DNA of 64,000 bases from Paramecium tetraurelia (Eukaryota): positions 434,001-498,000 of the forward strand of contig CT868241.1 of NCBI GenBank assembly GCA_000165425.1. The letters run 5' to 3'. Numbering within the stretch: position 1 is the first letter of the stretch; the number at the start of each line of letters is the position of its first letter. Made by a program: the position numbers and the translations under genes. Below the pieces are notes generated by a model. It ran no database searches. It had not been told where the DNA came from and saw nothing but the letters and a program-made list of their open reading frames with translations. This document shows, piece after piece, positions 1 to 64,000 of this stretch.

Positions 1-1090
1 GGTAAAAGTTGAAAATAAATCGAAAGATGATATTGGAGTTTAAAAACCTTAAGAGATTGAATCATCCCCATATAGTGTCAATGAAAGAGATTTATATCTA
101 ATGGAATGAAGGATTCTAATCCACTGGAATGGTATGTGTAATTATGGAGAAAATTGATGGGAGAGAGATGTTTGAGGTTATTTAATAATAAAAACAATAT
201 AGTGGTATTATTTTAACTAAGAAAGAGACCATTGCTCGTGTACTATTCATATAGATCCTAGAAGCCATCAAATATATGCATGAAAACTATTGTTGCCATC
301 GAGATTTAAAGCCAAATAACATTTTATGTGCACATGATGGCAAATCTATAAAAATAACTGATTTTAATGTAAATGACTTATTAAACGTAGGTTTCAAAAT
401 TTAATGATAGTTATAAAGAGTTTGGAGATCTCAATTAACATGGAAAAATTGAAATGTGGACCTATACTGGAACTGTTGCATTCTCAGCACCTGAGATCTT
501 TTCAGGAAACCTTTATAAGTAACTAAATTTATGTAATTAGTGAATAAGTTGATTTATGGAGTGCAGGTGTCATATTATTTGTAATGCTAAGTGGAGAATT
601 GCCCTTCAATTCTGAATATCTCAACGATCTAATTGAGTAGATTAGATAGTGTAAATATGAGTTTGGCGGAATCATTTGGGATTAAATCTCTGAATCAGCT
701 AAGGATCTGATTACTAATCTTCTATAATTGGATCCTGACAAAAGATTCACTCCAGAATAGGCTCTAAATCATCCTTGGATCACTCATGAATAAAGTAATT
801 CAGATATTCCGAGATATTAATTGCAAATCAATATGGCTCGCATTTTGAGAGTTAAAAATATTAATCAGGAATCAAAGATCAAATAAATATGCTATTTATT
901 TGGAGCTGGAGATATTTGGAAGAGACATTCTCTAGGTTAAGATACTAATCTAGATTTATATGACAATTTGAAAAAATATCGATCTATAGACATTTCTGAT
1001 AGTTGGAAAAATGCTGAAATCAAAGTGACAAAAGATCAAAGCAAAAAGGGTGTTTATACTATAGATTATCCCTTTACCGATTCTGATTGA
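1..1090 (+). CDS. Ser/Thr protein kinase (CAMK-like), 5'-truncated by the window edge
   Basis: In the ciliate code it reads HRDLKPNNIL, ITDFN|VSK (DFN in place of DFG), WTYTGTVAFSAPE and DLWSAGV. Tiny introns lie near 205-225, 369-390 and 519-540. TGA at 1088-1090. Confidence 0.9.
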
Positions 1091-1359
1091 ATTTAGAAAA
1101 ATTATTAATTTAATAATTTCTTAATTAATTTTATACAAATATTCTTATATAATTCTTATTTCTTTTGAATATTCTTCTACTCAATTTTTATCTATTAATA
1201 ATATTCAAAGTTTCAAGTTTAATTAATTAGGAGGATTTAAATGCTCTTGAGTTTTAATCGATAAAAAAATTATAATTTATATATAATGCTGAATCATTAA
1301 TTTAATGTAAACAAAATTTATCTAAGTTTATATAATAATCATAAAACTCTTATTGGGTT

Positions 1360-2702
1360 TCATTAAAAACCTTTTATATCTGATTTCTCTTATATCTCTT
1401 TTAATTCAATCTAATCTTGGTCATTTTGAGGGTCGTTTAAAAGTGAATCTTTGACTTCATTTGACTAATTGCCATTCATCACAGATTGCACAATTTCATC
1501 ATAAGTGATAATCTTCTATCCCCATTATTTGTATTAGTAGTAGATACCAGAGCAGGCTAAAATTATAATGCCAGTAAAATAAATGTAATATCTATAGTCC
1601 GAATTTCCTGAAATATTCTTAATTTCTGAAGGAAACCCTCCAGCAATCAAACCTATACCCTTAAACACTAAGTATGACTAAATAACATTTATATGTATAC
1701 TCCTAAAAAACTAGTACTAAAAATGATTAGATGATCGAATAATCTAAACGATAGAGCAGTGCACCCAAAACTGAAAACCAACATAATTGAATATAATAAG
1801 TATTAAGAAGTAACAAATTAAACCAATAGAGCATTCCACAACAGTAAAGACAAGACTACTCCAAGTCCAATACCTATTGCAACAATTCCGATTTTGTCTA
1901 AGTGCATAGATAAACCTCCTGCAAATGCTCCGATTAACACAGCGATTATCAACGTTAACCACAAAAAAAATGGATTGTCTCCCAAATCAATTTCACTGGA
2001 TATATATAATGCAAAGAAAAAGCCAATTAAGTATCCAAAAATAAAGAGGGTTGGCTTTAAGATTTGCTTACCCATTAAGCATTCTGTTAAGCCGATCATT
2101 ATCAAAATTGCAGACAGAAATTTATTATTGTCATTTAGGAATTAAACAATTTAAGAAAATAAAACTAAGGGACATCCATTATCAGCCTCCATTTCAATGG
2201 TGTAAAATTATTTGTTTTTATCATAAGATATGTCCAATATCTTAAGTCCTTCTTATTGATCTTAACAATAAAGCACGTATTTTACATAAAACCCATTAAG
2301 TGTACTTTATTTATTTGATTATATTAATACTTGTTGAATTCTGCCTGCACTCCTTCATTAGATTTATCCTGATTAATTAGTTCAAAGGAATCCGCAAAGT
2401 ACGAATCTGTGTTAATCAATGATATGCATTATTAATCTAGTTTTCCCTCGTTATTTATTATCACTGCAAATGTATTAAATGTAATTTCCGGACACTTTAA
2501 AATTGGTTGACAAAATCGGAAATATAATGTACTTGTTTCTAAATCATCAATTAACAGTACCGTTTAGAATTTGTTTATATTCCTTAGTTTATAAATCATC
2601 AAATATGTAAACAGCATCAGAATTAATTACTTTTTTGCATTTGCTTCCATTAATTGTTATTAGGAGGCTCCCTAAGATTAGTATAAAATATTTATAATTC
2701 AT
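1360..2702 (-). CDS. Signal peptide plus multi-pass membrane protein (TM7S3/TMEM198, DUF4203-like)
   Basis: It begins MNYKYFILILGSLLITING, then a luminal Cys-containing region, then helices such as IGLTECLMGKQILKPTLFIFGYLIGFF and LIGAFAGGL. Family assigned by resemblance only. Confidence 0.7.
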
Positions 2703-2798
2703 TTTTAATAAATGAAATTGATTAGAAATAATCAAAAATTCCAAAAATTAGAATTCTATGTTTAAATGATTAATAAGAATTACAAAATACAATAACCT

Positions 2799-3226
2799 TC
2801 AATTTTGTTTTTTTATGCCTTAAGATAATTAGGAAGCCTAATTTAATAATTAATCGGACCACTTTACTACTTTCTTGCACTATGAACAAATTATTGAGCC
2901 TAAATTGAATAATGTTCAAATACTTTAAGGTTGATGCAGAATATTTGCATAACAAGTGGTACATTGAAACACTTCATATTGGACAGGCATTTTAACAAAT
3001 TTACCACAAGTGATATTCTTGCATTAATAGGGGGTATTATCTTCGTTTTCTTAATAGGCTAAGCAAAATGAACAAATCGAATATCTTAATTAAATTGATA
3101 CAAAAACTTTTTATTAATTTTGTTTGGATTGGCAACAATAGACTTAGCTTATCTTATTTAAGGTATAAATTATATTTCTTCCACCTTGAATTCTTCATAC
3201 ATATAGTTTTGATTATTAAAGCTCAT
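2799..3226 (-). CDS. Small zinc-finger-like protein with several Cys pairs
   Basis: It begins MSFNNQNYMYEEF and contains CSFC, CKNITC, CTTC and CSQC, with a 24-nt intron before the last pair. TGA at 2799-2801. Confidence 0.6.
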
Positions 3227-3436
3227 TTTTTTATATAATTATATAATTGATTATAAATTCTTAAGATCGAATAAATTTACTTCAATTATAATTAATATTT
3301 ATTATTCGTAACAAAAGTCCAATTGACTTTTAATCCAATTTATTTCATTTTTGTTTTATTGAAATTGATAATACAATTCTCTTTTATCTTTACCCAATAA
3401 TAATTTAAATAAATAAACTTTCTATTCATATTAATA

Positions 3437-4600
3437 TCATAACCATTATTCTATTAATACACTTATAATTATAAAAAATAATTGATTAGAATCTAGGTTT
3501 ATAAAGGAAATCAATCTAATCTTAATATGAAATAATTTTAATAGTTAGAAAAAGTAATCAAGATTAATTTCTAAATTTTTTTCCTCAATATAATTCAAAA
3601 TTGGATGAATTTTTATTAACACTTTTTCATTTATATTTAAGTTGATATATTAAATCGATATCAAACCGTCTCGATCTGAATCTAATTATTTAAATACTTT
3701 TTCAACAAAACTAACATTGTTTACAACATCCCTTTCATTAGTATTCAATATTAGAATTTTTGTTATTTAATTTTATCATTTTATTTGCAATTAAATTTGC
3801 CAAGATCTAATCCTGCTTATCTACTTTCTTCTTAACAAGCCTAAATGTTTGATCCTTTCTTATCAGTGGTTTGAAATATGGTTAATTAGTGACTTTATCC
3901 TTTTTTTCTGCATCTGATGCTAATCTTCTTTATTATTACTTCAATTATTGATCAGCTTATTCTTAAATCAGTTTTTCGACATGATATATTTATTCTTACT
4001 TAGTAGGTTTCTTCTTAGGATTCAAACCAATATTTGGATGAAATGGATATACCTAACTCATTACTCTTTCCCTCAAAGCTTTTTTTTTTGCTTCAATCAC
4101 TTTAGCATCTTAATATAATTTAGAATGAATTGGTTCTTCAGAACTACCTCTTTCTTTTACAATTAAACGAGATATGCTATTGATTCTTGGTATTGCATAA
4201 TTGATTTATTTTTCTTCTTGATCATGTTCTTATAAAGCAGTCGTCAATCTTTTTTTCTAATTGTTGGCATCTGCATACAACTATTCAAAAACATCGGTCT
4301 CTTTTATTATTAAATTTGATACCTGTTTTATTTCTGTATAATTTTTGCACAAGTTGCTATGTATTTAAAGAAAGAATAGAAGTGTGCCGAGTTTTTACCT
4401 GAAAAACTATAAAAAATTAATACTGGGACTTTTAGCTGTCTTTTAATCTCTGCGATGATAAATTATTTTCCTTCCTATCTAATTTAATGTCTATCACAAA
4501 AAAATTAGGTCAAAAGTTCAATGTCATCTCCTTCGTAAATACAAATCTACTCTATTTTTTCACCTGTATCCAAACTAACAATTGCTTACAAATTAATCAT
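3437..4600 (-). CDS. Hypothetical coiled-coil protein with C-terminal EF-hand-like loop
   Basis: The N-terminus reads QICIYEGDDIELLTQFFCDRH and the C-terminal part VFKQLDSDRDGLISIQ. The exact 3' end is uncertain. Confidence 0.6.
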
Positions 4601-5020
4601 AAGGCAATAAAAATTATTTAAGATGTGGGAAAAATTAATTCAATTAAATTTCTTATTTAAAATAATTCATTTGATTGATTATGGAATTGTAAATTAGAAT
4701 TGAAGCAATTATTATCAAACAAGAATATTCTATTTATTGAGATGATTAGCTTCAATAAAATATATATATTTATAGTAGCAATTATTTTGAACTACAAAAG
4801 ATCTTTATCAAAACTACAACTTTTTATCTTAAATTATATTCTTGTTTATAATAATTTAATATGTAAGAGAGATAGATATTCGAATTAATCCTAATACATT
4901 TAAATAATAATATTTTCAAATATGTTCAAATATCATGTTGTAATAACTTATTCAAATTGATATCATAAAGTAAAATAACCATAATGCTATATATTACACA
5001 CACTATAAAATACAATTTAA

Positions 5021-6821
5021 TCAAACTAAAATCGAATTCCTGAATAAATTTAGTAGTTAGAAACAATCTCTAAAAATACTTGGGAATATTTTACAATGGT
5101 GTCCTCTACTTCGTTAATCCCTTATAAATAGTTCCTAATCTGTCTTTTTAAAGCAAACAAATTGGATACTTGCTTATAACTGGTTTATTCCTTATTGATA
5201 ATAAAGAATATAAACATAATTATAAATTCTAACTAATTAATATTTCTTTTAACAAGCAATTCATATAGATTCAAACTTTAGGAAATTAGATTAATAAATA
5301 TCAGGTGCATTTATATCAAATTCGATCATTTTTATAAAATAAAAAGATGAAATATTATCAAATAAGTTAATGAAAAAATTAATATTTCTTTATTTATTGT
5401 TAAGTAAATATTCACTAACATATATTATGAAAATCATCTTCAAATTTTAGTAATATTTAATTAGCTTCATCTGCAATTTCTTAATTATTTGACAAAGCAA
5501 ATTGCATTAAATGATGTGGATAATCCATTTGGAATGCTTGAACACTAAACACGCTTAATAAATTATTTAATGATTATAAAGTAAATAAGGTAGAAAATTA
5601 ATCAAGAGAAAAGTCTTTTAATAAGTCAATTAAAATGATATGAGTTTCCAAATCAACTAAATTTTAAATTTATAATTCATTTGAACTTTCAATTAAAATC
5701 TTAATGCAACGTATAGAAGCTTCTCTTACCTTTTTAGGGTAGCAGCCTTCACTTAATCTTATAATTTCTTTGAGTATAACATTATCGTCATAAAAAGGTT
5801 ATAATAGGTTATTGAATGTTTGTGACAATTAATAGAATATTATGCTTAATAAATTGAGAATTGAAGGAATTACTTCATTGTTATTCAGTCTGATAATCTA
5901 TTTCGAATACTCAATAACATGAATTTATAATAACTCATAAAAACACTCTGTTTCATTAATACAAAAGTAGGATAACAACTTAGTAATTAATTCTACTAGA
6001 GTTATACATCCCAAGCTTAAATTAATCAAATTTAGTATTAAATCATAATCTTATTGCAAAAAGTTTAAATTTAATTTCTATACTACGATACAGTAAATCT
6101 CAATCTAATCAGATATAAATTATGGTTTTTCTTTTAATCCGTAATTTAATAGTGTCTTTATCAATTTCACAAGGTAATCACAATCAAAGAGTAAAAAATC
6201 ATCACATATGCAGCTTACAAAATTTTTTAGACATTTTGAGATTAATAAAATATTTTGATTTTCATTTTTCGAAATAGAATTATGAGTAAGATCATTAATA
6301 GCAATAATGAGATCCAATTATTCAAGTTTTTAGGAATTGGAATTGCACCATACATTTATTAATAATTCTAAAGCAGTTCTAACTTCAGTTCCATTGGATA
6401 TCAACCCTGATATAACTTACAGAATATTGAAGTTTGTATGGCTATTAGTGAGCAACTTATCTTAAATTTCATCCGAAAAAAATGTCAAATTGATAAATAT
6501 TGTCAATGACTCCAAAATTAAGGTATTTTTATTTGTAATCTAATACATTAAAAGCGAGAGTAAATTATCGACATTTCTCTCAATTAATTATATTTGTTCA
6601 TTTGATAGTTTTTAATTAATACAATAAAGTAAGCATGAATTCAATTCTTTCAAATGGTCCTACGTAATTATTCTGGGGTTTGCTATCATGTCAATTAATT
6701 GATTAAACGAGTATGCTTATTATACCTATGTATTGGCTAATATTCTTTTTTATTTGAAAACATTTTAATGAAACTATTATCTAATCTGAGTTCTAAATAA
6801 TTCACGCTTGTATTTAATCAT
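5021..6821 (-). CDS. Divergent importin-alpha-like / ARM-repeat protein
   Basis: The N-terminus KRELFRTQIRQQQFHQNVFKQKR resembles an IBB domain and is followed by Leu-rich helical repeats (VIFINLTFF, KVREASIRCI). It ends EFDFSL-TGA. Confidence 0.6.
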
Positions 6822-7065
6822 ATTTGTAAATAATTAATTTAATTAATTAAATATTGATCAAAAATTCTGTCATAGCAATATGATCATTTGGTGCCATGGA
6901 TAGAAAATTTATAAACTAGATCGGTAATAAAATATAATTAGTTTAATATGATAATTAATATTAATCGATTTATTTATAATTTTTGTACATTTAAATAAAA
7001 CAACCTTAAATTTGGAAAATTTATGAAACTTAAATTATTTAGAAAATCTCAAATTCGATGAATAA

Positions 7066-7616
7066 ATGATGGTTTTTCAGAAGGTTTATTATGTAATTCA
7101 AAAATTTTCTTAACGAAGATAAACTTCAGATTGAAAGCTATCATTTTTTAGTCGATGACTTCAAAGGAAAACCATAACTTTTTTTCAGATTTTGAGATTT
7201 AAGATCAGGGATGATATTATTTAAATTCTCACTTTAATAATAAAAATCTGTTTGGGATTATTAGACAAATTTTAACAGGATAATGAAGTAAAATTACAAT
7301 AGTCCTGGTCTTGAATAGGCAGATTATCGAATAGAAAGATTTCCGATCTTATCAGGTAAAAGAATAGATATTTTTTAAAGTGAAAATGAAAATTTGATTT
7401 ATTATTTTATGTTAATTATAATCGGCTTAGTATGCTAGTGATCTATAGATTAAAAAATTTAATAAAAATAATGAAAACAAGGAATTCTTAGAGATAATCA
7501 TAAAGAGAAGACTTGTCAGTGACTTGTTAAGAGGTATTAACTATAATTTCTCAAAAATCTCATACCTTATATATTAACTATTTTTAAGCCTTATTTTAGA
7601 ATGTATCTATGAGTGA
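7066..7616 (+). CDS. Hypothetical protein (boundaries uncertain)
   Basis: The frame stays open in the ciliate code if two short GT..AG introns are removed. No recognisable domain. Confidence 0.35.
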
Positions 7617-7943
7617 TTTTCCCCTTTACAGCAGTGCTCAAACTCCTCGAAAGAAAAGAGGACCAATAAGCAAGAAACACAAATATGTACTTCTGTTATT
7701 TAAATAAAGACCACAATAAATTTGAAAAAACACAAATCCTCGAAATAATTTATCTGCTATGAAGACAGAGATTTAAATATTCCCGAGAAATACTAATCAA
7801 TGTTATAAAAACATGTAAGAATTATATTTAAAAAATTAAAGAAATCAGATGACGATAGAGAGTCTGATTCAGAACAAATTAAACACGCCATCAACTACTT
7901 GTACAAAGACCTATTATAATGTATTGAAAGAGAAAAGAATTGA
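7609..7943 (+). CDS. Small hypothetical protein
   Basis: It reads MSDFPLYSSAQTPRKKRGP...KSDDDRESDSEQIKHAINYLY with two tiny introns. TGA at 7941-7943. Confidence 0.65.
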
Positions 7944-7960
7944 ATTATATTAATTTTATA

Positions 7961-8716
7961 ATGCTCAAAAAGTACCTCTTCCAATGCAACTCAAAAGACT
8001 ACTTCCAATAAAAGAGAGTGCATACCAAAGATTCTGAACACACTCGACATTTTGAGTAGCATGTACATGTTATAAACTATCATCAAGAACTATCTGAAGA
8101 GAAGCATAGCAACCGAAACCAAGCCAGCATTAAAACCGATTGACATGGAAGAAACCAGGAAAGAGGAGCTTTCTAAATTTCGATCCATATCACTCTACAA
8201 TAAGAAGCAAGTTCGAATGCCTACATCAGCAGAGAAGTGTTGCTCCAATGAGAGAATTAGAGTTTTTAATATATTCAACAGTACTCCAAGAAATGTCAAG
8301 CCCAGTAGATCCCAACAAATGTTGAATGGATTCAAAGAAAAAGTTGTATATTCATCTCATAATAGGGTAAATAAACAATAACATTTTAGTAATCATCTGC
8401 TGCCAAACCTCCCATCTCAAGTAGAATCAATGACTCGTAAGAATTATTGTAGAAAGCATCCAGATCAAATATGATTCCCTTGAGAAGCTTTTTTAAGGAC
8501 AATCAAGTTAAACAACAAAATAATATAAAATTGGAATTAGAAAAGCATGCAAATAACAATATTTTGGAATTATTACTCCTAACGACTGGAGAATTAAAGA
8601 AAAAGTTTGAAGACGACCACAAATTACGAGATAGTAACAGTAGATAAAACTCAGAGGAAAGAGTAAGAGTTAAAGTAAGAAATAGCCATAAATTTCCAAA
8701 GGATTTCTTTCTATGA
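7961..8716 (+). CDS. Hypothetical basic protein
   Basis: MLKKYLFQCN... joins ORF 8145-8381 after a 25-nt intron and ends HKFPKDFFL-TGA. Confidence 0.65.
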
Positions 8717-8732
8717 TTATATTATTTAATTA

Positions 8733-11312
8733 ATGCTCAATGTTCTCAAATAACTATAAAATGAAATGACTTCAAAGGATGATTCAGTGAGAGCAAAAGC
8801 CACTCACAAATTTAGAGAAGAATTGGAATAACTCACTGTTAATCAAGAAGAATCAGAATTTTTAATCGAGTTTTTCCTCCACAAATTAAGTGATCCTCAA
8901 TCCTTACTTGATACAACCTATATTCTACTCAAATTGAGTAAATCTTCAAAAAGCATTCATCCATCATTTATTAAAATGATATAGAACAAATAGATAATTA
9001 TTCCTACATTTTCTAGAGAAGCAAGAATTAATTTTTATTAAATTTTTCTCGCTTTTCCAATTACATTTGAACTAGCCGCAATAATACTCTAGAGTATTAT
9101 AGGAGAAAAAGATCCTAGAAATATTTTAGTTGCTTTTTAATTATGTGATGCTATTTTAGAAGTAAAAAATATAGGAACATAATATAAGAGAGAAATTTTT
9201 GAATTCTTAGATTGTTATTATCCTATAGAATTTAACGAGAAAGCAGATCCAAGGTATATAAATAAATATTTACATAGGTTTCAAATCAAAAAGGTAGAAA
9301 TTGAACATATTCTTAATAAATGTCTTTTTAGTGAAGTATTGCTTAATGATTCTATATTATTGTTACAAGATAAAATTGTATCAGCTTATGATCGAGCTTA
9401 AGGTTCGGCACTCAAAAGTGTTATGTGGATAATTAAAAACTAAAATAAAATCACTGCATTATAAATTGAAGAGATTTATGAATCTATCTAAAAACTTGCA
9501 GAATAGGTAATTATGGATGACGATGTAATTGAATAAATTCCAATTACTTTAATAGAAATTTGTAATAATGAAAGATTTTAAAAAGTTAAGACTAAAATTA
9601 AAACAATTTCTTTGAAAACTTTAGAAGAAATACCTGCTACTTAATAAGGATTTATTTATTTTAATTTCTTAAAACTTTTGGTTTAAAATCATGGAGAAAC
9701 AATTTTTAGAGACATCGTTCAAATATTTAATAAAAAATTTGATACCAAAAATATTAATGTGACTTAAAAAAGGTTAGAGAATGTAATATCAGCAATTGCA
9801 GAATATAAAAAATATAATAGAGAATTCGTTTCAGAATTAGACAATAATCAAAAATCCCTACTCTATGATAAATTATAATAAGGGATTACTCATAAGATGT
9901 AAAATGTTTTTATTCTTACTCTTAAATGTTTAGCTGACATTATGAAATATTACTAAGATTACTAGAAAGATTTAGAATTATATTTATATAACTAAATAAA
10001 TAATAGGGAGCTTATTGAATAATAATGCATTTTGGATTACTTTGCCAAAAATGGAATTGTGGATATCAAACAATATTAATAGCTGCTCGCTTTTTGGTCA
10101 GAAAATAATTAGTTGCTATATGATTACAGTTTAACATGCTCTTTATATAATATCTAAGATTATTTCTCCTAATTTACTTTAGGTTTAATAAATAATTAGA
10201 ATTATTAAATAAAGTCAGAATAAATATCTGCTCTAAAAGGCTATTTGGATAATAACTCAATATCAAATTCAATAAGACAAGATTAGGCTTAATTAGTCAT
10301 AAATCATATTTATAATCCTTTAAATAAGAATAGAAAAAATAAGCTAATAAAACAGTTAATTTAGTTCATATTAAAGCAATTTGCTCTAAATTAAAATATC
10401 ATTAAATAAATTACCCTTGATTACGTACTACATCTCGAAGATGATTAAATATACTATTACATTCCTTTGATGGAATAGGAGTTAAATGAAAATCTCATCC
10501 AGTCTATACTAGAAATTATATACAAATAAGATTTTAAACAAAGAGATGTGCAAATAACAAATAGAAAATATGCATATAAATTTATTTAGTAAATTATTAA
10601 TAATATCTCTAGCACATGCTTATCAAAATATCAAAAAGAATTAAATTTGGATTTCCCCTAATTATCAACGATGGAAACATAATTCAATGATCATCAATTA
10701 AATTAGTTGCAATTGTATATAGTATTGCTCAGATAATAGGTAATTAAAATTTATTACAAAATTTAGATGTTGTTCAATAATGAGATAGCGCTTGAAAAAT
10801 TAAAGGAAATATCTTAGAGTCACCCACAATTACTGAGTCAAATAATTAAGCATAAAGATTTAGAAAATAAACCATCTCTATAAAAATCAATAGGTGAAAT
10901 GATTAAACAATTAAATCATAAACAAACCCTTAATTATCTAATCAATTAAGTAGATGAAGAGTTCATTACTGGTTTAGCAAATCCTGAATTGCTGTAATTA
11001 ATAATTGAACATTTCAATGATACAAAAATTGATAAACTAAAATCACTTGCTTTAATTGTGAATTGGTGTCCAATACTGAAGGTAAAAGTCATTGAGTAAT
11101 TGGCGAAAATAGAAACAAACGATATCAAGGTTTTGTACACTTTAATTAATATTGTGATGAATAACTTTGAGGAGGCTAAATATAATTTGGAATTGTACAA
11201 TACAGGGATTAATTTATTTAAAAGATATTTAAATTATCCCAAGAGAGTGGTCAGATAAGCTGCTTAAGAAGCAATAAATGAATGGTGTATAGTATTTTTT
11301 AAAGGTTTATGA
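8733..11312 (+). CDS. MMS19: MMS19/MET18 cytosolic Fe-S assembly targeting factor (HEAT repeats)
   Basis: It carries MMS19 N-terminal signatures DSVRAKA, GEKDPRNILVAF and LDCYYPIEF, and a C-terminal NYPKRVVRQAAQEAINEW matching the MMS19 DDxKRxVR..A...W motif. Confidence 0.85.
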
Positions 11313-11319
11313 CATAAAA

Positions 11320-11853
11320 TAAACTAAATCATTATTTCTTCCTTAATCTTGCTAATTATTACATTAGTTATTCATTCTATTAAAGCAGATGAGCAGTGAT
11401 TGTAATTTATTCAATATTTGGTTTTTATGCTTCATCCTTTTCTGCTTCAAGGATTGTACATTTTTGATTCAATATTTCTATTTAATCTTTTTGTTGTTTA
11501 ATCTGCTCTTGTAACTAGAGAATGACTGTTAAAAGGTTAGATTGATCTCCATCTATGGATTCGATTCCATCTTCAAAATGGTTGACTTCTTTTTATTGCT
11601 GCATTTACCTATGTGAATTTACAGATTTCATTGGAGTAAAGTATAAACTACGAGCACTCATTGGTTATCTATAAGTCTGATTGCCATTTGTTTTTTGAAT
11701 TGCCTTTGAAAAAAAAAAATCTGAATCCTCTTATTCAGATTTGTATCTAATAGATTTTCTCTCTTAGCAATCCTGTTAAATCTTCTAAACCACTTTTTCA
11801 ATATTAGGTTAATGAAGCAAAATTGTCATAGATCTAAGATTATATTATTTCAT
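11320..11853 (-). CDS. Hypothetical coiled-coil protein (3' end uncertain)
   Basis: Open ciliate-code frame from the ATG at 11853, Q/E/K-rich with a heptad pattern. Confidence 0.45.
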
Positions 11854-12882
11854 ATTAAAATTAATTGAGACAATTATAACACTCCCCTTATTCTACAAAT
11901 AGTTGTTGAATAAAAACCAAATAGAATATGATATATCAGTTAAATCCACTGACGAAGAAAAATTGAAAAATTGAAAAAGTTAAAAATAATATAATATTAT
12001 TACTAGAGATTAAGAATTTAGAACAGTTTATAAAATATTATAAAATGGTTAAATATATACATCTTATATTGTTAATTTTCAAAAAGATTAAGTAATTTAA
12101 TGATGTATTCAACACTTCTCATTATTACTAAAATTAACAAAAAAGGGCTTTATAAATACCTATTGTAAATGAATTTAACCAATATATTGAAATTTAAACG
12201 AATAATTTATTAATAAATTGAAAAATTGCAGTAGGTTTAAAATAGAGAAAAACATCTAAAATATGATATTATTCCTTCACAAATGAGTTTGAATGTCAAA
12301 TCTGTATTGAAATTTTAATAAAAAGCCGAAAATTATTCAGTTTATACATAGATCAATTTTCACTTAAAATATTGGCCAACATTTTTATTAGCTCTTTTAA
12401 AAGGAAGAGAAATATAGATGTGATTGCATTTTAAAAATTGATTATATCGAACACTTTTGATGAAAAATTTGATTCTCTAGAAGAGATTAAAATTATAATG
12501 TCTGAAAACGATTCTCTTCAATACATCCAAAATATTATGTTTCTATGTATCCCAAAAACAGTATGAATAAGAGAGAGACTCAGCAAAAATAAGAAAATTG
12601 TAATATTTTAATAAATAAAAGGAGATAATATTCAGAAGAGAAAAAAAAAGAGAATGAAGAGTGAATATTATATTCGCTCAAATTTATCAAGAATAGTTTT
12701 GAGAAACAACAGTATGAGAAATGATGGATAGTGATTGAAAAAAGATAGATTTATATATAAAAATTTTAAAGAGGGAAATTTAGAAATATAAATCTATTCT
12801 TCGCATAAATAAAATTTGATTATATAGATGGAATTGTAATAATGCTATGATTAATAATTTTATTAATATATTAATATTAAAA

Positions 12883-13893
12883 ATGTTCAATTCAGATATG
12901 AAGGAAATCGATGACCTGCAAGTGTTAGACTATGATGTATTTGGAAAATGTAATGATATGATGGTATTTATAAATTCAATATTCAAAGAGCTTTATCAAG
13001 TCCACACACCCAATTCTTAAAGATGATCCGCAGATTAATAGAAAAACTAATGCAGTTGCAAAATTAATTAATTAACTTATAAATTTTTTAAAAGATTCAG
13101 ATAGTTCTAATTTATACAATTTTCCAGAGTATCATGATATAGTGTACTTGCTGAAGAATAACTTATCTAATAATTTAAGAATTCAAGCCATAAAATTGCA
13201 ATAGCTTGAAACAAGCAATTATGAATATAAGAATTAAATATCAAATTAAGCTTAAAAAATTTAAAAATTGTGTTAAGATCTATTAACTTAAGATAAAGAA
13301 AATTAAAAGTTACAAAAAGAGGTAGTATTTTAGTTAATTTAAGATTAAAGCCTTAAAACATCAAATGTAATAAATGGAGGACTTGGAGTATTAAATAGAA
13401 AAAGCAATGAATAATTAAAATTAAGATTTAAATGAGAATAATAATATATTAAAAAATGAAATCATTTAATTAAAGCATAGTCTAGAACTGAAGGAAAACA
13501 AAATTAAATATCAAGAAGGAGAGATAAAGTTATTGAAAATACAAGTGCAAAGACTCCTTGATGATTAAAGGCAAGATAGAAAACATCACCTATTTTATGA
13601 ATAATAATAAATATTCAAGGAGAATTAAGAATTGTTAAAGAAAATTAATTAACTATCATTACAAAATAAATATCATGTTGTTTAAAATGCTGAAAAAAGA
13701 AAAGAGCCTCAAAATGAAGAATATAACAAAAAATAGATATAATACGCAGAAAAATTGTAAAATAGAATTTTCAATTTTCTTAATTAATTATCCTTACATG
13801 GCTTTCTGCTTAGTGCATGGATCGGAGCATACGTAATTATTCAATATTTTAAATGATCATTTATTTTTATCAAATAAAACAAATCTTAATTGA
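12883..13893 (+). CDS. Hypothetical coiled-coil protein
   Basis: It begins MFNSDMKEIDDLQVLDY, has two tiny introns and long Q/E/K heptads. TGA at 13891-13893. Confidence 0.7.
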
Positions 13894-14040
13894 ATTTATT
13901 GTGTTTGTCTTTTCTTTTGCGTAGAAAGTGACAATTAATAGTATTCAATACAAAATAGGTTGATTTTCAAACCAAGTATAATGATGTTTTTTAGTTGATA
14001 TTAGCATATTAATTTATTTAATTATATTATAAATTTCAAG

Positions 14041-14562
14041 ATGGTAACTTGTCATATATATTTGAATAGCAACCTATAAATGACATTAATGTTGATGAAG
14101 TATTAAGGGGATTATCAGCTGTGGAAGGGGCCAATGGTTATGTGATATTTAATTAAGACTGTAATAAGACTTTATTGATTAATTTTTAGGTATTCCATTA
14201 AAAAGATCAGAAAAAAATATTACATACGAAAAAGCTGTTCACATGTCTGCTTTAGTGGCTGATTTATGGAATGTCACTAAGAAATGCATCCAAAGAGAAT
14301 TAAGAAGTGCTGATGTATTTAATTAATCAAATAAGTTAGAATGATCTTGAAATAATTAGAATAAGGACTAAGGCCCAATCTGAATACATTATTTCTTAAT
14401 GTAATTTTAATACTTATTAAATAATAAGAGGGTGATTATACAATGATCGGGATATAATTATGTGGAAAAGCAATTGAAGAAGCTAAACAAGCAGCAGCTG
14501 CCGAGGCTCAAGCAGTTGCTGAAGCAGAGAAGGCAAAAAAAGGAGATAAGGAATAAAGTTGA
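14041..14562 (+). CDS. Dynein light chain, roadblock/LC7 family
   Basis: It reads VDEVLRGLSAVEGANGYVIFN..IPLKRS..LVADLWNVTKKCIQREL..NDLEIIRIRTKAQSEYII. Four tiny introns; the first coding exon is only ATG. Confidence 0.85.
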
Positions 14563-15381
14563 TTTCAGCTATTAATTATAATATAAGTATTTTTTATAAG
14601 AAATGTTATTCAACAAATCAGTTTTCTCAAGATTTACAATTGTTTCAGTTAAATAAATGCTATTAACTTTAATATATATGATTATTATCTCAGTTAATCA
14701 AAATAATCTAGTTTTCAAACAGAAATTTTAATTAAAAAGGTAAGGTTTTTGAGTTTCAGAAAATTCATTCCAAAGACCACTTTATTTATTTATATATATA
14801 ATTTATTAGTTACTATTATTTGATTTTGAGTTTAAGTTCATAAATTTGTTTTAGTGTTTGAAGTATTAGGAGTTCTTGATATGATAATTTTTTTTAATAA
14901 TGTTTAATCATTCAGTTTGATATATCATCTAAAACTTATTGAAATAGAATATTCCTTAATAAATAATAATAATGATAATAGATTATTTTAATACTCTTGT
15001 ACTATCTATAAATTATAAGGATTTACATAAATCTTTTCACTAATTTTAACCAAGGTTTTTTGATCATATTTTTAATGAAAATCATTAAATAGATGCTGGA
15101 TTAAACAAATTTACTAGAAAGATAGTAATCCAAGTATGGATTTATCTATCATTTATATTATTTAATATCTAAATCAATTTTCAGAAGTCTAATTTATTTT
15201 ATTCTATTATGAATATTTATTATACTTACATAATGAATGATTTTTAGAAATAATCGATCAGGGGATATCCTAACTCAACTAGTTGTTGATTTTAATGCTC
15301 ATTTTGACTAGATATCTTATGATTTAAATATCTCTAAATTTAGATTATATAATTAAATAATTCTGAAATATTCTCGAAAAT

Positions 15382-16040
15382 ATGAAAAGAAAGGTTAGGG
15401 AATATGATGAAAATGAATTCTCTAAAGCTGATTTGAAGATCATTCTACTAGGCGATTCAGCAGTTGGAAAATCAAAATTGGTTGAGAGATTTCTTTTGGA
15501 TGACTATGAGGAAAGACAACAATCTACATATGCATTGACAATGTATCGACATAATGCAAAGTTCGAAGGGAAAACTTATAAGATAGGTATTGAGTATAGT
15601 TTATGAAAATAGATTTGTGGGATACAGCTGGATAAGAATGTTTCTAAACTCTGCATGCTTCATATTATTATGGCGCCCATGCTTGTATTCTAGTAAAATT
15701 ATGTAATAATTAGTGTTTTGATGTCACAAGGAAAATTACTTATACAAACTTAAAGAAATGGTACGAGGAGATGAGATAGAATTGCCCTACAATTCCTTGC
15801 TTATTGGTTGCCAATAAAATAGATTGTATATAATTTATCAAGCTTTTAGTGGATCCTAGCGTCACTGAGACCAAATTTAAGTTTGCGGAAAGTAACAATC
15901 TGCCCATATATTACACATCCTCGGCAGATGGAACTAATGTAGTTAAAGTATTCTAGGAGGCTTTGAAAGCAGCAATTGAACATAAACAAAAGCCTGGTGG
16001 TTAGTTCATGGATGATTTGATGGATTATTTGTAGGGTTGA
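15382..16040 (+). CDS. RABL2: Rab-like GTPase 2 (intraflagellar-transport associated)
   Basis: It reads KIILLGDSAVGKSKLVERFLLDDY..QQSTYALT, DLWDTAGQE, HASYYYGAHAC, VANKID and SSADGTNVV. It has no C-terminal prenylation motif. Confidence 0.9.
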
Positions 16041-16064
16041 AGGACATTTATGATATATAATGAT

Positions 16065-16997
16065 TCATTCATTATCAAACTCATCATCTGTTTCACAATC
16101 ATCACAATCACTGTATGGAATTTCCATTTTCTTATCATTATTTATTTAATGGTGGACCTCAACTGTTTAAACATGCTATTAGACAAACTCGAATTGTTCA
16201 TCCACGTTATAGTATTGAACATCTCCAACCACAATCATTTCATCAATATTGAATTACTCTGATTCCTGTTCCTAGACTTCATTCTCTTCTTGGATCTGAT
16301 TATTTATCTCCTCATCTGAAAATATTTATGATTGAAATTGTTGTTGTTATTTACATTTTAATAGTTTTCGCAAAAATCCCATTTTTTGATCCCAAATATT
16401 GTTCAAATCAACCATTTATTCAGCTTTTCTTAAAGATACTATTTTTCTTACTTTAATAACTAATGATAATCTTCTAAAGTCTTTTTGGGCACTCCAACTT
16501 TTTCAGCAGCCTATTTCAGACTATACTTAATCTTGTTTCCATTTTGATCTATTTCCCCATTCTTGAATAGATTACGCCATTCATCAACACTAAGTTTTGC
16601 ATCCATTATCGAGCGTTCCTTTACTCTTTTGAAAACGTGTCTTGGCTAATCCATAACTTGTAAATGATTATATATATAATATAATAAAAAAATTTATGCT
16701 TGGCTCTTCAATAAACCCCTTAAATTTGCGATAATGCACAATGATTATATTAAAATTATAGAAGAAAATTCTATTTTTTTCTAGACTGAATACCATAATT
16801 GAAAATTGACATTCGATTTTTTCTAGAGAAATTCGACCATTTTAGATGGAATTATTCTGTTCTATTCATATCTTTATCATCAACAGCAAATCTCTCAGAA
16901 GTTATATCAGAAATCTATAATTAAAATTGCTCACCTTTATGATATTATATTCTATAATCTTTAATTCTCAAGTATAATATATATTAGATTAGATCAT
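16065..16997 (-). CDS. Ciliate-type helix-turn-helix protein with acidic tail
   Basis: It contains KERSIMDAKLSVDEWRNLF..SLKQAAEKVGVPKKTLEDY..KMGFLRK and a D/E-rich C-terminus. Confidence 0.7.
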
Positions 16998-17106
16998 GAT
17001 TCAATTCATCAGCACTTAAATAAACATAGAATCAAAAATTTATTATTAGATAGAGGAGTGGCTTGTTTTAAATAAAGAATGTAATAGATTTAGATTAAAT
17101 TTTATA

Positions 17107-19083
17107 ATGATTATATTAGTTTATCTTTTAGTTAATGTTTGCATAAGCAAGAGAGTGTCATATTCATGCTAAGCTGAACATTTTTGGACAGGATAGACGT
17201 GCTTACCTTGCGAGAAAGGATGCAAGTGTAGTTCTTATATGGGTTGTGATGGAGGATTACAATGTTAAAGTGGATGGGCATATTAAGATGAAGGAGACAA
17301 GAAATGTGTGCAATGCCCAACAGGATGTAGTTCATGTATTCTAAATGGGATAAATGGATTTATTTGTAATAAGTGCTAATCAGGATATTAACTAATAGGT
17401 AGAATGTGGCAGTATATTTGTAGCAAACATCTGTGTGCCATTGAGTTTTAATCCAAGATTAGGGAATGTGAAGTTCTTTGGATTCGGATTATGGGGAATT
17501 CCTTATTGGACGATAGCTTTGGATAATTTGCCATAAGGCATTGAAGAGGCTTATTCCACATTGGATTGTATTGAAAGAGATTCTTCAACAACATTTTGTT
17601 CGAAATGTCCAGATGGTTCGTGGTTGAATGAACTGATGTAATGTGAGAAGTGTGGGCCAGGTTGTTCCTTATGTAAGTCTAGAGGAACTTGTGTAGAATG
17701 TCAAAGTGGATACTATTGGGGTGAAGAGACAGGTTAATATACTTAATATACTGCATATTTCAATGGAGCAGGAAGATGCTTGTAGTGCAGTATTAAAAAT
17801 GCTAAGAGTTGTGATGCCAACTCTGTTCTGAGTTGTGTAGATGGATCTTATTTATAAAATTCAAATTGTGTAGATTGTCTAATGTAATGTTAAACTTGCA
17901 CGAATGGTAATTCATGTGTCACCTGCAAGTAAGGTTATTACTAATAGAATAATGAATGCTAATATTGTATTGGAAATAGTGACATGAATATAAATTGTTT
18001 GGAATGTTCTGATCTAAATACATGTACTAAATGTGCTGATTCTTATATGTTAATAAATTCTCAGTGTTATTTAATTCCAGTGGATCCAGGATGTGAAACT
18101 TTCAGAGCCAAAGGAACCAATCAAGTTGTATGTGATGTCTGTTTAAATGGATACTACTTATACTAAGGTACTTGTTATTCATGTTTGAATGAAAATGAGT
18201 TATATGACCTGTGTACAAATTTGGACGAATCTGGATAATCTCCATCCGTCTATCCTACTCAATGTTTGACTAATATCGCAGACCCTATAAGTTCATCCAA
18301 TTACTTTTTAATCTAATAGACTGATTAGGAAATTAAGACTAATTTATGTGTGCAAAATAATAATGGATGCACTAAAATGATTGATTCGAATGGATAATGC
18401 TCTTAATGTGCTGACCAATACACTTTGAATAATGGAGTATGTTATCCATGTTCAACCATTTTAAACTGTTTAGAGTGCTCATACAATAATGAAGTAGTTT
18501 GTAATAAATGCATTTAATCTACTTACTTAAATAACAATGAATGTGTTTAATGTATAGAAGGGTGTAACAAGTGTTCCTCATAAAATTCTTGTGATACTTG
18601 TTCTACAGGATACTATTATAATACCTAATAATAGTGTGTAAAATGCTCAGTTTAAAATTGTTCATCTTGTCCCAATGATACCTGCCAAAGTTGTGTGCCT
18701 TAATTCTTCTTGTATGCATAAACATGTTAGTTGTGTCCTCCAGGTTGTTCTAATTGCCAAGGTACTTTAGGCAGGGAATGTACAACTTGTCTAGATGGAT
18801 TTTATTTGAAAGTATATACAATTCAACTTAGATTTTTAGGATAATGGTTGTTATCCTGGAACACAATATTGTGCTCAACATAATAGTGATGGAACTTGTA
18901 AACATTGTATCTATGGAGCATATGTGGCTGACAATTAAGAATGTTTGCCTTGCATCTCACTTGGAGCTGGAGTATTTTAGTCATTTTTATATTATTTAGT
19001 ATGTTTGCGGATAAAATGCTAATGTCTATTGCTTTTTAGGAATATTACAATTTGCTGTTCTATTTATGCTATTGTTTCAGTGA
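17107..19083 (+). CDS. Cys-rich surface protein with furin-like (CxxC) repeats, probably GPI- or TM-anchored
   Basis: Signal peptide MIILVYLLVNVCIS, many CxxCxxGCxxC...CxxCxxGYY repeats and a hydrophobic C-terminus ILQFAVLFMLLFQ. Confidence 0.85.
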
Positions 19084-19329
19084 ATATTATATTAATATTC
19101 AATTTATTTATTAAATTTAGTGTATTCATAATTACAATCACTCACCAAGAACAGTCTATTTTACAACAGTATAATAAAGATAGTCATTAGAATAATCAAA
19201 TTATCCAAAAGGAACATTAACATGCTTACTTAATAAATTGGATAAATAGAAAAATTTGTATTTAATTCAAAGAATTTCACTCTACTCAAATTGATTGTTT
19301 ATTTTATTTGATTTTGAGTTTAAATTAAA

Positions 19330-20419
19330 ATGGAAGTGTTACAATAAGAAGACAATCAATTCAGATACAAACTCATGAATGTATTCTTTCAATATATAAA
19401 AAATGCCTTGTTCATTCTTTTAATTGGATATGAAGGAATAAAATTACTAAACATTGATCATGATTGTTAATTATCAGAGATTACTTATATTAGTACATTG
19501 TACCATGGAGGAATCATTTTATTACTCTTTAACATTGTTTCCGCCTGTTATATACTATATTAAAAGCACTTTGTTAGAATTGAATACTTTATTACTTATG
19601 GATTAAATATTTTGGTTTTTGTGTGTATGTTACTATTTTCCTTGCAATAAATGATATAGGGAAGGTGCAGTATTGGATAATTATCAGTGAAATACTACAT
19701 AATACTATCTATAATCACTCAGTTAGACGTGTTATTAATTATGATGTTCAAACATGAATTCTCAAACAGACAAACCAATATATGTTCAAATACTGCTGTT
19801 GTGATCCTCTTATTAACGACTAGGATTGATAATGATTGTGCAGTCAATGCAATATCATTGGAAATTCAACTAATCTCTGCTAATATTTTGACATTACTCT
19901 TTTTCACTGTTCTCAACGTAGCAATTAATCTATTTCCAAAATTAAGAGAATAATTAACAAATGCATTTAAGTTTGTTTGTGTCTTGGTTCTGTGTTTTCT
20001 GATCTTAAATTATCTATTAATAGTGTACTTTGTTCAATCAGTAATCTATTGATCCTCTATATTAGGGTGATATCAAAGAGAATTAGGAGTGCATGCCTCT
20101 TGATTTCATTACTAGAACATATTGCTTTTTGGCACCTGTCAACTTAATTGGAATGATACCAATTTTAGCATCTTTCAAATTTGAAACAATTGATGAAGAA
20201 GAGGATGTTCCTTAATAAGTTGAGATTGTTTCTCCATCTAGAGGATTGCCAATCCAAAATTCACCCTCTCCTTTTTAACAATCAAAGTTATCAATGAATA
20301 ATAACACTACACCTTATAAGATTATAGTCAACAATAATAACCAACTTTCACCTGATGAGTTATTTTTTGTAGGGAAATAATAATAATAATAATAACAATA
20401 ACAATAACAATAACAATGA
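19330..20419 (+). CDS. Multi-pass membrane protein with poly-Gln C-terminus
   Basis: Several hydrophobic segments lie in 19380-20140, followed by a Ser/Pro/Gln-rich tail ending in 13 Gln codons. Confidence 0.7.
20378..20416 (+). repeat. (TAA/CAA)13 poly-Gln microsatellite
   Basis: Six TAA codons, then alternating CAA/TAA, immediately before TGA. Confidence 0.9.
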
Positions 20420-20468
20420 TTAATTCATACTGCAATATTTATGAAATAAGCTATATATAAAATTATTT

Positions 20469-21631
20469 TCATGACAATTTTAATTCCATCTCTCTTTTAA
20501 ATTCCATAAAAGATATGGTTCCATTTCTGGATCTATCAAATCTCATAAATAGTAATGCTGCTTCTGAAGGCACAACTTTGACTGCGCTATATAAATTGAG
20601 GGCATTCATAAACTCATTCAATCCTATGTTTCTCGATTAGTTAACATCAATCATTTAGTATATCTGTTAGATGTCAATACTCTCTCTTTACAATAAAGAT
20701 CTTGCATTTTCAAATCTCAGCTCGTTTGTTTAATAGAGCTTAATCAGTTCATTCAAATTAGACTTCGTTTAAGGTCCTAGCAACTAAAAATTCAAATCAA
20801 ATGTGTATTACTGTATTCTATCTCTTTTGTTATTTGGAAGTCTATCCAAGGGGCAAAAATAAGTGTTCAAATTCCTAGAGTGACATTCTATCGATGCTGT
20901 TGAATTCTGAAAATCTGGTGTAGACTAGGAAGAGTTGATTGTAATCGACTTTTAAGCCTATTTCTTAGAAACCTTAAAAGAGTTCATCAAAAGTAATGTT
21001 TTAAGTTTGATTCTTGTCGATTATCTAAGGATGAGAGGACACAATTTACTTGGAACAATTAAGGAAGATTGAAATCCTGGGCAATCACCAACTTTCTTTT
21101 CAGTTCCTCTATTTATCTTTCAGTATTTAGTTGTTCTAATAGGACAGTAAAGAAGATAGTAACAGGGTTCTTATCTAGAGAGAATTTAATTGTCTAGATA
21201 CTTTATTTTTTGATGTTTGTTATTTTGTTATGGCTTCTTTGATTGAGGGGAGTGCGCTTGTATGTTTTGTCAGCTGGGAAATCCAAATATTCTATGTCAG
21301 TGATCATGCCATCTCCTTCGTAATAATTGGAAAAGGGTCTTGAGGATTCAGCGAAACTCTTTCTTGGCAGAGAAGTTTGATAGGGAGGGTATGGTTAATC
21401 GTGATAGGGAGGGTAAGGTTAATCGTGATAGGGAGGGTATGGTTATTCGTAGAATGATGGTTGCGGCTATTGATAATAAGGTGGGTATGGTTGCTCATAA
21501 TAGGGAGGGGGGGACTATTAGTAATAGGGGGGTGGCTGAGGTTAATAGTAATAATCATCGTGAGGATAAGGTTGAAAACTTGGTTCGTTTTGCTTGAAAG
21601 CCGAGCGTGTATAGGGATTTTTTGAATACAT
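20469..21631 (-). CDS. EF-hand protein with N-terminal Pro/Tyr/Gln repeats
   Basis: The N-terminus has QPYPPY(Y/H)(D/E/Q) repeats. The C-terminus has EF-hand loops IDVNQSRNIGLNEF and FDRSRNGTISFMEF. Confidence 0.75.
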
Positions 21632-21733
21632 AATAACTGATAAATATAATAATATAAAACATGAATAATGCTGATTGCAAATTTAAATCTTTTTTTTAGA
21701 TAAAAATTAAATGAAGGTATTAGAATAACCTAT

Positions 21734-22309
21734 ATGAAGATCTACGTTGATGCATTCAGTGGAGAAGAAATCGTTTCTGACAGTTTCAATATGGAAGAGA
21801 AATTTGAAGGAGTTATTGGCGAAGTGCAATCCCAAGATATTGTTAAAGGTGCTCTCAATGTAGATGTGGGTAATGTTGTGGGCTCTACAATTTATAGGTG
21901 CTGGAGGTCATTTCGGTGGCAAGAACGAAGACGAAGAAGACGGAGGTGTAGATGATCAAGCCTAAAAGGTTAACAACATCATCGATGCCTTTAAATATGC
22001 TGAAACCTAATTCACCAAAGCCGATTACGTTACTTACTTTAAAGCTTATGCCAAGAAGGTCAAGGCTTACTTAGAGGCAAACAAACCAAACAGAGTTGCT
22101 TCATTCTAAAAGGGAGCTGGCGAATTCATTAAATGGGTTTCAGCTAATTTCAATGAACTCCAATTGTAATTTCTGCTAATCTATAGTTTAGCTACTGTCC
22201 TGAATCATATGACATGGAAAATCACATCGTTCTTGGATATTACAAAGAAGGACAAGCTGCCCCAGCCTTCGTTTACATTTTAGACGGATTAAAAGAAGTC
22301 AAGATGTGA
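21734..22309 (+). CDS. TCTP: Translationally controlled tumour protein
   Basis: It reads MKIYVDAFSGEEIVSDSF..NVDVGAG..VNNIIDAFKY..FTKADYVTYFKAYAKKVK..LDGLKEVKM with two introns. Confidence 0.93.
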
Positions 22310-22354
22310 AATAAAATAAATAAAAATTGCATCTGTTAATTCGACATTGATTTC

Positions 22355-23892
22355 TCATTAATTGGGATTATCTTCATTTTATAATAATGGAACCTTTTCC
22401 TCTACTTCATCGCGTTTGCTAGTACTAGGGGTAGAACTTTACACTTCTTTTTTCTCTTCTTCCTCTAAAGGTTTTTCTCTTTATTTAAGAATTTCATCCT
22501 CTCTCACTACATAAAGCCAAGGCAGAGGCAACAAAATAAACACCCCAGTAATCGCTATAAATAACCATAATCTGGAGTAGTCTGTCTAGTCAATCTTCAT
22601 CCAAATCAAAAACAGGGCTCCCAACCAACTTCCCAACATGGAACCTTTTCTCATAACTAGTAAATTATACCAAAATTAATCGTGCTCATTAACATAGCAT
22701 ACATAGTGGCTTCGATATGTTTTGGACACATTCTACAAGCCAACACTAAGACTGGCATGATGTTCAATTCCCCAACAAATTGCAACATCACTTGATCTCC
22801 GATACAAAAGATCTTATCGTTGATTCCCCATTCAACATTCTTTCTAGTCACCAAGATTATTATTGATTAATAACACAAATAATAGAGGAATGTTGTAACT
22901 AAGAATATCTTACGAAATTGTATGTCTCTCAGATAATTGTTATAAATTAACACTCCAGAAATTGAAGCTACAGCATACTGAAAATGTATAATCTATTCAT
23001 TACCATAAATTTCAGTTATCCCAAAAATTTTGGATTGAATCCAAGAACTTCAGTATAAAAGAAAAACATAATTGTGGAACTAGAGGGAGCCATCATAAAT
23101 GCAAAGATTAGCATTACTGGCTTATAAATTAGAGGATTCTTGAAAAATTACCAAAAGTCCTTCAGACATTAGGTAGTGTTGTTTTTTCTATCGTTTTGAT
23201 CCAAAGAGTTTACATCTATCTTTTGTTCTTAATAAAAAAATGAAACAAAAACGAGAATCATTGGAAAAATTGAGGTTATCATAAATACTATTTATTTATT
23301 TTTGAAGTGTACTTTATTAATAAGTGAAGTAATGTAACAGAGCTCCAGACGAGTATGCACTCAACAATGAACCCACAGCTCTTACTCCAAAGAATATTGA
23401 CACATTCCTCGATGCTCCATGTTGAAAATTGTTTTATCGTTATTCTCTCGATGCTTAAGCTGCGACTTCCACCAATATTGCCTCACCTACCACATTAACA
23501 AAACATATTGAGAGTTGAATCAAAAATAACAGCAGCAACACACTAACCAAACTACCATCTTTGTTTTTGGACATCATTATCCAACCCAATGCATCCAATA
23601 TCCCAAATAATATTATATAAGATTTTCTCCTGTAGCCCAGAAAGGGTTTCGAGTCTGTAATGATCCCCCAAAATGGTTTAATCATCCATGGAAGTGTTGT
23701 GTAACTTAAGTATAATCCCATCATGGCTGGAGACAAACCATATTCATCCTTTAGCATGTAATTTACAGCCAAATCTGATAAATGCTGAATTCCCTAATTG
23801 AATGCTGTCACACCTATAATGAAGTATGAAGGATTAAAAGAAGAGTATAATTGATTAAATTGATCAAACAACTTTGTACAAATTATACTCAT
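22355..23892 (-). CDS. Folate/biopterin transporter (BT1/FBT family, MFS)
   Basis: It reads LAVNYMLKD, LPWMIKPFWGIITDSKPFLGYRRKSY and MPVLVLACRMCPKHIEATMYAMLMSTINFG. Confidence 0.9.
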
Positions 23893-23913
23893 ATTAATAA
23901 AGATAAATGAGTA

Positions 23914-25742
23914 TCAAATTATCGTTTTTAATGATTCCCCTCTTATAGATTGCGCCTTGAAACTGTCCAAATACTCTTGGTTTTTGTGATTCAACATTAC
24001 CTTGTCAACTTCGGTCAAAATCTTAGGTAATTTGAGACACTTTATTATTGTTTTAGATGAAATTGAACTATCAGGAATAACATATTTTGGTCTTGCAGCC
24101 GCTGGAAAAATCTTCAATACTCATTCTATTAATTACCCTATTGATTATACTAATCGAGGAACCTTTGCTGGCTTCAATCTGAAAGAATGCCTTCTCCAGA
24201 GACAAGGGTTCTGTATCTTTTAGATTTGAATAAATCACATTAATATTCCTTCGAAAATTGTAATGTGCTTTATTGATATGTCCATGACCTTACAACATCT
24301 CATACCCTGTGGGTTCGACTGGATTTCCAATTCTCTCAAAGGAATTCTTGAGAATTTATTAATTTTGTGATTGCTCAATAAATGGAACTTCCCTAAATTC
24401 TATAGACTGAGGAATTTTCTTGATTTATTTAATGATGTCCAGAGATTATTTTCTTTGAGTAATTTTATTTTGATCGAAATGTTACAGTTTTTAAATTGCT
24501 GCTCCCTTTTGGAAATATTATAAGAATCGTTGTTTATCCAATACAAAGTATTATACCTTCTGACTTATACTGATGGCTCTATACTCCCGTTTAATTCCAG
24601 CTAAGACTTCCTCGTGTCCAAAGATTTGTCCAGGTGTAATAATCGAGGTTCTTACCTTCTCCAATTTTTGCTCATTTCTCGTAAAGAACTTATTGATAAT
24701 GGAATTATTCTACACCGATTAGGTCAAATTTACAAATTTGCATAGTTCCACCTCTCCAGATTTCAATAAGTATATATTACTATAATAGTTTATATGATTG
24801 GATACTTGGCCTCTTCATTTTCCTTATAGATTATTTAAAATAGCTTCCTCTCCTCCTACTTGAAGTGATAGTACAGTTAATTCAGCATTTGATCATTCCA
24901 ATCTGAAAATATAGCAACTTTGCTAAGAAACCCAATATTCACTTTTTATTAAGCCTCATAAAAAGCAGACAATAATCTATTAAACTGATCCCTTGTCACT
25001 GTTGCAAAATGTGTATCCTCAGCTGCCACAATAGTTGCTTATCTTGGCACCTATTTAGTCAAGGCTATTTCCCCAAAACTTTCGCCAGAATTTATCTAGC
25101 CTACCTTCTACAAAGTTGGAAACTGAGTGTCTAAGAATTCCTTATCAGTCATGGTAGCAAAGATGTCATTGAGAGTTACTTGAGTGATGAATGCTTAGGG
25201 CTTATTTTTTTTATTTTTCATCTTCTTGTTCTTCTTTGCATTTTCCATCATTTCTTTGTTTTTTTCATCCTTTAAATCTTATTCTTATTTTTAATCCTCT
25301 TCAGTAGGACCTGAGCCATCCTACAAACCCTTCTTCTAAACCAACACCCAAACACTTCCTTTTAGAATGATGTAAAACTTTTTTCCCAAATCCCCTATAT
25401 TGAAAACGGTTTATCTCCTATGCTGTACTTCGTAACTCAATTATTTGTATAATCCTGAGACCATCTCAGCACCCATTTATTATTCTAACTCCTAGAAGAA
25501 CTTGAATCTGAAGAATGACAATCTGATTTTATCAATGTCCAGTTACGATCTTTGAGAGGATTGCTTCTTTAGCAATGTGACTAGAATCTAAGAGATTCAT
25601 TTTATATGTTTATACTTACATTCAAATCTTCATCATCACCGAATTCAGGGTCTGATTTTTTGAGGACATCTGCAACTACATCTTTGATGGTCATTCTATG
25701 TCCTGATAGATTTCCTCTAACTTTTTCGATTGCATTTTTCAT
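23914..25742 (-). CDS. Cyclic-nucleotide-binding domain protein (two cNMP domains)
   Basis: The first domain reads VFNIGDLGKKFYIILKGSV and GESFGEIAL..PRQATIVA. The second reads IYLLKSGEVEL..GQIFGHEEVL. Confidence 0.85.
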
Positions 25743-25877
25743 TAAAATTATATAAAGATTTTAATATCTATCATCTGGCATTCGATTACCTATATTTATT
25801 ATAGAACACAGAAAGTTTCATTTAAGTCTTTATAACAAACAAAACATACATGATTAAGAATCAAAAAGATTAAGATA

Positions 25878-28800
25878 TCACAATTTGACCCACTTGGCTA
25901 AAATGAATAGCAAGGCATCAATCATTATTGGTTTCTACAAGCAATCATGAAATTGTAGTTTCTTTATAGCGAGTTTGCTCTCTTCATCTTAAAATCCAAT
26001 CAATCCAATTAGTCTTGTATCTTTCTAATATTCTGCCAATACAGCCTTTATTTTAGCACAATCAGAACTGAATTGTTCATTCACAAACTCCACTCCCACG
26101 AACACGATGTGATACCCTTTACAACAGGTCTTAAATTGTGAAAATTGCTTCCTTAATTAATCAACAATATGCAATCTCTGCATTGTGTAAATGTACGGAA
26201 TTTTGAGATTGCTCAGTTGATGAGATATAGCATATAAATCAAAGTCATTCTATTCGCAAATTAGAACCTTTGGACACTAAAATTGAATTACTATAATATA
26301 CTTGACATTTGTAAACGAATTACTACTACTTGATTCTTTCCATCTTTTCAAAACAATCCAATAACTCATTTGGCCCTAGATTTACTGAGGATATCCTCAT
26401 CGAAGAATACACCGATGAACGTCCTCCAAAAGTTAATAGGGAATCTCTTTATTTAGACGAAAGCTATTATGAAACTTAAGGACTCAACCTTGATTAGATA
26501 ATACTAACCGAAATTTTTCTTGCTTTTGGTTCTTTAACACGAATGAAAGTATCAAGAAATTAAGAAGGTTTTTGCTGCTTTTCTATTTTCTCTATTTTAT
26601 CGTTTATTTGAAGACTTGATTTGCTAGATTGTATATCACCATCACATTCTCCTTTGTTCATCTCATCCTTAGAGTCTGATGATGAGGAACTCTATTACGA
26701 GTCGTCCTATTCTGAGATTTAAGAAACAGAGTAAGATTTGTCAGGCTATTGATTGTCAGACGCTTCAGATTGTCCAAACTAAGGCAACTGAGGCTCAATC
26801 TTGCCGGATATAGTCTCTTCCTGAGATTCTCTTTTCATTTTCTTCAGTTTCTCCTACACCTAAATTCTGCATATTTCTGTTAACCTTTATGACTAATGCC
26901 TCTTGAATTGACTGCTCTAACCAAACACCTAATGGAATTGAGACTTGTTTGCAACCAACGCAGATTACCTTTTTTGTGTTAGTTGCTTATTGAAATTGGG
27001 ATTCTCATTTTTTATCAATAAAATAAAGTAAAACTAAGTGCCATCGCCAGTCTTTATTGAATTAAACTCAAAAGGCATGATAGCCACAGCCATAGATATG
27101 TAGAATGCCGTAATTATGGAAAAACAGTATTATTTAGATGTTGCAACAATATCTATCACCTATTTACTAACTAAAGTCTGTTGTTTTAGATGCTTCAGAG
27201 TTTGTTCGACACTTTCGAGAATCCCTTCGTTTACACTTTAAGCCATGACTTTGATGATAATTTCAATGTGATCAGTCAATAGAGGTGATTTTTAACAAGA
27301 AATCTCTATGCTCCCATTTATTGTAACCTAGATAGACTTGACTATTAAAATAACACAAATATTAATACTTAACAAATTCAATACAATTTGTCTAACTCTA
27401 TTGGGATCAGTTCTGAGAAACATTGGAACATTTTATTTGATATGTACCTGTATATTTAGTCCTCTAAATAGTGCTTATGCCTTTATAATGTTTAGACAAT
27501 CTGAAATGAATTCTCTGGTGTGTATGTCCATTAAATTTCTGTCTAATTTATTCTTTTTATGCATAGTGACATAATCCTAAAAGTCATTTGCTGTGCTAAT
27601 TAACAGTTTGCACCCTGCCAATGCTGGATCAATGTATTTGGTTTGGAGATCCTAATTAACTTCTTTCTATTTTAGATTATTATAAATGAAATACTTAGAC
27701 CAATTCTAACATGGACAAAGTACAATTCAACGGTTCTTTCATTTTCTGGGAAATGGTTTGAATAACGTCATCACTATTTTTTAGGTATAATTAAAGTTGG
27801 ATAATGAATGGTTCTTCGGTTAGATCGTTTATGTACAAAATGATTTGAGGTTTATTTGAGATGATAACTGGATTCAAAATAACTTAAGTGTAAAGTTTAT
27901 CTAAAATGCTTAAATTGGAAAATTACCTTTTTTTATATAAATTTTTAAAGAAAAATCTAAAGCAAAATTAGTTAAATTAAACTTTATATGCGAAAAAGCA
28001 AGGAGATGCTCAATCAAGGTTTACACTTGCATCTTCCTACAAAAGAATTGTATCTCTTTCTTTTCCTCAGGCTAAACGTTGTCAAATTGGATGTTCTAAG
28101 TTCAAATGCATTAATATATTAGTACTCAAGGGTTTAAGTGAATTTGATGAAATTACTGATGTCTTTACTTCTGTGGAAGCTCGGGAGTATGGTACAGGAT
28201 TCTTCTGAGAGCAACCCAAAATCATACAATTCCAGTTGAGTCAACTCTGGATTTAGTTGATCATTGATTAAGACGATGTGAGACATGAATGAATTTATTA
28301 TTCTAATTGGTTGCTAAGCATTTTCAAATATGTAGATTCCACATTGGAAATTGATCAACAATAATTCATACTGTTCCTCTAGATGTTTCAAATTATTCAG
28401 ATTTTCGAACTCGTCATTAGCAATATCTGCAATGTTATTTTTTTTATTTTATGGTTCAGTCATTTCCCTCTGGGTGTTTATTTGAGCAGCCCTCTATGTG
28501 AGCAACGGGCTCAAATTCCTAGTCAAAAGAGCATCATTTGAATTTCGAGTTTAATATAAATGATAAAGCAACAAAGATTAAATCACTACATGTCCAAAGA
28601 TTATCCTAGTAGATCCCATAACTTCGATGGTATTAGTGAATGCTGGGAATCTAGACAGTATTATTCAAATTGTACCTGAATAGAGAGTAGAAGAGTGAAA
28701 ACAGTATGACCAAAGTTCTGCACAGCTGAGACTCGATTGCGATCAAAAACAATATCATGATTCCATAAATTTCAAACGCCTAACTCCTTTGATCGTACTC

Positions 28801-29155
28801 ACTGGTGTAGATACGGTCATAATCAGTTTCAAACCATAATATTATTAGACTGAAATATTTGAGCATTGTGATTGTATTAATTAGAAGGGTTGTTTCTCTT
28901 TTCAATTTGCTCATTGCAATATGAAATGCTATCATCAATAAGACTTGGATCTAAAAGGATGAGTTATTCCATTACCAATATGCGATACACAAAAATCAAT
29001 TTTTGGCCCTCTATCTAGTAATTCAAAGCCTGGACTATGGTTATGAGTATGTCGAAACATTAATACAAAGACACGATTGTCATTGTGGATTTCCACAAAA
29101 TATAATTCTAATATGTCTCTGGGTTCAACTTAAAGTAATTTGATAGCATGTGCAT
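25878..29155 (-). CDS. Membrane hybrid histidine-kinase-like protein A (HisKA-HATPase-REC), catalytically degenerate
   Basis: N-terminal hydrophobic segments, then TISQKMKEPLNCTLSMLE (H-box), LLISTANDFQDY, TDPNRVRQIVLNLL, and a receiver PKVLICEQNDFDLYA..CCKGYHIVFVGVEF..KPIMIDALLFILAKWVKL. Confidence 0.85.
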
Positions 29156-29188
29156 TATTACTATATAAATTATTTATTAATTTAACAA

Positions 29189-32100
29189 TCACAATTTCAC
29201 CCACTTTGCTAATATAAACAATAAAGCATCTATCATCAATGGTTTCGATAGAAAATCATGAAATGGCAGTTTCTTAATAGCATTCCTGTTGTCGTCATCC
29301 TGAAACCCTATTAATCCTATAATCCGTGCTTCCTTCTTAAATTGAGAGTTTATATTTTTAATTAAGTTGCACTGTTCCCCTAATTCCTCATCCACGAACT
29401 CCACACTAATAAATATCAACTAGTATCCCTTGCAACAAGACTTCTCAACCTCATAGGCTGTTTTCAACTTCTCATGTATTTAGGTTCTCTACATGGTGTA
29501 ATCATAATTCATCCCAATGTTGCCAAGTTAATGAGACACAGCATACAAGTCGAAATCATTTTATTCGCAAATCAATATCCTTGGACACTTTAAAATATAA
29601 CACTATATGTCTTACTTAACACTTTTAAGTATACTTCTGTTGTTTAATTCTTTCCATCTTCTCAAAACAATCAATTAAGTCATTTGGTTGCATAATACTA
29701 GCCGAATATCTCATTGACGAGAACATACTTGATCTTCCCCCAAAGGTTAAGATTGAGTCTCTTCTGCTGGGCGTTATGTTATTATTGTAAGTATAGGCTA
29801 TCGATTATTGCATAACCACCAAAGGAGATTCATTTTCATTCAACTTTCCAGTCTCATTTGTCTATTTGTAAAGGAATTAATCTAATTGAACTCCTACATC
29901 TAAACTGTTATGGGAACTTTCATTTTCTCCTTTGGATTCCTTCGATTCCTGTTCTGAAACTATAGAAATATCAGATTTTGAATGAGAAATTATCTATTTG
30001 ATCTTTTTACTTTAATCCTATGACTTTATGGTCTTAAAAGTAGGCAAAAAGTCTACATCAATGTCCCCTTGGGATGTTCTAGGTACTATGAAACGAGATT
30101 GGTTTTATTATCCAAAAGATGTGGATAATTTAATTGCTGAATCTTTCCTTTGGGATTAAGTGGCTAAAACTTAAGATTGTGATTGTAATTTTTATTATGA
30201 CTATTGTGACTACTACTACTTATTTTTCTACTTTTCTAATTATCCTTGGATTGTTATGCTTGCTTTATCAAATAGACTTTATCGGGATGATTGATGTCTT
30301 CTGAATCCTTGATCAATTGAAAAGGACTACTTAAAGCTTTGCTGTTAAAAGCTGAGAGCAGATTGTCTTTTGAAATTTAATTGTTATGAGAAATTCGGAT
30401 TTTTGTTTTAAATTTAAATTTTGAAACAAAACTCTTCATGATCTAAATTTTTCTCGTAATGATACTCAAAAGGGATTGTTGAAATACTGAGTGATAAACA
30501 AAATGCTATCAATATAGATTGACTATATTTTCGACCTGCATTTGCCAAATCAATCATTGTAGAGGCCAACAAATTCTGGGATTTAAAAAACCTCACAGTT
30601 TTATCAATTGTTTTTAACACCGATTAATTAATTTCTGATGCATTCACTTTAATCAAGAGTTCAATGTGATCCTACATCAAAGTGGATTTGCTGGCTGATA
30701 CAGTGATAGTTCCATTTATTGTTGCCTAAATCGAACTTACCAATAAGTTTAACAAGATCTATCTTAATCTATTGGGATCTGTCCTAAAAAAAGCAGGTAC
30801 ATTGTGTCGGACATTCACTTAGATCTGCAATCCTCTGAATAAAGCCTAAGATTTTATTATGTTTATTGAATCAGTAATGAATTCCCTAATTTATGATTAT
30901 TTCTAATGGGTACCTTATGTGAACATCCATTTGGCATAGTTCCAGCTTCCCTTTCTTTCGTATCGTAACGTAGTCAAGAATATCATTGGCTGTACTGATC
31001 AATAATTTACAACCTGCAAGTGCTGGGTTCAAAAACTTTTCTTGGATTTCAAATGGAACTGAGTGCTAAGTTGAAGTAGAATAAAATACAATCGTAATTT
31101 CCAACATTGAAATTGTGCAATTCAAAGGTTGTTTAATCTTCTATGATATATCTGAGACTAATTAATCACTATTTTGATTATATTAATTCAATTATGTCAT
31201 GAAGGGTTCATCTGTAAGATCTGATACAAATAGTATTAATTAAGGTCTGTGTCTTTGTAATATGGGGGAGAGTACAACACTTGTATATAGATTATCTATA
31301 GTCATATGATTATGTTTATATACCTTTTTTGAGGTATATTTTAAGTGAGAAATCTATCAAATTTTAACATTGATTGAATTTGAAATGCTGGAAGGGCAGT
31401 AGATGTTCAATCAGGGTTTTAATTTTCATGGATTTATGAAAAAATTGGACCTCTTTTAATCCAATGTTTCCATTCTCATAATTTATGTTCTAAGCACAAT
31501 AATAATAAGAAAAATTCATACTCAAGTGTTTGCATAAATTTGATAAAGTTTCCGATGTCCTTGCTTCTGTGGAATTTAGGCAACACTGTTAGATTGTCCT
31601 CAAAGGAAATCCCAAAGTCAAACATTTCATAATTCAAAAACTCATCACTTAATTGATCATCCTTCAACACCAGATGGGACATGTAAGGATTGATAGATTT
31701 AACTGCACTCTGCAAGTTGTCCAGAATGAATATGCCTATTTGTATATTATTTAAGACATTCTCGTAAAATTAGTCTAGGTTCTACCTCTCAGTGTCCAAT
31801 CTGTTTTCTTCTGATACTGCAACTTCGTTTTCTTTAAGTTACTGCTTCAATCTCTGGGTGACATCATAATTTTATTGATTTATGTAGGTAGAAAGTCGCA
31901 ATTATTAATTCAGTTGAGAATGCCTATTACTTTGCATAGGAACATAGTTTTTTGACTACTGACCCAACATTACAAGTTGATTGTTTAATTTCTACTTCTG
32001 TTGCGGCAGTTATAACAAAAATATTTGAATAGCCACATGGATTAATACTATCCTAATTGAAGAAAGAATATCAATTTTATTTTAGAATAGCTAGATTCTA

Positions 32101-32604
32101 TTCTGTTATGATATATTTATACCGAAAAAGAGAGTAGAATAACGAAAATAATAGAGATATTGTTTAACATATTTAAGATTCCTGCAATATCACCAAAGCC
32201 AACAACAGGATGTATATTTCAGCTGTATAACTAGTATAAGGTTTCTATATTTCATTAAATAAATAATAGTCAGTTTCAGTCCAGCATATAAAAAGTGAAA
32301 TAAAATATATAAATGTAGCAACATTTAGAAACCCATTCCTTATTTTTCTTAAACACTTAAAAATATGCCAAAATACTAACAGTAATCCAGCTTGAACCTA
32401 CAATTTTAATATATGTCATACAATTATTCTAGCTATCATCATTATTCTTGTTCCATCCACACTTTAAGTACTTACATCTACGATATTGATTATCATATCA
32501 AAAAGTTGGTAAATTGAAATAATATTTATTACTTTGGTGTGCTGATAAATGTTCGTATAAGGCTATGAGTAGATGTAAAAATAACCCTTAAGATTGTCTA
32601 TCAT
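29189..32604 (-). CDS. Membrane hybrid histidine-kinase-like protein B, tandem paralog, catalytically degenerate
   Basis: It reads DISQKIKQPLNCTISMLE, LLISTANDILDY and TDPNRLRQILLNLLVSS, with a receiver PRILICEQNDFDLYA..CCKGYQLIFISVEF..SKPLMIDALLFILAKWVKL. Confidence 0.85.
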
Positions 32605-33240
32605 AAGATTAAGAGATTTATATAAATTATTTTATTTGATGTGACATAATTAAATATCACAAGAAAAATATATCAATACACATAACTTTATTCTAATTCG
32701 AAATAGATATCACAAATATTATGAAGATAAATTTACTAAAATAATTAAAGACTTAATGAGAATAAGAATAATCTTGTACATACTATCTATTAACAACTAT
32801 TATCTCTTAGCTATAAAGTAACATTTCAAAATTTATAGGCATAAACTAAATTAGAATTTCTAATCCATAAGTAATTTATAAATTGAATTGATTAAATGAA
32901 TTTGTTAATCAATTCATTGATTTCTAAGTCTCTCTTTCCCATTGAAATTAATTTAAATCAACAATGAATTAAGTGGTTGTGGGGCTGACCAAAATCTGGT
33001 TCTACTAATCTGAATAAAGGGAGGGAATGTAATGAGAATAGAAATTTTAAATAGCAACTTGGACTTTTTATAATTTAATTTATAATTCAGTATACAAAAA
33101 ACAAATAGTAAAATTGATATTTAGATTTTGTTCAAAAATGCGTCATAAAAAATAAATTAGATCTTGAAGAGCGATATTGTGACTAAGTTTATATTGAATA
33201 TGTGGAGATTTATATTTGTCAATATTTTAATTATTTTGTC

Positions 33241-34193
33241 ATGGATACTCAATTTTTTACAAGCAGCACAAGGTAAGATTTGAAATCTATTGAATTAGCA
33301 TGAGTTCATCATCTTCCTCAAGTTCGAGGAAAGGATCATAAGAATGCTTTAGTGATTTTGGAATCGAGAAAAAATCTAGGAAAAGTAAAAAAAGTGCTAA
33401 ACGAAGTTGCTCCTTTGCCTTAGGTTCAGTGACTGAAGAATCAGAGGACATTGAAGATTATTTGGTATGACAACCTTTGATCTGATATTAGTTGAGTCGT
33501 TTCACACACATCTAAATGCCCAATGATAATAATGAATTTAGAGAACGAATTCCCCCAAGATTAAAAAGGACTGAAAAATATCAAAAAAGACGAGCTTCCT
33601 TGAGTCCACATGGAACAAATGGTTTAGCAAAGGTTGAAGAAGTGATTGGAGAAGATGATGAATTAAAAAACAAATGCATCTTTAAACTTGGTTTAATGTT
33701 GGACAAAGATGAATTCAATGATAAGAGAAGAAGACTGTTATAGTCTAAAGATAGAATTAACATTGAAAAAGCAACAACAACAAATTTAACAATTTTAGAA
33801 GATGCCCAAGAAAATGTCAAAGAATTTCAATAACATGTCATGAGTCCGACTTATAAATTAAAAGTTGATGAAGTTGACTTCGAATAAGAAAAAAAACAAT
33901 GGCAACCTCAAGAAATAATAGAAGTCATTGAAGAAGAAAAACCAGATAATGTAGTCAATATTAAAGAAAAGGAAATGTTTTAAAAAAGTAATAGCATTAT
34001 AAATAACATCATAGTTAAAAAGATTTTACATGAAGAAAGAGATTTCTTAAAACGAATTTTAAAAGGGGAGTTAATTTAATAAGAAGATATTGTAAAAAAA
34101 TAATAATTCCAATCAGAAGTAGGTGAAACATATTGGAATTAATTAATTTAGGAAGCTGAAGAATAAGTCAATAGTGATGAAGACTAGTAATGA
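33241..34193 (+). CDS. Hypothetical protein (Ser-rich N-terminus, acidic/coiled-coil C-terminus)
   Basis: MDTQFFTSST|SMSSSSSS... continues through ORF 33516-33743 with two tiny introns. TGA at 34191-34193. Confidence 0.7.
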
Positions 34194-34237
34194 ATTGTTA
34201 ATTTATTATATATTTCTAATTGAGTAGTAATTAAATA

Positions 34238-35295
34238 TCAGTCATTTGCTTTACTCAATTCTTAGAAGGTTAGCGCAATTTTCTCTGAAATCTCATATTC
34301 AAATCCTTCAATGTTATTGTGATTCATATTAGAGAATAATTCCTATCGTGCATTTTGATTTTAATTATATAATCTAAAATTAAGATAAAGTCTTTACTTT
34401 CTTTAAAGGAAAATTGAATGATGAGAAGGTATGAGAGTATCATCAACACCATGTATAAATAGAGCAGGACATCGAACTTTTGCAATGTTCTCTTCATTGT
34501 TAAATCTTTCATCCATGATAGCACTGACAAAGAATCCAACACCAAAAACCATTCCTCTTACAAGTTATTTGATAGACCTGTAAGCAGAAATAGTAACTAA
34601 ACCTCTGCAATTTTTTTAAGAAGCAACATGGATAGCTGGTCCTGTTCCTATTGATCTATTTTTATTTAAAAATGGATACCTCCCAAAAATGTATATTTGA
34701 CTATCATCTAACTTATTTTCTTCTTTGATTTACTCGTATGCCAGAATGGAATCTTCTAAAATTATCTTGGCATTTGTTTCAGTATATTAATAAATTCCAT
34801 ATTTAGGATATTCTATTAAGAATGCATGAAACTTCAAAGACTTCATAAGCTTCCTTACAAGATGTGCTGCATCATCACTACATAGATAATCGGATCACTT
34901 ACATGTTCTCCCCATTTCCATGAAAATAGATGACATAGTATTTCGTATTTGGATACAGTTCGTTTCTAAGGAAGGCGTAAGGGACAATTCTATTAAATTC
35001 AATATTATTGCACCTCTAATTTTGATTGCCTTCTCCTGCTATGAAACTAATATGCATAAAATATACCATTTCTTCTAACAACACTAAAGTATTTAACTTC
35101 TTAAGCGTTTAAGCTCTGGTATTCTTTGCATGATCTTGCTGGAAAAATCAGTCTATCCAGTATTCTTTCTATATAGCGTTTTATTCCTTTAAACGCTGAA
35201 CGGCATCTCATTTGTGTGGTTAAGCAAATTATCAAAGTAATGATAGACATAATAAATGTTATTATTAAGCAGAGTTTTAGAGTAAAGTTTTCCAT
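34238..35295 (-). CDS. Alpha/beta hydrolase (ABHD13/ABHD17-like) with N-terminal TM anchor
   Basis: It reads LIFPA, YFHGNG, EYPKYGIY, FG|RSIGTGPA (nucleophile Ser), LFIHGVDD and MNHN. Confidence 0.85.
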
Positions 35296-35348
35296 TAATT
35301 CTATTATCTTTTTATCCAGGTTTATATTAAAAAATATATAATAAAAAT

Positions 35349-36376
35349 TCATGAAAACTTCTTCTATTTTAAATCAGTGAAACCTTCTAATATTGGGCAT
35401 GCAATATCTTCATCGATGTCATATTCATTGTGTGTCATTCTTGGCCTCAAATTAAGATTTGATTTTTATTAAATTGAAACAGGAAGACTTAAGTTATAAA
35501 AATGATCATACTTTTAATAGATTTCCTAAGAATGATGTGATAGAATCAGAGGATCATCCAATCCATGAATCAATACTATAGGACATTTAATATCTTACGA
35601 CCTTTCTAAATTTCTGAAGAAATTAGGCAAGCAACACAATAGGTTGAGAATGCATCCACAACCATTGCAAAAATCACTTATGATATGTCTAATTGATTTA
35701 TAAGCTGACATTGTTATTAATCCTCTTATATTTCTTTGACTTGCCAAATAAAATGAAGGTCCCGTGCCGATTGATCTTAATACTAATAAATAGTACCTTC
35801 CAAAGATATAGATTTATTCATCTTGCAATTTGAACTCCTTTTTAATTTCATCATAATAAACTAATGCATCTTGTTCAATTAGGGTTGAAGTTGGTTTAAC
35901 ATTCCTATAAATACCATAACCTGGATATTCTATAACAAATATATTTGCATTTATCATTTTCATTAAATACTCCATAAATTAAGCGGCTGCCCACCTAAGT
36001 CTATCAAATATAACATGTACATGTCTTCAGCATTGCCATGAAAATATATTATATATAAATTCGTTTCTGAATACTTATTTTTAATATAGACATATGGAAG
36101 GCTTCTGACTTTTTCAAGATTTAATGAATATTCAGTTGGTTTTCCATTAACTACGTTTATTTTAGTTTTACCCAAATTACCATCTTAATTGTAAAGGTTT
36201 GCAAAATAAAGTTTGTCCTCAAAATATTTTTCTTCATACATAGGAGTTGGAGCTGGAAATATAATATTGTTAATCTTTCCAAAACAATGTAAGATGATCA
36301 AAACAAGTAAGTACAGTCCAATAAATATACTGAACACAACAATAAGTGCAATATGAGAAGAGTCTTGATCACTCAT
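35349..36376 (-). CDS. Alpha/beta hydrolase (ABHD13/ABHD17-like), tandem paralog
   Basis: It reads IIFPAP, YFHGNAED, IEYPGYGIY, FG|RSIGTGPS, LIHGLDD and MTHNE. Confidence 0.88.
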
Positions 36377-36607
36377 TTTGTTAGATAAATAAATATATTA
36401 ATAAATTATTAGTAACTTACAAATTCAGGGGAAATGGTTAACATAGTTCATCTATTAAATTTATTGATTTATGGCTGTTTTGGTTATTTGAGAATTTATT
36501 AACATATTGTAACTGAATGCATGTTAAAAATTATATTAATAAAATTGCATAATCAAGACCATTATGTGAGTAATTATTAAACTTTTTAAACTAACTTAAT
36601 AAAGAAG

Positions 36608-37069
36608 TCAAAATTCAAAAGATCTGACAAGTCCCTTATTTTTTTATGTTGATGGTCTCAAACCCGATAAATTATAAAAATATTGTTTTGTTTAGTTCCA
36701 CTCCTTGTCATATTATTGCTTTGAATACGATGATTTTTTTGTTGTAATATGTTTAAATAATATTAAATTATCTCTTCTAATTTATTCTTGTTCAGTTTTC
36801 TTTCGTGTATTTAAGCTGCTTATTCTCTTTGGCTTATCCAACTTGATATTAGTGCTATTCATAATATTGGTGATCTTCTCCAATAACAGTCTATTGTCCT
36901 TCTCAATTTAAGTGTATCTATCTTCCAAAATCTACACTTTCTTCATGTTCGGTATCCGATCAACAGTTCTGGGAATAGTTATGAGTGGTCCTATTTACTA
37001 AAGTCGGCTGTATCCATCCAGCATCTCCTTTTCTTACATTACTCTAATATGAGGTTTTGGTCTGTGCAT
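36608..37069 (-). CDS. CFAP97/KIAA1430-like cilia-associated protein
   Basis: LEDRYTQIEKDNRLLLEKITNI..SSLNTRKKTEQEQIRRDNLILFKHI..SYSKQQYDKEW resembles the family pattern. Confidence 0.65.
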
Positions 37070-37143
37070 AAACTATTTAATGTGGTAGTAGTTATTGTTT
37101 ATATATAATATTTGTAATAAATGTGAATCATTTAATATTATAC

Positions 37144-38464
37144 TCATTATTTTTTTAATAAAGCAACTTCTAATTCCTCAGTCAATAATTATTGTTCCTA
37201 AAATGAATCATATAGTTTCGACTTTATAGCTGGGTTAAACTTCTAATAATGCTTTAAGATGAAGTCAATAAAGAATTGTTGGATTTGCTTAGGGAACTAA
37301 TGAAAAATCTAACATTATTTATTTGTTTCCTTACTTTTTAGCAATCTAAAATCAACATTTAAACTGCTGTAACGTTGACACTCTAGATTATTCCAACAAT
37401 ATCTCTGAAAAAGAGTTTAAAAAGGGCAGATGAAGGGTATCTGATTTTAGCAAAGCTTGAAAACATCTGCAATTTCAAAAGGTTGCTAAATTAATCATAC
37501 CTCTAAATAAATTGTTATTCAAAAAGCTTATTAATCTCTTGTGTTCCATGTCCAAATTGTTTATATAACATAAATAAGGTTGTTATATTTTATGGCTCTG
37601 TTGTTGGGATATTCATTATAGCTTGCTCTTCCAATAATTTCCAAAACTCAGGGGATCCTTTACCGAATAATGCTATTCCTGTGCCAACTCTACATTTAGA
37701 ATACTATGTGTAAACCTAATCAAATCTTAAAATTCCATCTCCGTCACTAAACTCTGTTTCTCCAACATATCAAAGATATCTTTCCTTTAAATTCTAGCCA
37801 ATATCAAACCAAAAGAGAAGTGCTTAAGATCGTTTGACTTAAAATGGTCTATTTATTGTCGGAAATTCAAAAGTAAGGATTGCTCAACCTCTTTATTCTT
37901 GGATTTTGTGTACTACGAAACTTGTCCATAGATGAACATCGCCAACCCAATTTCTGATGCATTTAAGTCAGGAGCTTATGACACAGCTGCTACAAAATTG
38001 AAATATTATTGATAAAATTATTTTGTGTAATTTCCTGACACTAATAATGATAATACGTCGAGGGTTTCTACCAAGGAAGTTTATCTAGTTCATTATGTTA
38101 TTAATGTTACTATTCTAAATATAATTAGGTGGTTCTATCAAATATTTTTTAAGCATAATTTTCATCATCAATTTATTAAGAAAAGCTTATAGATACTAAT
38201 TATCTTATTTGTAAGTTTTCGAATTAAGGCAAATAAGGCTTTAGTTGTTAAATTAAACTTGAAACCTCTTTCAAATTAATTTATTCATATACATTTTTTA
38301 TCTAATTATTTTCCTTAATGCAATTGGTTAAGTTAATTTAAAATTGCTCTATAATCATTTGCTTATGCGGTTTGAGAAAACTAATAATTGGGAATTCTCA
38401 TCCCATGAATGAATTTTTAAGATGTGCCCATTACGAAAAATAATCTAAGGTATTACCTTATCAT
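37144..38464 (-). CDS. Helical-repeat protein, possibly mitochondrial (FAST/HPR-like)
   Basis: The basic, acid-free N-terminus MIRQYLRLFFVMG.. is followed by repeats such as DLNASEIGLAMFIYGQ and GIALFGKGSPEFWKLLE. Confidence 0.55.
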
Positions 38465-38485
38465 ATTAAATTTATTAGAAAAATA

Positions 38486-40131
38486 AATGAATTAATTATA
38501 ATTATCATAAGCATAGTCACCAAGAGAAAGTAATTTCGATTATGAAGAATAACCTCAAATATAGTCAATTCAATTACATTAAAGTAGGGCAGCGCTTTAA
38601 ATTATCACTAATGTAATCTTACTAATATAAGGAATCTAGATATAAATTTTGGTTGCTATATTTTAAATATTCTTAATACTTTTTAATTCATATATCGCCT
38701 TTGATTTAAGCTATAAGATATCAATTCTATATGTAACAATTTTGCATTTTCTCTAAATCATCAAAATCGGCGTATATAATAATAAGTAAAGTTAAAGAAT
38801 TAATTTTGTCTAGGAAATTATATCACAACCAGTATTGCTGCATATAGATATTTTGGGGAATTCTCTCCATCTCCTATTATGTAATATATATGAATTTAGC
38901 TTTAAAGGGTTGCTTAATATATTTCTTAGAAAACGATGACTTCCCTATTTAGTATCCGATACTCATGCATTTGATATTCACTCTTACATGGTTTGTGTTA
39001 GCACTACACACGTATTTAAAAAATAAAAATGAAAAAAGCTTTATATTAGTGGTAAACGATTATAATTAATTTAGTTGACAGTTCTATTAAGGTTTTTTTT
39101 AGTTCTCCAACTAATGATGGTCAATCTTAAATAAATTCAATGGATAGATTGGGAATGGCTTTATGTATTTACAATACTTTGGATATTCTTGTCTATTATT
39201 TGTATTTTTTAAATCATTTTTTTATTTGATTTTATTTGCAAAGCAGCCTAATTTTTGTAAGAAAGAGATCCACTCAATAGGGAATCAATTAATCAGTAGA
39301 GTACACATATTAAGCAGGTTTAGTTATAGGATCACTATGGATTAATTTACTAGTTTTGTGCATTTCTGCCCTTCCAACCTTTAGTATGGTGTGCTACACT
39401 ATAAAGTTATCGACAGGAAAAGAAAGCTATAATTCTCTGTCAATAACCTTATCAGTTATTTACTCTTTAGTTTTTATAGTCTTTACATTGTATTATCGAA
39501 CGGCTTTGAGGTTAGAAATATATTTTATTGAATAAGCCTATTTGTTTCTCAAATCCAACAATCAAGAGGAATAGAAACCAATAGTGAAATCAATATGGAT
39601 AATTTATAAAGATATCGATTGAATTCTCCGAGTTCTAAACATAAAAATCACTTAATAAAAAGCAAAGATTAGATCCTAATACAGCTTCCCTAATATTTAG
39701 TATAATATTATATTTATGGCAAGATTAGATTATCACAAACCTACTTTTTGCCAGCGATTAATAGTGATAATTCTTCATAGTTAAAGCAATCATAATAACT
39801 ATAAGCTCAATAATAGCATATCAAAAAGAATAAAACAGATTCTGAATAACCTAAATTAAGCAATCGTGTTTCTCTTACTGAAATTAATTCTGATAAAGAT
39901 ACACAATGCTTTAATTGTTATTAAAATGAAAGCTGTGCTGTCTATATGCCCTGTGGACATGGTGGATTATGTGTGAAGTGTGCCACAGAATGGTTTACTG
40001 AGAAATAAGAGTGTTTAATTTGTAGAAAAGTAATTAATTTCTTCATTTTCATTTAGCCTGTTGAGTCTGTTGTAAAAGTTTCATAGTCTGAATAAAATAA
40101 AGTGTAGGTAATTGATGTATTGGCTTTTTGA
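38486..40131 (+). CDS. Multi-pass membrane protein with C-terminal C3HC4 RING (putative E3 ligase)
   Basis: The RING reads CFNCYQNESCAVYMPCGHGGLCVKCATEWFTEKQECLICRK. Hydrophobic helices lie at about 38950-39420. Confidence 0.85.
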
Positions 40132-40182
40132 AAATTCTTTTATTATTTCTATTGATAATTCAATAATTAATATTATTTTCAT

Positions 40183-40670
40183 ATGAAATCAAAAATATTG
40201 AACACTGGCTCAATTCCTGAAAAAAAGCCAACCGTTTATTTAAATGATGGATAAGGAAGGGACACTTATATTTCTTATAACAATGGTGGGAATTTTGCTT
40301 AAGAGTTTCGCTTTTTAGCATCACCTAAATAGCCAACTTCAATGCGGTTGAAATACAATTATAGTGTTCAATAAGATTATTCAACACCAAGAATCTATTA
40401 CTAAGGAGATGGAACAGGTAGAGACACCTATATTTTGTAATTTAATGTTTGATAATAATTAGATAAAATGTTAAAGATAAGTGCATCTCAGGTTAACTAA
40501 ATTACAAGTCTATGCTAAGAAGTGATACTAATTTTGGTTAACTTCAGAAGTATAGATATTAATTGCCTCCTCTTGCTAAATAAAAAATGGGTCTCATCCA
40601 TTAGTAGCAAAAAGTCCAATCAAGTCGATTGTCAATGCCTAAAGGCAAGCTATTTTTTAATGAAGAGTGA
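40183..40670 (+). CDS. Small protein with two DGxGRDTYI motifs
   Basis: It contains NDGQGRDTYISYNNGG and YQGDGTGRDTYI, with one intron. TGA at 40668-40670. Confidence 0.7.
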
Positions 40671-40839
40671 TTCTCTAAATATTCAAAATAAATAATATTT
40701 TTATTCGTAAATTTTTGGTACATTGTTATTTATACAATATAAAATAAAATCAAGAATGAAATGGTTGATATTTAATAATTATTATATTTATTGGCAATAC
40801 TATTTAAAATAAACATAAAATATAAATCTTTTAAGAAAC

Positions 40840-41159
40840 TCATTCAAAATATTTTTTCTAAAGTGAAAATAGAACTTTACAATGAACTCTCTAATAATTC
40901 ATAAATTTCGTTAATCTTGTATAAACAGGCCTAATGAAACTATTAACAATAAATACTTTGACACTCCTGTTAGTTTCCTCGATTATCAATTTAAAATACT
41001 TTCTTAAATGGTTAAATGGTAACTTAAATTATAATTTTAGAACTATTTATTACCTGTATCTAATAAGCTGAATGATCTAAGAAGTTTAGACTTTGTAATA
41101 ACTTAATTATAAGCCACTTACAAAGTAGATTTCTATTGATCTTCCAACATATTAGCCAT
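40840..41159 (-). CDS. Possible small hypothetical protein
   Basis: An open frame MANMLEDQQKST.. with one plausible intron and no recognisable domain. Confidence 0.3.
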
Positions 41160-41257
41160 CTTTTAAATTAGATATTTACTAAATAAGAAAATAATATGGT
41201 GATCAATAGGTTTTATTAGGATAATTTGACATGATAATATTAAATAAATAACATTTT

Positions 41258-43447
41258 TCACATTGGAGTACACATTTTCTCATTGAGTTCTCTCCTTTTA
41301 TCAAAGTTGCTGATTATTTGACTTTATTATGGTAATTTGTTTTCTACTTTGCTCTTTTAATTTTAATTTTAGCCTTTATTATCATTATCATTATTTTTTC
41401 TCTTTTCTTATTTTTTCTCTCTATTATCTTTATTATCTCTATTATCTCTATTATCTTTATTATCCCTGTTATCTCTATTATCTTTATTATCCCTGTTATC
41501 TCTATTATCTCTTTTATCTTTTTTTTCTTTATTTTCTCTATTATCCCTCTTTTCTTTATTATTTCTATTATCTTTATTGTCCCTGTTATCTCTATTATCC
41601 CTATTGTCCCTGTTATCTCTATGTTCTCTGTTTTCTCTATGTTCTTTGTTGTCTCTATTGTCTCTATGATCTCTATTATCTCGATTGTCTCTATTATCCC
41701 TATTGTCTCTATGATCCCTATTATCTCTATTATCCCTATTGTCTCTATTGTCTCTATTATCCCTATTGTCCCTGTTATCTCTATTATCCCTATTGTCTTT
41801 ATTATCTCTATTGTCCCTGTTACCTCTATTATCTCTATTGTCCCTATTATCTCTATGTTCTCTGTTTTCTCTATGTTCTTTGTTGTCTCTATTGTCTCTA
41901 TGATCTCTATTATCTCGATTGTCTCTATTATCCCTATTGTCTCTATGATCCCTATTATCTCTATTATCTCTATTATCTCTATTATCTCTATTATCTCTAT
42001 AATCCCTATTATCTCTGTTATCTCTATTATCTCTTCTATCTCTATCATCCCTTCTATCCTTGTTATAGCTCATATTATCTATGTTACTTTATTACTTATT
42101 AATCATACTCCTTTCATCCCTAATAAAATTTTAATTCAAATTTGGATAATTAAATTAAGAAAATTCATTTTAATTTTGGAAACTTCTCTAGGTACCGTCA
42201 TTTTAATGATGGTACACATTTGATTGATGAAAAAATTATGATTAAGAATCTGTAAACTATTCTTCCATCCTTTTATTTCTTAGTTCAGTATTTCTAACAT
42301 ACCTGTTATTATTGTTATGATTATTACCAGTATTCCCAAAATCTTATTAAAATTATTGTTAATGATGTTCACGTATTTAGCTTTGTTATTGGGAAGGAGG
42401 ATAAGGCTAGAATTTCTAATTATTAAAATTAGGATTTTAATTCTGCTTTGGAATAGATATTTCTTCAAAGCCATCCTCATCGGGGATTTTAGAATGTTTA
42501 AAATTATGAGCATAATCAAAGTATTCTTATGGTCTTTGGTCAAATCTCTAATATTTATTTTAAGACTACACTTCCTACTCTTATCTATAATTATAGGTGA
42601 AATTTTTGTTGGATTACTCCATTTAATCAAACGTTCTGTTGAATTAATTCGTTTAATTGAAATTTTTGTTGTATTACTCCATTTAATCAAAGGTTCTGTT
42701 GAATTAATTAGTTTAATCGAAATTTTTGTTGAATTAATCTTAATCTTATTAAAAAGATGCATATATATCCTTATGCTTGATAATTGATTCTTGTAACGAG
42801 GATTTAAAATCTACTTAGCTTCTATAATATCTTTCGCCTTCTTTATTTTCAACTTAATCTTCTTATGCTTATTCCTGATCTTCATCTTCTGAGCTTTCTT
42901 CTTCTTACTAGATGTCGTTTGTTGATGTAAGATCATATAGCTCTCTAATCATTGGATCATGATGTTTAAGAGATTCAGATCTCTCATCAAATAAAGATTT
43001 TTAATATCCTGGCTTTTACATTTCTTCCTAAGTTGGATTAAAGGTAAGTTTGATTATTATGGACGAGATTTTTACACTTATATTAACATCAACTAATCCC
43101 TCCTCCAAAGGTTCGTAATGGGTAAATTTTTCAATGTTGTCGATTAGAGAAATCTAGAATGTATTATGAATATATCCATACTTCATGAAGTTTAGGAAAT
43201 TTTTCTTTCAAAATTTTGGCCATCATTATAGCATTAGCAGCTGTTTTCTCATAAGCAACTAAATGGATAGAAGAAAATTCTAATGTAAATTTGATTTATT
43301 ACTTTCATCTTTTAAAAGTCTTATTGCTTTATCAATTAATTTATGGATTCCCTAATTCACAGAGATTACATTTTATGCATAGGGAGGTTGGAATGTGCTC
43401 TTAAGGTATTTATTTTTTGTCGAATTGGTGTTATGATATTTTTACAT
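41258..43447 (-). CDS. Alba (Rpp25/Mdp2-like) domain protein with long low-complexity (DNR)n tail
   Basis: After two introns the N-terminus reads IHLVAYEKTAANAIMMAKILKEKFPKLHEI..YEPLEEGLVDV..SSIIIKLT..KPGYQ, which is the eukaryotic Alba/Rpp25 pattern. It ends MCTPM-TGA at 41258. Confidence 0.8.
41415..42058 (-). repeat. 9-nt minisatellite (GATAATAGR) encoding (Asp-Asn-Arg)n, about 70 units, with an internal higher-order duplication
   Basis: ORF 41408-42073 reads RDNRDNRD.... The block DHRDNRDNKEHRENREHR recurs 234 nt apart (41621 and 41855). Confidence 0.95.
42598..42740 (-). repeat. 60-nt tandem repeat (about 2.3 copies, 30-nt subunits) encoding Q/N/F-rich decapeptides
   Basis: Rows 42601, 42661 and 42721 align almost base for base. 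The translation is QFNKNFDQTNQFNRTFDQMEQYNKNFNQTNQFNRTFDQME. Confidence 0.9.
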
Positions 43448-43715
43448 TAAATTAATATTTATAATAATAATAAACAATGAATTTCAAAGAAGATAATAAT
43501 GTCTTTTGATTATCATTGAGTTTGTAATGGATAGAAGGTGAGATTAATGATTTATATGTTAATTCTGACTCAACAGTACTTTAATTCAGATTAATTTATA
43601 TTTAATTAAATTGAGTAATCTACTATTAATTTGAAAATGATGAGTTAAGCAAATATATTATCAAGTTACATATAAGGTCTTATAAATTATAAATTATAAT
43701 ATAATTTATTAATTT

Positions 43716-45028
<1,313 letters not shown>

Positions 45029-45115
45029 TTAAATATCATTTTTAAAATATGTATTTTTGTACTATACTAAGTTAATTTATTCAAAATTGCTATATAATAT
45101 TTATAAGAAATTGTA

Positions 45116-45538
45116 ATGATTGATTAGTAAACAAAAACACTTGATTAAATATATGGATGCAATTTCAAAAGAGTGCCATATCTTTATGGGGAGATGGAAG
45201 GAACAACTCCCTTCCCCATTAATGAAGCAGATGAGGATTTGGATTCTGATAAATAATAGTAATAAAACTAGCATAAAATAATATCCCCAATATAATTAAA
45301 GTCATAATTAAAACCTCTAATTTAAACCAGAAAAAGAAGACAAACAGTTCACAAATCCCCTGTAAATAAGTCTCAATTTGATAACCATATTGGGTTCAGA
45401 AATTCATTTTATAAGAGTAATAATAAAGTGAATCTGGTATCGAGATAGCGGGTTGAAGAATTGAAAAATTACGAGATCTCGATGTTTACTAAATACGCTC
45501 AGAGATTCTAATTGTAAAAGCAAGTCCTTTGGAATTGA
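45116..45538 (+). CDS. Hypothetical protein
   Basis: Uninterrupted ciliate-code frame MIDQQTKTLDQIYG..PINEADEDLDSD..QVLWN-TGA. Confidence 0.65.
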
Positions 45539-45751
45539 GTTGAATGGCTGATTTATAGTTTGAAAAGAGATCTAATTTTGTAATTTAATAATTATTATTT
45601 ATCATAAATTTAAAGATAACAGCCCATATTTATATATCGATATCCCCTATTATACTGCTAATATTTATCCTGCATTTTATTTTGATAAATTATTAGAATT
45701 ATATATAGATGAATTATTGAAGAATCTTATAAAATAATATATAAAATAATC

Positions 45752-46208
45752 ATGGATTAAGAAATATTTATTAAATAACCATTGGATGACGAAAAGATCG
45801 ATCAATATGAATAGTAAAGAGATCTTTAAATTTTTATAGGTAATCTTAATTAATGCAAAATGAAGAATCGCTGGAGCATTTGGTCAACTCGCTAATATAA
45901 AATTAATAGCTAGATGAAGAAGATTAATTTAAATAATAAATTGGAAAGCGCAGAATTAATGACTAAAGGTAATTTTTTCAACAATATCAATTTATACTAT
46001 CAGGTTTACATTCCAAGAAGATAAGCGTATCTTGGAATTAGTTTAATAGGTCGGTCCCAATTTTAACAAAATAGTCAAATAGTTTCCAGGCAAAACAATG
46101 AATATGATAAAAAATAGGTATTATAAAAAGCTGCGATACATTAAAGAAGATGTTCAAAATGATCAAGAATAAGTGAAAAAGCATTCTAAATCGAAAAAAG
46201 CCAATTGA
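45752..46208 (+). CDS. Myb/SANT-domain protein
   Basis: It contains QEDKRILELVQQVGPNFNKIVKQFPGKTMNMIKNRYYKKLR. Confidence 0.8.
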
Positions 46209-46348
46209 TTTTTTGATTTATTTATAGACTAACTAAGCTACTTTTGTTTTTTTATGTAAATGCCATGCTTTTTTATATTATTTTATTCATATACAACATT
46301 TTATTATTTTTATTAATTAAAATATTTATATTAAACAATTTTACTTCT

Positions 46349-46689
46349 ATGCAATCATAAAAAAGAGGACAATAACACAAACAAGGATATCAAGCAGATT
46401 TAAATAAATATTTTGGAAAGAGATTAAAAATTAAGTTAAATGCAAAACGAACAATTATTGGTACTGTGATTGGGTAAAATTAATTCTTATAAAAAATAGA
46501 TTTGATATTTTCATGAATCTAGTGCTTGATCATTGCAAAGAATTGATTCCAGGATAAGGAGCAGAGAATAAAGATAATCTTTATCCAGGCTTTTCAAATG
46601 TCACAGATCAACTAGTTGATATTGGATAAGCAATTGTGAGAGGCAACTCAATAATTATGTGGGAATGTTTGGATAAAGTTAAAGACTGA
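46349..46689 (+). CDS. SNRPG: Sm core protein G
   Basis: It reads DLNKYFGKRLKIKLNAKRTIIGTVIG|FDIFMNLVLDHCKE..IGQAIVRGNSIIMWECLDKV, with an inserted loop between the Sm1 and Sm2 motifs. Confidence 0.8.
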
Positions 46690-47029
46690 CTGAATATATA
46701 AACAATACAATAAATAGAAATTATTCCATTGAATTATTTGCTAATCTCACACTAATCCTATAATTGTGGCTATTTGGTTAATTTAAAATTAAAGTACCTC
46801 TAATTCATTCATTTTCATATCTCTTTGCCTGTAAGCATCTTAAATGAGGTTTGATTGAGGAATAAAATGACTAGTGAAGAAATGGCATGTTGTAAATATA
46901 TTGATTTCATTAAAAATTGAATAATTCAATAAAATTAATAAATTAATTAGAAATGTTTTTTGTAATAATTAAGAATACCTTTTATTTCTATATTTTGATA
47001 CACTCTATCTTTTCTTTGCTGAGTTTATT

Positions 47030-47500
47030 GATATGTTTAGATAATGATATAGATCACTTTGAAATTTAATGTCCAAGAGTAATTATTTATTTTATGTTAG
47101 TTGAGTAATAAAATCAAAGAATTCATAGCAGGAATATTCAAGCCATTTTTGCCAGAAGTTATCGAATTTTTAGTTGGAAAAATATTAATGCGTGATCTAA
47201 GGATTGTGAATGCTCTTATATTTTCAGGAATATTAGAAATTGTTTTAGCTATATTAGGAGGATTGTATATATGGCATTTGATTTTAGCTACTACATTATG
47301 GTTGAAACTCCAAAGCCTATATAAAAGAGCCTTAGAATAATTGCAAAATGCTGTTTCTTTTTAGGATTAGTATTATGGATTGCCATTTATTGCAGCGGAA
47401 TTGGTTTAAGAAAACTATTTGAAATACTGCATATTGTTTATTAAAACCCATAAAATGTAGAAAATTATTCAAACGATTTATAAGAATTTATATAAAAGAG
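47030..47500 (+). CDS. Possible hydrophobic protein or decayed gene
   Basis: A hydrophobic open frame spans ORF 47101-47340. Start and end were not resolved. Confidence 0.3.
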
Positions 47501-48045
47501 ACAAGAAGAAATTTTGGAGTATTATTTCTGATTGCATAAACATATTTCTAAATTTATATAAAAACATTCTTTTTTAGTGGGAGAAATTCTCAAGATTTCT
47601 GATCAATTTTTGATGAATATTTTAATGGATGATAATTTAATATCGCTTTGATTGTAAGAATTTATGTTCTATATTAGAAATAAGAAGTGTAATGTAAATC
47701 AATATGGATACACAATAATATGTTATAATGATATTAATCGATTTTAAATCAATGATGAAAAAAAAATTCATTCTTATTAAATTTTTTAGAATAGATATTT
47801 CCCAAAATCCAAGTTATTGTTAACTTATTTTAATATCAAACCCTACCAATGTTTTAATTTAATTTTTCTCCATTTTTAGAACAAATCTTCTAAGCTCATA
47901 GTCTTGGTTAATTAGTTTAAAAAAATTGTATTTCCTTTTCTACTCCTCAACATATAATATTCAATGTATATCTAGATTACGTCAGCGTTTATTAGAGAAT
48001 ATAAAAAAAATTCATTGTAAAGAATTAAATAATTCTAATTCCTTA

Positions 48046-51000
48046 ATGGCTTCTATTGCCTAATAGATACTTGTAGTTTTCTAAAAGAATTACATGGTTT
48101 ATTTCTAAGAAAAGCAATTCATTGGTGAATTTGCAGTGCCAATAATTGTGTTCGCTATGCTGATGGTGGCACGTAAAAATTTAAGAATATTCTTAAAATT
48201 TAGAAAAGGAGAATAATCCTGTTTTCCTTGAAGTAGTGGCTGAGTTTGTACCTATGACCTTTCTGGCGACATCTAGATATATCGTGATATAAATGATAGC
48301 TGAAAAGAGCGAAAGACAAAAAGAGATTTAAAAGGTAAAGTATATGAGTGAAATGTAGATTATGGGTTTAAAAGGATCAGCATATTAATTAGGATGGCTT
48401 CTATTTAATTTCTCAAGATTGATATCAGTTTGCTTTATATTTTTGTTGTTAACAGTACCCTCCAATTGTTTTGCTCATCCCAAACTTGGTCAAACATATT
48501 TGGATTCAGGTTAAATTATTGGAAGTTTTATTTTGTTTGGCTTAAGTTAATGTTCTTAATCATACTTCATAACTGCTTTGTTTGATTAACCAAGAAGTGG
48601 GGCAGACATGTCAGTCATAGTAACCATTATTGGTTCATTTTGTGCTCAATTATTAAATGTTGGAAACGTGAATAGGTATTGATGTATGCAATTAATATAG
48701 TAATGGAGGACTTCTAATACTTCTGGGATTTTGTTTTCCAACTTTTGGTTTTGATATTTTTGTCTTTCCTTAATTGGGAGGCATAGTTAATTAGGACTGG
48801 GGAATTAGTATAGAAGGTTATTTTGTATTATAAGCATCCACTGCTTTGATCTATGCATTCCTGTATTATTACCTTGAATAAGTATTGCCTAATGAATATG
48901 GTACTAATAAACATCCTCTATTTTTCTTTGGGTTTAAATATCAAACAGAAACTGATGTGTTATCGTCATCATATGAGTTAGGAGGAATGGGAAAACCATT
49001 TATTAGCAATAGATAATCAGAATTTTAGGAGGATGCAAGCTCTGCTATTTATCATGAAGTTTTTGAGAACATCAAACAAGTGAAAGTATGTTAAAATGTA
49101 TATACTTTAGAAAGCAATCTAAATTAAGAATGTTAGAAAAAGTTATGGAGAACTTAAGGCTGTAGACGGAGTTACATTATAAATTTATGATTCGCAAATT
49201 CTGTGTTTGTTAGGTCATAATGGAGCAGGCAAAACTACTTTGATCTCTTTACTAACTGGATTAATAAAAAGGGATAGCGGACTCATCTCATATTATAATA
49301 CTGATACTGATTTCGAGGATATTAGATCTTATTTGGGTATTTGTCCTCAAAGAGATGTCCTCTATGATTCAATGACATGCGATCAACACTTATGGTATTA
49401 TGGAAAGATTAAGGGAATTGAAGATAAATAATTGTACTTAGACATTGATTTGATAATTAATAAATGCGATCTTTTAAATGACAGAGCTAAACTTGCCAAG
49501 AATTTATCAGGAGGAACTAAAAGAAAACTAAGTTTAGCTATATCTTTAATCGGTTAATCAAAAGTAGTCTTTTTAGATGAGCCTACCTCTGGCATGGATC
49601 CAATTTCAAGAAAAAAGATCTGGGATATTCTATTACAAGTTAAGAGTGAAGGAAGATGCTTAGTGTTGACAACTCATCATTTGGATGAAGCTGAAGTTCT
49701 CTCAGAAAGAATAGCAATAATGGCAAAAGGGAGACTACTAACTGTAGGTTCAGTTGATTTTGTCAAAGTCAATTTTGGAATTGGTTATCATCTCAATATT
49801 TATAATAAAGGAAGTTCTGATTGGGAGAAGAAATCCAAAAATATATTAGCTCTAACAAAAAAATGCGTTCCTTCATCTAGAGAGAATCCTCAAACTCCTT
49901 AAGAATGCTTAAGTTTCTCAATCAATTTTGACAAAAAGGAGGAGCTCTTACCCCTATTCCAATAATTAGAGAAAGATCCATAAATTGAATTGAACTTGAT
50001 TATGAATACTTTAGAAGAGGCATTCATTAACATCGGAATGGATGAAGAGACTTTCTTATAAAAAAAAGTCTAGGGTCTTTAGGCTACTTAAGATACTACT
50101 TAAGTTAATTTGAATGAAGAGTTAAATAAAATAGTCCCACCCTCTTGTTTGAGTAGACCTCCTATTTTTAACTTTGGTTTACAGTTGTGGTCATGTCTTT
50201 TAAAAAAGCACTATAATGTAACCACAAAGAGACTGATAATTGGGATCATTATGCCAGCTGTCTTCATTATTTTAGGACCACTTTTATCTACAGTTTATTA
50301 TAAGTCATTTGTAAATAAAAATGCTGAATAATACGAAAATGAATTTTATGAGAATGCATTAGCTGTGTTTGATTCATATGGTTATATCATTTTGGGGATA
50401 GCAATAGCCAGCTCATAGGTAGGCAGTCAACCTGTTGAGGAAAGAGAAAAAAAGCAGAAATATGCATTAAATGTGATGGGATGCAGAATATTGCCATTTT
50501 GGTTAGGCTATTACATTTATGATCTGTTGATAAGTATAATTTTACTGGTGATCTTTATAATAACAGTAGTGGCATGTGGTTACACAGAATTAAACAATGG
50601 AGTCTTTTATACATTGGTGTTTTTTAATTTCTTTGCTTACTTACCATTTTCATATATGTTGTCTTGGATGTTTAATTCATTCAATTCAGCTGTTAAATCT
50701 TTACTGATTATTCAAGTGATTGGATTTTATTTGATTGCCATTATAATTTATTTAGTGTCATTTAAGAATGAAGCTGGACTATGGATCCTAACATTCGTAT
50801 GTCCTTCTTTATCCTTTTTCTCAGGATGTGTAACCTTTTTAAATGGTTTAAAACTAATAGGTGCAAATGGTAAGGTGCAACATGTAAGTGCTTTTGGCGA
50901 TGACATTAGACCATACGTTTTCATAATCATTCTATTTTTCTAAGGTCTAGCTTATTTTGGAATTACTCTATTGCTTGATAATAGACAATTGTTGGCTGCT

Positions 51001-52136
51001 AATAATAGTGGTTAATTAGGGACAATATCTGATTAAGATGTATTGACAGAAGAGCAAAGAGTATTGGATTAAAGATGTTAAGATAGAATTTTGGCTAGAA
51101 AGATTTCAAAAACATATGCGAATGGATTTTAAGCAGTCAAAGGAACATCCTTTGGTGTAGAACCAGGAACAATATTTGGATTACTAGGACCTAATGGAGC
51201 TGGTAAATCAACTACCTTCAATATGATAACATCAAGATTGAAGCCATCCTCTGGAAATATTTACTTAGAATAGGTGGAAATTAAAAAAGGTTTGGGAGAA
51301 GTGTATTAAAATGTTGGAATTTGTCCACAATTTGATAGTTTATATGATATTGTATCAGTCAGAAGACATCTCTAATTATGGGCATATTTGAAGGGATTGA
51401 AGGGATAAGAATTAGAAGAGTCAATCTTGTATTTCTTAAAGGTGATGTAACTAGAGAACTATGAAAATTCATTGGCTGGACAATTAAGTGGAGGGAACAA
51501 ACGAAAGTTATGTGTGGCATTGGCTCTTATGGGTGGAACAAACATGTAATTCTTCGATGAACCATCTTCTGGCGTTGATCCAATTGCTCGTAGATTCTTG
51601 TGGAATGCTATCCAATAAGGTGTTAAATTAAGATAGAGTTCTGTTATTTTAACCACACATACTATGGATGAAGCTGAAAGTCTGTGCAACAAAATTGCCA
51701 TTCAAGTTAATGGAGCTTTTGCTTGTATAGGATCTGTCTAACATTTGAAATAGAAATTCGGTGAAGGGTACAGAATTGTAATTGATCCAATTAATCAAGT
51801 ATTTCATTATTCTATTCTTAGGAAAGTGTCTCATAAATATAACAATAATTATCCCAAAACTTTGGAAAAATAGATTTTAATTTGGATGAACATACTGGAA
51901 AGATCATTTGCAAGTTTCCTATTCAAGGATTCTAATTTTACCAAACATTCTACACCTTTTAATAAGTCTTACTAAATGAGTTAAAACTAATCAAAGACTT
52001 TTAGATAAGTTAACCGAACCTCGAATAGATATTTGTTCAATTTGCAGCTTAACAAGTTGCTGAACAAGAGAAAGTGCAAATTCAAAAGAATTGTTGTTCA
52101 ATACCTATTCTCTGTGGAAATGATGAGGATAATTGA
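48046..52136 (+). CDS. Full-length ABCA-family transporter (TMD-NBD-TMD-NBD)
   Basis: NBD1 reads [31 protein letters not shown] and [13 protein letters not shown]2 reads [20 protein letters not shown] and [14 protein letters not shown]-type EK/ERE..K..MG motifs follow the TM2 helices. Confidence 0.93.
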
Positions 52137-52213
52137 TAATTTAAATTCTTTATAAAATTTATATAATTAAGAATTCACTTAAATTTATATTATTAACATA
52201 TATAGGAATTAAT

Positions 52214-52615
52214 TCAATTTTATCTAATTTATTAATACTTGTTATTTTGACGTTGTTTACCCTCGCCTTCTAGATTAAATACATTGCTTAAATTGATGCT
52301 TTCATTAACTTCGCCAGGATTATAATTGTCATTATGATCATTTTTTTTTTCTGGCTCTTCTTCAATTACGAAAAATTCCTTCTTTGTACCCGATGTATCC
52401 ATTCTATTTTACAATTTTTTTTCTTCTTGGACTTTATCAGACTTAGGATGATCCTTGAAATTTTTGGAATTATTTTAATATTTAGGTTACGAATTCTGTT
52501 TTCTTCGGCATAATCTATATGTAATTAGCCCAATTATTAAAATTCCAAAGATTACTCCAAAAATGAGAATCCATTCAGTCGTAGAATCAAGTTGAACAAG
52601 TAATCTTGAAACCAT
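52214..52615 (-). CDS. Small single-pass membrane protein
   Basis: It begins MVSRLLVQLDSTTEWILIFGVIFGILIIGLITYRLCRRK and has a charged tail. Confidence 0.7.
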
Positions 52616-52675
52616 TTTAGTATGAGTTTTTAATTTAAATAAACAATAAATATATATCTATAATGACTAATGATC

Positions 52676-54305
52676 TCACAACTTTTACAATTATCTCCAT
52701 TTGCTGGTTATCCTTTCCAATATCTTCCTCCAATCATCCTTTTATTGTTTTTCTGCCAATATTTACTAAACTTCAATTTCTGTAATTTTAACAATATTTT
52801 TATGAATAATTTATTAATCTAATAACAATTCAATTGCTATTAGTGAAGCATAACTATTAAATTATTTACAAAATAATACTGAGTATCTTCAGCAGCCTTC
52901 TTTTTTAAATCATCAAAACTATCTCCAATAATTTTAATGATCTTATTAGTTAAGTTTTCCTCTAATTTATTTCTTTCAACATCATTGACCTCTGCATCGC
53001 ATTGACTTTGATCTTTCAAAAAAGCATCCTTGCAATTCGTGAAAAAGATCTTATAATATTCTTATTCATTTTTTGTATAATTCAATATATTCCATTTGGT
53101 TCCCTTAATCAACATATCCTCTCCAGAATCACAAGTTTCTTCAATCAATTACACCAATAGATAACTATAAGCCAACACAAGTCTTGATAATAGGAGAATG
53201 CATTCTTCAATTGATTAATCTGTCCTAAATATTCTTTTCAATTAATCTAATTTTTGATATAATTCTAAATTAACAAAATGACGAAAACCAATATCCTACT
53301 TCATTTACTACAAAAAGACCAATTATTTACACAATTGATCTCCTGTCATTTTTTATGATTACTTTTACATCCAACTAATGTTTTAGTCATTGTACAATTT
53401 CTGTAAGGTTGGATTATTAGAAACCAAGCCTTTTTCCATGCTTTCAAACATCTAAAAGACTTGATCCCATTAAATCCTTTCAGATTCTTCCACAATTAAT
53501 GCTTTGGTCAAAAATTCCCTTGTGAAATCTGTAATGCCATTATGCTTAAAGACCAAAGGCTTCATTAAAATGTTTTTTAATAAATCTTATTCGTCTCTTC
53601 CTTTCCAGGGAACATCGTGGAACACCATTTCGTAAAAGATGACTCCGATGGACCAGATATCACATTTTGTTGAATAGGTTTTCCTTTATAGAATTTAGGG
53701 AGCCATGTACAAAGGAGATCCAACACACGATCTAAGTAATTAGGATGTATAATTATCAACGTATTTTGCAAATCCGAAATCTAAAAGTGCATCTAATTAA
53801 ATTGATACCTGCTATCTTCACAATACCTTCGTGATTGAGGATGTTGGCAGGTTTTAAATCCCTGTGAATTACTCCTTACTTAACCAGTTCTTTGAATCCA
53901 TTTATGATTTATAACATAATTCCTTAAGTCTATTGAAATAGTGGATAAATATAGTGATACTTCTTATTCAGATATTCTTTTCTTTTAGATGAACTCTTTT
54001 AAATCCCCATCCTTGCATAGCTCTGTAATTATATATAAAGATCTTTGAGTTGTAATGAGATCAATAAATCGCACAATATTAGGATGATTGAATTTCTTGA
54101 GGATCTCAATTTCACTGACTATTTGATTCCTTAAATAGGTATCTCTTTCAAAAAGGGCCAAATCCATTTTCTTGATAGCAACAATTTCATTCGTCTTGAT
54201 ATCCGTTCCTTAGAACACTTTGCCATAGGCTCCTTCTCCCAAGCAGTGTCTCTCATTATATTAGTACTGGCCGATCTGTTTAACACTCCTATTCAATTGA
54301 CTCAT
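52676..54305 (-). CDS. Ser/Thr protein kinase (ULK/ATG1-like ciliate family) with helical C-terminus
   Basis: It reads LGEGAYGKV, VAIKK, HRDLKPANIL, A|DFGFAK, GSPLYMAPQIL and KCDIWSIG. Confidence 0.88.
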
Positions 54306-54589
54306 AATAGGGATATAATAACAATATTTATAATATAAAATATATAATGGAAATTGAATATGTGTATTAACTGTGTGTGTACGAATAGGGAATCAGATTG
54401 AATGTGAGTCTGGTGATGGTGTGTATGCAAATTTGCACATAAATATCAGCATCCTTATCCGTTTTAATAAAATAATATTATAAATCTTGAATCATATGGT
54501 AATATATCGTGTTTATTTATGACGGATTACTATTAATTTAAATTGAGAATTGTTAGTAAAGATAAGCATAAATATTTTTACAAAATATT

Positions 54590-55692
54590 ATGAACAATAT
54601 CGATTAATTCTTCATTTCTCATATATAAAAGTTTGTTCCATCTTGGAGCCATCTTTAATGTGACGACTTGAGAATTACGAAGACTATAGGAATAACAAAT
54701 AAGACATATATTATTGAAGCAGATGCTACTCCAAGCAAAATAATCTTTCGTCATTTTGGTGAGGTCGGAGTTGGATTATTTTTGAATAGAGAATAAGAAT
54801 TACACATTGCAAGATAAGTTGCTAAATGTAAAATGGGGCCACATTTTTATGGTCACACTTCACATGTAACTTCTACTTTAATAATAAAAGGTTCGTTTGG
54901 AAGAATATATAGAAAATGAGGTCATGAGTCAGGAATCAATGAAAGACCCCGACACCTACACTTTGGTGGCTTAGACCTTGTGCAAGTTTCATCAGATCGA
55001 TGTATCTAGTCAAATGAATGACAGAACACCGTTGTTTGAAAAGCACTTGCAAGAAAATTCAGACTTCTTATCGTAAGTAAGGGAGAAAGTTTGTTCGAGT
55101 CTCTTCTCTGAAGATGAAAGATCCATTCTATCTAACATGGCCCATTGGTTCTCAGAGGAGGAAGTCAAGTTTTTATAGTCAGTTTTACCAAAAGATGATA
55201 TTGTATTTTCCCATAACGATCTATTGGCGAACAACATCTTATTGATTCCACCTGTAATTATCATTTTTTATCATCAATTAGAACTTCGATAAGGTTGTGT
55301 TCATCGATTTTGAGTATTCTTCCTATAATTTCAGAGGATTTGACATAGCTAACTATTTCAATGAATCACAATTTAGTTATCTAAACCCAAATCCACCTTA
55401 CTTTTATATAGAAGAAGGAATGATTGACGAGGAGATCTTGAAGGACTTTGTCAAAGTCTATATCGAAAAGTCAGGATTGGACTTAGACTATCAAACTTTA
55501 CTACACCAAGTCTACATTGGATAGCTATTCTCACACTTCTTTTGGGCGTAATGAATTCATTCTATAAATTATAGAGCATGGGGAATCATTATGGCAAAAT
55601 CAAATGATATTGTATTTGATTATCTTGCTTTTGTAGAAGTTAGATATCACAAATATTACTAACTAAAGAAGCATCTTTTTGGAAAAAAATGA
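54590..55692 (+). CDS. Choline/ethanolamine kinase
   Basis: It reads LLGITNKTY, the Brenner motif FSHNDLLANNIL, FIDFEYSSYNFRGFDIANYFNE and SHFFWA. Confidence 0.92.
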
Positions 55693-55719
55693 TCAAATAA
55701 TAAAAGTTTTATAAATATA

Positions 55720-56910
55720 TTATTCAATAGTCTATTTAAACTTGTTCGATATATACAATTGTTCTGGAAAAATTAATTAATTTAATTTTCAAAAAACGAA
55801 ATATTTAATAAACTAATAGATGTCCTTAACATTATTTTCCATAGACTTACAGAATATGAAATATATTGTTTGGCATCAAATTAGCAAGATTGGAAAGTTT
55901 TGCAATGTCTGAGATAATAAATGATCTATTCTTATTTTTTAAGATATACTATTCCAATAAAGAATAACTTTATAACTGAGAATAACAAATCTAACTACTT
56001 TGGGGATTTAATTACTACCTCATTTATAGAAATAGGTCTAGAATTAATTTCTATCAATAGTTTATTAAATATTTATTTTATAAATATCAAGTGATGTTTT
56101 TAGAATTATTAATACCAAAAGAAGAGAGCTCTACGGCTTTGCAAAGATGATAACTAAATGGGCCTATTCAAATTAGCAATTCTCTTATATTAATAATACC
56201 CAATCTCTATTTAATTATAATTATTGGGATGATGCCAGAATTTCCTATTCTTCGTTCTTTCTATTGAAGAATTGAAATGAATCCAAATTATAGTAATTCA
56301 TTTTCTAATCCGATTTTAAGCTTCTTAAAACCTTTTGCTTTTCCGGATTGTAATTTTGCACTTTCAATAACATTCATAAAGAATTTAATGGTTATCTGAT
56401 AACAAGAAAAAAGTTGATACCAAAGTTAAGGCTACAAACTTATACTAGAGTTAACACTTTAGAAATTTTCGTTAACGGCAAATGTGGGAATGGTAGTATC
56501 AACTACAATTGAAACACAATTTTAATGATCCTCTATTTCATCGTGCATTATTAGGATATTACCTATTTCCTTAATTTTTCTTCCTATTTCTTCGACATAA
56601 TTTAAGAACTGATCATCCATTATGAATCTTCAAAAGAGGCAAATTAAATTTCATTATTCAAACTCCTTTTTGAAATTTAATCCAGCTCCCATCATTAAAT
56701 GTGATCTCGATAATTCGATTTTGTTGATAATGTGATTATGAGGCCCTGAATCTGCTAATTTGTCAAGATCGAAATTCGAAAAACCAAAATACGGTTAATA
56801 TTTTTCCCTTATTTTCATGCCAGAGCACATAAGGTTTAGCCGTTTAGTCCACAATCATATTCTTCAAGTGAATATGTTGTCATCATAAAGATGATTTTAA
56901 TAATTAGCAT
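55720..56910 (-). pseudogene. Probable decayed gene (interrupted frames)
   Basis: Coding-like stretches (e.g. MDDQFLNYVEEIG.. from 56620) are broken by TGA stops and frame changes without convincing introns. Confidence 0.3.
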
Positions 56911-56979
56911 TTTTATGATAATTTTATATTTTAATATTCGAACTGAGTAGTATTTTGTAATTAAGTTTTAAATTAAAAA

Positions 56980-57543
56980 ATGGACTAAATATCAGAAGAA
57001 GCTATCAAAGCAATGCCAAAGAAACCATAGAATGGTTACATGCTATTCAGGGCAGATACATATGATGACCTTAGGAAAAAGAACCAAGATAAAAGTATGA
57101 CTGAATTGACTTCAATGATATCATCTTTATGGGGATAGATGGATGAGAAGAAGAAGGATGTATTTATTAATTAAGAACCTTTTTATTAGAAATACAACAA
57201 GGATTATGATAAGGCTATGGATTAGTATAAGAGTGATTATGCTGGATGGTTGAAGAAGTTCAAGTTGGATGATGATAAAGTAAAGAAGTTTTTTAAGGAC
57301 AATAAACAAGCTAAAAAGAAGAATAAGAAGGGTTCCAATAAAGATACCAAGACTTCGAAACATGATGATGAAAGTGATGAAGAAGATGAACAGAAAATTT
57401 AGTCCTTAAAAAATAAGAACTAAAAGAAATAGTAGGAATAGAATGTTTAGAATGCTAAACAGAATACTAAGGAATAATAGAAACAGAAGCCTGTTGTTCC
57501 TTAATAGAAGGAAAAGGAAAAGAAGGACAACAAAAAAAAGTGA
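56980..57543 (+). CDS. HMG-box protein with charged/Gln-rich tail
   Basis: It reads PKKPQNGYMLFRAD..KKNQDKSMTELTSMISSLWGQMDEKKKD|KYNKDYDKAMDQY. Confidence 0.88.
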
Positions 57544-57580
57544 TTAATTAAAATAAATTATAATTAAATAATACCAATTT

Positions 57581-58507
57581 ATGCTTTAAATATAACAACT
57601 TTGTGAAGACTCTGGTTTGTCATGTGGAAGAGGGATTTTCATTGGAATTTATGCAGGCTTAATTTTTTGCATTTCAATCTATTGTTTAATAAAACTTTAT
57701 GGATTTATGGGCAGAATATCCTATGATTTGATTCCTTTGACAACATGCGCAATTTAATCTTCTCTGCATTTTATTAATGACATCTTTTTGGTAACTAATT
57801 CCCTATAAATCGTTATAATTTACTTTTGTTTACAGACTTTCATATTGATATCGCAAAGCTTTTTCCATTTATACTACAAAATGACGTACTCTAAAGAAGA
57901 ATTTTAAGAATATCGATTAAAATAAAAGTACAGTTTGATAACATTTTACATCCTTTTTACTTCAATAATCATCTTTTACTTGATTTAAATCGATGATAGT
58001 AATTGCTCAGCCTATTTTGATGTTGGATTAGCTCTATAGTTTATAATTATTTTATTTAGTGTTGTTATATCAATATTATATGGCTAGAAATTAAAACAAG
58101 AGATGAATAAGCATGAATAAACGAATGTAACAAAAATAGCAAATTATTAAACAACAGCTGTGTAGATAGTATTGACTACTTCTGCAATTTTGGAATTTAT
58201 TATGTCAATATTATCGCTTACAACTTTTAAGGATTTGTTCTGTAATTTACCATTAAATAATTTAAATGATCTTGATAATAATGAAGGATTCACATCAGGA
58301 GAGAATGTGTATTTAACTTTTTTCTCATTGATAGAAATGACTCCTTGCATTTTAGTACCAATTATTTTTTATTATTTGCCATAAATCCCATAATAATAAA
58401 ATCAACAACATGAGTTTAACCTAAATGATTCCTTAATATAGCAATCTGCCAGATAATCAATGGATTTTAGTAATTTAATAAATATGTCAATTGAATTGAA
58501 ATAATGA
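57581..58507 (+). CDS. Seven-TM-like membrane protein (THH1/TOM1/GPR137-like)
   Basis: About seven hydrophobic segments, the last YLTFFSLIEMTPCILVPIIFY. Family assigned by resemblance only. Confidence 0.6.
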
Positions 58508-58567
58508 ATAATATAAAAGCACTTTAAATTTAATACTATAATAAGAGTTTTTTGTGTATAACAAAGA

Positions 58568-58579
58568 AATTGGCGCAAT
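58568..58579 (+). promoter_or_regulatory. E2F-like element upstream of MCM4
   Basis: AATTGGCGCAAT contains ATTGGCGC (WTTSSCSS consensus) about 25 nt before the MCM4 ATG in an otherwise AT-rich spacer. Confidence 0.5.
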
Positions 58580-58601
58580 ATAATTATATAATTAATTAAA
58601 A

Positions 58602-61062
<2,461 letters not shown>

Positions 61063-61108
61063 TTTTTATTATGTAATTTTATATAATATTATATTTTTTA
61101 TTTAACAG

Positions 61109-62398
61109 ATGGACTCCCCTTTGAAAGATATGACTGGAACGATCGTAAACAAGTACTATTGATATTAAATTAGGCAATATAAACTCATCAAGAAATTAGG
61201 AGCGGGTGCTTTTGGAGAAATTTATTCTTCGTAATCAAATGGATTAGAGTATGCAATCAAAATAGAGAAATCTGATTCAAAACATCCTTAATTAGAATTC
61301 GAATCAAAACTATATCACTATTTGAATAATCATAATGGATAGGGAATTCCTAAATATTATGGTTATTATTAGCAAGATGGTTATAACTTTCTAGTTATGG
61401 AATTACTTGGCTAATCCCTAGAAGATATCTTTTCCGAAAACAACCGCATTTTTACTTTGTAAACAGTTTGTGTCTTGGGAATTCAAATGTTGGAATGCAT
61501 AGAATTCTTACATAGCAAATAATTCATTCACAGAGACATTAAACCAGATAACTTTTTAATGGGAAAGGCCTAAAAAGATAGAGTGTATCTGGTTGATTAT
61601 GGATTAGCCAAGAGGTATATTTCAAAAGATCTCCACATTCCTTATAAAGATAACAAAGCATTGACAGGTACAGCCAGATATGCCTCTATCAATACACATC
61701 TCGGAATAGAATAATCTAGAAGAGATGATCTAGAGGCTCTTGCCTATGTTCTGATGTATTTTTTAAGAGGATCCCTGCCATGGTAAAATCTAAGGGCAAA
61801 TAATTAAAAAGAAAAATACGATAGAATCATGGAAAAGAAGTTAGCCACATCATCCGAAACTTTATGTAAAAATTACCCATAATAATTATTATAATTCGTT
61901 GATTACACTAAGAATTTAAAATTCGATGAGAAACCAGATTATTAATTCATTAAAAATCTCTTCATTTCAATTATGCAAGAAAATGAATTAAGAATGGAAT
62001 ATATATATGATTGGGATGATGAAGATACATAAAGAGATAAAATCTAAATTAGAAACGATGAGAAGAACGATTTACTAAAAACAAACAAATAAAGTAGCAA
62101 TACTTAATAAAGAGTGAATAAATATTAAGAAAATAAAAATTTAAATAGCAATAGCATTTATATGAGAAATTGTAGCAATATTAATAACAAATACAGTATT
62201 GGAAGGACGAAAACCAATTCTATTGGATCAATAAATAAAGTAGTTGTTACTAAAACAAAATAGATTACTAACAATACAATTAATAGTTTAACTAATCAAA
62301 ATACTTTGCCAAATAATAATAATAATAATTATAGTAAATTACATCAAAATTTAGCAAAATAAATAATAAAGAAGCATTCTAGTTTACATTACTAATGA
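61109..62398 (+). CDS. Casein kinase 1 family kinase with N/Q-rich tail
   Basis: It reads [65 protein letters not shown] and LPWQ. Confidence 0.93.
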
Positions 62399-62669
62399 TT
62401 AAATTAACTTGAATTACAACTATCTTTTATATAAAAGTTTGTTAATTATTTCATTCCATCTGAAATTCTGCAAAAGTTTAGTTATTTAACTGTTGTTGAC
62501 AATAAATTAAATATAAATTTATTTCTGATTAATCAAATTAACATATGGAATTTATACTATTTAAATTATAAAGTATAATAATTAAGATCTATAAATTTTG
62601 AAAAACGATACCATATAAAAATAAATTAAACAATACATATAATTAACTTAATACGTAAAATAATTTTTC

Positions 62670-64000
62670 ATGTTTCGGAGTATCCTTGTAATGATTTAAT
62701 CTCTCTTATAGTAAATTGTTAAATACTTACAAACCTTAAATTATTATAAATAAATAAACTTTTTAAGAACAGTCCAATAAACTATGCAGAATTAGCTACA
62801 ACAACTAGATGTTCCAAGAGGATAATCTTTTACATTTGATTCTAATCGACCATTTATTTATTACTATTCAGTTGCCAAACCCTTACCTGATAATATAGTT
62901 GATGACTTAGTCATTTGTTGTTAAATAAGAACTTATCTAATAAAATAGTTGCCTAAGGTTTGGTTTTTAATGGCTAGTACAACAGCTCACATTTTAATAG
63001 AAAAACAGCAAAAGTTTGTCACTCCAAATTTTATTTTAGACATATTTATTTATAGTTGGCTATCAGATGGGATGGCAAACTTAAAAAAGGAATTGATGAA
63101 TAGATTAAGCAAATTGATAGTTGAAAATGAGAAATTAGAAAGACTCATTGATATTTTTACATAAGAAATGGTCTCAATTTAAGAAGAGTTTTCAAAATTT
63201 CATAAGTCAGAATACCTTCTCAATTATAATGATAGTTGTGTACAGCCATTAATAGTATTTCGAGAAAAAGGAAAAAATGAGAACTAATCCCTAATCAAGC
63301 GAATTGATGAATTAAATATTGATGACGATAGTAGAGATTCAACTTTATCATCATCATAAATCTCTTAAACAATTACCAACAAAGATATTGACCGTAGCAA
63401 ATCAGATGTTAGAGAAGTTACGGCAACACTCCAAAATAATAAGATGAGAAAATTTACAAAACAGATGGAAAAAATGACACAAAATGTTTTTACCGAATTA
63501 ATCAAGTATAATTCCCAAGATCAATAATGGCAAATAGCTAGACAATTTGTTGTTATTATTTTAGAAACTAGCGTTTAGTCTGATCATTATTTAAAAACTA
63601 TGGAAAAAGTTAGATTCATATAACCTGCTTTGCTGTTTTATAAAAAAGCTCTACAGGTTTGGATTCTGGCCAAATTTTCAGCTTAATAATCTCATTAAAC
63701 AACGAAAAATTCTTAAGAAAATAAAGTAATGAATTAAAATTATTATAGATGATATTCAGTTAATTTTTATGCAAAGCAAAAAGCTTTATGGGGAAGTATT
63801 GGAATGAAAAATTAGTCATCCCCTTGCATACAGTATTTCAAATTGCAGAATAAACCTACCCAGAGGTTTCAGTTGAAAAAAACGTTGCCGAAGTATGCAT
63901 ATTTCTTATGTTAGCAAATGAAAAAATTTTCTATTTTATTAAAAGAAAAACTTGTAGCATTATGGGACTAAAATCTTTCTCAATGCACGAAATAGCTTAT
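62670..64000 (+). CDS. Hypothetical helical protein, 3'-truncated by the window edge
   Basis: MFRSIL|QIVKYLQ.. is in frame with ORF 62949-63164 and stays open towards the window end. Confidence 0.65.

Follow-up and report, generated by a model that had tools for sequence, protein, structure and literature searches.

Two tandem Paramecium tetraurelia genes from a putative family of catalytically dead hybrid sensor kinases, with an intron that probably ends in TG

Two adjacent genes of Paramecium tetraurelia, here called A and B, appear from their sequences to encode hybrid sensor kinases without catalytic function, members of an old Paramecium family that was already present before the P. bursaria split. 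The explanation that best accounts for the observations as a whole, and that is held to be rather probable, is that this dead sensor-kinase family acts through a conformational relay and owes its full-length protein to an intron spliced at TG. Both genes lie on the minus strand of an A+T-rich window (the whole stretch of 64,000 nucleotides that was analysed), which reads in genetic code 6 and carries introns of 20–30 nt. The spliced model of gene A (29189..32604), a pseudo hybrid histidine kinase of 1077 aa without internal stop, joins exons 32604–32422, 32397–32123, 32097–31522, 31496–31324, 31295–31090, 31065–30914, 30885–29616 and 29587–29189; that of gene B (25878..29155), of the same kind and 1032 aa long, joins 29155–28976, 28950–28676, 28650–28126, 28102–27927, 27900–27695, 27666–27369, 27341–26302 and 26276–25878. 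The genes are arranged head to tail with 33 nt between them and their products are 45% identical. Residues 1–344 of gene A are identical to a public P. tetraurelia protein, and the C-terminal sequence MIDALLFILAKWVKL is the same in A and B, just as the initial annotation had stated. The long frames that it also described do exist as full spliced reading frames, but seven introns of 23–28 nt interrupt each gene, and for the third of them neither gene offers an in-frame GT-AG form of 18–40 nt.

The order membrane part, HisKA, HATPase and receiver, previously proposed for both genes, was found, but a PAS domain that follows the membrane part and precedes the DHp had been overlooked, so that the layout reads 6TM-PAS-DHp-CA-linker-receiver. 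Pfam scores for the kinase and receiver domains of the family fall below cut-off; profiles and structure matches found the DHp, GHKL-type CA and receiver folds in that order, with matches to E 1e-19 in a profile search against solved kinases and matches of the DHp-CA and receiver domains by Foldseek and VIA. The predicted structures come from a different species, whose orthologues were modelled (pTM 0.38 and 0.53), and the full-length paralogue model (mean pLDDT 69, pTM 0.53) contains six membrane helices, PAS, DHp, CA and receiver domains and a linker of about 190 disordered residues. The membrane domain of gene A (32010..32604, limits approximate) was placed from the AlphaFold model of paralogue P0001, whose six predicted helices span residues 19–46, 51–77, 82–111, 115–132, 136–154 and 160–182; four segments of gene A exceed the hydropathy threshold. 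The PAS domain (31221..31778 in A, where intron 3 splits it; 27826–28376 in B) was assigned from the model, from structural matches and from a PAS_8 match that stays under the cut-off (E 0.012). In the model its strands are drawn from either side of the intron 3 junction, and the structural matches span this junction, among them phytochrome A 271–683 (Z 17.0, rmsd 8.4, 318 aligned). Alignment and a profile match delimit the pseudo-DHp (30957..31210 in A, about 27558–27815 in B), and alignment together with a fold match to the CA domain of ETR1 (Z 17.4, rmsd 2.5, 145 aligned) delimits the pseudo-CA (30407..30957 in A, 27009–27558 in B). Ahead of the receiver stands a family-specific motif of two predicted helices (29616..29750 in A, 26302–26433 in B); both predicted models contain the helices, and a search of this genome restricted the matches of the motif to eight paralogues (E up to 1). 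The pseudo-receivers (29189..29587 in A, 25878..26276 in B) were established by codon check and alignment, with a fold match for A.

Phosphorelay between His and Asp needs the H-box His, the N-box Asn, the G boxes and the receiver Asp. That these positions are substituted in both genes had been claimed from the initial annotation onwards, and codon readings and alignments uphold the claim at every site. The H-box His is replaced by Gln, encoded by TAG in gene A (31141–31143, Gln in code 6) and by CAG in gene B (27746–27748), and this Gln aligns in the His column, which holds Gln in all eight paralogues and Ser in P. bursaria. In the N-box column the Asn has given way to Ser in A (30737) and Lys in B (27339), and to Ser, Lys, Thr or Ile across the family. 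The Asp of G1 is an invariant Ala (30641 in A, 27243 in B), and the GxGL box of G2 is absent from A, B and the paralogues, with no Gly at that place. In the receiver, the acid pair VDD reads CEQ, which leaves a single Glu; the phospho-Asp is Ser in A (AGT, 29405–29407), Gly in B (GGA, 26094–26096) and Ser, Gly or Ala in the family; and the beta-4 Ser/Thr column holds Ile or Met (Ile in A and B). Only the receiver Lys is retained, in an invariant K1054-P1055. Measured against an active hybrid histidine kinase, A and B thus lack the His, the Asn, G1, G2, the acid pair, the phospho-Asp and the Ser/Thr and keep the Lys, and no His, Asn or Asp was found in the respective catalytic columns of the alignment. 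His, N-box Asn, DxG and GxGL are all present in 31 of 31 ordinary kinase cores taken from this genome as controls, a set biased to canonical kinases, as it consists of locus L017 and the 30 top-ranking of 126 HisKA matches; the core alignment also took in six bacterial kinases. The phospho-Asp is kept in 18 of 18 control receivers, which are those of the 31 loci that could be read without an intron break and were chosen through their DD pattern. Because the predicted proteins lack the His, a nucleotide pocket and the acceptor Asp, phosphorelay by A and B is excluded on established grounds.

The D/ExxT/N motif, the phosphatase motif that follows the His in HisKA (PMC12963549), is lost as well, and KIKQ, KMKE, KIKE or RIRQ stand in its place. 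A residual or new catalysis has to be weighed at this point, either as a Ser/Thr kinase like the subfamily II ethylene receptors or as a phosphatase. The CA fold is retained, and for the degenerate kinases of ethylene receptors Ser/Thr activity has been reported in vitro (PMC4730734), yet the N, G1 and G2 boxes have all gone and the phosphatase motif reads KxxQ/E, which makes this reading very improbable. A non-catalytic action in general is highly likely.

Three genome searches agree on a family of eight members in this genome: A and B, the ohnologous pair A' and B' on contig C391, and singletons on C313, C569, C269 and C424. The tandem pair, which had been put forward as a distinct system, recurs only in the ohnologous C391 region, and with four of the eight paralogues being singletons that view is not sustained. 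A protein database search retrieved 23 family proteins, all from Paramecium and with five other species represented, P. bursaria among them (statements on other species rest on annotated proteins); the ordinary kinases follow only 60 orders of magnitude further down. The catalytic columns are lost in all eight paralogues and, where covered, in 23 of 23 database family proteins. Among non-family domains, 163 of 164 have no lost residue in the covered columns and the sole exception is a truncated match; this comparison covers one reference and the best 150 of 163,269 profile matches, beyond which distant dead relatives outside Paramecium may exist. In the tree, a long branch supported at 100/100 sets the nine family cores apart from all others, and no sister clade was resolved. 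None of 413 pattern matches in metagenome contigs was confirmed as a relative, and a search for Hpt in this genome, weakened by introns and the genetic code, gave no candidates.

Selection on the family is purifying. The dN/dS between ohnologues is 0.060 (A/A'), 0.052 (B/B') and 0.081 (C269/C424), ratios that are rough with dS at 1.0–1.4, near saturation. Values are lowest in the PAS, DHp, CA, pre-receiver and receiver parts: 0.01–0.09 in DHp, CA, pre-receiver and receiver, with 0.01–0.03 in the pre-receiver motif, and 0.02–0.13 in the PAS, next to 0.06–0.20 in the membrane part. Invariant residues cluster in the DHp just past the H-box, in receiver helix 1 and in the beta5–helix 5 region of the receiver. 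Conservation of the DHp is partly common to active ciliate kinases. Transcripts are present: two stranded poly(A) runs contributed 151 and 210 reads, whose low depth is confined to the orientation by which minus-strand RNA is usually recognised, and in the contigs of run X3 (presumed RNA) introns 1 and 7 of A and introns 6 and 7 of B are exactly absent.

These data bear on the alternative that A and B are pseudogenes or products of assembly error. It would account for the broken frame that intron 3 leaves if GT-AG rules are applied, as well as for the further 1-nt frameshift that the C313 copy carries in the assembly. Against it stand the dN/dS of 0.05–0.08, far from the value near 1 of a pseudogene, the transcripts, the DNA contigs of run X15, which agree with the reference at both intron 3 sites, and the recurrence of the same break in models from other species. 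For A and B this alternative is largely refuted, and hardly any weight is given to it. On the evidence of selection and transcription, both look like functioning genes, that is, pseudo-kinases and not pseudogenes. The family fits the pseudo-histidine kinase kind as far as its sequences tell, with the fold kept, the His lost, purifying selection and transcription, and the conserved pseudo-kinase/pseudo-receiver subfamily first suggested for the two genes is borne out by the lost catalytic columns together with the selection and transcript data; the roles of scaffold, heterodimer partner or allosteric sensor suggested along with it are conjectural.

Intron 3 preserves the frame at its first AG in none of the paralogues, and a GT-TG form, not noticed in the initial annotation, is proposed for it on the basis of frame and conservation: 25 nt in gene A (31497..31521) and 23 nt in gene B (28103..28125), in each case with the first AG 7 nt downstream and out of frame. 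In all eight paralogues the intron opens with GTA at the same codon position, an AG lies 2 or 7 nt past the TG, splicing at the first AG is out of frame and leads to a stop within 6–50 codons, and retention leads to a stop within 8–60 codons. Among lengths of 19–35 nt, TG is the sole in-frame ending common to the eight, always as TTG and at 23–25 nt, which is the usual intron size; as the paralogues are related, eight of eight does not amount to eight independent trials. TTG makes up 10 of the 681 interior trinucleotides of 39 canonical introns in these genes. An in-frame GT-AG intron of 18–40 nt is absent from A, B and C569 and is available in the other five, with small changes in A', C269 and C424, and in B' and C313 only through intron read-through together with dropped exon residues. 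A protein-guided spliced aligner, which penalises TG, selected it in three cases (A, B and C569) and a canonical alternative in each of the remaining five; two further TG introns that it set around the frameshift of C313 are spurious. Codon changes right after the TG are synonymous in five of six cases in A/A' and in nine of 12 in B/B', and the signal is weaker in C269/C424 (four synonymous, five non-synonymous). A genome-wide count of GT-TG-like patterns (1851 versus 1259 in the control) was uninformative. TG would be the sole productive site, because the AG is out of frame in eight of eight paralogues and an in-frame GT-AG intron of 18–40 nt is not available to A, B and C569. It is accordingly considered likely, on these sequence comparisons, that the full-length protein requires splicing of intron 3 at TG.

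Evidence at the transcript level comes, if X3 is RNA as presumed, from one X3 contig across the site, which cuts gene A from the GT at 31521 and lacks 23 nt (31499–31521); the intron so removed ends in UAU, two bases before UUG, and leaves the message out of frame. The contig thus documents that the donor is used together with an acceptor other than AG, but not the productive form. RNA spliced at the TG was not observed, this being the sole contig across the gene A site, and no spliced read or contig crosses the site of gene B; the raw reads (58 nt, depth 0.25–1.6 around the sites) contain no joints for any intron. In yeast without Prp18, UUG and UAU both rank with the most frequently used acceptors other than AG (PMC10711555), and heterogeneity of somatic DNA can mimic such gaps (PMC5663052). 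A reading of the segment as an IES was rejected: removal from TA to TA restores the frame of gene A on paper, but the assembly and the X15 DNA contigs contain the segment, and in C569, C269 and C424 it has no in-frame TA boundaries. A loose end of X15 at 31498, which resembled an IES boundary, proved to be an 18-nt chance match to contig C675.

The public records treat the site unevenly. Eight of 23 family models begin after it and the other 15 bridge it discordantly, and in P. tetraurelia records gene A is divided into two genes of 359 and 718 aa. Taken at face value, this division, together with the lack of an in-frame spliced RNA, suggests split genes that encode an N-terminal membrane protein and a soluble C-terminal protein; ribosomal frameshifting after AG splicing would be a variant of the same idea. 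It is an improbable account, since the PAS fold requires both halves, codons are conserved in frame from the intron to the first downstream Met and one contig crosses the site, and frameshifting would have to differ among paralogues, −1 in five and +1 in three. The P. octaurelia model ends in the out-of-frame tail predicted from AG splicing. The P. sonneborni model reads through the site as Tyr-Cys-Ala at the same place, and because of the Cys at that place a TG would be present in this species too.

For a receptor of this kind, shape change and docking, as in DivL and PsmA, are by analogy the most likely mode of action. In the proposed route the protein would be anchored in the membrane as a dimer. 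Its 6TM and PAS parts would shift the DHp bundle, the bundle would bind or release the pseudo-receiver of the same protein, and the change in docking would make the pre-receiver helices and helix 5 of the receiver accessible to a partner. In kinases, the surface of the DHp after the H-box and those of receiver helices 1 and 5 dock on each other. The conformational relay is favoured because selection keeps the sensor, the DHp surface, the pre-receiver motif and receiver helices 1 and 5; this specific, phosphate-free route is given somewhat less than an even chance. Its main rival is a decoy or inhibitor, in which the dead DHp would heterodimerise with active kinases or bind phosphorylated receivers in the manner of RetS/GacS or DivL. 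Potential targets abound: this genome has 126 or more matches to HisKA, and 201 transmembrane histidine kinases are reported for P. tetraurelia (PMC10463195); the DHp is strongly conserved, the fold matches include a RetS-GacS DHp co-complex, and DivL senses DivK~P through a dead core (PMC4211667). A decoy leaves unexplained the pre-receiver motif and receiver helix 5, which are among the most conserved parts, and the long branch places the family near no active clade; it is deemed unlikely. Next comes a pure scaffold at a membrane or cortical site, whose domains would serve as binding surfaces without signal input. The long disordered linker suits it, as does PsmA, a hybrid pseudokinase that is a component of a polarity complex (PMC12963549), but the membrane and PAS sensor parts are under purifying selection, in the ranges given above, and the RNA depth is low, and a scaffold is considered distinctly improbable.

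The conformational relay may be combined with control at intron 3. Since the use of AG or UAU and retention all give premature stops, mis-spliced messages would decay and the weak acceptor would set the amount of receptor, the regulatory step being an inference. A phosphate-free receptor whose amount is gated by an intron with TG as the sole productive acceptor, and with decay after splicing at AG, is offered as a tentative model. If it holds, a switch of splicing fidelity would be coupled to a phosphate-free sensor.

No description of ciliate pseudo-histidine kinases or of Paramecium GT-TG introns was found in the literature searched; the excerpts of PMC6324907, PMC10463195, PMC12963549, PMC4730734, PMC10711555, PMC5485702, PMC5663052, PMC12862383, PMC13685798, PMC2374985 and PMC4211667 describe neither dead ciliate kinases nor ciliate TG acceptors. 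A pseudo-histidine kinase variant dead at both the transmitter and the receiver end, with a probable conserved tiny GT-TG intron, is apparently undescribed. Paramecium pipelines count GT/AG junctions only (PMC5663052, PMC5485702), and because of this a conserved TG acceptor would escape them; if true, it would account for the splitting of family genes in databases and suggests that more cases are hidden. Among some 200 ciliate hybrid histidine kinases, the dead subfamily offers a small, knock-down-ready handle on non-catalytic output.

Several known systems share part of these features. The TG 3′ splice sites of U2 introns likewise lie near an AG and are long conserved, but in human the TG is always an alternative site (PMC2374985), whereas here the AG is out of frame throughout the family, and TG as the sole productive acceptor would, if true, depart from the human rule. 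The ciliate 6-TM hybrid histidine kinases have the same membrane helices, sometimes a PAS, and DHp-CA-receiver cores (PMC6324907, PMC10463195), and Cys pairs around the receiver are common to both; in contrast to them, the family lacks all phosphorelay and nucleotide-binding residues, forms its separate, fully supported clade and has a pre-receiver motif of its own. Subfamily II ethylene receptors and the kinase-related domains of phytochromes are also degenerate kinase cores of eukaryotic receptors, in line with the ETR1 CA and phytochrome A fold matches, and in ethylene signalling His phosphorylation is not the main route (PMC4730734). Ethylene receptors differ in having a GAF domain and 3–4 helices instead of the PAS-like domain and six helices of the Paramecium family, for which an origin independent of ethylene receptors and phytochromes is inferred. 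PsmA of Streptomyces is likewise a PAS-containing hybrid with the His lost, a CA without ATP residues, no phosphatase motif and a disordered region before the receiver, but its receiver Asp is present, though dispensable, and is replaced in the Paramecium family (PMC12963549). The likeness to PsmA is one of features, the Paramecium family being eukaryotic, with six membrane helices and eight paralogues. DivL of Caulobacter matches the family in fold (Z 16.8, rmsd 7.2, 221 aligned) and is not known to have a receiver. It is a PAS-DHp-CA pseudo-kinase that acts without kinase activity, and differs in having Tyr in place of the His and a known partner (PMC4211667). By analogy, then, the Paramecium family would work like DivL, PsmA and the degenerate ethylene receptors while belonging to none of them.

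The interior of intron 3, the inferred GT-TG intron that splits the PAS domain, was found to be identical at 16 of 17 positions between gene B (window 28103-28125, minus strand) and its ohnologue B' (locus L012). Identity in the other introns of this pair ranged from 8/19 to 19/19, so that intron 3 exceeds most of them, not all. When the intron 3 interior was compared with other introns in the remaining ohnologue pairs, no clear excess of identity was found. Another intron, in gene A (window 31066-31089, minus strand), is 24 nt long and free of stop codons, and the public C-terminal model of this gene retains it as eight additional residues. Alignment of the paralogues favours the removal of this segment by splicing.

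Some members of the family carry peculiarities of their own. The C313 paralogue has one extra base in the G000 assembly (around position 3380 of its locus, L013), which shifts the frame close to the end of the pseudo-CA domain and may be an artefact of sequencing or else reflect recent loss. The C269 and C424 paralogues (L015 and L016) contain a Gln/Asn-rich insertion of 33 residues within the pseudo-receiver, in the receiver exon. HisKA was matched at least 126 times across the genome (G000), and the search for Hpt, whose sensitivity was lowered by introns and the genetic code, gave no match.

3′ of gene B lies a minus-strand gene (24071-25817), presumably encoding a cyclic-nucleotide-binding-like protein, whose start is also found 3′ of the C313 paralogue. 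Upstream of gene A, a minus-strand cluster of about three similar genes (34238-36424) is assumed to encode alpha/beta-hydrolase-like proteins. A long open frame at 41261-43207 (minus strand) overlaps a low-complexity repeat of short units, in which several frames are open. Two other genes of the window are taken by us to be TCTP-like (plus strand, 21738-22290) and folate/biopterin-transporter-like (minus strand, 22355-23913).
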